DNA from: Legionella sp. | GTDB lineage: Bacteria > Pseudomonadota > Gammaproteobacteria > Legionellales > Legionellaceae | Assembly (NCBI GenBank): GCA_030694525.1 | Contig: JAUXYG010000195.1 | Location: 3,292-67,291, forward strand | Length of the DNA: 64,000 bases | Direction of reading: 5' to 3' | Shown: in pieces, positions 1-64,000 of the stretch | Layout of the letters: each line of letters opens with the position of its first letter | Position numbering within the stretch: position 1 is the first letter of the stretch | Position numbers and translations under genes: made by a program | The notes under the pieces: generated by a model | Seen by the model: only the letters and a program-made list of their open reading frames with translations | The model's database searches: none | What the model was told of the DNA's origin: nothing

Positions 1-30
1 TGGTTATATAATCAAAATATTACGAATCAA

Positions 31-306
31 ATGAGAGCGGTGTTGCAGTTAGCTTATCAAGTCATGTACCTTATTCCTTTACTATTAACACTGATTCTTT
101 ATAGTTTGCTAAAAAAAATAAAATGGTTTGCTCAATTGGAAAGAACACTGAAGATGAGTGCTTTATTAATTCTAATTGCTGTTGGATTTATTTTAATAAT
201 TTATCCCTATGTGCTTGCAAATCTGCTGTTCTCTTTAATGCTAATTCTTATTTTATTGGTGTTAGGCCTCATATTAAGGAAAACACTTTATTTATCTCAT
301 GATTGA
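31..306 (+). CDS. small hydrophobic membrane protein, function unknown
   Basis: 91-aa ORF with about three Leu/Ile-rich hydrophobic segments. Confidence 0.6.
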   Translation: MRAVLQLAYQVMYLIPLLLTLILYSLLKKIKWFAQLERTLKMSALLILIAVGFILIIYPYVLANLLFSLMLILILLVLGLILRKTLYLSHD

Positions 307-366
307 AAGGTTATTGGACTATTTTGATTTATATAATACACTCAATTAGAGATTATTAAGTGTGGA

Positions 367-639
367 TTGATGGTTATGGATGATGAGGCCTCAAGTTACA
401 GGCATTTGCTCCCAATAGTTGTGGAAGTAGAGCAGGGCAAGCATTACAAATGGTGTGGTTGTGGACAAAGTGCCACTCCCCCTCTTTGTGATAAAGATAC
501 TTGCGGCAGCAAGGCAATCTCTTATTATGCTGAATTAACGGAAGATGTGTGTTTTTGTAATTGCAAGCAAACAAAGAATCCTCCCTGGTGTGATGGGTCG
601 CATGCAAAATTGTTGTGTGAATATCTCAAAAACAGGTAA
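367..639 (+). CDS. CDGSH iron-sulfur domain protein (two-domain, CISD3/MiNT-like)
   Basis: WCGCGQSATPPLCD and FCNCKQTKNPPWCDGSH motifs. Confidence 0.9.
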   Translation: MMVMDDEASSYRHLLPIVVEVEQGKHYKWCGCGQSATPPLCDKDTCGSKAISYYAELTEDVCFCNCKQTKNPPWCDGSHAKLLCEYLKNR

Positions 640-667
640 TGTCCATAAATGGTGAAAGGATTTCGCA

Positions 668-2212
668 ATGATTGATCAGGAACTTAAGAAAAAGATTTTA
701 AATACCATTAGTGGTTACGAATTAAAATGCGACAAAATGCAGGTGCAAATTAATGGATTGAAAAATGCCATTCATCAGCTCATCATTTCACCCGGTATAA
801 ATCACGCACAAGACGAACATTTCTTTCAATTACGCGATGAGCTTGACGCAGAATTTGATGCGGTTGCTTTTGAAAAAAAAGTGAATTACCTGGCAGAAGT
901 CATTATAGAAACACATAAGAAAAAGACGGAGCATACCCGAGTGCTTTCTGATTTAATCCGGCAGGGAACTGATTCAATCAGCCGATTAGCATCCAAACCT
1001 CAAGATAAAAAAGCTTTAGGTAAACTACAAAAAATGATGGCTGGTGATCCGGAGAATCACATCATCCTGGTGCATTTTAATGAAGTTCTAAGTCAATGTA
1101 TCTCATCGGTTACCCGAGAGATTGACGAGCTCGGGAAAATAATCAAACTGAATACATCCAATAAAGAACCCACAGGTATTAGTACTAAGGTAAATGATAG
1201 CTTGCAACAATTATTGAATCATCTCTCTATCCCTCAGGATTTAGATGCAAAAAAAGAATATATTAAAAATAGCCTGGACAAACAGTTAAGTGGTGAGGAT
1301 TTAAGTAAAATTATTGATGGGTTGACGGAATTGGTGGTTGACGCATTTAATGTGGAGCAAAATCGATTTAAAGGATTTCTTGAGCAGCTTACTCATCAAT
1401 TACAAGATTTTGAAGTTTTTTTAAAGTCTTCTTCTGATACTCGAACTCAGGCTACTGAAGAGAGTCGGCAATTAGAACATGGCATTCAGGATAACTTGAA
1501 TCAAATTAAAAATCATTTGGACACCTCTAAAACTATTGAAGAGTTGTCTGCCAAGATAAATCAAAATCTTAAAATGATTGGAGAGCGAATTAAAGAATAT
1601 CATTTTAATGAGCTAAACAGACAAATAGAATACGAAAAGCAGGTGGTTACACTTCAAGCGAAATTGTCTGAGTCAGAGCAAAATGCAGAAGAAATCAAAA
1701 ATTTATTGTCGTTTCAAAAATATAAAATCAATCATGACAGCCTGACCGGTTTACCTAATCGGGAATCCTATGAAGAACATATTCTTGATACGTTACAGCG
1801 TTGGAAAAAACATGGCAAAGCGCTCTCTTTAGCGGTTTGTGATATCGATCATTTTAAACATATTAACGATACTTTTGGCCATTTAGCTGGGGATAAGGTT
1901 TTAAAAAAAGTAGCTTCAATTTTTAAATCCTCTATTCGAAATGTGGATTTTATTGCTCGGGTGGGTGGAGAAGAATTTGTGTTTATTTTTGAGCAAACAT
2001 CCTCTCAATCTGCTTATATATTAATCGAAAAACTACGAAAAATGGTAGAAGAGTGTCAGTTTTTCTATCGCGACAATAAAGTGGAAGTAACGGTATCCTT
2101 TGGTCTTACTACGGTGGTGAATGAAGATGATATGGAGTCAGTGTTTGTGAGGGCTGATAATGCAATGTATAAGGCAAAAAATGCTGGGCGAAATCGTATT
2201 GAAATTTTATGA
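668..2212 (+). CDS. diguanylate cyclase with long N-terminal coiled coil
   Basis: HDSLTGLPNR, DIDHFKHINDTFGHLAGD and GGEEF active site; RNVD inhibitory site five residues before GGEEF. Confidence 0.95.
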   Translation: MIDQELKKKILNTISGYELKCDKMQVQINGLKNAIHQLIISPGINHAQDEHFFQLRDELDAEFDAVAFEKKVNYLAEVIIETHKKKTEHTRVLSDLIRQGTDSISRLASKPQDKKALGKLQKMMAGDPENHIILVHFNEVLSQCISSVTREIDELGKIIKLNTSNKEPTGISTKVNDSLQQLLNHLSIPQDLDAKKEYIKNSLDKQLSGEDLSKIIDGLTELVVDAFNVEQNRFKGFLEQLTHQLQDFEVFLKSSSDTRTQATEESRQLEHGIQDNLNQIKNHLDTSKTIEELSAKINQNLKMIGERIKEYHFNELNRQIEYEKQVVTLQAKLSESEQNAEEIKNLLSFQKYKINHDSLTGLPNRESYEEHILDTLQRWKKHGKALSLAVCDIDHFKHINDTFGHLAGDKVLKKVASIFKSSIRNVDFIARVGGEEFVFIFEQTSSQSAYILIEKLRKMVEECQFFYRDNKVEVTVSFGLTTVVNEDDMESVFVRADNAMYKAKNAGRNRIEIL

Positions 2213-2300
2213 ATTTATTTGAAGTTCGCACCTTATATTTAACTTGATCTCCTAAGCCTGATTTGGGATCATCGTTCTATATTATTTTTCAGGCGATACC

Positions 2301-3284
2301 ATGAGTAAAATGATTGATATTCCCGTTGTAATCGAAAGTGGGCAGAAATATAAAAACTCTCAGGGTGTTACAGCCATTAAAGATGGTGTTAAATCTACAG
2401 ACATGATCCATGAACGTCTGCCTAAGCCAAAATGGCTTCGAATCGTAAATCATACAACCCCAGTATATAATAAGGTTAAAGAGCAAGTTCAAAAACATCG
2501 ACTCGCTACGGTTTGCGAAGAGGCGAAATGTCCTAATATTGCTGAATGCTGGTCCCATGGCACTGCAACCATTATGTTAATGGGAGCTATATGTACTCGT
2601 GCTTGTCGTTTTTGTGCTGTTGATACCGGTAATCCTCGCGGATGGCTTGATTTGGAAGAACCTGAAAACACCGCACGCACCGTAAGCTTAATGAATCTTG
2701 ATTATGTAGTGCTCACATCGGTAAATCGAGATGATTTACCGGATGGTGGTGCAGCGCATTACGCAAATACAATTAAAGCGATTAAAAAAGCCTCTCCGCA
2801 CACTAAAATAGAAGCCCTGACTCCAGATTTTCAAGGTGTGGAAAAAGATGTCGCTTTACTATTAGATAGTGGAGTGGATGTATTTGCCCAGAATGTGGAA
2901 ACGGTTGAGCGGCTCACTCATCCCGTTCGGGATAATAGGGCAGGTTATCAGCAGACTTTGAATGTTTTGGCTTTTGCAAGAAAATACCGGCCTGATGTAT
3001 TAACCAAAACCAGTTTAATGCTGGGGTTAGGGGAAACAGATGAGGAAATTATCCAGACAATGGATGATTTACGAGCTCATCAAGTAGACATTCTAACTTT
3101 GGGACAATATCTTCAACCTACAAAAAATCACTTACCCATTGAACGATATGTTACCCCTGAAACCTTTAACCAATTAAGAACTATTGGTCTGGAGAAGGGT
3201 TTTTTTGAAGTTGCATCAGGTCCTTTGGTTCGCTCAAGTTACCGCGCAGATCGAATATTTAAGAAGGATAATCTTGGGCTATGA
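2301..3284 (+). CDS. lipA: lipoyl synthase
   Basis: [12 protein letters not shown] and CTRACRFC clusters; C-terminal VRSSY motif. Confidence 0.97.
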
Positions 3285-3359
3285 AGATCTATCGCGTGAT
3301 ACTCGATGCAATTACAGGCTTGGTCTTATACGGATACAATGGATTAGATTAGTTCAGGT

Positions 3360-3391
3360 GTAGCCTGTATTAGACGCAGTCGTAATACAGG
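3360..3391 (+). repeat. GTAG-tagged REP-like palindrome between convergent genes
   Basis: GTAG-CCTGTATTA-GACGCAGTCG-TAATACAGG; degenerate look-alikes flank it (about 3295-3425). Confidence 0.6.
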
Positions 3392-3429
3392 GATGTTCTC
3401 TGTTATCCCGTATATGACTTCGTTAATAA

Positions 3430-4248
3430 TCATTTTTTCGCAAGTACAATATCGATAATGTGCGTATCATGATAAGGAAAGGTGAAAATTTTACTAAAAA
3501 GCCGTTTAAGCCTTTGGATTAAAAAATATTTGGGAAGCATTCGAATTGATATGGTATTAAGAAACCAGGTTCCCTCAATTCCAAAAAGTGCCAGTTCATC
3601 AATATTATTCAAGGTAATGGGTATCTCAAGTCGTTTGTGGGCAATAACCTCAAATTGATGTTGTTTAAAAGCTAACAATAATTCGTCCTGATTTGCAGCC
3701 ACGGTGGTATTCTTTACTATAGATTTGTAATAGTGGCCTACCACACTGCCTAATATGGAATCTTGAGCAATAAATTCGGCTAAATGTTGCTGCGCTACCG
3801 GAAAAGAATCATAGGTGGTAGTAATCAAAGAGAAATGGCCATTTGCGCGGGTTAAAAGCCGAGCTTCATCAAACAAAGTACTGATAGGAATGTAGGCATT
3901 TATAAAATGAGCCAGCACCAAATCCTGACTGTGGGGTGGCAAAAAACGATCTGCTTCAACCGCACTCCCTTCAATTGTTTTTAGTGGTAGTGCCTGTTCG
4001 GCTCTTTTTAACATTTCAGAAGATACGTCAATGCCGGTAAATTCGGCCAATGGCATCTCTTTATGAAGTTTTTGTAAAAAAGCGCCATTGCCCACCCCTA
4101 AATCAAGAATTTTATATTGAGGCTTTAAACCCAAATAAAATTTCTTCATTTGTTCGATAGCAATAGCATGACTCTGGCTAATCGCCCCAAAGCGATTAGC
4201 TGGATTATGGCATTCAGCGATTTGGTTATACATGGCCTTCAAGGACAT
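3430..4248 (-). CDS. class I SAM-dependent methyltransferase
   Basis: ILDLGVGNG motif I, GIDVSSEML motif II. Confidence 0.85.
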   Translation of the reverse strand: MSLKAMYNQIAECHNPANRFGAISQSHAIAIEQMKKFYLGLKPQYKILDLGVGNGAFLQKLHKEMPLAEFTGIDVSSEMLKRAEQALPLKTIEGSAVEADRFLPPHSQDLVLAHFINAYIPISTLFDEARLLTRANGHFSLITTTYDSFPVAQQHLAEFIAQDSILGSVVGHYYKSIVKNTTVAANQDELLLAFKQHQFEVIAHKRLEIPITLNNIDELALFGIEGTWFLNTISIRMLPKYFLIQRLKRLFSKIFTFPYHDTHIIDIVLAKK

Positions 4249-4613
4249 GCAACATTCCTGTTCGTTTTATTTATCAAGTATATCCCTAAATAAGGGGAAT
4301 TGGCGACTGCTGTTTTAGGAAAATTTCGTTTAAATGAGTAAATTAGTGGCTATTCTTCTGATTGTAATGGGTGGAACAGGACAGGAATATCAATAAATAT
4401 AAGGGGTGTGGTGGTAAAGCGTAACTAAGGATTTCTCATTAATTACCAAAGCAAACTTATTTTATAGAAGTATGTTTTCCTGTATACTTCATGGCTAAAC
4501 GGTATAAATATAGAATATTACAGCCCGCCAGGATAAAATACATCACCAATTTATTTTGAGCGATTTTGTTTCTAATTAACATATGATTCGGTCTTAATTG
4601 AAGGAAGGGGTTT

Positions 4614-5636
4614 ATGAGTTGTTTTATCATTGCAGAAGCGGGTGTCAATCATAATGGTGATCTGAATCTTGCTAAAGATTTAATCTATGCAGCTCATGAT
4701 GCTGGAGCAGATGCGGTTAAGTTTCAAACATTTAAGGCAGATACTCTGGTCAATAAAACTGCTCAAAAAGCCCAATATCAAAAAAACAATACCTCTGGTT
4801 CTCAAACTCAATATGAAATGTTAAAAGCTTTGGAACTATCTACCGAAGATCATTTTATACTCAGTGCTCTGGCTCTTTCAGTAGGGATTGAGTTTATGTC
4901 AACAGGGTTTGATGAGGAGATGATAGACTTTTTAGTGCAGCTTGAAGTAAAGCGTTTAAAAATCCCATCAGGTGAAATTACCAACATTCCGTATCTTAAA
5001 CACTTAGCCAAAACCCAACTGCCATTAATCATGTCTACAGGAATGTGTGATTTGGATGAAGTGAGACTGGCCGTTGATACGATCAGACCTTTTTATGGTC
5101 CTCATTTAAAGGATAATCTGGTATTGCTGCATTGTACCTCAAATTATCCAGCTGCGTATGCTGATGTTAATTTAAAAGCCATGCAAACACTGGCTAATGA
5201 ATTTAATCTTCCCGTTGGTTATTCTGATCATACTTTGGGTATGTTAGTCCCCACTTTAGCTGTGGGTCTTGGTGCCTGCGTTATCGAAAAACATTTTACC
5301 TTAGATAAGTCTCTTCCAGGTCCTGATCATGCGGCATCAATGACTCCTCTTGAAATGAAGCAATTGGTTCAAGCCATTAGAGATACAGAGTCCGCCCTGG
5401 GTACAGGAGATAAACGACCTGCAGCAAACGAATTGCCCATTCGGGAGCTTGTTAGAAGAAGTGTGACTTTAAAACGTAGTCTGTCTAAAGGATCTGAACT
5501 CTCAATGGATGATCTGGTTCTTTTACGACCGGGTAATGGTATCAGTCCTGCTGAGCTACCCAATATAATTGGTGCCACGTTAAATTTAAACCTCGCGGAA
5601 GGCAGTACGTTAATGTGGGAACATATTACTTCATGA
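4614..5636 (+). CDS. neuB: nonulosonic acid (Neu/Leg) synthase
   Basis: IIAEAGVNHNG, KIPSGEITN, LLHCTSNYP, GYSDHT, EKHFTLD motifs; C-terminal SAF/antifreeze-like domain. Confidence 0.95.
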   Translation: MSCFIIAEAGVNHNGDLNLAKDLIYAAHDAGADAVKFQTFKADTLVNKTAQKAQYQKNNTSGSQTQYEMLKALELSTEDHFILSALALSVGIEFMSTGFDEEMIDFLVQLEVKRLKIPSGEITNIPYLKHLAKTQLPLIMSTGMCDLDEVRLAVDTIRPFYGPHLKDNLVLLHCTSNYPAAYADVNLKAMQTLANEFNLPVGYSDHTLGMLVPTLAVGLGACVIEKHFTLDKSLPGPDHAASMTPLEMKQLVQAIRDTESALGTGDKRPAANELPIRELVRRSVTLKRSLSKGSELSMDDLVLLRPGNGISPAELPNIIGATLNLNLAEGSTLMWEHITS

Positions 5637-6769
5637 TAACGCGGAAAATAATATACGTCACAGGTACACGCGCTGACTATGGTTTGATGCGCGAAGTACT
5701 CAAAAAACTACATGATTGCAAGCATATTGATTTTTCTGTATGTGTGACAGGAACTCATCTATCCCCGATTTATGGTAATACAATACGAGAAATTGAGGCT
5801 GATGCGTTTCGTATATGCGGTGTTATACCGGTTGATGTCGAGCAAACCACCCATGTTACCATGATTCAGGCTATAGGCCATGAAATCCTGGGTATGACCG
5901 AAATCTTTTCTCGCGAAAAGCCCGATATTGTTTTACTGTTAGGCGATAGGGGAGAAATGTTGGCTGCCGCGCTTACAGCAGTTCATTTAAACATTCCTAT
6001 TGTTCATTTACATGGTGGAGAGCGTTCCGGAACCGTCGATGAGATGGTGCGGCATGCGATATCCAAATTATCACATTATCACTTTGTAGCGACCGAAGCG
6101 TCAAAAGAACGGTTGATCAAAATGGGGGAGTATGAACACTCTATTTTTGTGGTAGGGGCTCCTGGTCTTGATGAGATGAAGCATTATAAGGCTTCATCGC
6201 GAGATTCATTCCTTCGTCATTATAATTTTTTACCAGATAAAAAAATTTGTCTCTGTGTATTTCATCCCGTTGTGCAGGAGTATAATGACTTGGCGCAGCA
6301 ATTTCATGATATGATTGACGCAGCTTTGCTGGCGAATCTGCAAATAATTTGTTTGCAACCTAATTCGGATGCGGGAGGCCAGATAATCAGAAACGCAATG
6401 GCGCAATATCTTGATCATCCGGATATTCGAATCATTACTCATTTACCCAGAGCGGAATATATTAACTGCATGGCAAATGTTGATGTCATGTTAGGTAATT
6501 CCAGTAGTGGTATCATTGAGGCGGCAACGTTCAATTTAGTGGTGGTTAATATTGGCAGCAGACAAAACCTACGGGAATATGGTGATAATACTATTCATGT
6601 ATCGTCCTCTCTGGAATCAATCTCACAAGGATTACAATCCGCTTTGAGTCGGGAGGCTAAATCTTACACCAATGTTTATGGTGATGGTAATTCCAGTGAG
6701 CGATGTTTTAATTTATTAACTAGTTTGGATCTGGACGCAGCTATCTTGAGTAAATGTAATGCATACTGA
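5615..6769 (+). CDS. neuC: UDP-N-acetylhexosamine 2-epimerase (hydrolysing)
   Basis: VTGTRADYG, LGDRGEMLA, HLHGGERSGTVDE, GNSSSGIIEA motifs; true start probably the ATG near 5633. Confidence 0.93.
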   Translation: MGTYYFMITRKIIYVTGTRADYGLMREVLKKLHDCKHIDFSVCVTGTHLSPIYGNTIREIEADAFRICGVIPVDVEQTTHVTMIQAIGHEILGMTEIFSREKPDIVLLLGDRGEMLAAALTAVHLNIPIVHLHGGERSGTVDEMVRHAISKLSHYHFVATEASKERLIKMGEYEHSIFVVGAPGLDEMKHYKASSRDSFLRHYNFLPDKKICLCVFHPVVQEYNDLAQQFHDMIDAALLANLQIICLQPNSDAGGQIIRNAMAQYLDHPDIRIITHLPRAEYINCMANVDVMLGNSSSGIIEAATFNLVVVNIGSRQNLREYGDNTIHVSSSLESISQGLQSALSREAKSYTNVYGDGNSSERCFNLLTSLDLDAAILSKCNAY

Positions 6770-7379
6770 TTTTTTAAAAATTGTTGGATGTGGCGGGCAC
6801 AGTAGAGTTGTTCTCGACGCAATCTCATTATCCTCGCACAAATATCATGTGTCTTTGTGCGATAGTAATAAAGATTTATTGGGGCAAGAATTTTGTGGAC
6901 TCTTTATCGATTCGACTATGGATTCTTTAATAGACTTTATCGGTTACGCTCATGTTGCTATTGGTAATAATCCTGTCCGAAGAACTGTTTTTAAATTAAT
7001 CAATGATAACACTTCTTTACTTTCAATAATTCATCCATCAGCATTAATTGCCAAATCGGCTGTAGTCGAAGAAGGCTCATTTATAGCAGCTCGAGCCGTG
7101 CTCGCTCCAGATTGCTATATAGGTAAAGGGTGTATTGTGAATCATGGTGCTGTAATCGACCATGAGGTACGTGTTGGAGCATTCTCTCATATTGCACCTA
7201 ATTCCACGTTGGGTGGTAATGTTGTAATTGGTGAAGGAGTACTTGTTGGCGCTGGCGCAGTAATATTGCCAGGAATTCAGGTGGGTGATGGGGCTATTAT
7301 CGGTGCTGGGGCAGTAGTGATTCATGATGTAAAAGAAAACACTCAGGTAATGGGTGTTCCCGCGGTATGTAAGGAATAG
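6759..7379 (+). CDS. neuD: NeuD/PglD-family sugar N/O-acetyltransferase
   Basis: GCGGHSRVV N-terminus, IIHPSA, hexapeptide repeats. Confidence 0.85.
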   Translation: MHTDFLKIVGCGGHSRVVLDAISLSSHKYHVSLCDSNKDLLGQEFCGLFIDSTMDSLIDFIGYAHVAIGNNPVRRTVFKLINDNTSLLSIIHPSALIAKSAVVEEGSFIAARAVLAPDCYIGKGCIVNHGAVIDHEVRVGAFSHIAPNSTLGGNVVIGEGVLVGAGAVILPGIQVGDGAIIGAGAVVIHDVKENTQVMGVPAVCKE

Positions 7380-8895
7380 AATGTTGAATATTAGCGAATT
7401 ATATGTAAAAAAATCGGTCAGTTTGAAAACTGCATTAAGTAAATTAGACCAAACAGCTTTAGGGGTTCTGTTTTTGGTTGATGAAGAGGATCGATTTTTA
7501 AGAACTGTTACTGATGGTGATGTTCGCCGTTTACTCTTAAAAAAATGCACTCTTGATTCATATCTTCATGAATTACCTGAGCATACTTCCGTTACCCTAC
7601 TTGCTTCTGAACCGATACAAAATGCTTATCATTTAATGCAAAAACATGAATTAGATCATATTCCTTTAATTGATGAGCAGGGAAGACCTGTACGATTAAT
7701 TCATCGTCGTGAGCTGAGCTCAAATATTCATTTATCTTCTCCTCATATTGGTGATCAGGAACAGCACTATGTTCAGGAAGCTTTTGCTACTAATTGGGTG
7801 GCACCTTTAGGTCCTAACGTTGATTGTTTTGAGAAAGAAATTGCACATTATGTGAAGATTAAATCTGCGGTTGCGTTAAGTTCGGGAACTGCTGCAATCC
7901 ATCTGGCCTTGCTGGTATTAGGAATTAAACCTGATGATCTGGTGTTTGTATCAAGTTTTACCTTTGTTGCAACGGTTAATCCCGTCTTATATCAGTTTGC
8001 TACACCCGTATTTATCGATTCCGATTTAGAGACATGGAATATGTCTCCGGTAGCTCTCGAACGAGCGCTCTCTGACGCAAAAGCGGCAAATAAACTCCCC
8101 AAAGCAGTTATTATTGTAAATTTATACGGTCAAAGCGCGAATTATGATGCATTATGTGCTGTTTGCGAACGCTATAACGTACCTATTATTGAAGATGCAG
8201 CTGAATCATTGGGTGCAACGTACCACAACAGACATACTGGTACCTTTGGGAAACTCGGCGTATTTTCCTTTAACGGCAATAAAATAATTACTACATCCGG
8301 TGGAGGAATGCTGGTATCGGATGATGATGATTTAATTCAACGCGCCCGTTTTCTTGCGACTCAAGCTCGAGATCCTGCGCCTCACTACGAACATTCTGTG
8401 GTGGGTTACAATTATCGAATGAGTAATGTTTTGGCTGGTATTGGTAGAGGACAATTAAAGGTTTTAGAAAGCCGTGTTGCATCCAGACGTGCCATATTTA
8501 ATCAATATCTTGATGCCTTCAAATGTTATCCCTTTATTGAAATGATGCCAGAGATAGAGAATGGATATACCACTCGATGGCTCTCCACTATGCTAATCAA
8601 ACCAGAATTATGTTCTCTAAGGCCCGAAACGGTGATTGAGCAACTGAAACACTATAATATTGAGGCGAGACGAACATGGAAGCCTATGCATCGACAGCCT
8701 TTATTTGAAGGCGCATCTTATTACCCTCACCATATTGGTTTTAGTGTATCTGATTATTTATTTGAGCAAGGAATCTGCTTGCCTTCAGGATCAAATTTGG
8801 ATCAACAGGATCTTGACCGGGTAATTTTTTGTTTAAAAGAGATTTTTGATAAAGCAACAGTTCACCAGATTGAATCCGCTGTTCCTGCGGGATAA
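7354..8895 (+). CDS. CBS-pair plus DegT/DnrJ/EryC1/StrS (PglE/EpsN-like) sugar aminotransferase fusion
   Basis: N-terminal TVTDGDVRR and DHIPLIDEQG CBS motifs; IEDAAESLG and SFNGNKIITTSGGG PLP motifs; likely start ATG 7381. Confidence 0.88.
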   Translation: MFPRYVRNRMLNISELYVKKSVSLKTALSKLDQTALGVLFLVDEEDRFLRTVTDGDVRRLLLKKCTLDSYLHELPEHTSVTLLASEPIQNAYHLMQKHELDHIPLIDEQGRPVRLIHRRELSSNIHLSSPHIGDQEQHYVQEAFATNWVAPLGPNVDCFEKEIAHYVKIKSAVALSSGTAAIHLALLVLGIKPDDLVFVSSFTFVATVNPVLYQFATPVFIDSDLETWNMSPVALERALSDAKAANKLPKAVIIVNLYGQSANYDALCAVCERYNVPIIEDAAESLGATYHNRHTGTFGKLGVFSFNGNKIITTSGGGMLVSDDDDLIQRARFLATQARDPAPHYEHSVVGYNYRMSNVLAGIGRGQLKVLESRVASRRAIFNQYLDAFKCYPFIEMMPEIENGYTTRWLSTMLIKPELCSLRPETVIEQLKHYNIEARRTWKPMHRQPLFEGASYYPHHIGFSVSDYLFEQGICLPSGSNLDQQDLDRVIFCLKEIFDKATVHQIESAVPAG

Positions 8896-9052
8896 ACACT
8901 TTAATTTCTCGATTTGGGTGACTGATTTATGGTTCTATAATTCAGTTACTCTCCTGTTTTCGAAAGTAAGAGCCGTGCTATGTAGGGTTCATTTGAGGTT
9001 ATAGATAACAGTTAAAAAATAATGAATAGTATCACCTATAATGAGTCTTTTA

Positions 9053-10123
9053 TTAACTCTTTTTTGTGCGTAAGCTCATCTGTAGAATAATCAATGATAG
9101 CCCAGCGAAAAACCCAAAGAACGCTCCTGCAATGATGAATATCTTTTTATTAGGATATATAGTTTCAGTAGTTGGTGAAGAGGGTGCATTAAATGTTTTG
9201 ACATGACCCAAATCAAAGTTCAGATTCTTGAGCATTTGTAATGCAACATTTTCCTTATCGTCAATGATATGATTAATGGACTTATCATCAGTGGAGAGCA
9301 TATCCATGTATATTTGCTCTTTTAACAACCTATTTTGTAACAGAGACAACTGTGCTTTAGATTTTACAGGATCTCTCTGTGCTTCTTGAATTTGTGACCT
9401 TAATCGCTCTATTAAAAATAGATGTTTATTCTTTAGAGTTTTTACTTGATTCATGACGAGTTGGTCTAGATTACTGGTTTGTATATTTACTAAATCATGT
9501 TGCTTCATGGCAATGTCATTGACTAACTTATTATTTGTATAATCGAGGTAACGCGCGTTCAGATCACTTTTTGCTATATTGCTCGGGGACATAATAATTA
9601 ATTCGGCGTCTATACCATTATCCATCATTTTATTTGGATTTAATTGGTTTTCTTGCAGCCGCCCTTGATTTTCATTGATTTTTACGCGCGACTTCAAATG
9701 CATTGCATCAAATGATAAACCATCGTTCTTAAAAGAGGACTCATCTAAAGCATTGTTTTTCTGTGAATATTGACTTAAAAAGGATGTGAAATTTTGTGGG
9801 TTCGCCAGTTTTTTTAGAAACAGATTAAACACCTCGGACTGATTCAGCTGAGATCCCGAATTAATATATAAATCTTTAAAATCGTTGACAGTGGGCTCTT
9901 CCAGGTGGGTTGAAATTCTAAACTGAGGTTTTAGAGTAAACGTAAATGCAAAAGATAAAAGCGCGAAAAAAAGGGTAAAGGATAATAACAACCAGGATTT
10001 TTTATATAATTCAGAAAAAAGTTTTTTAAGATCGATCATTTTAAAGTCATCGTTATCTACATTATAAAGAATAATGGATGAATCAATTAAAGATGCTCTA
10101 GGCGAACCTATCTCATTATGCAT
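9053..10123 (-). CDS. wzz: O-antigen chain-length determinant (polysaccharide co-polymerase)
   Basis: IDLKKLFSELYKKSWLL before TM1, periplasmic coiled coil, PNKKIFIIAGAFFGFFAG before TM2. Confidence 0.85.
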   Translation of the reverse strand: MHNEIGSPRASLIDSSIILYNVDNDDFKMIDLKKLFSELYKKSWLLLSFTLFFALLSFAFTFTLKPQFRISTHLEEPTVNDFKDLYINSGSQLNQSEVFNLFLKKLANPQNFTSFLSQYSQKNNALDESSFKNDGLSFDAMHLKSRVKINENQGRLQENQLNPNKMMDNGIDAELIIMSPSNIAKSDLNARYLDYTNNKLVNDIAMKQHDLVNIQTSNLDQLVMNQVKTLKNKHLFLIERLRSQIQEAQRDPVKSKAQLSLLQNRLLKEQIYMDMLSTDDKSINHIIDDKENVALQMLKNLNFDLGHVKTFNAPSSPTTETIYPNKKIFIIAGAFFGFFAGLSLIILQMSLRTKKS

Positions 10124-10334
10124 AGTTTACTTCCCGGTGTTCTTTGCTAAAAAGATTTTATGACAGGTTGATACGATTAGTGACAACCTGAGCGCAAATA
10201 AAGGGTAATAATAACTTAATTATTACAATTTCTAAAACTATTTTTACTGATCGATTAATGTATTTGAATGGTTGTTGTACTTTTTAAATTAAAAAGTTAA
10301 GATATTCCTCTTAACATATAAGGGAATTAGCACT

Positions 10335-11726
10335 TTGGCATCACATGCTTCAACCGTATTAGACGGGCGTCCAGTTACACAGGCGCTTTTCAATAAAATT
10401 CAAATACCGAAGCCTGTTCATCCTGCAAATTTAATGGTTTTATTTTGGGCATTTATTTGCCTTGTTTATTTTTTTGGCCCAATTTATTTGACTCCTGCTG
10501 CTTCCATCTCTACTTTTCTTTTCGTTTCATTGCATCTTCTAATGTTTATCGTTGGATCAACCATTTTATCTCGGGTTGTTTTTTTTAAAACACTGAACAA
10601 TCAGCAGCCCTACCTGTCGTATATAACGAATAAATCTCTGTATACGATAATTTCTTTTGTTCTGTGTATTGGGTTAATAGGCGCGATAAGTAGTATCTAC
10701 AGCAAGCTTGCCATATTAGGTGATCTCAGTTTCTCATCTATTTCGAGATTGCGTGAGTTAAGAGCTCAAGGACTGCTTCATGGTGGTTCGATGCAAAGCA
10801 CCGTGCTCAGTGCTTTAGCTTTTTTAGCCTATCCTGCAGGATTTGTAGGACTTGTTGCGACAATAATTTGTTACGAAACCATTCCCCGCTTGTCTAGAAT
10901 ACTCTGTTTTCTGTTTGTTATAAGCATCATTTTATTAGCGGTATGTGTGGGTGGAAGAAGTCCGATTATGGTTCTGTTTCTATTTATAGGTGCTTCCTGC
11001 TATGTTAGAAATAAGATGGGTAAAAGCTATACGCCGAGATCATTACCTCTTCGAATGGCTATTGCTTCCCTGGTAATCCTGTTTTTTGCCTATAGTAGCT
11101 TTATATGGGTTCTAAGAAGCACTGAATCCGGAATGTCAGCTTCCAGCATGGTTGCTCATGCAGAAAATGTATGGGGAGCACATCCAAAAGAATATCTGGT
11201 TAAAACCAGTGAATGGTTAAATGATCCTGGTTTTACGCAAACGATTTTAAGCACCACATTCTACTTTATTCAAAGCCTGTCTATTTCAGAGCGATTATTA
11301 TCCTCCAGTGAAGTAACACCAACAATGTATGGAGCATATCAAATCGATTTATTTGCTGCCTTTTTCAGAGTTATTCCAGGTGGAGCTGATTTTTTAAAAA
11401 ATGCTTACGGTATTTTGCTTGACGATAATGTGTATGGCTTTTTTACTGGAGCATGGGCTGGATTATTTATCGATTTTGGTGTCTTTAGTTTTTTAGCCGC
11501 TTTATTATGGGGTTATTTTGCGGGTAAATCATGGGTTAATTTTAAGCGTAACCCAGGCGTCCTTACCGGTGTACCTTATGTTTTCTGGACCTATTCTATT
11601 TTTATAAGTTTTGTTTCATTTCCTTTTGGATTCTCTAATTCATTTATGATATTTATTTGGTTTTTGTTTTTTTCCTTAGCAAGTATGCTCTGCTATCGTT
11701 ACAGATGTGTTACAAAAATATCCTGA
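10335..11726 (+). CDS. wzy: O-antigen polymerase (polytopic membrane protein)
   Basis: About 10-11 hydrophobic segments, GGRS motif, NVYGFFTG...FIDFG loop, locus context. Confidence 0.7.
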   Translation: MASHASTVLDGRPVTQALFNKIQIPKPVHPANLMVLFWAFICLVYFFGPIYLTPAASISTFLFVSLHLLMFIVGSTILSRVVFFKTLNNQQPYLSYITNKSLYTIISFVLCIGLIGAISSIYSKLAILGDLSFSSISRLRELRAQGLLHGGSMQSTVLSALAFLAYPAGFVGLVATIICYETIPRLSRILCFLFVISIILLAVCVGGRSPIMVLFLFIGASCYVRNKMGKSYTPRSLPLRMAIASLVILFFAYSSFIWVLRSTESGMSASSMVAHAENVWGAHPKEYLVKTSEWLNDPGFTQTILSTTFYFIQSLSISERLLSSSEVTPTMYGAYQIDLFAAFFRVIPGGADFLKNAYGILLDDNVYGFFTGAWAGLFIDFGVFSFLAALLWGYFAGKSWVNFKRNPGVLTGVPYVFWTYSIFISFVSFPFGFSNSFMIFIWFLFFSLASMLCYRYRCVTKIS

Positions 11727-11763
11727 TATATTCCCATGAAGTAGTAATGATGTGCCCAGGTAT

Positions 11764-12670
11764 AAAACTCCTGGATCCCTCGGACTACTTCTCGGACCCT
11801 CGGACTTACATCCCCCAATTTTCCCTCTATCCCTATGCCCCTCGGCTCGTCCGAGGGGTCCAGTATTCTTGCTCAGTTATAATATACTTTAAGCATATAT
11901 TTTTTTAAAATTCTATTTTCTTTATTTGCTCAAATTGTGACTTACATTTGAAATACTGTGCTTTGATGTAAAACTCCTGGATCCCTCGGACCAGCCGAGG
12001 GACGTAGGGTCTTTTGGATGAGAGTAGTCACTTTATTACTACCTCCACCCTCGAACGGACTTCTCCCACCCTCGGGCTAACTCCCTGCATCCACGAGCTA
12101 ACTTCCCCTCATCCCTACGCCCCTCGGCTCGTGCGAGGGGTCCAGTATGCTTGCTCAGTATGTACTGTAAGGATATAATTCTTATAAATTTCTATTTTCA
12201 TTACTTGCTTAAATTGTGACTTACATTTAAACACTCAGTATGCTCTGGTTTAAACTCCTGGATCCCTCGGACGAGCCGAGGGACGTAAGGGTTTGGATGA
12301 GAGTAGTCACTTTATTACTACTTCTCCTACCCTCCAAACTAACTTGCCCCAGCAGCCCTCGGACTACTTCTCGGATCCTCAGACTAACTTCCCCTCAGCC
12401 CTCGGACTACTTCTCGGACCCTCGGACTAACATCCCCCAATTTTCCCTCTCTATCCCTACGCCCCTCGGCTCGTCCGAGGGGTCCAGTATTCTTGCTCAG
12501 TTATAATATACTTTAAGCATATATTTTTTTTAAATTTCTATTTTCTTTACTTGCTCAAATTGTGACTTACATTTGAAATACTGTGCTTTGATGTAAAACT
12601 CCTGGATCCCTCGGACCAGCCGAGGGACGTAGGATCATTTGAATGAGAGTTATGGATAATACTACTTCCT
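11764..12670. repeat. BIME/REPIN-like array of seven alternating 31-bp REP palindromes
   Basis: CTGGATCCCTCGGAC(G/C)AGCCGAGGGACGTA(G/A) on + at 11771-11785 (truncated), 11977-12007, 12258-12288, 12602-12632; reverse-complement variant at 11833-11863, 12115-12145, 12457-12487; alternating C-rich and AT-rich spacers. Confidence 0.92.
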
Positions 12671-12678
12671 ATACCGTG

Positions 12679-13656
12679 CTATCCTATTGGAGCTTCGTTT
12701 TTAATTGTATTTTCAAGTTGCTGGTACAGTGTAAATGGAGCTTTCCAGTTTAGAATTTCTCTGGCGTTATTCGGATTTATTTCCAGATTATTAATTAATT
12801 GATCAGCCAGATTTTCTTTACCTACTGCTTTTAAAAGTAAACCTAATATCCCTTTAGGGATGGGTAAGAGTATAATTTTTTTATCCATTAGTTTGGCTAT
12901 GGTTTTTATTAATTGGGTGGTCGTTATGGTTTCGTTATCTGCTACAGTAAAGGTATGATTTGCTGCTTTTTCTGAAATGATGCATTCAATAATAAAATGA
13001 ACAAGATTATCAATTCCGATGAATTGTCTTTTGTTATTAATTTTGCCCAATGGAAGCGGCAGTCCCTTTGCGACATATTGGAGCAATTTTTTAAAATTAC
13101 CTTTAACACCTGGCCCGTAAACCAACGGGGGTCTAATTATAACCAGCTCCATATCTTTGGCAAATTGACTTAAACAGTGCTCCGCTTCCAATTTGGATTG
13201 GGCATAAGGTAATTTTGGGTTTGGTGTAGAACAATCGCTAAATGGAATATCTTGACTCGTATTACCTAAAACGCCAATACTGCTTATAAATATAATACGC
13301 TTAATTCCAGCTATTTTGGCCTGCTCGGCCAGATTTTTGCTTGCCTCACAGTTTACCTGACGAAACTCTTTTAAAGGATCAGTGCTGGTTTCATTTAAAA
13401 TATGAGCGCGTGCAGCGCAATGAACAACAGTGTGGGTATTGCACAACGCTTCGCTCCAATCTGTTGTATCACTTAAATCACCCAATTTATAAAGACTCAG
13501 ATTATTAAATTGGGTCATTGATTTTTTTAATGCTGATAAAGCAGTCGCAGAGCGAACAGTACCCCGGACTTCATACCCTTGCTGGCATAAAGTTCGGATT
13601 AAAGCCTGTCCCACAAAGCCACTGGCTCCAGTTACGAGAATTGTTTGATTATGCAT
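12679..13656 (-). CDS. NAD-dependent epimerase/dehydratase (extended SDR, UDP-sugar)
   Basis: TGASGFVG, FISSIGV, YAQSK catalytic YxxxK, IIRPPLVYGPG. Confidence 0.9.
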   Translation of the reverse strand: MHNQTILVTGASGFVGQALIRTLCQQGYEVRGTVRSATALSALKKSMTQFNNLSLYKLGDLSDTTDWSEALCNTHTVVHCAARAHILNETSTDPLKEFRQVNCEASKNLAEQAKIAGIKRIIFISSIGVLGNTSQDIPFSDCSTPNPKLPYAQSKLEAEHCLSQFAKDMELVIIRPPLVYGPGVKGNFKKLLQYVAKGLPLPLGKINNKRQFIGIDNLVHFIIECIISEKAANHTFTVADNETITTTQLIKTIAKLMDKKIILLPIPKGILGLLLKAVGKENLADQLINNLEINPNNAREILNWKAPFTLYQQLENTIKNEAPIG

Positions 13657-14416
13657 TGCTGTATTTTTTTTGATATTGTTGGAAACGATCGACTAATTTG
13701 TGAGCGATAAGTTTCATTGGTGAATAAGAATAATCATGTTGTTTTAATGCTTCCATAATTTCTTTATTTTGATTGATGATGTTTTTGAAGGATTTATTAG
13801 TTGTTCCCCCTAATCGCATTTTTATCATCATATCGGGAATATAGGAGACTTTTATTTTATGAGTATACAATAATCGCAACAACAGCTCATAATCTGATGC
13901 CAGTTTATAATCCAGGTTAAAAAACATACCATGAGTGTCATGAACTTCTCTTTTCGCATAAAACGTTGGATGGGCAGGTATCCAACCTTTGGCTATGAGT
14001 TCCAGTTTATAGGGACTTGATTTCCAATAGCGAACAATTTGATCGGTGTTATTTTGATTCACATATACCAAGTCACCGTAGCACGCATCAACATCTGGTT
14101 TTGATAATTCTTTTACCACATTACTTAGAACATTCTCATGAGCAAGCATATCATCAGAGTTTAATAAACCTATTACATCCCCCGTTGCTTTAGCCACACC
14201 TCTATTCATGGCATCATAAAGTCCATTATCTCGCTCCGAAGTCAGATGAGCGATATGTTCTTTATTTTGTTCCAGTATGTCTAAAGTACCATCGGTTGAG
14301 CCACCATCAATTATGATGTGCTCAACATTTTTATGAGTTTGCATTTGAATGGTTCTTAACGTGTCGCGAATTGTTGCTTCACTGTTGTAACAAGCTGTAA
14401 CTATTGAAATTTTCAT
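13649..14416 (-). CDS. GT2 glycosyltransferase (WcaE-like)
   Basis: MKISIVTACYNS start at ATG 14416 (the ORF track extends to 14545); IIDGGSTDGT, LNSDD. Confidence 0.9.
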   Translation of the reverse strand: MKISIVTACYNSEATIRDTLRTIQMQTHKNVEHIIIDGGSTDGTLDILEQNKEHIAHLTSERDNGLYDAMNRGVAKATGDVIGLLNSDDMLAHENVLSNVVKELSKPDVDACYGDLVYVNQNNTDQIVRYWKSSPYKLELIAKGWIPAHPTFYAKREVHDTHGMFFNLDYKLASDYELLLRLLYTHKIKVSYIPDMMIKMRLGGTTNKSFKNIINQNKEIMEALKQHDYSYSPMKLIAHKLVDRFQQYQKKYSNA

Positions 14417-14427
14417 ATAATTCCCAA

Positions 14428-15687
14428 TTAAGATTGTAGAAGTAGAAAGGGGCGTATTGTTCTCTGCATCATAATAGTTAATGAATAAAGTAGTAAAACC
14501 AAACTTGCAGTGGCCGATGATACTGCTGCACCCGTGAGTCCCCAATGGGGTACTAAAATGCTGTTACCCACTATTATAATAACAAATGCGGTAAGGTTTA
14601 TAGTTAATATTAACCGATCTTTATGCTGAGCATAAAGGGTATAAAGTGGAACATCAGCAACACTGCGACAAGCCGCGCCTAACAAAAGAAAGTAAAATAC
14701 CTGAATATTGTGTAAATAAACAGGTTTATTCAGAAGGGTGATGAAGGGTATTATTAATGCAACACAGATTATGGAAAATGCAATTACAAAATAAATCGTG
14801 TATTTCAGCATATTTATTGATTCATTATAAAATAATTTGCTATTGTTTTCTTTCCACGCGCTTATTAATTGCGCTAATCGCATTCGAGCTACACCTGTAT
14901 TAACCAGTGTATGCAGAGTAATACTTAGACCAGCATAGAAAGTATATATTCCAACAGCCTCAATGCCACAATAATAATTTACAAAAAATCGTTCAATATA
15001 AAGCAGACTTAATGCACAAAAGGCAGAGATCATAAACGGGCGCGAAATTTTTAAACCTTCCACTATTCGTCGCCACTGCACCGGCTGCACCCAAATCATT
15101 CCCCAGGGTAACTTATGAAGAGCTGCCAAAGCGATGACAATACTTAGGGACGCACCTGTCAGCCAGGCTATAAAAATTAAATTAAAATATCTAGTGGCCG
15201 GATATAGATAAAAAATAGGCAATAATACACAAATCCATAATCCTTGCCTGATAAAAAAGATAATATTGGCAAAGTGAGGACGAGCCAAGGCAATAAAAAT
15301 GCGCATTAATTCATTGGATGCATGTTCAACCAGGGTAATAACAAAAAACCATAACCATAAAGTATAGGGAAAAATATCTGTATAAAAAAACAGATAAAAG
15401 AATGGCGATAAAACGATAAATGTTAAAAAATACAGAATAAATTGATCGCGAATAATAATAATTTGTTCAGTAGGTGTTACTCCTACCAGAGCTCGAGAGG
15501 TAAAATTATAAAATTCCAAACCTAAAAAAAACAACGCGTAAGCAATAACTGCTGTCAAAACCCCGTACATACCAAGCTCTTCAGGCTGGAAATAAGTTAC
15601 CAGGAAAATAACCAGCAAAAATTTGGCACCCAGAGTAGAGGCTCGTAAAGCTATGGTTGCGAGGTTACAAAATAAAGACCAATTCAT
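14428..15687 (-). CDS. wzx: oligosaccharide flippase (MOP/Wzx family)
   Basis: About 12 TM segments, EELGMYG and EAVGIYTF repeats, WGLTGAAVSS motif. Confidence 0.8.
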   Translation of the reverse strand: MNWSLFCNLATIALRASTLGAKFLLVIFLVTYFQPEELGMYGVLTAVIAYALFFLGLEFYNFTSRALVGVTPTEQIIIIRDQFILYFLTFIVLSPFFYLFFYTDIFPYTLWLWFFVITLVEHASNELMRIFIALARPHFANIIFFIRQGLWICVLLPIFYLYPATRYFNLIFIAWLTGASLSIVIALAALHKLPWGMIWVQPVQWRRIVEGLKISRPFMISAFCALSLLYIERFFVNYYCGIEAVGIYTFYAGLSITLHTLVNTGVARMRLAQLISAWKENNSKLFYNESINMLKYTIYFVIAFSIICVALIIPFITLLNKPVYLHNIQVFYFLLLGAACRSVADVPLYTLYAQHKDRLILTINLTAFVIIIVGNSILVPHWGLTGAAVSSATASLVLLLYSLTIMMQRTIRPFLLLQS

Positions 15688-16007
15688 AAAGTGTTAAAAT
15701 CCCGGAGCGTGATGATTTGTGCAAATTGTCATTGATTCACTAGACCCTTAAATTATCCAGTACAGCGCTGTCTTTGGCAATGGTTATAAAACCTAATTTG
15801 TATCACTCGCGTCCGGATAATTAAAAGCGGATACTTGAAGAGGAGATAAATTTCAAACATCTCTTGACAGTTAAGAGATTTTTTTTGTGTTCAATGGTAG
15901 TATTATCCTTTTAATATTCTGTAGATAACAGTAGGTTCGGGTAAGGGTGTTTGAATAGCTCCCTCCTGCTTCCAATGTACGATAAGCTTTTAATTTTAGG
16001 TTTGATA

Positions 16008-16733
16008 ATGATTAATCAGAAAAGAGTTCTTGCCGTTATTCCTGCAAGGGGCGGAAGTAAAGGGTTACCGGATAAAAATATACGTCCTTTGAGTGGAATA
16101 CCCTTGATTGCCTGGCCAATTAAAGCTGCATTGAGCTCGAAATACATCGACCGTGTGGTAGTGAGCACCGATGCGGAGCCTATTGCAAAAGTTGCTCTTG
16201 AATACGGAGCGGATGTTCCATTCATGCGACCAGCAGAGTTTGCTAAAGATACTTCACCCTCTTCAGATGCACTAATTCATGCGATAGAATTTTGTACAAA
16301 AACTGATGGACAATACGATTATATTGTACTTCTGGAACCTACCTCACCCCTTACCGAAACAAAGGATATTGATCAAGCTTTGGAAACATTGGTGTCAAGC
16401 AGCGCCTTGTCTATAGTAGGTGCGAGCAAAGTAGAGGGAACTCATCCTGTTTATTGCGCGACTATTGGCGATGACAATTTGCTAAAACCATTTAAAAGAG
16501 ACAGTTTTGCAAGCCCCATCCGCAGGCAGGATTTAGAGGAGCTTTACTATTTTGAAGGCTCTCTTTATATTTCTGATATTAGCAAATATCTTGAAGCCCG
16601 GACTTTTTATCATGACTTTACCTTACCTTATCTGGTTCCAGCCTGGAAAGCGATTGAAATTGATACCTTGTTAGATTTTATAAAAATTGAGGCAGTGCTT
16701 AAACATAAAGACACTTTAGTGTTAACTGATTAA
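16008..16733 (+). CDS. neuA: CMP-nonulosonate synthetase (acylneuraminate cytidylyltransferase)
   Basis: VIPARGGSKGLPDKNI, VSTD, LEPTSP, IEIDT motifs; ATG 16008 preferred over the TTG at 15951. Confidence 0.92.
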   Translation: MINQKRVLAVIPARGGSKGLPDKNIRPLSGIPLIAWPIKAALSSKYIDRVVVSTDAEPIAKVALEYGADVPFMRPAEFAKDTSPSSDALIHAIEFCTKTDGQYDYIVLLEPTSPLTETKDIDQALETLVSSSALSIVGASKVEGTHPVYCATIGDDNLLKPFKRDSFASPIRRQDLEELYYFEGSLYISDISKYLEARTFYHDFTLPYLVPAWKAIEIDTLLDFIKIEAVLKHKDTLVLTD

Positions 16734-16736
16734 TTT

Positions 16737-18071
16737 ATGGAAATCAAAATGGCAGACGATTTTAAATCACGATTATTACATGTAATTCCAGGTGGCGCTC
16801 ATACCTATTCGCGTGGATATGATCAATATCCTGAAAATGCCCCGCAAATTATGGATCGAGGGAAGGGGGCGTATACTTATGATGAATATAATAATGAGTT
16901 TCTGGATTATGGTATGGCTCTTCGCGCGGTGAATATAGGCTACGCAGAAGATGAGATCGATCTGGCTGCCTTTGAGCAGATCAAAAAAGGAAACAATCTT
17001 ACCAGGCCCTCATTTATAGAGCTGGAGGCTGCGGAATTATTAGTCAATTTGATTGATAGTGTGGATATGGTTAAATTTACCAAAAATGGTTCAACAGCGG
17101 TTTCTGCAGCAGTAAAACTCTCAAGAGCTTACACCGGAAGAACTCTGGTAGCTCGATGTGCTGAGCAACCCTTCTTCTCATATGATGATTGGTTTATTGC
17201 TTCAACTCCAATAAAAAGAGGCATTCCACAAAACATTATTGATCAGACGAAGATGTTTCATTACAACGATATTGACTCTTTAGAACAATTAATTGAAGAA
17301 TACCCCAACCAAATCGCCTGCGTCATTCTTGAGCCGAGCAGTTTGGAGCATCCCCAACCTTCAATAACAGTTCCTGGTGAAACTTATCTTCATGATGTGC
17401 AACGACTGTGTAAAAAGCATGGAATTGTTTTTGTTTTGGACGAAATGATCACTGGGTTTCGCTGGGACTTAAAAGGAGCACAACATTACTATAATATCCA
17501 AGCCGATTTGTGCACTTTTGGCAAGGCTATGGCAAACGGTTTTGCAGTTGCTGCAATTGCGGGAAAGCGCGACATAATGGAACTTGGCTCAATTGAATTT
17601 GCTGGAAGAGAGCGATTGTTCTTATTATCAACCACGCATGGCGCTGAAATGTGTGGCCTTGGGGCATTTGTTAAAACTGTAGAGGTAATGCAGCGCCAGG
17701 GCGTGGTGGAGCATATGTGGGATTATGGCCAGAAACTAATTAATTTGATCAACGAAAAAGCGACGGCAGCCGGTATTGCGGACTTTTTCAAAGCGGGTGG
17801 CGTGCCTTGCTCGCCTTGGTATGCGACATATAACCATTTGAATGAAGTATCGTTACCGTTTCGCACTCTATTTTCACAGGAGATGATAAAATCTGGTGTG
17901 CTAATGCCCTGGATTGCGCTCAGTTATCGACATGGCGAAAAAGAATTGGAAAAAACAGGCATGGCTTTGGAGAAGACATTCAAGATTTATGCTCATGCAT
18001 TAGAGCAGGGTTCAACTGAGGGATATTTAAAGGGTGATGTTATTAAACCGGTTTTTAGACCCATTAATTAA
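16737..18071 (+). CDS. class III PLP aminotransferase (glutamate-semialdehyde aminomutase-like, glycan-locus type)
   Basis: DEMITGFRW, DLCTFGKAMANG, STTHG motifs. Confidence 0.85.
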   Translation: MEIKMADDFKSRLLHVIPGGAHTYSRGYDQYPENAPQIMDRGKGAYTYDEYNNEFLDYGMALRAVNIGYAEDEIDLAAFEQIKKGNNLTRPSFIELEAAELLVNLIDSVDMVKFTKNGSTAVSAAVKLSRAYTGRTLVARCAEQPFFSYDDWFIASTPIKRGIPQNIIDQTKMFHYNDIDSLEQLIEEYPNQIACVILEPSSLEHPQPSITVPGETYLHDVQRLCKKHGIVFVLDEMITGFRWDLKGAQHYYNIQADLCTFGKAMANGFAVAAIAGKRDIMELGSIEFAGRERLFLLSTTHGAEMCGLGAFVKTVEVMQRQGVVEHMWDYGQKLINLINEKATAAGIADFFKAGGVPCSPWYATYNHLNEVSLPFRTLFSQEMIKSGVLMPWIALSYRHGEKELEKTGMALEKTFKIYAHALEQGSTEGYLKGDVIKPVFRPIN

Positions 18072-18079
18072 GATGTACT

Positions 18080-18859
18080 ATGAATGATATTCTTAAAAAT
18101 AAAGTAGTTGTTGTTACTGGAGGCGCCGGCCTTTTAGGTCGAGAATTTATCTCATCAATTGCAGCGCAGGGTGGAATAGCAATCATCGCCGATCTGGATA
18201 ACGAAGCAAGCAGAAATTCATTGAGCGCTCTACAAAAGCAGGATTTTTCCGGAACTATAGATTTTACCCCTATTGATATAACCAATAAAACTTCAGTGCT
18301 TAATGCAATAGCGTTTGTTAATGAAACTTATGGTAGAATTGATGCTTTAGTAAACAATGCCTATCCAAGAAACAAACATTATGGCCGTTTATTAATGGAT
18401 GTGGAATATGACGATTTTTGTGACAACCTGAATCTGAACTTAGGAGGTTATTTTTTAACCTCGCAACAATTTGCAGCGTATTTTCTTAAACAGGGTTTTG
18501 GGAACATAGTTAATATCGCTTCAATATATGGAGTGGTTGCACCAAAGTTTGAAATCTATGAAAATACCCCGATGACAATGCCTGTTGAATATGCGGTTAT
18601 AAAATCTGCAATAATTCATCTGACGAAATATTTTGCAAAATCATTTAAAGGTAAAAATATAAGAGTGAATAGTCTTAGTCCCGGGGGTATATTTGATTCG
18701 CAACCCGAACTGTTTGTTAATGCTTATAAAGAACAATGCATTAATAAGGGAATGCTAGATAAAAGCGATTTATCAGGCTCGTTAATTTATTTGCTATCTG
18801 ATATGTCAGAGTGTGTTAATGGTCAAAATCTCGTTGTAGACGATGGATTTACAATATAA
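18080..18859 (+). CDS. SDR oxidoreductase (PtmA-like)
   Basis: VTGGAGLLG, LVNNAYP, ASIYG, YAVIK, RVNSLSPGG. Confidence 0.85.
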   Translation: MNDILKNKVVVVTGGAGLLGREFISSIAAQGGIAIIADLDNEASRNSLSALQKQDFSGTIDFTPIDITNKTSVLNAIAFVNETYGRIDALVNNAYPRNKHYGRLLMDVEYDDFCDNLNLNLGGYFLTSQQFAAYFLKQGFGNIVNIASIYGVVAPKFEIYENTPMTMPVEYAVIKSAIIHLTKYFAKSFKGKNIRVNSLSPGGIFDSQPELFVNAYKEQCINKGMLDKSDLSGSLIYLLSDMSECVNGQNLVVDDGFTI

Positions 18860-18870
18860 GTAGGTGATTT

Positions 18871-20046
18871 ATGAGTGATAAACTGAAGCGTTGTTCAAAC
18901 TGTCTGCTGCCAGAGACTTATGAAACAATCGAATTCGATAGTAATGGATGTTGCAATATTTGCAATTCTGCCAAAATTAAAAAAGAAAATATTGATTGGG
19001 ATGCAAGAAAGCGATTACTTGATCAATTGATTGAAAAATATCGGGGAAAAGGGGATTACGATTGTATTATCCCGTTTAGTGGCGGTAAAGACAGTACTTT
19101 CCAATTATTGTATCTCATGAAAGAGTACAATATTAAGCCTCTTGTTGTGCGATTTAATCATGGATTTATGCGATCTGTGATTGCCGATAATAATCAGCGT
19201 ACGTTTAAAAAATTGGGAGTCGATGTTATTGATTTTACTCCTAATTGGAAGATTGTTAAAAAATTGATGTTAGAATCGTTTATTCGCAAAACTGATTTTT
19301 GTTGGCATTGCCATACGGGAATTTATTCCTATCCGATGCAAATTGCCATAAAATTCAATGTGCCTCTAATATTTTGGGGTGAACCACAGGCCGAATTAAC
19401 TGCTTATTATGATTATCTGAATGATGAAATTGAATATGAAGATGAAAAAAAATTCAATATGATTCGCAATTTAGGTATATCCGCCGACGATATGTACGGG
19501 ATGATCAACAAACCTGACGATCCCATTGATCGCCGTGACTTAAATCCATTTACTTATCCCAAGTTAAGCGAGCTTAAAAAGCTGGGGTACGCCTCTGTCT
19601 GCTTAGGAAGTTTTATTCCCTGGGATTATGAAGCCAATACTAAATGGATTAAGGAAGAATTAGGCTGGCAGGCAGATGAGCTCGAAGGTGTTCCTAATGA
19701 AGTGAATACTACGGGTGAAAAAATTGAGTGCTTCATGCAAGGTACCCGAGATTATATTAAGTATATAAAACGAGGCTACAGTCGAATCACGCAAATCAAC
19801 TCCATTAAATTACGTAATGGAATTATTTCGCAAGAAGAGGCAAAAGAGTGGAATGCGATGGAGGGTCATCGTCCTGAATCTTTAGATGTCTTTTTAAGTT
19901 ATGTCGGTCTGACTGAAGAAGAATTTAATATTATTGTAAAAGAAATGGCTATCCCACCTTATGAGCATGATTTCGCTAATAATAAGAAAGCGAAACCTGT
20001 TTGGGATACTATTAAGTGGTATAGAGAAGGTGAATGGACAAAATAA
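18871..20046 (+). CDS. N-acetyl sugar amidotransferase (WbuX/PseA-like)
   Basis: CSNC...CNIC N-terminus, YDCIIPFSGGKDS PP-loop, CWHCH. Confidence 0.88.
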   Translation: MSDKLKRCSNCLLPETYETIEFDSNGCCNICNSAKIKKENIDWDARKRLLDQLIEKYRGKGDYDCIIPFSGGKDSTFQLLYLMKEYNIKPLVVRFNHGFMRSVIADNNQRTFKKLGVDVIDFTPNWKIVKKLMLESFIRKTDFCWHCHTGIYSYPMQIAIKFNVPLIFWGEPQAELTAYYDYLNDEIEYEDEKKFNMIRNLGISADDMYGMINKPDDPIDRRDLNPFTYPKLSELKKLGYASVCLGSFIPWDYEANTKWIKEELGWQADELEGVPNEVNTTGEKIECFMQGTRDYIKYIKRGYSRITQINSIKLRNGIISQEEAKEWNAMEGHRPESLDVFLSYVGLTEEEFNIIVKEMAIPPYEHDFANNKKAKPVWDTIKWYREGEWTK

Positions 20047-20657
20047 TAGGTATTCTTGATTATGGTATGGGCAATATTAATTCGGTCCATAATGCATTAA
20101 GTTATCTCGGGTATGAGCCGTTGGTATTAAAAACAGCTCAGGAGATTGAACAATGCTCGCATCTTATTGTGCCCGGGGTTGGCTCTTATGCTAAAGCGAT
20201 GGCCAATATAGTTGAACTTGGGATGGATCGTGAAATAGCCCGACATGTTCAGGATGGCAAGCCTCTATTAGGCATTTGTCTTGGCATGCAGATTCTTTCT
20301 GAATTGGGGGAAGAGGGTGGATCATTTTCCGGTTTGGGCTTTATACCCGGAAAAGTACAAATGCTCGATCTGCCCGATTTGCCGGTTCCTCACGTAGGGT
20401 GGAATTCTCTTGAATTCCACTTTGAACATCCTATAACAGAAAAACTAAAAAAACATGTTGATTTTTACTTTGTCCATTCCTATTTTTTTAACGTGACCCA
20501 GGTGCAAAATATTCTTGCTACAACGGAATATGGAACCAAATTTCCCGCTATAGTTGCAAAGCATAATATAGTAGGTATTCAATTTCATCCCGAAAAAAGT
20601 CAGGATAATGGGTTGCTATTAATTGAAAATTTTTGTGAGTGGGACGGACTATGTTAA
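20034..20657 (+). CDS. hisH: glutamine amidotransferase, HisH paralogue (WbuY-like)
   Basis: LDYGMGN, PGVGS, LGICLGMQ, YFVHSY, QFHPEKS; glycan-locus copy. Confidence 0.85.
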   Translation: MDKIIGILDYGMGNINSVHNALSYLGYEPLVLKTAQEIEQCSHLIVPGVGSYAKAMANIVELGMDREIARHVQDGKPLLGICLGMQILSELGEEGGSFSGLGFIPGKVQMLDLPDLPVPHVGWNSLEFHFEHPITEKLKKHVDFYFVHSYFFNVTQVQNILATTEYGTKFPAIVAKHNIVGIQFHPEKSQDNGLLLIENFCEWDGLC

Positions 20658-21418
20658 AAAAACGAATTATTCCGACCTTATTATTAAGTAAAGGACGAAT
20701 GGTTAAAGGAAAACAATTTGCCAATTTTAGGGATACTGGTGATCCTGTTTCTGCTGCACGAATTTACAATGCGCAAAATGCAGATGAGCTGTTTTTTTTG
20801 GATATTGATGCTAATCGCCATGGCAGTGCTTTTGAATTATTGGAAAATACAGTTAAAAATGTAGCGAAAGAATGTTTTATGCCTTTATCTGTAGGGGGCG
20901 GGATTGATTCCATTGATAAAATTCGCCGTCTGTTATTAGCGGGTGCTGATAAAGTTTCCATAACTACTGCTGCGCATACTGATCCTGATTTGATTAATAC
21001 AGCTGCGAATCTTTATGGCAGACAATGCATTGTAGTGGGCTTAGACGTGCGCCTGGAAGACGGTAGCTATGTTCTATACAGCCATTGCGGTACTCAAAAA
21101 ACAACTAAGAATCTTCGTGATTACGTACTGGAAATGACGGAGCGCGGTGTCGGCGAATTTGTTATCAATTCTATTGATAATGATGGGATGATGAAAGGGT
21201 ACGATTTAGACTGTGCCGCATTAGTAAGAACTTATACCGATAGACCCATCATCATTTCAGGCGGTGCGGGTACTTTTATGCATCTCGTTGATGCGTTTAA
21301 AGAGGCAAACGTGGATGCTGTATCCTGTGCCAGTTTATTTCATTTTGGTGATAATAACCCAATTCGTGCCCGTTCCTATTTATTAAACCAGGGCATCCCC
21401 ATGAAGCTTACAAAATGA
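20639..21418 (+). CDS. hisF: HisF-like cyclase paralogue (WbuZ/AglZ-like)
   Basis: KKRIIPTLL, ADELFFLDI, PLSVGGGI, SIDNDGMMKGYD, PIIISGG. Confidence 0.85.
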   Translation: MGRTMLKKRIIPTLLLSKGRMVKGKQFANFRDTGDPVSAARIYNAQNADELFFLDIDANRHGSAFELLENTVKNVAKECFMPLSVGGGIDSIDKIRRLLLAGADKVSITTAAHTDPDLINTAANLYGRQCIVVGLDVRLEDGSYVLYSHCGTQKTTKNLRDYVLEMTERGVGEFVINSIDNDGMMKGYDLDCAALVRTYTDRPIIISGGAGTFMHLVDAFKEANVDAVSCASLFHFGDNNPIRARSYLLNQGIPMKLTK

Positions 21419-22068
21419 TTTTATCAATCGAATCTAAATTACTGAGTCAGTATTTACTGAAGCAACTGAACATGTTTTTTCCAGATGATATTGATATCAG
21501 TTACAATCTGGTGCAAATTATGCCCATAGTAATCGAACGGATGGATTATTGTTTCAGCCAAATTCACAAAAAATATTATTTTGATAAAGGTCATTCTGTA
21601 TTTAATCATTTAAATTCAGATCATTATGCGATGTTTCTTTATTGGATTGCTAATGAAGCTTATAAAAATCAATTTATTAATCTTGCAGAGAAGGCATTTT
21701 TTTTAAATAAAGCATTGCATGGAGTTGATGCATTTTACTCAATTAAGTTACCTGATGTATTTTTGTTTGTTCATCCAATAGGAACTATTTTGGGCAATGC
21801 TAGCTATTCCAATTATTTGGTTGTTTATCAGAATGTTACTGTGGGAAGTGATATAAATGGGATTTATCCTCAATTTGGGCAAGCTAATGTGCTTTACTCG
21901 AAAAGTTCGGTTATTGGCTCCTGTGTTTTAGGCAACAATGTGGGTGTGGGGGCAAACTCATTCTTACGAAACTCCCAAATTCCAGATAATTCGATTGCTG
22001 TGGGTCTATATCCTGAGGTGAAGATTAAAAAAAATAATATTCATAATCAAAAAGAATTTTTTCATTAA
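21415..22068 (+). CDS. serine-acetyltransferase-like left-handed beta-helix acyltransferase
   Basis: FVHPIGTILG, YQNVTVG, VGVGANS. Confidence 0.75.
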   Translation: MILSIESKLLSQYLLKQLNMFFPDDIDISYNLVQIMPIVIERMDYCFSQIHKKYYFDKGHSVFNHLNSDHYAMFLYWIANEAYKNQFINLAEKAFFLNKALHGVDAFYSIKLPDVFLFVHPIGTILGNASYSNYLVVYQNVTVGSDINGIYPQFGQANVLYSKSSVIGSCVLGNNVGVGANSFLRNSQIPDNSIAVGLYPEVKIKKNNIHNQKEFFH

Positions 22069-22319
22069 GTGACACATCCCGCGACTTGTTCCTGAGTGAT
22101 CCTTAACTAAATTTAAATTCATTACAAGATACTGATTTTTAGCCTCGTGATATAGGTACATTTAAATTATGAAAGAAAATTGACAATCATTCTTATTTTT
22201 ATAATAATTTGCGGTTAATAAAATACAATACGCCTTAATGTTGTAGCATACATTGATTTTCTTAAGACCAATATGACGAAATGAGCGTGCTGTTTCACAA
22301 ACAAATGAGGTAAAAAGGA

Positions 22320-23738
22320 GTGTCAATGCGCTTAATACCTACAATATTATGTGGAGGAGCGGGCTCCAGACTATGGCCTGTATCTCGGGAATTACATCCT
22401 AAACCATTTATTCGTCTGGCAGATGGTAAAAGTCTGCTACAAAAAACTTTTGAGCGGAGCGCATTATTACCTGGTGTGGAAGAAATTCTTACAATCACTA
22501 ATCGTGATTTTTATTTCAAAACAGAAGAAGAATTTCGTGAAATAAATCACACGTCGCTAAAAATGTCCTACATTCTTGAGCCATTTGGACGAAATACAGC
22601 TGCAGCAATTGCCTCTGCGGCATTGTATGTCTCGCATGCTAATGAAGATGCTCTGATGCTTATTTTACCTGCGGATCATATTATTCTTGATCAAAATGCA
22701 TTTGCTGATGCAGTACTTCAAGCAGTCAATCTAGCTCAGGATAATAAGCTAGTAGCATTCGGTATTCAGCCAGAACATCCAGAGACTGGCTATGGTTATA
22801 TCGAAGCGGAAGGAAACCATGTTTTAAATTTTATAGAAAAACCTTCTTTGGAAAAAGCTACCGAATATTTTCAATCTGGAAACTTTTTGTGGAATTCTGG
22901 AATGTTTTGTGTTTCTGCTAAAACCATACTGGAGGAACTAGAGCTTTATTCTCCGGATATTCTAACAGCCACAAAAAATTGTATCGATCAATCCAGCCTG
23001 ATTGTTAAAGAAGAACACACTCAATTAATTCTGGATGAAAAAACATTTCGCCTGGTTCATGAAAACTCAATCGATTACGCCGTAGTTGAGAAGTCTAAAC
23101 GAGTAGCGGTGGTTCCTTGCACTATTGGCTGGAGTGATATTGGTTCATGGAATGCCCTGGGGGATCTTGCCGAATCGGATATAAAAGGCAATCGAATTGA
23201 GGGTGAGGCACTAATTCATGATGTAACCAATTGTTTCATACAAAGTAAAGAGCGTATGATTGGCGCTGTAGGGCTCGATAATCTGATTATTATCGATACT
23301 CCTGATGCTTTACTGGTTGCTGATAAATCACGAGTTCAAGATGTAAAACGAATTTATAGTGAACTCAAAGCCCAGGATCATGACACTTATAAGTTACATC
23401 GAACAGTTCATAGACCCTGGGGAACCTATACCGTTCTGGAAAAAGGCCCTCGTTTTAAAATTAAACGAATTGAGGTGAAACCCGGAGCGAGTTTAAGCTT
23501 GCAAATGCATCATCACCGGAGTGAACATTGGATAGTCGTAAGTGGTATGGCCAAAGTTATAAATGGTGATAAGGAACTGTATATCAATACCAATGAATCC
23601 ACATATATCCCTGCAGGCCATAAGCATCGTTTAGAAAATCCAGGGGTTCTTGATCTGGTGATGATTGAAGTACAAAGTGGTGAATACATGGGTGAGGACG
23701 ATATAGTGCGATTCGAAGATATCTATGGGCGTGTATAA
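22320..23738 (+). CDS. manC: mannose-1-phosphate guanylyltransferase/mannose-6-phosphate isomerase
   Basis: ILCGGAGSRLWPVSR, EPFGRNTAAAI, WNSGMF, RPWG cupin, SLQMHHHRSEHW. Confidence 0.95.
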   Translation: MSMRLIPTILCGGAGSRLWPVSRELHPKPFIRLADGKSLLQKTFERSALLPGVEEILTITNRDFYFKTEEEFREINHTSLKMSYILEPFGRNTAAAIASAALYVSHANEDALMLILPADHIILDQNAFADAVLQAVNLAQDNKLVAFGIQPEHPETGYGYIEAEGNHVLNFIEKPSLEKATEYFQSGNFLWNSGMFCVSAKTILEELELYSPDILTATKNCIDQSSLIVKEEHTQLILDEKTFRLVHENSIDYAVVEKSKRVAVVPCTIGWSDIGSWNALGDLAESDIKGNRIEGEALIHDVTNCFIQSKERMIGAVGLDNLIIIDTPDALLVADKSRVQDVKRIYSELKAQDHDTYKLHRTVHRPWGTYTVLEKGPRFKIKRIEVKPGASLSLQMHHHRSEHWIVVSGMAKVINGDKELYINTNESTYIPAGHKHRLENPGVLDLVMIEVQSGEYMGEDDIVRFEDIYGRV

Positions 23739-23910
23739 TTTTTTTTAGAATTGTTCTATGAATTCCGGCTCAATTGTAAGATCCATGATGAACACGCCAG
23801 TAATTTAGTGAACTATTTATTATTTTATTTATTGAATTTATTAATTAAGATCATGTTTAGAATTTCTAATTAGTGTTCTTATCAGACAAAGAGTATATAA
23901 GGGGTATTGG

Positions 23911-24978
23911 GTGAAAACTGCATTAATTACGGGTGTTACAGGTCAAGATGGGGCGTATTTGGCTGAGTTTTTGATCAATAAGGGATACGTAGTGCATGGG
24001 ATTAAAAGACGATCCTCACTAATCAATACCGCCCGCATAGACCATCTTTACCAAGATCCTCATGAAAAAAATCTGCAACTTATTCTGCATTATGGGGATA
24101 TGACTGACAGTAGTAGTCTCATTCATATTATACAAAAGACTAAACCTGATGAAATATACAATCTTGCCGCTCAAAGTCACGTGGCAGTTTCTTTTGAAGA
24201 ACCAGAATATACCGCCAATTCCGACGCGCTTGGTGCCTTAAGAATATTGGAAGCAATTCGAATTCTGGGGTTTGAAAAAAAAACCAAATTTTATCAAGCG
24301 TCCACTTCTGAGCTATATGGTTTAGTTCAGGAAACACCGCAGAAAGAAACAACCCCATTTTATCCCAGATCACCTTATGCTGTATCAAAGCTATATGCAT
24401 ATTGGATAACGGTTAATTACCGGGAAGCATACAACATGTATGCGTGTAACGGTATTTTATTTAATCATGAATCTCCCATCCGTGGTGAAACATTTGTAAC
24501 CCGAAAAATCACTCGAGGTCTTGCTCGAATTAAATGCGGTCTCGAAGAATGTTTGTATTTAGGTAATATCAATGCCAAGCGAGACTGGGGTCATGCAAAG
24601 GATTATGTAGAAATGCAATGGCTGATGTTACAACAGGAAAAACCTGAAGATTTTGTTATTGCAACGGGCGAGCAACACAGCGTACGTGAATTTATCAATA
24701 TTTGTGCTAAAGAAATAAACCTCGATTTAAACTGGGAAGGTGAAGGGGTAGATGAAAAGGCTTATTCGAGCGATGGAGTGTGTCGCATCGCGATTGATCC
24801 ACGTTATTTCAGACCCACAGAAGTAGAAACTTTATTAGGTGATGCCAGTAAAGCCCGCAACCAATTGGGTTGGAAGCCCAAAATCAGTTTTCAGGAGCTG
24901 GTGAAGGAAATGATACATTCTGATTATCAGATAGCCTGTAAAGATAAATTTATTAAAGATAATGGTTACCACGATTAA
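23911..24978 (+). CDS. gmd: GDP-mannose 4,6-dehydratase
   Basis: [56 protein letters not shown]. Confidence 0.97.
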
Positions 24979-25055
24979 ACGGAGTCTGTTTAGTCAATAA
25001 CATTAACTATTTTTAATAGTTAATATAATAAATTTCGTAAGAGTAAGGATTATTA

Positions 25056-26033
25056 ATGAGTAACACCATGCATACTAATTCCCGAATTTTTGTTGCTGGA
25101 CATGCAGGTCTGGTTGGCTCTGCAATTGTCAGATCCTTAAAAAAACAAGGATACACTAATTTAATTCTAAGAAGTAAAGCGGACCTTGATTTGAGGCAGC
25201 AAAGTGCAGTCAATGATTTTTTTGCTCAGGAAAAGCCAGAGTTTGTTTTTATGGCTGCCGCAAAAGTTGGAGGAATTGTTGCAAACAATACGTATCCTGC
25301 TGATTTTGGGTATCAGAACCAGATGATTCAAAATAATATAATTTATGCATCCTGGGAACATAAAGTGAAACGATTGTTGTTTTTAGGATCTTCCTGTCTC
25401 TATCCAAGAGATTGTCCTCAGCCCATGCATGAAGAACATCTACTAACCGGTCTTCTTGAGCCTACCAATAAAGCCTATGCGTTAGCCAAAATTTCGGGTA
25501 TTTCCTTGTGTGAATCTTTTAATAAACAATATGGAACGCAATATATTGTTGGAATGCCCACAAACTTGTATGGTCCAAATGATAATTATGATCTTCAGGC
25601 ATCACATGTTATTCCCGCATTAATGCGAAAAATTCATGAAGCAAAAATGAATAATTCACCGTCTGTTGAAGTTTGGGGTTCAGGCATAGCAAAGCGAGAG
25701 TTTTTGCATAGTAATGATATGGGTGACGCTGCTGTTTTCCTTTTAAATTTACCTGATGAGCAATTTAACGAGTTAATAAATTGTCCTGTCACCGGAGTAT
25801 TGGTTAACATTGGCTATGGCAAGGACATATCAATCAAACAATTGGTCGAACTCTTGTGCACAATTGTAGATTATAAGGGCGAGATTAGTTGGGACAAAAC
25901 AAAACCCGATGGTACACCGCAAAAATTATTAAATACCGATAAAATTAATAAAGCAGGGTGGTATCCGAAACTGTCGTTCGCTGAAGAGTTAAGTAAAATT
26001 TACCTGGATAAATTCGCTATGGCTTTAAACTAG
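25056..26033 (+). CDS. fcl: GDP-L-fucose synthase
   Basis: VAGHAGLVGSAI, AAAKVGGI, GSSCLYP, YALAK, PTNLYGPNDN, KPDGTPQK. Confidence 0.93.
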   Translation: MSNTMHTNSRIFVAGHAGLVGSAIVRSLKKQGYTNLILRSKADLDLRQQSAVNDFFAQEKPEFVFMAAAKVGGIVANNTYPADFGYQNQMIQNNIIYASWEHKVKRLLFLGSSCLYPRDCPQPMHEEHLLTGLLEPTNKAYALAKISGISLCESFNKQYGTQYIVGMPTNLYGPNDNYDLQASHVIPALMRKIHEAKMNNSPSVEVWGSGIAKREFLHSNDMGDAAVFLLNLPDEQFNELINCPVTGVLVNIGYGKDISIKQLVELLCTIVDYKGEISWDKTKPDGTPQKLLNTDKINKAGWYPKLSFAEELSKIYLDKFAMALN

Positions 26034-26047
26034 ACAGGGCAAATTAC

Positions 26048-27505
26048 ATGACAGAAGTTATTTTTTTCTCTCACCACAATACTACTCCGTGGTGGCAGTT
26101 TTTAGCAGAAAATTTAAATTGTACCAGCTCATCAGCTGTAATGTCTGACCTTAGGGAGCCAGTTGATTTTTGCATTGTTAATGATTTTTATCATCATTTA
26201 AAAAACCAAAATTGCGAACAGATTGCGATTGATCATTTTTCTGAAGAAGAGTGTGCGAGTATCATCAAGCGTTGCCGCGTGTTACGAAACTTAAAAAAAT
26301 CATTGGCCTTATCCATGATAGGATCGATGTGGTTGACATTGGATGCACTTATTAAAAAGGAAAAACCGAAACTAATCGTAAGTTTTATAATGGATCGCTA
26401 TTTATTTGATGTACTTGGCAGAATTACTCAAGAATATAATATTAAATTTGTCGAAATGACCGCGTCAATTATTCCTGATCACGTCATGTTAATGGAAAGA
26501 GGAAAACTAATTAAATTTCGAGATCCGGAACCAGCAGAAATTGATAAATCAAGAACGCTTCTAATCAATGAATCGTTCACACCTTCCTATGTAAGTAAAA
26601 GTAAGAAATATAACAATCTATTATTTTGGCGCACGTTTTTATACTTTAAACTTCGCGGCTTAGCTTTTGATCTTATTCGGTACCTGAAACGAGATAAACT
26701 AAATATTCATTATCTGGATGCTAAAAACTCACTAAATCATAAGCCGCGATTGCTTGATTACAAAGTAAAAAGCTACATGGATGATACATGGGAGCATAAA
26801 TTAAGCCTCACTCCCAAAGATAAGCGTGTGTTTATTGGGTTACAACTGTTACCCGAAGCATCTCTAGATTATTGGCTGGAAGATTTAAGTTTATTAAATA
26901 ACGAAGAGCTAATTCTTAAGGTATGCCATGTATTGGGCAAAGAAGGTTATGTAATTTTTGTTAAAGATCATCCATTACAGTTTGGTTTTAGAAAAAGAGA
27001 GGTTATTCAAAAACTGGCAGCCTTATCCTATGTGGTGCTTGTTCCTTATGAAGTTCCAGCAACCCTTCTGATTAAAGAATGTCCGGTAACGGTGACATGT
27101 ACGGGAACAATTGGATTTCAAAGTGCGCTGGCAGGTTCTTGTTCTGTGGTGAGTAATGCTTATTATTCTGATCAGGAACATTTTGTTCATTTTAATAATT
27201 TAATGGATATTGAGGGTTTACCAGAGAAAATTAAATTATTTCAAATGAATAATTCTAGAAGTATATCTGAAAAAGGAATTGATAAATTATTAAATAATGT
27301 TTTGTCAGCCAGTATGCCCGGAGATTTATTTAGTTTCAGAAAGTTTGATAAAAACAATCAAGAGCATATAAATAGAGTACTCCCTTTATTAGATTCAATG
27401 AATAAATATTTTCCTGAAATAATGAGAGAGAAAGATAAAGTCACATCAGAAATCAAGAGAAAAAAGGCGCATCAACCCGAGGTTAGTGTTTCTGATTCGT
27501 ATTGA
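26048..27505 (+). CDS. capsule-biosynthesis (KpsS/KpsC-like) putative glycosyltransferase
   Basis: GLQLLPEASLDYW, VKDHP and TGTIGFQSAL motifs resemble the KpsS-like GT-B domain. Confidence 0.55.
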   Translation: MTEVIFFSHHNTTPWWQFLAENLNCTSSSAVMSDLREPVDFCIVNDFYHHLKNQNCEQIAIDHFSEEECASIIKRCRVLRNLKKSLALSMIGSMWLTLDALIKKEKPKLIVSFIMDRYLFDVLGRITQEYNIKFVEMTASIIPDHVMLMERGKLIKFRDPEPAEIDKSRTLLINESFTPSYVSKSKKYNNLLFWRTFLYFKLRGLAFDLIRYLKRDKLNIHYLDAKNSLNHKPRLLDYKVKSYMDDTWEHKLSLTPKDKRVFIGLQLLPEASLDYWLEDLSLLNNEELILKVCHVLGKEGYVIFVKDHPLQFGFRKREVIQKLAALSYVVLVPYEVPATLLIKECPVTVTCTGTIGFQSALAGSCSVVSNAYYSDQEHFVHFNNLMDIEGLPEKIKLFQMNNSRSISEKGIDKLLNNVLSASMPGDLFSFRKFDKNNQEHINRVLPLLDSMNKYFPEIMREKDKVTSEIKRKKAHQPEVSVSDSY

Positions 27506-27601
27506 GATGTTTGCAATCAATATTAAGCATAAAGCGTGGGTTCAGTTTTCTGTGCATTTAATTTCCTGTTCCTGATTTACATAAATGTTGGGTATTAATA
27601 A

Positions 27602-28624
27602 ATGATTTTATTCCTAAGTATTTTTTTTGTAACATCGGTATTAATGACTCATCTGTTCTGTAAGTTTGCCAAAAATACTCGGCTCATGGATAAGCCTAAT
27701 GAGCGCTCCATGCATTCCATACCCACTATTCGGGGTGGTGGAGCCATTTTTATTGGTTTATCTGTTTTAAGTCTCCCATTTATCAGTTATTTCTCAAAGG
27801 TCCCGTTAAATGAATTAACTTTCTTTATACTGAGCATTTGTTTACTTGCTGGTGTTAGTTTTATAGATGATTTATTCCAGCTATCAGCGAAAAGCAGATT
27901 AGCCATTCAATGTTTAGTAGGTCTTATTGTAGCTTTATTTTTAAGACCTGAAATTTTGGATTTAATGCTATTTCCAATAACCAACTCCTTTTTAATTTTT
28001 TTATTTCTACTGGTAGCGGTGATATGGTCAATTAACCATTTTAACTTTATGGATGGGATGGATGGCTTTTGCGCCTTACAAGCATTGTTTATTCTCGTAT
28101 CTTATGCTTTATTTTTAAACCAGAATCCTGATGCCATTGCATATCAGCAATATTGTATGGTTTTGGGCGTAGGACTGCTGGGATTTTTGATATTTAATTT
28201 TCCTCCTGCTCGTTTATTCATGGGGGACGTGGGCAGTGCTTCGTTGGGCTTAATTAGCTTCATGATTGCAGTTACTGCTCAAAAACAATTCAATATTCCT
28301 CTGGGATATTGGTTTGTATTAAATGGTCTTTTTCTTTTTGATGCAACAATTACTTTAATTCGACGTGCTCTAAATAAAGAAAAATGTTTTTCCGCTCACA
28401 AAAAACATGCCTATCAACGTTTAAAGCAACAGGGAGTTTCGACTCGTGTAATCCTGTTGGGACAAGCGATTGTCAATTTGCTCTTCCTTTCATTAATTTT
28501 CTTAGTGGTAAAAAATGAGATTGGTTTCCTGGCTTTGTTTGGCCTTCAATTTTTAATTTTAATATCAATTTATACATTAATCGAAATCAAACATCCTATG
28601 TTTGCTATTAATGTGTCACGGTAA
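27602..28624 (+). CDS. MraY/WecA-family polyprenyl-phosphate sugar-1-phosphate transferase (WbpL-like)
   Basis: DKPNERSMHSIPTIRGGG, SFIDD, NFMDGMDG, LFMGDVGS, AHKKHAYQRL. Confidence 0.92.
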   Translation: MILFLSIFFVTSVLMTHLFCKFAKNTRLMDKPNERSMHSIPTIRGGGAIFIGLSVLSLPFISYFSKVPLNELTFFILSICLLAGVSFIDDLFQLSAKSRLAIQCLVGLIVALFLRPEILDLMLFPITNSFLIFLFLLVAVIWSINHFNFMDGMDGFCALQALFILVSYALFLNQNPDAIAYQQYCMVLGVGLLGFLIFNFPPARLFMGDVGSASLGLISFMIAVTAQKQFNIPLGYWFVLNGLFLFDATITLIRRALNKEKCFSAHKKHAYQRLKQQGVSTRVILLGQAIVNLLFLSLIFLVVKNEIGFLALFGLQFLILISIYTLIEIKHPMFAINVSR

Positions 28625-28885
28625 AGTAGCAAAGAACTCCTGAGATGCGCAGGAGATCTCGGTTATGTCGTTATAAAACAAGCAGATACTCCTTAATTTG
28701 ATCATACAGATTAAATAAAATCATCTATTTCACACGATACAAAATCAATTTAATCCGAAATTGGAATTCTTATATTTCTTACCTATATTTTATATAGAGT
28801 TTTACGAAATCTTTTAAGATGAATTAATTATTTTATTAGGAACGTAGGGCGTCACCCACTAATTGTATGGACAGGGATGAATTAG

Positions 28886-31800
28886 ATGGATCACTTGCAA
28901 ACGTTGCATCATTTTTTTGAATACCAGGCTGAAAACTATCCGCAACGTACTGCGGTGATCTTTAATCATCAGTCTATGAATTACGAGCAACTCAATCAAA
29001 AAGCAAATCAATTCGCTCACTATTTAATAAAGAAAGGGATACAAAAAGAGACGCCACTGGCGGTATTTTTTGAACGTTCTTTTGATTTTCTAATTACAAT
29101 AATGGGTATTCTAAAAGCCGGCTGCGCTTATATTCCATTGGATATAAGTTATCCCCGAGAAAGAATATTATTAATTTTAAAAGAAGCAGGCAATCCCTTA
29201 TTAATTACTACTGAGTATCATAAGAAAAAATTGAGTTTGAACGACAATATTTTAATCATTACAGATAATAAGGATATAGAAAAACAGTCTGTATTAAATC
29301 CATCCATAGAAATATCCGAAAAAAATCTGGCCTATGTAATCTATACCTCAGGCTCTACAGGTGTGCCAAAAGGTGTTTTAATTGAACATCAGGCGATTAT
29401 GAATTATTGCTTATGGTTTTCTCAAGAGCACAAAGATATTTCCAGGATAGATTTCTCATCTAATCATGCCTTTGATATGTCCATTACTTTGTATTTGGTT
29501 CCTTTGATTCTTGGATTAACGGTGATCATGTGTGAGGATCCTATTAAAAAGGACCCTAAAAAATACATTAATTATTTAAATGCGTTTGCGATAGATTTTA
29601 TAAAATTAACTCCGAGTTATTTTAAAATTTTAGTCCATGAAATGGAAAACCAATTTGTCCAATTACCTTTTTTAAAAGAACTTATGTTGGGCGGAGAAAA
29701 TTTAACCAAACAAGAATGCGCCTCATGGCTTAAGCTCTATCCGCACCATGTTTTATACAACGAATATGGACCCACAGAAACTACAGTTGCAGTCACTGCT
29801 TTTTCTATTGATAAAAACAATATTAATGATTTAGAAAAAATTATCCCTATTGGTCGCTTAGCCCTCAATACTGATGCGTTTATTCTAAACGACCAATTGC
29901 AACCTGTATTGAAAGATGAAATAGGGGAGTTATATATCGGGGGACGAGCTTTAGCCAGAGGTTATTTGAATAGTCCAGAATTAACAGAAAAATATTTTAT
30001 TAAAAATCCCTTTACCCAAGAGCCAGACGATAGATTATATAAGACTGGCGATTTATGTCGTCTGAATACTACAGGAAATTTTGAATGCAGGGGCAGAATT
30101 GACCATCAAATCAAAATTCGTGGGTTTAGGGTGGAGCCCAGCGAAATAGAAAGCTATCTGATGACCTATCCGGATATTAAAGCGGCAATAGTAAATGTGT
30201 ATCCGTTAAACAAGAAAGAAAACAGTTTAATCGCTTATTACATTCCAAAAAATTCCACCATGGAGTTACAATCAAAAAAATTACGCCAGTATTTAAAAAA
30301 TTATTTGCCTGACTACATGATTCCAACCGTATTTATTGAAATGGAACTATTTCCCTTAAATGCAAATGATAAATTAGATCGCTCTGCTCTTCCCCTACCT
30401 CAATTTAAAGAGAATAAAAATTATAAAAAGGTACGAAACTCCCTGAAGGGAAAGTTAATGGATATCTGGTCAGAGGAGTTGGGCATAAATACAATTGGAA
30501 TCGAAGATGATTTTTTTGAATTAGGGGGGCATTCATTATCTGCAGCACGAATTATTTCAAAAATAAATAAAGAGTTTTATGTAGAACTGTCTTTGCAGGA
30601 TATATATACACACACCACTATTAGTAGTCTCATTCCAATTATAAAAAATGCGAAAAAAATAATTAAGGCAGAGAATCGGGTCGCTAATAACTTAAATGCG
30701 GATACAGGTCTTCTTCCTCTAAGCGATTTCCAATTTATGTTATGGATAGCCAATACTTTTGAACCTAAAGCAAAGAAACTTAATATTATTTCACGTAAAC
30801 GCTTTGAGGGCCGGTTTGATGTTAAAAAACTTAATAAAGCCTATGTCGCCTTATTAAATAAACACGAAGCTTTGTCATATCGAACGGCGCGATTTCGTCC
30901 AGGGCAGTATTTTCTAAAAAATGACTCTTCAGTTATCGTTGAAAGGTCACTTGAATTATTGTCAGATAGTCAAAAAGAGCAGCTTTTGAATGAATCCATT
31001 CAGGAGTTAATGAATTATTCCATTTGGCCAAAAAATGCGCCACAAATTATAATTCGCTTGTATTATTTAAATGAAAACTGCAGCGAATTACAACTTTGTG
31101 TCCCTCATATCATATCCGATGATCTTGTTCCTGATATTTTATTATATGATTTATCTCAGTTTTATTCTGCGAAAAAAATTAGCAATAAAATTCAGGATCA
31201 TTCTTATCGAGACTATATTTTAGACGAACAGACTCATTTGAAAAAACACCTCAATCGCGATATTACTTTTTGGGACAATTATCTAAAAGATGCGAATTTA
31301 TATGCCTTTCCTGAGGAATATATTGTAAAAGACATGCACGCTAAAAATTACTCTTATTCAACGTATATTGATATTTCACAAGAAAATCTGAATGATTTAA
31401 ATGTTTTTTGCGCTAGAAAACACGTCAGTATACTGGATGGTCTTTGTGCCATCGTAGCATTGGCATTAAAAAAATTTAGTTCTGACAAGAGTACTTCTGT
31501 ATGTATTAACCGAGTCAAATCTACTCGAGAAAGCCAGGATTATGATAAAACAATCGGTTGCTTTTTAAGAATTGAACCAGTAAAACTGGCACTTCATGAG
31601 CAATCAAATGTAATAGAGCTGTCGCAAGCTATTCATCAAGCGGCAATTAATACTCATCCATACCAGGGATGTCCTAATTTAATAAAGCTTGCCAGCATCA
31701 GCAGTTTTAGGAATGAAACCAATTTTTTTAAAAAAACCCTCATTAAAAGTTTTTTTTGGTTATACAGTCTGTTATCCCAGGTAAAACTTTATTCGGAAAC

Positions 31801-41215: not shown

Positions 41216-41410
41216 GTCTTTTTTCAAGATTTATAAATCGGGTGTTCCATATTCTTTACCATTCTTCTTTGTCAGTTTGAAGTATAAATTAATGGGACAT
41301 CAATATATTCATAATAAGAAAATCTTCATACTTTGCTTGCTCTCTGCAACCCTGTTGAAGTAGATAACCCTGGTTATGGTAACAATGGATGTAAAGAAGG
41401 AATTTAAAGA

Positions 41411-42825
41411 ATGAAAAATAAAAGCCTAGCCTTATTGGGTTTCACGTTAACTGCCGCAACTCTTGGTTGTTCTTCTGTATATGCAAAGAAAATTTATCCT
41501 GCCGAAATTATGGGAAGAGATTTACTTATTCCTGGACTTGGTTGGGCCGGACACGTTGGAATTGCTACTACTTACATGATGTCTCCTGCAGGGATGGGAA
41601 ATAACGCGGATCAAGTAATCGAGGTCCTTAATGAAAATCCAGTGGGGCAAGTTAACTCTATTTCTAATTTTAAATCCCGTTCAAAATATTGGGGAAGTAA
41701 ATACGGTGTCGCCGATAGAGGAGTAACAGGATATAATGTACTTGTCGAGGCAAATCACCAGCGTTGGTGGTGTCCTAAGTACACTAACGATACTAAATAT
41801 CATATTGGATCGGGAATTCCTACCACAGGTCAGGTAATTGAATGTGGAACCTGGAGATGTGATACCTACTCATGGTGGGCTTTTTATAGCCAAGGATTAG
41901 ATACAATGCCTGGGAGAGTATGGTTACCAGTAAACTTATTTAATTTTTTTCCTTATTTTAATGATGAACGATTCGCTATAAAACGTCTGAACAACAGCCA
42001 GAGAATTCAGGGAATAAATCTTTAGAAAATGTAACGGCTGAAGATCTCAATGAAATGCCATATGAGGAATTTCAAATGATAATGGACACTCCACCTGTTC
42101 ACTATGTAACATCACCATCAACTGTACAAATGCAATTTGCGTATAGTTCAGATTTAAATGACGTCAAACATGGAATTATGATTGACAGGCTTATTGCGGA
42201 TGATAATACACCCGATTTGGTTAAGGAATTATTAAATTTATACAAAGAAACGAATAGCATTGAAGTTCAAAATAAAATAGTTCAAGGCTTAATGCTCTAT
42301 AATCAAAGACATAGAAATGATAAGTCTTATATTAACAATGACCAACCTTTATTAAAGAGTTTCTTTTATGAATTAATAGATTCCAAATCCTTAAATCAAA
42401 AAATGGCTGATGACGCCACTAGAGGTTTTATAGATACCCATTCCTCTGAGGAAATAATGGCTAACAAAGATAAAATAGATAAATGGTTGCCAATTACTGG
42501 TCATTATTCATCTATCATGTTGAAGTACGCATTAGTTCATAAGTCCAAAGATCTACAACTTATTTACATAAAATCAATTATAAATGAGCTTCGAAAAGCT
42601 AATAATTCTGATTTGGATAGCTATTTGTTTGGGCCATTATCAATGGGGTATCAAGGAAGCGGTAAAAATTTTCTTGAGCCGGAATCGAAACAAATGGTTG
42701 CAGATTACTTAAAAGAGGTGCGGTATAAATACACAGATCAAGGAATAAAGTCTAATCCTAATGATATGCATCGACGTAGTACCGCTCCATATTATTTTGA
42801 GCTGCTTAAAAATATGGAAATCTAA
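41411..42825 (+). pseudogene. secreted protein split into two ORFs (41411-42025 and 42055-42825) by an apparent frameshift
   Basis: Signal peptide on ORF1; ORF2 frame is open from 41968, overlapping the end of ORF1, and has no obvious RBS at 42055; GHVGI and RCDTY motifs. Confidence 0.6.
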
Positions 42826-42840
42826 ACTATGTACTTATTT

Positions 42841-42859
42841 GCGCCAGACGAGCTGGCGC
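42841..42859 (+). terminator. hairpin, possible terminator
   Basis: GCGCCAG-ACGAG-CTGGCGC 15 nt after the 42825 stop; no strong U-tract. Confidence 0.45.
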
Positions 42860-43155
42860 TATTAGCTAAATCCTAATGTAATCACGGAATATATGACCAG
42901 CATCCTGATCAAGTCATACAAGCGAAGCTGCATAAGTTTATTTACAGAGTACGCCATCAAGTAATACAAGAATTAAAAAGCAAGACAAAAAATCATTATT
43001 AATTGAATAATTAATAAGCTTTAATATTTAGATTCTATTTCAACTATAAAAGTAAATCATGGTGATTGCATGGTGTAATTCGTAACACGATAAATTAATA
43101 GACATGGATGCATTGCTTTAATTTATAATGGCATACCCTTAATAGGTTATAGGAC

Positions 43156-43409
43156 ATGGACGAAAATATTATTAATAATATTAATACCTATTTATTGGAT
43201 TTAATACCTATTTATTGGATGGATTTGAAAAAGATTTCTTTAAAGGGGCCATAAAAAATCTTGATATTCTTAGTCGATTAAGGAAAAGTAACTTCTCATA
43301 TGCTATTCGCGAATTAACAAGAGAAGTTCTCACAAGAATGAGTCGAGATGAAAAGGTAATATCGTCAAGATGGTTTCAGCCACATTATTCTGAGCTTGTC
43401 TTGAATTGA
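43156..43409 (+). pseudogene. truncated gene fragment broken by a 20-bp tandem duplication (possibly pPIWI-associated nuclease-like)
   Basis: TTAATACCTATTTATTGGAT at 43181-43200 and 43201-43220; removing one copy restores MDENIINNINTYLLDGFEKDFFKGAIKNL...SNFSYAIRELTR. Confidence 0.65.
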
Positions 43410-43463
43410 TGAACACCTCTTAAAGAGAGTACAGATCTTAATCTGAGGTTTCTATCAATTCAA
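43401..43463. repeat. 63-bp element with imperfect terminal inverted repeats
   Basis: TTGAATTGATGAACACCTC ... GAGGTTTCTATCAATTCAA. Confidence 0.55.
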
Positions 43464-43504
43464 GTAACATCAAATGACTTAGACTGAGTTGAATGTACTT
43501 ACCT

Positions 43505-44983
43505 TTAACACTTCGAACTTGGAGTATTGTTTCCTAAAGCGGACTGAACGTCATGCTTATTCAGCAATGATATAATTCTTTCTTTAGTCAAATAATCTGC
43601 TGTATTATTTGAATTAATCCAGTCTAAAGCGGTATAACCGTTTTTTGATTGACCATCCACCTGAATATTTAAACTAGTGCGATACTTTAAAATGATTTTT
43701 ACAAAATCAAGCTGTGCGACCGCTGATGCTTTACGTAAAGCCAGGCCATAATCTTTAGCTTTGATTGCATCGAAAAAACTTGAGTAGACTTCTTTATTCT
43801 TACAAACTTGTTCCAACTCCAGTACGAGTTTAGAATGGAAGTCTGAATTAAAAAGACTGTTACCAACTAAGGGTGGGATTTTGTTTTGAGAAGACTCTGA
43901 AGAATTAGTCATTTTTTCTAAATATACCGCGAGAAGACAATATGATTCTTGTTTTATTGGGCGTTTTAAAATTTCGTTAGTCGCAGTATTAAAAAGATAA
44001 CTCGTACACTTAAACCCATGCTGTTCAAAAATTATAGGCGCTGTTTCTTCGTCTAATAAATTCAAAACCTGATGGAAACGATTAATTGTAAAGATATGTA
44101 GCGGATTTTGCTCCTTGATTTGATTGAAGGTATCTTCTTGTGGGTATCCTTGTTGGGGTCCTAAATAACCTTTACCGTATCCATTGGTTTGATAGGGTAT
44201 AGAATATTGAGCCATCTGCTCTTCATTAAAGACAGAAACTACTGCTTTTTTTACTATTTTATCAAGGGTACGATCAGTAAGCGTTGCACCGTTAATAGCT
44301 AAAAAGCCAGGGGATTTTAACCCTTTATTCTTTGCTTCGTTGTATGCACTTAAAATGACTTGCTCTTCATCCAAGGATTGGAAAGTGTAATATGTATTGG
44401 CCTCGACGAAAACTTTTCCACCAGGCTTAAGCACATGTTGTAGAATGGATTTCAATCTAATAATGTCCTTAGGTGTTAAAAAATGAAGGACTTGAGACAT
44501 CCAAATAAAATCATATTTTTCCTTAAATTCTCCGCACTCCAGTCGATCCAGAGCGTTTTCAGGATAAACGTGCAAAATTTCATCTAACTCGTCCTCTTCC
44601 CAAAAATAAGGATTAACTTGTTTTATTCTTTTTAAAAGTTCTTCTGCACTGGGTTTTTGTATTTCAAAAGCATCTACATGTGCACCTGCGACTAAAAGTT
44701 TCCAAGTCATCGTGCCTAGGCCTGCTCCAATGTCCGCAACTAAAGGCCTTACTCCGAACTGACTAAAATGCTCTCTTATTTCTTTCAGACAATTTTCTCT
44801 GACACAATTTAGTCCAGGGAAAGTGCACCCGTAATCTATTGAAGATTCGGGATCTTTTATTACTCGCTCGCGTCGTTCATTAACTATTTTATTTCGAACC
44901 GCATCTTTTAAAAACTCTCTGCTTTTTGCGGAGAGCCATTTATTTATGTTGAGATCTTGTTTTGATTGCATAATTGGGCCCAC
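43505..44983 (-). CDS. class I SAM methyltransferase with C-terminal ankyrin-like repeats; effector candidate
   Basis: VADIGAGLG, VDAFEI, YDFIWMSQVLHFL; ALRKASAVAQLDFVKIIL...SKNGYTALDW. Confidence 0.78.
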   Translation of the reverse strand: MGPIMQSKQDLNINKWLSAKSREFLKDAVRNKIVNERRERVIKDPESSIDYGCTFPGLNCVRENCLKEIREHFSQFGVRPLVADIGAGLGTMTWKLLVAGAHVDAFEIQKPSAEELLKRIKQVNPYFWEEDELDEILHVYPENALDRLECGEFKEKYDFIWMSQVLHFLTPKDIIRLKSILQHVLKPGGKVFVEANTYYTFQSLDEEQVILSAYNEAKNKGLKSPGFLAINGATLTDRTLDKIVKKAVVSVFNEEQMAQYSIPYQTNGYGKGYLGPQQGYPQEDTFNQIKEQNPLHIFTINRFHQVLNLLDEETAPIIFEQHGFKCTSYLFNTATNEILKRPIKQESYCLLAVYLEKMTNSSESSQNKIPPLVGNSLFNSDFHSKLVLELEQVCKNKEVYSSFFDAIKAKDYGLALRKASAVAQLDFVKIILKYRTSLNIQVDGQSKNGYTALDWINSNNTADYLTKERIISLLNKHDVQSALGNNTPSSKC

Positions 44984-45628
44984 AGCTAGTGAATTAAAGG
45001 AGATAGCTACTTGAATGAATAACTCAAATTACTTGTAGTTCTCGCTTATTATCATCGAAGGTTAAATTGGGCTTAATTTTAACATGATGATCTTATTTTG
45101 CAACCATTGAGCTTTTTTAAATATTCCGCAACTTTCAAATATCAATTTTAAACATCTAAAATAAGAATTTGAGATTTTTATCAGTTAATTATCTCATAAG
45201 AAATATTCAGAAATTAAATTAGAATAATTTACCAGATTAATTACCGATTTTAGCTAATAACAGAGCAAAAATTTAGATTGGCTTAAAAACTAAGGAAAAT
45301 CCCCATTTTATTTACTTTCTGAGTATTTTTAAACCCTATAAAATGGACATTTAGGGCTATAGGAAAAATCTGTGGTTCTCATTATATAAAGAAGATAGGG
45401 AAGGTTAATGTCAGAAAAACATAAATATTTTTTTAATTTTATAAAATAAATATTTGGGACTCAACGAATATTTTTTCAAATATATGAGATCTGCATTCTT
45501 ATCTTTTATCCTAATGATTTTAATGATATATTTTCCAGGTTATTTAATCCACGCAGGTAAAAACCAAAGTTTGTACACTCATAAATAAAGCTAAATCAGG
45601 CATTTTGTGCCTGCTAAAAATTACATTA

Positions 45629-45648
45629 CTTAATACTCCGTTAATAAT
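45629..45648 (+). promoter_or_regulatory. PmrA-box-like tandem repeat upstream of csrA
   Basis: cTTAATacT-cc-gTTAATaaT matches the Legionella PmrA consensus cTTAATatT-N2-cTTAATatT. Confidence 0.7.
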
Positions 45649-45773
45649 CAGGGTGTAAAATATGAGTCAAGCGATAAGCTTTGTTTAATTTTTGGTCATT
45701 TTGTAGCTGCTCAGAACACCATGGACGCGTTCTATGGAATTATAGGCGGCTGCTTCGTTAGGGAGATTTAGTC

Positions 45774-45968
45774 ATGTTAATTTTGACTCGGCGTATAGGC
45801 GAGACGCTTATTATTGGTGATGATGTTAATATTACCGTTTTAGGTGTTAAAGGTAATCAGGTTCGTTTAGGTATTAATGCACCAAAAGATGTTTCAGTTC
45901 ATCGTGAAGAGATTTATTTGCGCATTCAGCAAGAAAAAGAGTCTGATGATACAGAGCAGGCCCAATAA
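45774..45968 (+). CDS. csrA: carbon storage regulator
   Basis: [18 protein letters not shown]...[22 protein letters not shown]. Confidence 0.98.
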
Positions 45969-45990
45969 ATAAATTCTCGCAGTTCATCCA

Positions 45991-46019
45991 GTTCCGAGCA
46001 CGTAAAAATGCTCGGGACG
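45991..46019 (-). repeat. CGTC-tagged REP-like palindrome / bidirectional terminator
   Basis: CCGAGCA-CGTAAAAA-TGCTCGG stem followed by GACG (CGTC on the minus strand), between convergent csrA and birA. Confidence 0.55.
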
Positions 46020-46024
46020 AACTC

Positions 46025-47017
46025 TCAAAAATCCTTTCTTTCCTTTTTCAACGAAGTATCTCCAGATGACAATAAATGGTTTACTCCTTCAGAATCTTCG
46101 ATTATCAATTGACCTTGTGAATTAATTCCATGGGCAATACCGGTAAATGTGTTCAAAGTTTGAGTCACTGTAATTGATTTTCCCTGTAAATAATCAGAAC
46201 GATTCCATTCCTCGACAAATGGATCAAGCCCTTGACTAATAAAGCGAGTGATATACTCTTCAAGATTAATAATGAGACGGGGTATAATTAAATTACGATT
46301 ATATAAGCTATTAGAAATTCCATACATCGATCCCCATAAGGTATCCTTTAAATGATCGATTTTAGGATCAGAATTAACATTCAATCCAATACCAACAATA
46401 ACTTGTGCAGTGCTGTTTGATTCAGCAACGACCTCAATCAAGCTACCGCATATTTTTTTATCACCCCATAAAATATCATTAGGCCACTTTACTTTAATAT
46501 CTGCCGTAACAATGAATTCTTTTAGCGTGGTTAAAACAGCCAGACTGGTGATTAGGCTTAAGCCTGATAGCCGGGACAAATCACAGTTGAAATTCCATTT
46601 AGCTGATACATAAATATTTTCACCGAAGGGTGAATACCAATGACGCCCAAATCTGCCTCTTCCTTGTGTTTGTGATTCGGCGCAACATATTTCAAGTCTG
46701 TCGCTTACCGGCAAATCTTTTAAAAAGCGGTTCGTTGAATCGATTGAGGGGTAGAGATGAATGGTATAGGGTGTCTTGAGTCCATATAGTTCTTCAGCTA
46801 TTTTTTGCCTATCCAATAGGATAATAGGCTTAATTAATTGATATCCTTTATGAGGAATCCGGTTTATTGGAATACCGATTGATATTAACTGATTTATTTG
46901 TTTCCAAACGGCAGATCGAGAAATACCTAAAGCTAAACCTAGCTCGCTACCACTATGACAGTGAGCATCACTTAATATATTCAGAAGAGCTGAATTGGAA
47001 TCATTGAATTTCACCAT
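46025..47017 (-). CDS. birA: biotin--acetyl-CoA-carboxylase ligase / biotin repressor
   Basis: HSGSELGLALGISRSAVWKQI HTH, IDSTN, QTQGRGRFGRHW, KWPNDI, KKICG. Confidence 0.95.
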   Translation of the reverse strand: MVKFNDSNSALLNILSDAHCHSGSELGLALGISRSAVWKQINQLISIGIPINRIPHKGYQLIKPIILLDRQKIAEELYGLKTPYTIHLYPSIDSTNRFLKDLPVSDRLEICCAESQTQGRGRFGRHWYSPFGENIYVSAKWNFNCDLSRLSGLSLITSLAVLTTLKEFIVTADIKVKWPNDILWGDKKICGSLIEVVAESNSTAQVIVGIGLNVNSDPKIDHLKDTLWGSMYGISNSLYNRNLIIPRLIINLEEYITRFISQGLDPFVEEWNRSDYLQGKSITVTQTLNTFTGIAHGINSQGQLIIEDSEGVNHLLSSGDTSLKKERKDF

Positions 47018-47021
47018 ACCT

Positions 47022-47759
47022 TTAAAATCTCAAACTGGCATTTTGATGCAGCTGAATTACCCCATGGCGAATTTCTCTGATGGTGGGATGATAACAGAGC
47101 GCTCCACTACATCCTATTTGAGGCATAAAAGATCTTAATTGCCAGGTTGTATTGTGCAAGGGATCATCGACTAATTGTTTCGTAGAAAAGGTAGTTGGCA
47201 CGTTAAATTCTTTAGTAGGGTAAGAAAGACCTAAGCCGCTTGCCTTGATAAAGGCTTCTTTTTGCGCCCATACATGGAAAAACAAAGCGGGTTTAAGAGA
47301 GGGGGGGGCTTTAATAAAATCGTGAAGCTCTTGCTCAGAGAATAAAGTTTTAGCAATCCCCTCATAGGATCGAGCCGAATAGAGTTCAATATCAACTCCC
47401 ATTGGATATTCTTTACCTATTGCCAGCAAGGCAAGATCTCCAGTATGACTGATATTAAATTGTAGTTTTTGCGAATTGACGACAAAAGGCTTTCCTTTGG
47501 AATTATAGGTAAACTCAAGACGTTCTGGAGCGGTATTAAGATAGCGTGCTAAAATTATTCTTAAAGTCGCTCTTGCAGTTGTGAAGCGTCGTTTATGTTT
47601 TTGAAAATAAAAACGTTCGCCTCTCGCACGCTCATCTGAGTTTAAAAGCTGATCGGCAACATGCAGCTGATGTTCCAGTGAAAACTGCCACAAATCAATC
47701 CTTGACTCGTTTAAAATGCAGTTTTGGGTATTTAATGGGGTAAATCCTGTAATTGTCAT
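47022..47759 (-). CDS. Sfp-type 4'-phosphopantetheinyl transferase
   Basis: GKP, FNISHT, GVDIE, WAQKEAFIKASGLGL. Confidence 0.93.
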   Translation of the reverse strand: MTITGFTPLNTQNCILNESRIDLWQFSLEHQLHVADQLLNSDERARGERFYFQKHKRRFTTARATLRIILARYLNTAPERLEFTYNSKGKPFVVNSQKLQFNISHTGDLALLAIGKEYPMGVDIELYSARSYEGIAKTLFSEQELHDFIKAPPSLKPALFFHVWAQKEAFIKASGLGLSYPTKEFNVPTTFSTKQLVDDPLHNTTWQLRSFMPQIGCSGALCYHPTIREIRHGVIQLHQNASLRF

Positions 47760-47839
47760 ATGGGGCGCTTTGAATCTGGCATCAATTAACGGTTAAGAGT
47801 ATCATATACCATGATATTTAATTCACCAAAGAGTAATCA

Positions 47840-48793
47840 ATGAGCCGACAAGTTTTGGATTTTGAGCAACCCATAGAAGAGTTGAATCAAAAGATTGAAG
47901 CACTTCGTATGGTTGGTAGTGATAACGAAGTAAATTTAAGTGAAGAAATAGCGCGTCTTGAGGCGAAATGCTCTGAATTGACTGCTTCTGTATTCTCCAA
48001 CTTAGAGCCTTGGCAGATAGCACAAATGGCAAGGCATCCGCTTCGACCTCAAACAACTGATTATATAGAGCGAATATTCACCGATTTTCAGGAATTACAC
48101 GGTGATCGCAGTCATTCTTCTGCTCCAGCAATAATCGGTGGATTGGCACGCTTAAATGATGAGCCTGTCATGGTTATTGGTCATCAAAAAGGAAAAAGAA
48201 CCAAAGAGAAAGTGTATCGAAATTTTGGTATGGCGCGTCCGGAAGAATATCGGAAAGCCTTGCGATTAATGCGCATGGCAGAAAAATTCAAATTGCCTGT
48301 TTTTACTTTTATTGATACCGCTGGGGCTTATCCAGGAATTGGTGCTGAAGAAAGAAATCAATCAGAAGCCATTGCGCGTAATTTATTTGCGATGGCCCGA
48401 ATGCAAACGCCGATTATTTGTACGGTAACCGGTGAAGCAGGATCTGGTGGTGCTTTGGCGATAGGGGTTGGGGACAGAGTTTTGATGTTGCAATTTGGGA
48501 TATACTCGGTTATTTCTCCTGAAGGTTGCGCCTCTATATTATGGAAGGATGCTGCCAAGGCAAGCGAGGCGGCTCGTGCCATGGGAATTACTGCAGATAA
48601 AATATATGAAAATCAATTAGTGGATATGGTTGTTCCGGAGCCTTTAGGTGGAGCGCATCGGGATGTGGATGAAATGGCAAATCGATTAAAAACAATCCTC
48701 GCTAATGAACTTCATTCATTAAAAAAAATACCCCTTGATCAGCTCATTGAACATCGCTACCAGAAGTTTATGGCTATGGGTGCATGTGACTAA
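47840..48793 (+). CDS. accA: acetyl-CoA carboxylase carboxyltransferase alpha subunit
   Basis: [56 protein letters not shown]. Confidence 0.97.
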
Positions 48794-50084
48794 AGAACTA
48801 GTTGATGCGATCTGGATTGCCAATCTGGATAAGTATAATCAAATAATAGTAGGGTTTAGTGGCGGGCTGGACTCTACTGTTTTATTACATGCTCTGGCTG
48901 CCACATGTCTCAAAAAGAAAATTCTAGCTGTTCATATCAATCATGGGATAAGCCCTAATGCTCATATTTGGCAACAGCATTGTGAACAATTTTGTATAGA
49001 GGAAGGGGTTCGTTTTCTGGCTCAAGAGGTTCAATTTAATCGCAGCTCTAACATTGAAGAGGGTGCGCGATTAGCTCGTCATGCTGTTTTTTCTTCTTTA
49101 TTGCATACAACAGATTGTGTGGTTTTAGCCCATCATCGTGACGATCAGGCAGAAACAGTTTTATTACAGCTGTTCCGTGGTGCAGGTATTGATGGATTGG
49201 CTGCAATGCCTGAACAAAGCACGCTTGAACCAGGGGTTCTTTTGAGGCCATTCCTTATTCATTCGCGTAAAGTTTTGGAACAGTATGCACTAAAACATCA
49301 ATTAAAATGGGTCGAAGACGAAAGTAATAACCAACTTGATTATTCGCGTAATTATTTGCGTCATCAGATTATTCCATTAATTCTAAATCAATGGCCAGGC
49401 GCAAAGAGCAGCATTACGAGAACAGCAGTGCATTGCCAACAGGCTAGAAGGAATCTGGACGCATTAGCTCAGCAGGATCTTAAGGAATTAACCACTGCGG
49501 AGAATAATTTAAATCTATTGCCTTTAGTCTCATTAAATGAGGATAGAATAATAAATATTCTGCGGCTATGGCTGAGGGTACGTAAAGTAAAATTACCTTC
49601 AACCAAAACCTTGCAACGAATTATTCATGAAATGATACATGCCAGTCAGGACGCACAACCAATAGTAAGTTGGGGGAGTATCAGGATTCGCCGACATAAA
49701 CAACACCTTTACATTGAAAAAATGCAGCCTTCAGACCTTTTGGAATCTATCGTTTGGCAAAATTTTCCCGCACCTCTTATTCTAGATAATTCTAGGACTC
49801 TAACCGCTAAAAAGGGTAAGGAAGGGCTTAATATCCCTCCAGGGGCGATTATTGAAATCCGCTTTCGTACGGGTGGTGAGCGCATTACTTTGCATGGACA
49901 AAATAAAAAATTAAAGAAATTGTTTCAGGAATGGGATATTCCAACCTGGTTGCGAGACAAAGTTCCCTTGATATACCTCGATAATCGATTAGCTGCTGTA
50001 GGAGGTTTTGCTGCCAGTGATTGTTTTTTTACAAAAGATTCATCCACCGCGTGGATAATATCTGTATTAAATCCAGAAATATAA
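48786..50084 (+). CDS. tilS: tRNA(Ile)-lysidine synthase
   Basis: [32 protein letters not shown]...RNYLR; GTG 48786 overlaps the accA stop (ORF track starts at 48735). Confidence 0.95.
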
Positions 50085-50172
50085 GCGCTATTTTTAATAC
50101 ACTAAGCATTTAAAAAACCTTACTATTAAATTATGTGTTAAAATAAGGCCATTTGATTTTATTGGAACTATT

Positions 50173-51642
50173 ATGGGCAAGATACATCTTATATGTAACG
50201 AAATTAGAACAGCAGAGCTTAATAAAATTCAGGGCTTTGTTGATGTGTATAAAGCAGTGTCTGATTTAATTAAAACTCTGGAATGCGAATTACATCCAGC
50301 AGGACTACCCTCAAATACCATCAATGAATTAAAAAAATTAGTAAGACCCTATGAAAAAATATATTTGCTGGTAGGGGACAGCCAGGATGAGTATGTAAAA
50401 GAGCTGGGCTTAAATTTTACTGAACAAGATGATAGTGATGAAATCGCTAAAAAATTAGCTAATTTCGTATCTCACCCTATCTTCTATCAGACGCGTAATG
50501 CAGCGGCGGCCGCATGTGGCAGTTATGTAACATTATCTAAATTATATCGCAGCATTATGGCAAAATTTAATTGCTTTGAACTTATCAATACCTTTGAAGC
50601 GAGTCAAATTAAATGTGTTCAGTTATTTTCTCAATTTGGACTTTTAGGAAAGACCTTAAAAGATGAAGTGGACAATGTTGAAATCCAAGAGGCAGACAAA
50701 TTAACGGCTGTGACGCATTCAATAAGTTCAATTTGGGAATTGGGTCTTGAATATGCGAATTTATTGTTAAGCAATGTAGATAACTCTGATAAGTCAATCG
50801 ATTTTGTAGCTAATAATGTGATTCCGGAGCTTGATTTTAATTTAAAAGAGTATAATGAGAAAATTTCAAAAGTTGAAGAAGAGCTTAATCGAATTAGATT
50901 AATGGGTAACTTGGATCAAGCGTTCGAAGTTCGTGAAAAATTATTAGCCAATAATAATATACTTGATCAGAACTCAATTTCGGAATGGATTCATGCATAT
51001 CCTGATAGTCAGTTAAATTCTAATGATTTTAATTTCTTAAAAGATAATGTTATCTTATTAAGAGAGTTCGAAAGCCTTGAAACGGATCTTGAAAATAATA
51101 AGAAATTAATAAATGAAAAAAGTGCTCAGTTACATCAATTCAAAATTATTCATAAACAACTTGAGGACTCCTGTAGAAAATTCGATCCTAAAATCACTAA
51201 TTGCTTAGCTAATCTTAATAAAGAGCAAGACAAGTTTAGAGAATATGTAAAAAATAATTATGATTTTAAAACGAATAAGTTAAAATCGAAGGCCGAATAT
51301 ATCCCCTCAGTGCTGGTTATTTCTCAGCCAGAACCCATTATATTAACTCCTCCAGTGGATATTCAGAGTCCTAAGATAAAGAAATTGAAACTTAGAGCGT
51401 TTAGTTTCACGACAAAAGTAAAGCAGCAGAAACAAGAGAAATTTCCTAAAGTAGATTCAGATGACATCGCTGAATCAACTACCCGCCGACAATCTTTTTT
51501 TTCGCCTGGAGTAAAAAAAGGGTCCAAGAGTCAATCTGCACCATCTTCTCCGCAAACTCCGAAGAGTAATATTCAAAGAAAAATAGAGGAATTAGAGGCA
51601 TGCGGGGGAATAAAATTTACAAAACCTGCAACCCACAAATGA
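50173..51642 (+). CDS. coiled-coil hypothetical protein, effector candidate
   Basis: Helical/coiled-coil composition; S/P/K-rich low-complexity tail; no bacterial family motif recognised. Confidence 0.6.
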   Translation: MGKIHLICNEIRTAELNKIQGFVDVYKAVSDLIKTLECELHPAGLPSNTINELKKLVRPYEKIYLLVGDSQDEYVKELGLNFTEQDDSDEIAKKLANFVSHPIFYQTRNAAAAACGSYVTLSKLYRSIMAKFNCFELINTFEASQIKCVQLFSQFGLLGKTLKDEVDNVEIQEADKLTAVTHSISSIWELGLEYANLLLSNVDNSDKSIDFVANNVIPELDFNLKEYNEKISKVEEELNRIRLMGNLDQAFEVREKLLANNNILDQNSISEWIHAYPDSQLNSNDFNFLKDNVILLREFESLETDLENNKKLINEKSAQLHQFKIIHKQLEDSCRKFDPKITNCLANLNKEQDKFREYVKNNYDFKTNKLKSKAEYIPSVLVISQPEPIILTPPVDIQSPKIKKLKLRAFSFTTKVKQQKQEKFPKVDSDDIAESTTRRQSFFSPGVKKGSKSQSAPSSPQTPKSNIQRKIEELEACGGIKFTKPATHK

Positions 51643-51659
51643 TAGTTAAGAGAATTCGA

Positions 51660-51691
51660 GTGCTCGCTTTTCAATTTGAAAAGCAGAGCAC
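51660..51691. terminator. bidirectional hairpin terminator
   Basis: GTGCTC-GCTTTTCA-ATT-TGAAAAGC-A-GAGCAC between convergent genes. Confidence 0.65.
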
Positions 51692-51703
51692 AAGTTATGG
51701 GTA

Positions 51704-53080
51704 TTAACATTCAGGCAGGTTAACAGCAAGTCCACCCATAGAGGTTTCTTTGTAAATACTTTGCATGTCAATCCCAGTCTGCTTCATGGTTTTAATTACT
51801 TTATCCAACGAGATGTGGTGTTCTCCATCACCAATCAATGCCATTCGAGTTGCGTTGACTGCTTTAACGGATCCCATTGCATTGCGTTCAATACATGGAA
51901 TTTGAACCAGGCCTAATACCGGATCGCAAGTCATTCCCAGATGGTGTTCCATTGCAATTTCAGCAGCATTTTCAACCTGTTCCACCGTGCCACCCAAGAC
52001 CGCTGTAAGACCAGCCGCCGCCATCGATGAAGCCACGCCTACTTCTCCTTGACAGCCGACCTCGGCACCGGATATGGAAGCACCTTTCTTGTACAGAATA
52101 CCAATTGCTGCAGCGGTTAGGAAATACGTAAAGATATCTTCATTACTCATTTTATCGTGCGCATGTTGGCAATATTTTAACACAGCGGGGATGATACCGG
52201 CTGCTCCATTGGTAGGGGCAGTTACTATTCGTCCACCGGCGGCATTTTCCTCATTAACTGCCATGGCATACAGATTAAGCAGGTTCATTATATCTGATTG
52301 CTCAAAAATACTTTTTACACCTTTCTGATCCATTAATTTCTTATACAGTCCTGGAGCTCTTCTTTTTAAATTGAGACCGCCCGGCAAGATTCCTTCGTGC
52401 TTGCACCCAGTGCTAATGCATTCATCCATAACTTTGGCAATGGCTAAAATTCCCTGATGAATTTCTTCTGTTGAACGCCATGTTTTCTCATTTGCTAACA
52501 TAAGTTCAGCAATGGTCAGGCCATTATCAGTACACAGTACTAAGAGTTGTTCAGCAGTAGAGAAAGGGTAGGGTGGGGGATTTAAATCCTCCGTAGTACT
52601 GTAAAAGTCCTCAGCCGTGGTAATAAATCCACCCCCAATTGAATAATATACCTGAGACAATAATATGTTCTGTTCACCATCATAAGCGGTAAAACGCATG
52701 CCATTGGTATGCAAGGGTAAGAGTTCTTTTTGCAGAAAGAGAAAATCACTGGCTTCATTAAAAGTAATTGTTTTCTTTCCAGCCAGGTTTAGGGTATGCG
52801 AGCTAAGAATCTCATGCATTCTTGGAACCATGGATTCAGGAACTACAGTCTCAGGAGTCTCACCTTCAAGACCATTGAGAATGGCTTTATCCGTTCCATG
52901 TCCTTTACCTGTCAAGGCAAGAGACCCATAAAGCTCCACTTTCACACGATAGGTCGCGGCAAAAAAACCACCATCTTCCAATAGCTTCAAAAATGCATTT
53001 GCAGAGGACATAGGACCAACGGTATGGGAGCTTGATGGCCCAATTCCGATAGAAAATAAATCAAATACACTTATATTCAT
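51704..53080 (-). CDS. sdaA: L-serine ammonia-lyase (Fe-S)
   Basis: [24 protein letters not shown] at ATG 53080, [40 protein letters not shown]. Confidence 0.97.
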
Positions 53081-53280
53081 ACTGCAAAATCTCTGATTCA
53101 ATTTAGGTGCAAGTTTAGAGGTATCGTTTCATTTTGTCTATTTGTAATTAATGATGCCTTTTAACTGGTAATTTTAGTTGAATTTAGGCAGAATGAGGGG
53201 GCATTTTTATTGTGTTCAATATCTTTCTCTTTAGATTCAGGAAGATATTTAATTAAAGAAAGACTAAAAGGGGATTGTTT

Positions 53281-53982
53281 ATGAAGATGAAATTGATCGC
53301 TGCGGCTGTCATGGGAATGGCAATGTCAAGTGCAATGGCTGCAATCGATGCGACATCATTAACTACTGACAAAGATAAATTGTCTTATAGTATTGGTGCC
53401 GATTTAGGAAAAAACTTCAAAACTCAAGGTATTGATATCAATCCAGAAGCATTAGCCAAAGGGATGCAGGATGGTATGACCGGTACTCAGTTAATTTTAA
53501 CTGAACAACAAATGAAAGACGTTTTGAATAAATTTCAGAAAGATTTAATGGCAAAACGTACTTCTGAATTTAATAAAAAAGCGGATGAAAACAAAACTAA
53601 AGGCGAAGCCTTCCTGAGTGAGAATAAAGGGAAAGCAGGTGTTGTAGTATTGCCAAGCGGATTGCAATATAAAGTAATCGAAACAGGTACAGGCGCTAAA
53701 CCTGGTAAAGCGGATACAGTAACTGTCGAGTATACTGGTCGCTTGATAGATGGTACCGTTTTTGACAGCACTGATAAAACAGGCAAACCTGCAACATTTC
53801 AGGTGTCACAAGTTATTCCTGGCTGGACTGAAGCATTACAATTAATGCCTGCTGGTTCAACCTGGGAAGTTTATGTTCCTTCAGGTCTTGCATATGGACC
53901 TCGAAGCGTTGGTGGCCCAATAGGTCCTAATGAAACATTAATTTTTAAAATTCATCTGATCTCAGTAAAAAAATCTGCTTAA
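53281..53982 (+). CDS. mip: macrophage infectivity potentiator, FKBP-type PPIase
   Basis: Signal peptide, [45 protein letters not shown]. Confidence 0.98.
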
Positions 53983-53989
53983 ATATTGA

Positions 53990-54015
53990 CCACCCCAAAT
54001 AAACATTTGGGGTGG
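53990..54015 (+). terminator. hairpin after mip
   Basis: CCACCCCAAAT-AAAC-ATTTGGGGTGG. Confidence 0.65.
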
Positions 54016-54051
54016 TGTCATAAGCGAGATCGTCAAAGAGCCCTTTTCTGC

Positions 54052-55311
54052 ATGAACAAACGCCTTTTTATAGTATTTCTTTTAGGTTTCTCCTCTGGAT
54101 TACCTATGGCGTTAATTAGTAGTACTCTTCAAGCCTGGTATGCTTACAGCGGGATGTCCGTTCTTGCAACAGGTGCTTTAAGTCTTGTTGGTTTACCCTA
54201 TGTCTATCGTATATTTTGGGGGCCCATTCTCGATAGATATGCATTATTTTCTTTAGGCAAACGTCGCAGCTGGATGATTACAATGCAAATCCTGTTGTTG
54301 GCTGGTTTTAACGTGATTGCCTGGTTTACCCCTGATCAGTACCCTAAACTATTAGCCTTTCTTGCTTTAATACTGGCTTGTTTTTCTGCAACCCAGGATG
54401 TGGCCATTGATGCACAAAGAGCTGAATATTTGCCAGTCAGAGAGCATGGTTTGGGAGCTTCTTTAGCTGTTTTTGGATATCGAATTGCTCTGTTACTCTC
54501 GGGTGGTTTCGCATTAGTCATGGCAGATCATTTAGGTTGGGCATTTACTTATCGCATTATGGGCTGTTTCATGGCTGTAGGGATTCTTGCAGTATTATTG
54601 AGCGAAGAGCCTGCTCATGAAATAAAAGAAACCGGAACATTCACCCATAGCTTTATAGAGCCTATAAAAGAGTTACTGTTTCGTCCCGGAGTAGTTTATC
54701 TTTTGCTATTCGTGTTTTGTTATAAATTAGGTGAAGCATTTACTACAACTACCAGCGGCATAGTGATGCCCTTTTTAATACAGGGCCTTGGTTTTTCATT
54801 GGCTACCATTGGTTATATCAATAAAATGTTGGGAATAGGCTCCATCTTACTGGGTGGTTTAACAGCTGGCTTTTTATTAATGCGCTATTCTTTGTACAAA
54901 TCCCTATTTATGTTTGGTTTGATACAGGCTTTGACTAATGTATTTTTTGTCGCTTTGGCTGTAGTCGGTAAAAGTGTTGTTTTGTTAGCGGTCGCTGTAT
55001 TTTTAGATAATTTTGCCGCAGGCATGGCCTCCACCGCTTTGGTTGCTTTTTTTATGAGGCTTGTTAATAAAAAATTTACCGGGACGCAGTTTTCATTATT
55101 AGTCGCTGTCTCATCCTTACCTCGTATATTTTCGGGACCTGTTGCTGCAGGCATTCAAATGAACCTGGGTTGGGTGGGTCTTTATGAGGTATCTGTTGTC
55201 TGTGCGTTACTTTTTATTCCGTTTTTAATGTTAATAAAAGATCAGACTATTAATAAACCTAATAAAAGAGACTCTGCTGTTAAAAATGTTGGCTTAAATC
55301 CAGTTGGGTAA
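54052..55311 (+). CDS. ampG: muropeptide MFS permease
   Basis: LLGFSSGLP, WGPILDR...LGKRRSW, SATQDVAIDA, TGTQFSLL; ATG 54052 preferred over the TTG at 53986, which lies in the hairpin. Confidence 0.93.
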   Translation: MNKRLFIVFLLGFSSGLPMALISSTLQAWYAYSGMSVLATGALSLVGLPYVYRIFWGPILDRYALFSLGKRRSWMITMQILLLAGFNVIAWFTPDQYPKLLAFLALILACFSATQDVAIDAQRAEYLPVREHGLGASLAVFGYRIALLLSGGFALVMADHLGWAFTYRIMGCFMAVGILAVLLSEEPAHEIKETGTFTHSFIEPIKELLFRPGVVYLLLFVFCYKLGEAFTTTTSGIVMPFLIQGLGFSLATIGYINKMLGIGSILLGGLTAGFLLMRYSLYKSLFMFGLIQALTNVFFVALAVVGKSVVLLAVAVFLDNFAAGMASTALVAFFMRLVNKKFTGTQFSLLVAVSSLPRIFSGPVAAGIQMNLGWVGLYEVSVVCALLFIPFLMLIKDQTINKPNKRDSAVKNVGLNPVG

Positions 55312-55319
55312 TTGGAAAA

Positions 55320-56897
55320 TTACCCATTAGTGACGACCTTGCTTAAATTTTTTATATTTTGTTCAAAAGAGGCCGTATTAAAAATATAATTATAAAATAA
55401 TCCAAATTGCTTCTTTAGCGTCAATTCAAAATCGTTATTTTTTTGTAACTTAATAGTAACAGGCTGCTCTGGAACCCAATGGGAAAAATTATATTGCGGG
55501 TATTTGCTGTATTCAGAGAATAGCTTTATAGCGGAAATATCATGCACCAAAAGGCGAGTATCCTCATGAAATGCCTGCTTAAATAACCCCCCTAATTCAT
55601 AAAAAACTAATCCCCTTTTATGAACCCATACTACTCTTTCGAGCTCATCAGTGGCAATAAAGGTGGTATTGTTTTTGAAAACGTCGGATTGTTTAAATTG
55701 AGCAATCAATGATTTTTGATAAAACCAATCTATATTATAAAGATAATGATTGTATAGGTTTTGCACGACAAATGAAGTAACTACTAAATAAAGTAATCCG
55801 TTAGCCAGACGTTTGTTTAAAAGTGCACTTTCCATAATCAACCAATAAAGCAAAAAAGACATACCTAATGGCACAAGAATCTGGTTACGGGATGCCCAAT
55901 TATCAAGATGCGGTAATTTACCTACGGCACAATACGGAAATACGGCGATTAAAAAAAGCAAAACCCCGCTTATTAGAAAGCTTGTGCGTGTTACGATAGA
56001 TATCTTGGTATTGCTTTCAAATAAATCTTCTTTTTTAAACATCATTAATACAAGAATAAATATTAATGGCATTAAATAAAAAAAATAATACAGACTGTTT
56101 ATCGCTTGCTTTAGCGGTTCGTATAGCGATGTATAAAAGGATTGTCCTAATAAGGAGATAAGATTGAGCACATCAAAATGAAGACTATTATACCCCGCAT
56201 ATAAACCATGGGGTTGGAAGAAAGACTGTTTGATTCCAAAAAATAATAATGGGAGGCAAATAAAATCGAGATACCGGGTAATAAAGATTTTTAAAATAGT
56301 ACTCTTTTTTAAAGCAGGATTTTGCTGGTATGTTTTAATAAGAATATAAACTAAAACCACCGCATAGAACACTAATAGGGATTCAAGAGAAAAGGTTATA
56401 AAAAATATACTCAGTATAATAATTCGATTATATGTCTTTTTATTGCTATCCATATAAAGTGCAAGGAGAAAGAAAGCAAAGTAAAAAAGGAACACCGTCA
56501 GAATTGCGGGCGTATTGATCAATGCAACTCTTGCATCGTTGACTGGTGCTAAAAGGAAAAGCAATACCAGAATATACAGAGTACGTTTGTTAAAATAATT
56601 TAATTTATCAAGAATGTAATAAAGAAATATTCCGGAAAAAAAATAACTAAAGAATCCAATTAAACGGTACACATAGATACCATTTCCAATACTTTGCAGA
56701 AATACGTGAAAATGGCCCATCCACCAAAAACCAGTTTGAGAATAGATATTGAGAATGGATGCAGGATTTTGATTGACAAGAGTCCAGTCATCCCAATAAA
56801 CACCTGAATAATTTAATAATAAAAATATATTTGCGATAAAATATAAGATAAATAGGATGTGGAAGCGCGAACTTATCCATTGTTTCATTAAATTCAT
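55320..56897 (-). CDS. polytopic GT-C-like glycosyltransferase (GtrII/ArnT-like)
   Basis: YWDDW acidic motif after TM1, about 11-12 TM segments, soluble C-terminal domain. Confidence 0.6.
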   Translation of the reverse strand: MNLMKQWISSRFHILFILYFIANIFLLLNYSGVYWDDWTLVNQNPASILNIYSQTGFWWMGHFHVFLQSIGNGIYVYRLIGFFSYFFSGIFLYYILDKLNYFNKRTLYILVLLFLLAPVNDARVALINTPAILTVFLFYFAFFLLALYMDSNKKTYNRIIILSIFFITFSLESLLVFYAVVLVYILIKTYQQNPALKKSTILKIFITRYLDFICLPLLFFGIKQSFFQPHGLYAGYNSLHFDVLNLISLLGQSFYTSLYEPLKQAINSLYYFFYLMPLIFILVLMMFKKEDLFESNTKISIVTRTSFLISGVLLFLIAVFPYCAVGKLPHLDNWASRNQILVPLGMSFLLYWLIMESALLNKRLANGLLYLVVTSFVVQNLYNHYLYNIDWFYQKSLIAQFKQSDVFKNNTTFIATDELERVVWVHKRGLVFYELGGLFKQAFHEDTRLLVHDISAIKLFSEYSKYPQYNFSHWVPEQPVTIKLQKNNDFELTLKKQFGLFYNYIFNTASFEQNIKNLSKVVTNG

Positions 56898-57143
56898 TTT
56901 TAGCCTTTGATATATCCCGATACAAATAATATGGATGGGTCACTCAATAAGGAGTTAGAGATACAGGTTTGACATCCTGATTGTAGTGAAGACTCTCCAA
57001 ATGCAACGCATTATGCCTCTTGAAACAATTTATCGCTATGTTTTAATGATCTTTTCTTATTTTGGTCAGAGTGTTCCTATATTCCTTTTAAACGCGTATT
57101 CGTTTATTATACAGCCATAAAAAATATAACAAATAGATTCATA

Positions 57144-57836
57144 ATGAAGAAAGTCGCTATAGTTCAATCGAACTATATTCCATGGAAAGGTTATTTCGAT
57201 ATGATTGCGGCTGTAGATGAGTTTATTATTTTTGACCGGATGCAGTATACAAAACGCGATTGGCGAAATCGCAATCAAATAAAGACAGCGCAAGGAGTCC
57301 ACTGGTTATCTATACCTGTCTTAGTTAAAGGTAAGTATTTCCAGACCATCCAGGATACATTAATCGATGATCCAAAATGGGCTGTGGACCATTGGAAGGC
57401 AATAACCTTAAATTATCGTCGATCACCTTATTTTAATGAGATAGCAGAATGGATGGAGCCACTTTATCTTAATCAATCCTTCACCCATCTTTCTGACTTA
57501 AATCAATCGTTCCTGAATGCCATTTGTAATTTTTTGGGTATCAAAACTAAGATATCGAACTCACGAGATTATAATCTGATTGAGGGTAAGACAGAGCGCT
57601 TGCTTGATTTGTGTCTGCAAGCAGGTGGTACGCAATATATCTCTGGACCAGCTGCTAAAGACTATATTGATCCACAGTTATTCTCAGACGCTGGAGTTGA
57701 ATTATCCTGGTTTGACTACTCAGGTTATCCAGAATACCCACAACTCTGGGGCGAATTCGTCCACGGAGTCAGTATTTTAGATTTATTATTTAATTGTGGC
57801 AAAAAAGCGCCTGAATATATGAGATATGTATCCTGA
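57144..57836 (+). CDS. WbqC-family protein
   Basis: IVQSNYIPWKGYFDMI, QYTKRDWRNRNQIKT, YISGPAAKDYID, YPEYPQLWGEF, SILDLLFN. Confidence 0.9.
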   Translation: MKKVAIVQSNYIPWKGYFDMIAAVDEFIIFDRMQYTKRDWRNRNQIKTAQGVHWLSIPVLVKGKYFQTIQDTLIDDPKWAVDHWKAITLNYRRSPYFNEIAEWMEPLYLNQSFTHLSDLNQSFLNAICNFLGIKTKISNSRDYNLIEGKTERLLDLCLQAGGTQYISGPAAKDYIDPQLFSDAGVELSWFDYSGYPEYPQLWGEFVHGVSILDLLFNCGKKAPEYMRYVS

Positions 57837-58765
57837 TGAAACTATCAATAGTTGCGACACTTTATCATTCTGAGAATTATATTAATGAATTTTATGAACG
57901 TTCTACAGCGGTAGCAAAGCAGTTTGCAGTGGATGATTATGAGTTGATTTTGGTAAATGATGGTTCAGCAGATAATAGTTTGAATCTGGCCGTTGCTCTT
58001 TCTGAGAACGACCCTCATGTCGTTGTTATCGATCTGTCGCGAAATTTTGGTCATCATAATGCCATGCGGGCGGGCCTGGAACATTCACGTGGTGATTTTG
58101 TTTTTCTAATCGATAGTGATCTTGAAGAGGAGCCGGAATGGCTGCCCGATTTTTACCAACAAATGGTAGAAGATCAAGCCGACGTAATTTATGGCACCCA
58201 GGAAAAACGAAAAGGGGGATGGTTTGAGCGCTATAGCGGTGCTCTTTATTATAAAATCCTTAATTGGTTATTGAGTATTAAACATCCCAAAAATATTACT
58301 ACTGCACGGTTAATGACCCGACGGTATGTTGATGCCTTAATGCGTTATAAAGAAATTGAGACCATAATCTCATGCTTATGGGTTATCACCGGATTTAAGC
58401 AAAATGCCCAGACTGTAAAAAAACACAGTAAAAATACATCCAGTTATGGCCTCTTTAAAAAATTTAATTATTTCGTAAATACCATCACTTCGTTTAGTGC
58501 TGCCCCTTTAAAGATGATCTTCTTTTTTGGAGTGTTTATGTTCTTAATTACCATGAGTTATGCACTGTACTTAACTATTGGTCGGTTTTTTATGTACAAA
58601 CATGTTGAAGGATGGACTTCAATAATGGTATCAATTTGGGTTTTGGGTGGCATGATTATTTCCTTTATTGGCATAATTGGTATTTATTTATCAAAAATAT
58701 TCATGGAAAGTAAAGAAAGACCCTATGTAATAATCAGGAAAATATATGGAAGATCAGATGGATAA
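57836..58765 (+). CDS. GtrB/DPM1-like polyprenol-phosphate glycosyltransferase (GT2)
   Basis: VNDGSADNS, LSRNFGH, IDSDLEEEP, two C-terminal TM helices, ERPYVII. Confidence 0.88.
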   Translation: MKLSIVATLYHSENYINEFYERSTAVAKQFAVDDYELILVNDGSADNSLNLAVALSENDPHVVVIDLSRNFGHHNAMRAGLEHSRGDFVFLIDSDLEEEPEWLPDFYQQMVEDQADVIYGTQEKRKGGWFERYSGALYYKILNWLLSIKHPKNITTARLMTRRYVDALMRYKEIETIISCLWVITGFKQNAQTVKKHSKNTSSYGLFKKFNYFVNTITSFSAAPLKMIFFFGVFMFLITMSYALYLTIGRFFMYKHVEGWTSIMVSIWVLGGMIISFIGIIGIYLSKIFMESKERPYVIIRKIYGRSDG

Positions 58766-59447
58766 TATCAATATAAATTATGAACAATTCTATGCGCAAC
58801 GCACCATGACCAAAGTATATCCTACTGAGTTTGTCGTCAGAACTATGTTAGCAACTTATCCTGAACTTGAGTTTGTAAAACCTAAACCTGGAAACAAGAT
58901 TTTGGATGTTGGTTTTGGAGACGGTCGTAACACCGCTTTTTTGTGCGACCTGGGACTTGAAGTTAGTGGAATCGAAATCACGGAAGGAATAGTAAATCAA
59001 ACCAAAAACCGTCTGAGTGAGTCAGGCTACAAAGCGGATTTACGTGTTGGGAGAAATAGCAGTATTCCCTATGAGTCTGAAGTATTTGATTATATTCTTG
59101 CATGCCATTGTTGCTATTACTGTGACGAGGGGGAAACGCTTCTTGATAATTTGAATGAGTATTCTCGTGTTTTAAAAGAGGATGGCTATTTAATAGCGTC
59201 AGTAGCGAATCAAAATTCCTATATCTTTGATGATGCTAAAAAACTGGATGATGGCACATTTATCATTTCAGCTGATCCCTACAATAATCGAAATGGGTAT
59301 CGTCTGCAGGCTTTTGCGAACACGTCATTAATTGAAGATTTCTTTTCGGGCTTATTTAAGAATTTTTCATTTGGTTCTGCTGACAATGATTACTATGGTA
59401 TTTCAGAGAAAGTATTTTGGGTAGTGTGTCAAAAGGTGAATAAATGA
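58746..59447 (+). CDS. class I SAM-dependent methyltransferase
   Basis: ILDVGFGDGRN, GIEIT, FDYIL, RVLKEDG. Confidence 0.88.
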   Translation: MEDQMDNININYEQFYAQRTMTKVYPTEFVVRTMLATYPELEFVKPKPGNKILDVGFGDGRNTAFLCDLGLEVSGIEITEGIVNQTKNRLSESGYKADLRVGRNSSIPYESEVFDYILACHCCYYCDEGETLLDNLNEYSRVLKEDGYLIASVANQNSYIFDDAKKLDDGTFIISADPYNNRNGYRLQAFANTSLIEDFFSGLFKNFSFGSADNDYYGISEKVFWVVCQKVNK

Positions 59448-60406
59448 GTTTAAGTTATTACTGTACAGAATTAAATTGTCGTCAACTTTTATCCCATAAA
59501 GACAATGGACTCGTTTGTGATAATGGGCACTTTTTTTCTATTTTAACAGGCTCTGATATACCCATCTTTGCATGTGAGCCTGAGAATGCAAATGATTACT
59601 CGGTAGAAGATGCAGCAATTATTCATGATAATTCTTATACTTGGGTTTATAAAACTTTCGGCACAGATGAAAAAACCTTACGCACCAACCTGGTGTCCCG
59701 ACTAAATTTAATGAAAGGGCAAACTATTTTAGTTACAGGTGCTGGTTCAGGTCATGATTTGCCGTTTATAGCACAGCAACTTGGAGGTGAAGGATCGATT
59801 TATGCCCAGGATATTTCGAAACAAATGCTGGTATCTGGGTATGAAAAGTATGGGACGAGATTGTGTTCCGGAGGGGTAGAGGTATTTTTTTCATTAAGCG
59901 ATGCGACTAATCTTCCTTTTGCTGATGATGTTTTTGATGCAGCTTATCATTTTGGTGGTTTGAATTTATTTCCTGACATCCAAAAAGGAATTTTTGAAAT
60001 GAATCGGGTCGTAAAACCTGGTGGGCAAGTACTAATCTGTGATGAAGGCCTGGCTCCCTGGATAAAACAGACTGAGCTGGGTAAAATGCTCATTAAAAAT
60101 AATCCTCTTTATGCTTATGATGTTCCTCTGTCTGCACTACCGCAAAGTGCAAGAAACGTGAAAATTTCCTGGGAACTAAGTCATTGTTTTTATGTCATTG
60201 ATTTTGTTGTTTCTAACGACCCTCCTGCAATCAATATTGATGTTCCTCATGTGGGAAAACGTGGCGGCAGTATACGAACTCGATATTTGGGGCAGCTCGA
60301 AGGGGTAAATCCTGAACTAAGAGATAAGCTTTATGCTACAGCAGAAAAATTAGGGGTAAGCCGCGTTGAATATTTGGAACGGCTTCTTAAAGCAGGATGT
60401 GAATGA
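59444..60406 (+). CDS. class I SAM methyltransferase with N-terminal Zn-ribbon-like and C-terminal RHH-like segments
   Basis: ILVTGAGSG, DISKQML, DATNLPFADDVFD, EMNRVVKPGG. Confidence 0.82.
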   Translation: MSLSYYCTELNCRQLLSHKDNGLVCDNGHFFSILTGSDIPIFACEPENANDYSVEDAAIIHDNSYTWVYKTFGTDEKTLRTNLVSRLNLMKGQTILVTGAGSGHDLPFIAQQLGGEGSIYAQDISKQMLVSGYEKYGTRLCSGGVEVFFSLSDATNLPFADDVFDAAYHFGGLNLFPDIQKGIFEMNRVVKPGGQVLICDEGLAPWIKQTELGKMLIKNNPLYAYDVPLSALPQSARNVKISWELSHCFYVIDFVVSNDPPAINIDVPHVGKRGGSIRTRYLGQLEGVNPELRDKLYATAEKLGVSRVEYLERLLKAGCE

Positions 60407-61371
60407 TGCAAGAGTGTATGGAAAAACAGGAAAATCTAATGGAGTTAACTCCTTTTTGTTGGAGGAAGTCAGGTCTTATTTTTCATCCTGATATACCGGG
60501 TTACACTCATGGCTCACATCCTTGCGCTGTTCATTACCACGACGATATTTTTGTAATTGCTTTTACATGTCGCGATTCAAAGTCTCGCTCTCATATATTT
60601 TTAAGTTATGCTGACTTATCAACTGGAACTCTGAAGTTACTTGGAGAACCCACGCTGGCATTATCCCCTGGGGATGCAGGTTATTTTGATTGTGATGGGG
60701 TAATCAGTGTTTGTATTGTGACGCATAACAATCAACACTATCTATACTATGTCGGCTGGCAAAATCTTCCAGAGAAATTATGGTGCTGTGATACGGGGAG
60801 AGCCATATTAAATCTCGATGAGCTCACATTAAAAAAAGAATTTCCCGGACCCGTATTAGGACGAGATAAAAATAATCCTCTATTTGCAGCAGCAACCGCA
60901 TTTCATATAAAGGATGACATTTGGCACACCTGGTATAATTCAGGGATCAAATGGGAGAAACGGGAGAATGGCTGGCATCATCATTATGGGATTCATCATG
61001 CCTCCTCTAAAGATGGAATAGATTGGGAATGTGATCCCGGTATGTGTTTGCCCTTTGCTGATGAATATGAATATGCATTTGGCCGACCCAGTGTTTATTT
61101 CAAAAATAATCTTTATTATATGTGGTTTGCGCATCGCGCAACAAAAGATATTGATACCTATAGAATTGGATTTGCTTACTCAAAAGATGGACTGCACTGG
61201 GTACGTAACGATAAAATTTCTGGTATCGATGTCTCAGTCGAAGGTTGGGACAGTCAAATGATTTGTTATCCTTATATTTTTGAACATAAAGGGCAATTGT
61301 ATATGCTATACAATGGTAATAATTACGGCCAGACCGGGTTTGGTCTTGCTCAGCTGGAAAACAAATTGTGA
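60403..61371 (+). CDS. five-bladed beta-propeller glycoside-hydrolase-like protein
   Basis: Repeated Y/W-rich blades, ASSKDGIDW, AYSKDGLHW, GRPSV, CYPYI. Confidence 0.6.
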   Translation: MMQECMEKQENLMELTPFCWRKSGLIFHPDIPGYTHGSHPCAVHYHDDIFVIAFTCRDSKSRSHIFLSYADLSTGTLKLLGEPTLALSPGDAGYFDCDGVISVCIVTHNNQHYLYYVGWQNLPEKLWCCDTGRAILNLDELTLKKEFPGPVLGRDKNNPLFAAATAFHIKDDIWHTWYNSGIKWEKRENGWHHHYGIHHASSKDGIDWECDPGMCLPFADEYEYAFGRPSVYFKNNLYYMWFAHRATKDIDTYRIGFAYSKDGLHWVRNDKISGIDVSVEGWDSQMICYPYIFEHKGQLYMLYNGNNYGQTGFGLAQLENKL

Positions 61372-62039
61372 AAAAAGTTATTTTAGCCGGGAATGCGATC
61401 ACTGCCGAAATTTTAACGGAATATTTAAAGAAGGATAATCGCTACAATATTGTCGCGCTCACAGTGGATGATGAGTATGCAGACTTAAACGGTATTCCAG
61501 AGTTTGACACCATACCCTTATCCATGCTTTCTAATCAATTTGATCCGCATCATCATTCTGTAATTATGGCTATGGGATACAATGATATTAATCGTACACG
61601 CGAGGCCATGTTTCAACGCTTGAAAGAAATAGGTTATCCAATTGAAACTTATGTTCATCCCGATGCTCGAGTTTACACTCAATATCCTATTGGTGAAGGC
61701 TCAATAGTACTCCCCTCAACGGTCATTGAACCACATGTTCGAATTGGCTCAAATACTATGATATGGGCAAATGTCACAGTAGGGCATCATTCAACTGTTG
61801 AGGACCATTGCTGGATAGCTTCCGATGCGGTCATTGCAGGACAAGCCACCGTGAAAAGAAATAGTTTTGTCGGGGTCAATGCGACAGTAGTGAATCAAGT
61901 ATCTGTGGGGGAATACTGTATTATTGGTGCGGGTGCATTAATAACTAAAAATGTTAAACCATCCAGTGTCCATTTAGCACGTTCTGGTGAAGAACTACGT
62001 TATTCATCAGAAGATTATGTAAAATTTATAGGGGTTTAA
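61368..62039 (+). CDS. NeuD/PglD-like hexapeptide acyltransferase
   Basis: AMGYNDINRTR, YVHPDA, hexapeptide repeats. Confidence 0.85.
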   Translation: MKKVILAGNAITAEILTEYLKKDNRYNIVALTVDDEYADLNGIPEFDTIPLSMLSNQFDPHHHSVIMAMGYNDINRTREAMFQRLKEIGYPIETYVHPDARVYTQYPIGEGSIVLPSTVIEPHVRIGSNTMIWANVTVGHHSTVEDHCWIASDAVIAGQATVKRNSFVGVNATVVNQVSVGEYCIIGAGALITKNVKPSSVHLARSGEELRYSSEDYVKFIGV

Positions 62040-62041
62040 TT

Positions 62042-62281
62042 ATGAATCAGCATTTGGTTTCCGTTTTAGCTAATATATTTAGCTTGAGAGAGGATCAGAT
62101 AGTTATTGATTTATGTAAAGAAAATATAAGCAGTTGGGATTCGTTAAAACAAATGGATCTTGTAGTATCGCTTGAGCGTGAATTCAATATCTCTTTGGAA
62201 ATACCCGATATTATCCAAATGACTTCCGTGCGTTCTATTGTAAATGTACTTGAAAATAAAGGTGTAGATTTTGGAGCTTAA
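62042..62281 (+). CDS. acyl/aminoacyl carrier protein
   Basis: SWDSLKQMDLVVSLEREFNI phosphopantetheine motif. Confidence 0.9.
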   Translation: MNQHLVSVLANIFSLREDQIVIDLCKENISSWDSLKQMDLVVSLEREFNISLEIPDIIQMTSVRSIVNVLENKGVDFGA

Positions 62282-63011
62282 GGGATCTGTTTCGCTTGTT
62301 ACTGGAGGAGCCAAAGGATTGGGTTTGGCAATTTCTCTTTTTTTACACGAGTGTGGCGCTAAAGTTTTGGTTGCTGATCGGGATGGTGAAGCATTAGCAC
62401 AACTTCCCGAAGAGATAGAAACTTATCACTTTGATGTGACTAACCCCGTTGATGTTAAAGCGAATATCGAGCTGATGATTGGCCGCCATCAACGAATAAA
62501 TAGTTTAGTCAATAACGCAGGGGTTATATATAGTGAGCCCATGCTAAATATTATGAATCCTGCCAAAATGATGCATGATTATGAAAAGTTTCGCTCCTGC
62601 ATTACAGCAAATCTCGATTCTGTTTTTATTATGACATCAGCAGTAGTAGAACAGATGGCTCTAAGTCGCACCAAAGGGGTGATTATTAACATCAGTTCGA
62701 TTAGTGCCTATGGCAATGAAGGACAAGTTGCCTATTCAGCAGCAAAAGCGGGAGTTAATGCGATGACCGTTACTTTGTCTAAAGAATTAGGTGTATTCGG
62801 TATCCGTTGTAATGCCGTTGCCCCCGGATTTATAGCAACTGATTCAACTCATAATGCACTAAACGAATCCATTATTAAACACATCAAATCGAATACTCCC
62901 TTGAGGAGGTTAGGACATACACATGAGGTAGCTCAGGCAGTAGGTACTTTAATTACTAACGATTTTCTCAATGGAGTCATCCTTGATGTAAATGGCGGGC
63001 TTACCATCTGA
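62271..63011 (+). CDS. FabG-like SDR oxidoreductase
   Basis: VTGGAKGLG, LVNNAG, NISS, YSAAK, CNAVAPGFI. Confidence 0.9.
   Translation: MELKGSVSLVTGGAKGLGLAISLFLHECGAKVLVADRDGEALAQLPEEIETYHFDVTNPVDVKANIELMIGRHQRINSLVNNAGVIYSEPMLNIMNPAKMMHDYEKFRSCITANLDSVFIMTSAVVEQMALSRTKGVIINISSISAYGNEGQVAYSAAKAGVNAMTVTLSKELGVFGIRCNAVAPGFIATDSTHNALNESIIKHIKSNTPLRRLGHTHEVAQAVGTLITNDFLNGVILDVNGGLTI

Positions 63012-64000: not shown

What the first reader, a model, noticed from the sequence alone, without database searches (positions are those of the whole stretch)
11764..12670. Seven-REP BIME-like array inside the O-antigen locus
Seen: a 31-bp palindrome (stem CCCTCGG/CCGAGGG, CGTC tag on one strand) alternates +,-,+,-,+,-,+ across about 900 bp. 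It is separated by two spacer classes: variable C-rich spacers (about 45-170 bp) and conserved AT-rich spacers (about 113 bp). It lies between convergent wzy and the epimerase-GT-wzx operon. Known: BIME/REPIN arrays are mobilised by RAYT transposases, stabilise mRNA 3' ends and act as recombination and IS targets. Inference: an uncharacterised Legionella BIME family that may promote rearrangement of the serogroup locus.
Basis: partly seen in the sequence, partly recalled or inferred. Interest (0 to 1): 0.7.

Follow-up and report, generated by a model that had tools for sequence, protein, structure and literature searches.

The report
Mosaic hairpin-repeat array between LPS genes

Summary
Window 11771-12633 carries six complete copies and one truncated copy of a 32-nt hairpin repeat (CTGGAT-CCCTCGG-N5-CCGAGGG-ACGTAGG) in alternating orientation. 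It fills the gap between convergent Wzy-like and epimerase genes.

The repeat is a genuine dispersed family:
- The genome has about 200 copies, 93% of them outside long ORFs.
- The 8-bp stem is kept through compensatory changes.
- Its invariant tags occur in 153 of 206 Legionellaceae genomes.

The RAYT/REPIN reading is not supported. The genome's one RAYT is flanked by a different, GTAG-tagged repeat. None of about 30 RAYT/Y1 loci examined carries this repeat. Repeat abundance is unrelated to RAYT presence.

The same hairpin, tags included, lies just inside the tips of the long terminal repeats of an ISSpu10-like IS5-family insertion sequence that also carries a GIY-YIG gene. This genome keeps only decayed copies of that element.

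The array is a mosaic:
- The "AT-rich spacers" are relics of the pyrE 3' tail, copied in with the repeat that follows pyrE.
- The "C-rich spacers" are minisatellites of half-repeats.
- The sister genome has one unit where this one has three.

No rearrangement of the LPS genes was seen. This is a new member of a known kind, of moderate interest.

The parts
10335..11726 (+). Upstream flanking gene: 463-aa polytopic protein, O-antigen polymerase (Wzy)-like. Its stop lies 44 nt before the first repeat.
   Evidence: TIGR04370 at 37 bits (cut-off 40); 94% identical orthologue in the sister genome G060.
11771..11785 (+). Truncated repeat: head CTGGAT plus left arm CCCTCGGAC, fused to a half-repeat of the C-rich spacer. 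The orthologous copy in G060 is complete.
11786..11831 (.). C-rich spacer 1 (46 nt), 98% identical to the end of spacer 3.
   Evidence: family D5.
11832..11863 (-). Complete repeat of the CTGGAC...GGGGC(A/G)TAGG variant, the same rare variant that follows pyrE.
11864..11976 (-). AT-rich spacer A: relic of the pyrE 3' tail. On the - strand it translates to ...YFKCKSQFEQIKKIEF*, against PyrE ...YLKNNGQFEQVKKMEAYQELYGCGA*.
   Evidence: local alignment without the repeat beats all 2000 shuffles.
11977..12008 (+). Complete repeat of the consensus type.
   Evidence: 37.6 bits.
12009..12113 (.). Spacer 2 (105 nt): a conserved 33-nt block (12013-12045) followed by degenerate C-rich half-repeat units.
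   Evidence: families D7, D9.
12114..12145 (-). Complete repeat of the CTGGAC variant, with one stem mismatch.
12146..12257 (-). AT-rich spacer B: an older, more diverged relic of the pyrE tail. Unit B, repeats included, is 84% identical to unit A.
12258..12289 (+). Complete repeat of the consensus type.
12290..12455 (.). Spacer 3 (about 166 nt): the conserved block (12292-12324), then 2.7 copies of a 43-nt unit. Each unit holds two copies of the repeat's left arm CCCTCGGAC.
   Evidence: period 43, 85% matches.
12456..12487 (-). Complete repeat of the CTGGAC variant.
12488..12601 (-). AT-rich spacer C: relic of the pyrE tail, a recent copy of A (97-98% identical).
12602..12633 (+). Complete repeat of the consensus type. 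The array ends 45 nt before the epimerase stop codon.
12679..13656 (-). Downstream flanking gene, convergent: NAD-dependent SDR epimerase/dehydratase, first of an epimerase-GT2-419-aa ORF run.

Best explanation
The region is a mosaic, BIME/NIME-like array of a REP-type hairpin repeat that is old and widespread in the Legionellaceae. The repeat has conserved unpaired tags, 5'-CTGGAT and ACGTAGG-3', around a co-varying 8-bp G+C-rich stem and a 5-nt loop.

Shown:
- The repeat is the same module that sits just inside the tips of the roughly 65-bp terminal inverted repeats of an ISSpu10-like IS5-family (DDE) insertion sequence. That element also carries a small GIY-YIG nuclease gene.
- This genome keeps only decayed copies of that element.
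- Most of its roughly 200 repeats, including those in the window, are bare hairpins without the IS tips.
- The array's content is a pyrE-tail relic with the repeat that follows pyrE, runs of the repeat's left arm, and roughly 280-345-bp units. There is one unit in the sister genome and three here. Two of the three are 97-98% identical.

Inferred:
- The repeats descend from this IS lineage, or share an origin with its ends, and are no longer moving in this genome.
- The array was assembled in place by three steps: an ectopic copy between repeats at two loci, slippage that produced the half-repeat minisatellite, and unequal recombination that amplified the units.
- It is tolerated between two convergent 3' ends. 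There its stable hairpins (-15 to -18 kcal/mol each, with long-range pairing between inverted neighbours) probably act as 3'-end RNA structures or insulators for both transcripts.

A RAYT is not needed for any step.
For: Family status:
- About 208 nhmmer hits fall in 76 clusters.
- 193 of 208 lie outside ORFs of at least 120 aa, in a genome that is 85% coding.
- Clusters are enriched between convergent genes (15 of 44 against 16% background) and depleted between divergent ones.
- The stem is paired in 96-99% of 149 full copies, with double compensatory changes at 5 of 8 pairs. The tags are near-invariant, and conservation stops sharply at the repeat's ends.
- 1728 alignments between clusters extend a median of 4 and 1 nt beyond the repeat.

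Distribution:
- The tag pattern occurs in 153 of 206 Legionellaceae genomes, with reversed controls at about 0-2.
- It is abundant in 4 of about 298 other gammaproteobacterial genomes sampled.

Link to the IS:
- In G484, at least six inverted repeat pairs lie 1.2-1.35 kb apart. Three aligned copies read TA | GGGCGTGTTGACATTT... | repeat(-) | GIY-YIG | DDE transposase | repeat(+) | ...AAATGTCAACACGCCC | TA.
- At least one exact-tag repeat with the adjoining IS tip stands beside the transposase in 7 of 12 sampled Legionellaceae loci. Both ends are seen in 5.
- G000 holds decayed copies with the same tips: C74, C140, C160, C84 and C106.
- ISSpu10 itself has homologous tips but no hairpin.

Array history:
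- The spacers have no other strong match in the genome except a pyrE match.
- The pyrE-tail alignment beats 2000 of 2000 shuffles for all four copies, and in G060 it runs through the stop codon to the repeat.
- G060 has one unit with a complete first repeat, against three units here.
- All 12 G060 repeat loci that could be compared are also occupied in G000. Eight differ in copy number.

Against RAYT.
Against: - The window's repeats show no recognisable IS tips. Their descent from the IS therefore rests on identity of the hairpin and tags, and on intermediate copies elsewhere in the genome.
- The direction is not proven. The IS could have captured a pre-existing host repeat.
- The sharp conservation of only the 32-nt module is not what simple decay of a MITE predicts. 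It hints at selection, or at a mobiliser that reads the hairpin itself.
- Repeat-rich genomes often lack an intact transposase.
- G060 is a metagenome-assembled genome and G000 a 209-contig draft, so tandem copy numbers may be collapsed or mis-assembled. No reads could be laid.
- The proposed RNA-level role is untested. The repeats lack T-runs, and the terminator scan is at background.
Confidence: 0.68

Rival explanations
1. REPIN/BIME in the strict sense: the repeats are non-autonomous elements copied by the genome's RAYT (Y1 HUH transposase) acting in trans.
For: - An intact RAYT exists (NF047646, 176.9 bits).
- The repeats form inverted doublets with preferred 25-26 and 40-42-nt spacers, as REPINs do.
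- The 3' tag contains GTAG.
Against: - The RAYT is flanked by a different family, GTAGCCYGTAWTA..., here and at RAYT loci in several other genomes (8 of the 27 loci scanned).
- None of 27 RAYT loci or 3 other Y1 loci carries this repeat.
- Abundance is independent of RAYT presence (Fisher p = 1), whereas p = 0.0002 for the GTAG family.
- G024, G065 and G081, with 15-68 copies, have no Y1 domain at all.
- GTAG lies 3' of the hairpin, the mirror image of the canonical geometry.
Confidence: 0.1
2. A hairpin-specific mobiliser other than RAYT: the small GIY-YIG nuclease that always sits between the two repeats of the IS. It also stands alone between two repeats at G000:C49. It would nick at the conserved tags and seed copying of bare repeats and of adjacent DNA such as the pyrE tail.
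For: - GIY-YIG accompanies the transposase in 9 of 12 IS loci.
- There is an intact 110-aa frame between repeat(-) and repeat(+), without transposase or tips, at C49.
- Only the hairpin and its tags are conserved, not the IS tips.
- An ectopic copy of flanking DNA exists.
Against: - Repeat-rich genomes G003, G043 and G060 lack an intact IS-type GIY-YIG.
- There is no biochemical evidence.
- Passenger genes in IS elements are common and need not act on the ends.
Confidence: 0.07
3. A host regulatory element: a bidirectional terminator or mRNA-stabilising array selected at this site for LPS gene expression. Its repeat nature would be incidental.
For: - The array lies exactly between two convergent stop codons, 44 and 45 nt from each.
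- It has a very stable predicted structure.
- The family is enriched at convergent 3' ends genome-wide.
- The array is kept in the sister species.
Against: - There are no T-runs, and the terminator scan is at background.
- Unit number is not conserved.
- The spacers are a pseudogene scrap and a minisatellite.
- A more distant relative (G041) has Wzy next to the GT2 with no array.
Confidence: 0.1
4. Assembly artefact: the three-unit array results from mis-assembly of a shorter repeat.
For: - The assembly is a 209-contig draft, and 32 of 76 repeat clusters sit at contig ends.
- Units A and C are 97-98% identical.
Against: - The array is internal to a 75.7-kb contig.
- The units differ by substitutions and indels, and unit B is only 84% identical.
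- The sister genome has an orthologous array with the same parts.
- Assemblers usually collapse tandem repeats rather than expand them.
Confidence: 0.04

Closest known systems
REP/BIME of Escherichia coli and REPINs of Pseudomonas (RAYT-associated)
   Same: - Short G+C-rich extragenic palindromes with conserved unpaired tags, in hundreds of copies and favouring 3' ends.
- Alternating-orientation clusters with two alternating repeat variants, like Y/Z REPs.
- Inverted doublets with preferred spacing.
- Local amplification of units.
   Different: - No RAYT is flanked by this repeat, and abundance is independent of RAYT.
- GTAG lies 3' of the hairpin, not 5'.
- The linkers are specific to this locus (a pyrE relic and a half-repeat minisatellite), not family-wide motifs.
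- No IHF-like site at up to 1 mismatch.
- The hairpin is part of the ends of a DDE-type IS.
CGTC-tagged REPs (Di Nocera, De Gregorio and Rocco 2013, PMC3733652), including Neisseria dRS3
   Same: - Read on the other strand, the repeat is CCTA-CGTC-CCTCGG-N5-CCGAGG-GAT-CCAG: a CGTC tag, an 8-bp stem, a 5-nt loop and a CCA tail.
- No dedicated RAYT, as reported for that class.
- That class coexists with GTAG repeats, as here.
   Different: - The stem does not start with the two A/T pairs described as nearly invariant.
- The usual dimer here has the tags outward.
- Legionella is not mentioned in the paper or its supplements.
- Here a parent-like IS is identifiable.
Neisserial intergenic mosaic elements (NIMEs: repeat units bounded by dRS3). 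This comparison comes from my own knowledge and was not tested here.
   Same: Arrays in which short inverted repeats alternate with longer, partly unrelated blocks, often near surface-structure genes. They are thought to be built by recombination between the short repeats.
   Different: No sequence relation was tested. Here one block is demonstrably a pseudogene fragment of pyrE.
IS-derived MITEs (e.g. Correia elements, Coxiella QMITE2 with its embedded REP, PMC5896051)
   Same: - Non-coding units of 100-400 bp that fold into long hairpins.
- The ends match those of an IS.
- TA target duplication is seen for the full and decayed IS copies.
- A REP is embedded in a longer element, as in QMITE2.
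   Different: Most copies, including all in the window, lack the transposase-binding tips. The dispersed unit is only about 32-37 nt.
ISSpu10 (IS5 family)
   Same: The transposase is 64% identical. The terminal tips are homologous, GGGC(T/G)TGTTGA..., and flanked by TA.
   Different: ISSpu10 has short simple ends with no hairpin module and no GIY-YIG gene.

Membership tests
REP/BIME (RAYT-associated REP) | Short (20-40 nt) imperfect palindrome, over 100 copies, extragenic | tested here: met
   About 208 copies, 149 full length, 193 of 208 outside long ORFs.
REP/BIME (RAYT-associated REP) | Clusters of regularly spaced repeats in alternating orientation | tested here: met
   The window array runs +-+-+-+. 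Genome-wide there are 70 alternating junctions against 62 same-orientation junctions, so direct arrays are also common.
REP/BIME (RAYT-associated REP) | GTAG tetranucleotide 5' of the hairpin | tested here: not met
   The consensus is CTGGAT-stem-loop-stem-ACGTAGG. GTAG lies 3' of the hairpin, and the other strand starts CCTACGT.
REP/BIME (RAYT-associated REP) | A RAYT gene flanked by the same repeat | tested here: not met
   0 of 27 RAYT loci and 0 of 3 other Y1 loci. The RAYT is flanked by another family.
REPIN | Two repeats in inverted orientation with a short spacer, able to form one long hairpin | tested here: met
   18 of 27 '-+' junctions have spacers of 50 nt or less, peaking at 25-26 and 40-42 nt. 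In the window the spacer is 112-114 nt.
REPIN | Population size tied to a cognate, vertically inherited RAYT | tested here: not met
   No association across 66 congeners: RAYT in 4 of 8 repeat-rich genomes against 27 of 58 others, p = 1. The genomes are related, so this test is rough.
CGTC-tagged REP superfamily | Unpaired CGTC (or TGTC/CCTC) tag at one end and a CCA tail at the other | tested here: met
   The reverse strand reads CCTACGTC...GATCCAG. 113 of 145 copies carry ACGTAGG and 136 of 145 carry CTGGAT. The last two tag bases pair as part of the stem.
CGTC-tagged REP superfamily | 8-9-bp stem whose first two pairs are A/T, with a 4-5-nt loop | tested here: not met
   The stem is 8 bp and the loop 5 nt, but only the first pair is T:A. 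The second is C:G in 112 of 149 copies. Criteria are taken from PMC3733652.
IS-derived MITE | Both ends match the terminal inverted repeats of an autonomous IS, including the tips the transposase acts on | tested here: inconclusive
   The hairpin module matches the subterminal part of the IS ends. Tips are detectable next to about 15 of 200 repeats in G000, but next to none in the window.
IS-derived MITE | Target-site duplication typical of the parent IS | tested here: inconclusive
   TA flanks the full IS copies and the decayed copies at C74 and C140. No empty-site comparison was possible for the window's repeats.
IS5 family (ISSpu10-like) insertion sequence: the parent-like element, not the window array | DDE_Tnp_1 transposase with an N-terminal DUF4096 domain, short inverted tips, and multiple copies | tested here: met
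   PF01609 at 87 bits and PF13340 at 71 bits. At least 6 copies in G484. 98 of 205 Legionellaceae genomes have matches.

The most novel reading that the evidence does not exclude
The conserved module is a hairpin plus the CTGGAT and ACGTAGG tags. It may be the substrate of the small GIY-YIG nuclease that always travels between two such hairpins. Nicking at the tags would drive the spread of bare repeats and the repeat-to-repeat copying of neighbouring DNA, as with the pyrE tail found here. That would be a second class of REP mobiliser, not a Y1 transposase, riding inside an IS5-family element.
Probability: 0.07. Interest if true: 0.8.

Novelty: new member of a known kind. Interest (0 to 1): 0.4.

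Why it matters
- **An undescribed repeat family.** This REP-type family appears undescribed, yet it is present in about three quarters of the Legionellaceae genomes sampled. It accounts for many contig breaks in this draft assembly: 32 of 76 clusters sit at contig ends.
- **REP shape does not imply a RAYT.** A repeat with every outward sign of a REP/BIME can belong to the ends of a DDE-type insertion sequence. That bears on the open question of where the "orphan" CGTC-type REPs come from.
- **A datable trace of ectopic copying.** The pyrE-tail relic is concrete evidence of a copy between repeats at two loci, so such arrays really do accumulate foreign sequence.
- **Consequences for the LPS locus.** The practical effect is modest. 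The array is a variable-number marker between species, and possibly between strains. No gene rearrangement is linked to it.

Tried and rejected
- **Rfam**: only sub-threshold plant miRNA-precursor matches, which reflect the long hairpins. Rejected.
- **Coding potential:** the ORFs inside the array (83 and 88 aa) have no Pfam match at E <= 1, and unit number is not conserved. Rejected as genes.
- **IS110-family targeting of the repeat**, as in Coxiella or Pseudomonas: the one IS110 transposase in G000 (C29) has no repeat halves around it. Rejected.
- **IHF site in the linkers**, as in BIME-1: no WATCAANNNNTTR match at up to 1 mismatch.
- **Intrinsic terminators:** at background.
- **Inner-flank motif:** TAACTGAGCA next to the window's (-) repeats resembles the transposase-side inner end of decayed IS copies (12 of 186 repeats against 0.3% expected). 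The same bases align with the sequence downstream of pyrE. I do not count this as evidence of IS descent.
- **Miscounted pattern:** my first tag-only pattern had one N too many and was rerun correctly.
- **Insertion boundaries:** comparing filled and empty sites with more distant species (68-84% flank identity) showed presence/absence differences, but the flanks are too diverged to read boundaries.
- **Earlier scan notes**: nothing on this feature.
Full report
**1. The observation**

Reading the sequence and running the repeat finders confirms the array. A profile search places the copies at seven sites in strict alternation:
- 11771-11785 (+): only the head CTGGAT and the left arm
- 11832-11863 (-)
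- 11977-12008 (+)
- 12114-12145 (-)
- 12258-12289 (+)
- 12456-12487 (-)
- 12602-12633 (+)

The gaps are 46, 113, 105, 112, 168 and 114 nt. The (+) copies are the family consensus, CTGGATCCCTCGGAC(C/G)AGCCGAGGGACGTAGG. The (-) copies are a variant, CTGGACCCCTCGG...CCGAGGGGCGTAGG, in which the outermost stem pair has changed on both sides.

The array starts 44 nt after the stop of a Wzy-like ORF. It ends 45 nt before the stop of a convergent SDR epimerase. 'Wzy' (37 bits against a 40-bit cut-off) and 'Wzx' (E = 0.086) are weakly supported. The neighbourhood also holds a LegC-like aminotransferase, a Wzz and a GT2, so it is an LPS/O-antigen locus.

Both strands fold far better than shuffles (z = -10 and -15). 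Rfam has nothing real.

**2. A genuine dispersed family**

- *Copy number.* The window lies in a 3.2-Mb, 38.4% G+C, 209-contig genome. An iterated nhmmer search finds about 208 copies in 76 clusters. Of these, 149 are full length, and 70 match CCCTCGG-N4-6-CCGAGGG exactly. The reversed control gives 0.
- *Position.* 193 of 208 copies lie outside ORFs of at least 120 aa, although 85% of the genome is covered by such ORFs. Clusters sit between convergent genes in 15 of 44 classifiable cases, against a 16% background. Only 4 of 44 sit between divergent genes, against 25%. Thirty-two clusters lie at contig ends.
- *Conservation.* It is confined to about 32 nt. The tags CTGGAT and ACGTAGG are near-invariant. 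The 8-bp stem is paired in 96-99% of copies, with compensatory double changes at five of eight pairs. Each hairpin is worth -15.5 to -17.7 kcal/mol.
- *Dispersed unit.* Alignments between copies in different clusters extend a median of only 4 and 1 nt beyond the repeat. The dispersed unit is the hairpin itself.
- *Arrangement.* Inverted '-+' neighbours (heads inward, tags outward) prefer spacers of 25-26 and 40-42 nt. Direct arrays with periods near 48, 84, 91 and 160 nt also exist.

**3. Taxonomic spread**

The exact CCCTCGG stem is limited to this genome (70), to its sister G060 (34) and to a handful of copies in five other congeners. Named records with it include these:
- the MAG 'Legionellaceae bacterium UBA2794'
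- Legionella sp. D16C41
- L. quinlivanii
- L. shakespearei

Searching for the tags alone (CTGGAY-N19-20-RCGTAGG) gives matches in 153 of 206 Legionellaceae genomes and 33 of 45 genera. Stems differ between lineages but always pair (GCCGCGG, CCCGCGA, ACCGTGG and others). Reversed controls stay at 0-2 per genome. In an even sample of about 298 other gammaproteobacterial genomes, four have 18-31 true copies.

I found no mention of such a repeat in Legionella in the searchable literature. That includes the survey of GTAG- and CGTC-tagged REPs and its supplements.

**4. Not a RAYT system**

- *A different flanking family.* The genome has one intact RAYT (NF047646, 176.9 bits). It is preceded by three 86-nt units of a different repeat, GTAGCCCGTAATA-N10-TATTACGGG, paired with an inverted partner. 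That repeat has about 50 copies in the genome. It occurs in 35 of 66 congeners and flanks RAYT genes at 8 of the 27 RAYT loci scanned.
- *A second RAYT type.* In G060 a second RAYT type is flanked by a third hairpin, GTTGGGTCA...TGACCCAAC.
- *Absent from RAYT loci.* The window's repeat is absent within 1.5 kb of all 27 RAYT loci examined. Those include genomes that carry it. It is also absent from three loci encoding other Y1-domain proteins in repeat-rich genomes.
- *No link with abundance.* Across 66 congeners its abundance is unrelated to RAYT presence: 4 of 8 against 27 of 58, p = 1. All ten genomes rich in the GTAG family have a RAYT (p = 0.0002). The genomes are related, so these tests are rough.
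- *Mirror geometry.* GTAG lies 3' of the hairpin.
- *CGTC-type resemblance.* Read on the other strand, the repeat looks like the CGTC-tagged class, which is also reported to lack a RAYT. It fails that class's criterion of an A/T-start stem.

**5. Link to an insertion sequence**

In G484, which belongs to another family, the repeats come as inverted pairs 1.2-1.35 kb apart, at least six times. Three copies align end to end:

TA | GGGCGTGTTGACATTTCGCC... | CCTACGT-hairpin-ATCCAG | GIY-YIG ORF (96 aa) | DDE transposase (249 aa; PF01609 and PF13340) | CTGGAT-hairpin-ACGTAGG | ...GGCGAAATGTCAACACGCCC | TA

The transposase occurs at 72-84% identity, often in many copies, in 98 of 205 Legionellaceae genomes. 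In 7 of 12 sampled loci at least one exact-tag repeat with the adjoining IS tip stands beside the transposase. Both ends are present in 5. GIY-YIG is adjacent in 9.

The nearest named element is ISSpu10, of the IS5 family, at 64% amino-acid identity. Its tips, GGGCTTGTTGATCTTT flanked by TA, are homologous. It has neither the hairpin nor the GIY-YIG gene.

G000 itself keeps only wrecks:
- Transposase fragments lie at C84, C160 and C106.
- Decayed elements with recognisable tips lie at C74, C140 and C160.
- One repeat(-)/GIY-YIG/repeat(+) module has an open 110-aa frame at C49.
- Tips are detectable next to about 15 of 200 repeats, and next to none in the window.

Repeat-rich genomes often lack an intact transposase, GIY-YIG or RAYT. 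The family therefore looks largely immobile today.

**6. How this array was built**

- *AT-rich spacers.* They have one other relative in the genome: the last 25 or so codons of pyrE (orotate phosphoribosyltransferase, G000:C100:12257-12952) plus the 18 nt that lead to the repeat downstream of it. That repeat is the same rare CTGGAC variant as the window's (-) copies. Without the repeat, the alignment beats all 2000 shuffles for units A, B, C and for the G060 copy. In G060 it runs through the stop codon up to the repeat. On the - strand the spacers still translate to ...YFKCKSQFEQVKKIEI*, against PyrE's ...YLKNNGQFEQVKKMEAYQELY. A block of about 150 nt, the pyrE tail plus its repeat, was therefore copied into this intergenic region next to a resident repeat. 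This happened before G000 and G060 split.
- *C-rich spacers.* Each consists of a conserved 33-nt block followed by 20/43-nt tandem units. Each unit carries the repeat's left arm, CCCTCGGAC. The truncated first repeat is explained by a deletion between its own left arm and such a half-repeat. The G060 copy is intact.
- *Unit number.* G060 has the order repeat(+) | C-rich | repeat(-) | pyrE relic | repeat(+), one unit, between orthologous genes about 90% identical. G000 has three units, of which A and C are 97-98% identical and B 84%. A more distant relative, G041, has Wzy next to the GT2 with no array and no epimerase.
- *Genome-wide pattern.* All 12 G060 repeat loci that could be compared are occupied in G000. 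Eight differ in copy number, always with more in G000. G060 is a MAG, so some of this may be assembly collapse.

**7. Mechanism and function**

Shown:
- the anatomy
- the family properties
- homology of the module with the IS ends
- the pyrE origin of one spacer class
- the difference in unit number

Inferred:
- Assembly happened through copying between repeats, slippage and unequal recombination.
- The array is tolerated at a convergent 3'-3' junction, with a likely effect on RNA 3' ends. The hairpins have no T-runs, and the terminator scan is at background.

Nothing suggests the array has rearranged the LPS genes.

**8. Limits**

- There was no read-level or RNA evidence.
- Gene positions genome-wide are ORF proxies.
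- The direction of the IS-repeat relationship, descent or capture, is not settled.
- Sharp conservation of just the hairpin and tags is not fully explained by decay of IS ends.

**9. Verdict**

This is a real mosaic array of a REP-like repeat that appears undescribed and is found across the Legionellaceae. It is tied to an ISSpu10-like IS with a GIY-YIG passenger, not to a RAYT. It is a new member of a known kind, of moderate interest.

Noticed in passing
G000:C133 (L001:1104-1360 repeats; 1456-1992 RAYT): The genome's single intact RAYT (178 aa) is preceded by three tandem 86-nt units of a GTAG-tagged inverted REP doublet. That family has about 50 copies here and up to 338 in a congener, and it flanks RAYT genes in several other Legionella genomes. 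It is a canonical, apparently undescribed REPIN-RAYT system in Legionella.
   Followed up: partly
L069:2129-2866 (G060:C87): A second RAYT type, 45% identical to the first, is flanked by a third hairpin family, GTTGGGTCA(N3-5)TGACCCAAC. G000 has 17 such hairpins but no matching RAYT.
   Followed up: partly
L097:430-1830 (G484:C2) and L100-L111: A roughly 1.4-kb IS5-family (ISSpu10-like) insertion sequence carries a GIY-YIG nuclease gene as a constant passenger. Each of its roughly 65-bp terminal repeats holds a REP-like hairpin. It is multi-copy in many Legionellaceae and in at least one other gammaproteobacterial family.
   Followed up: partly
G000:C49:101-575: A GIY-YIG gene with an open 110-aa frame sits alone between an inverted pair of the repeats, with no transposase and no IS tips.
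   Followed up: partly
G000:C100:12257-13413: pyrE is followed 18 nt after its stop by a repeat array (+-----, 52-nt spacing). This locus is the source of the pyrE-tail relics in the window.
   Followed up: yes
G000:C163:4704-5156 and contig ends generally: Ten direct copies of the repeat lie at a 48-nt period at the end of a contig. Thirty-two of 76 repeat clusters lie at contig ends, so this repeat is a main cause of the assembly's fragmentation.
   Followed up: no
L098 (G484:C3), insert shown at columns 355-479 of alignment A1: One IS copy carries a 125-nt insertion inside its GIY-YIG gene. The insertion consists of an inverted doublet of the repeat and is bounded by a direct duplication of about 17 nt. 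It may be a trace of recent repeat mobility.
   Followed up: no
window 3360: An isolated match to the head of the GTAG-tagged family (GTAGCC.GTA.TA).
   Followed up: no
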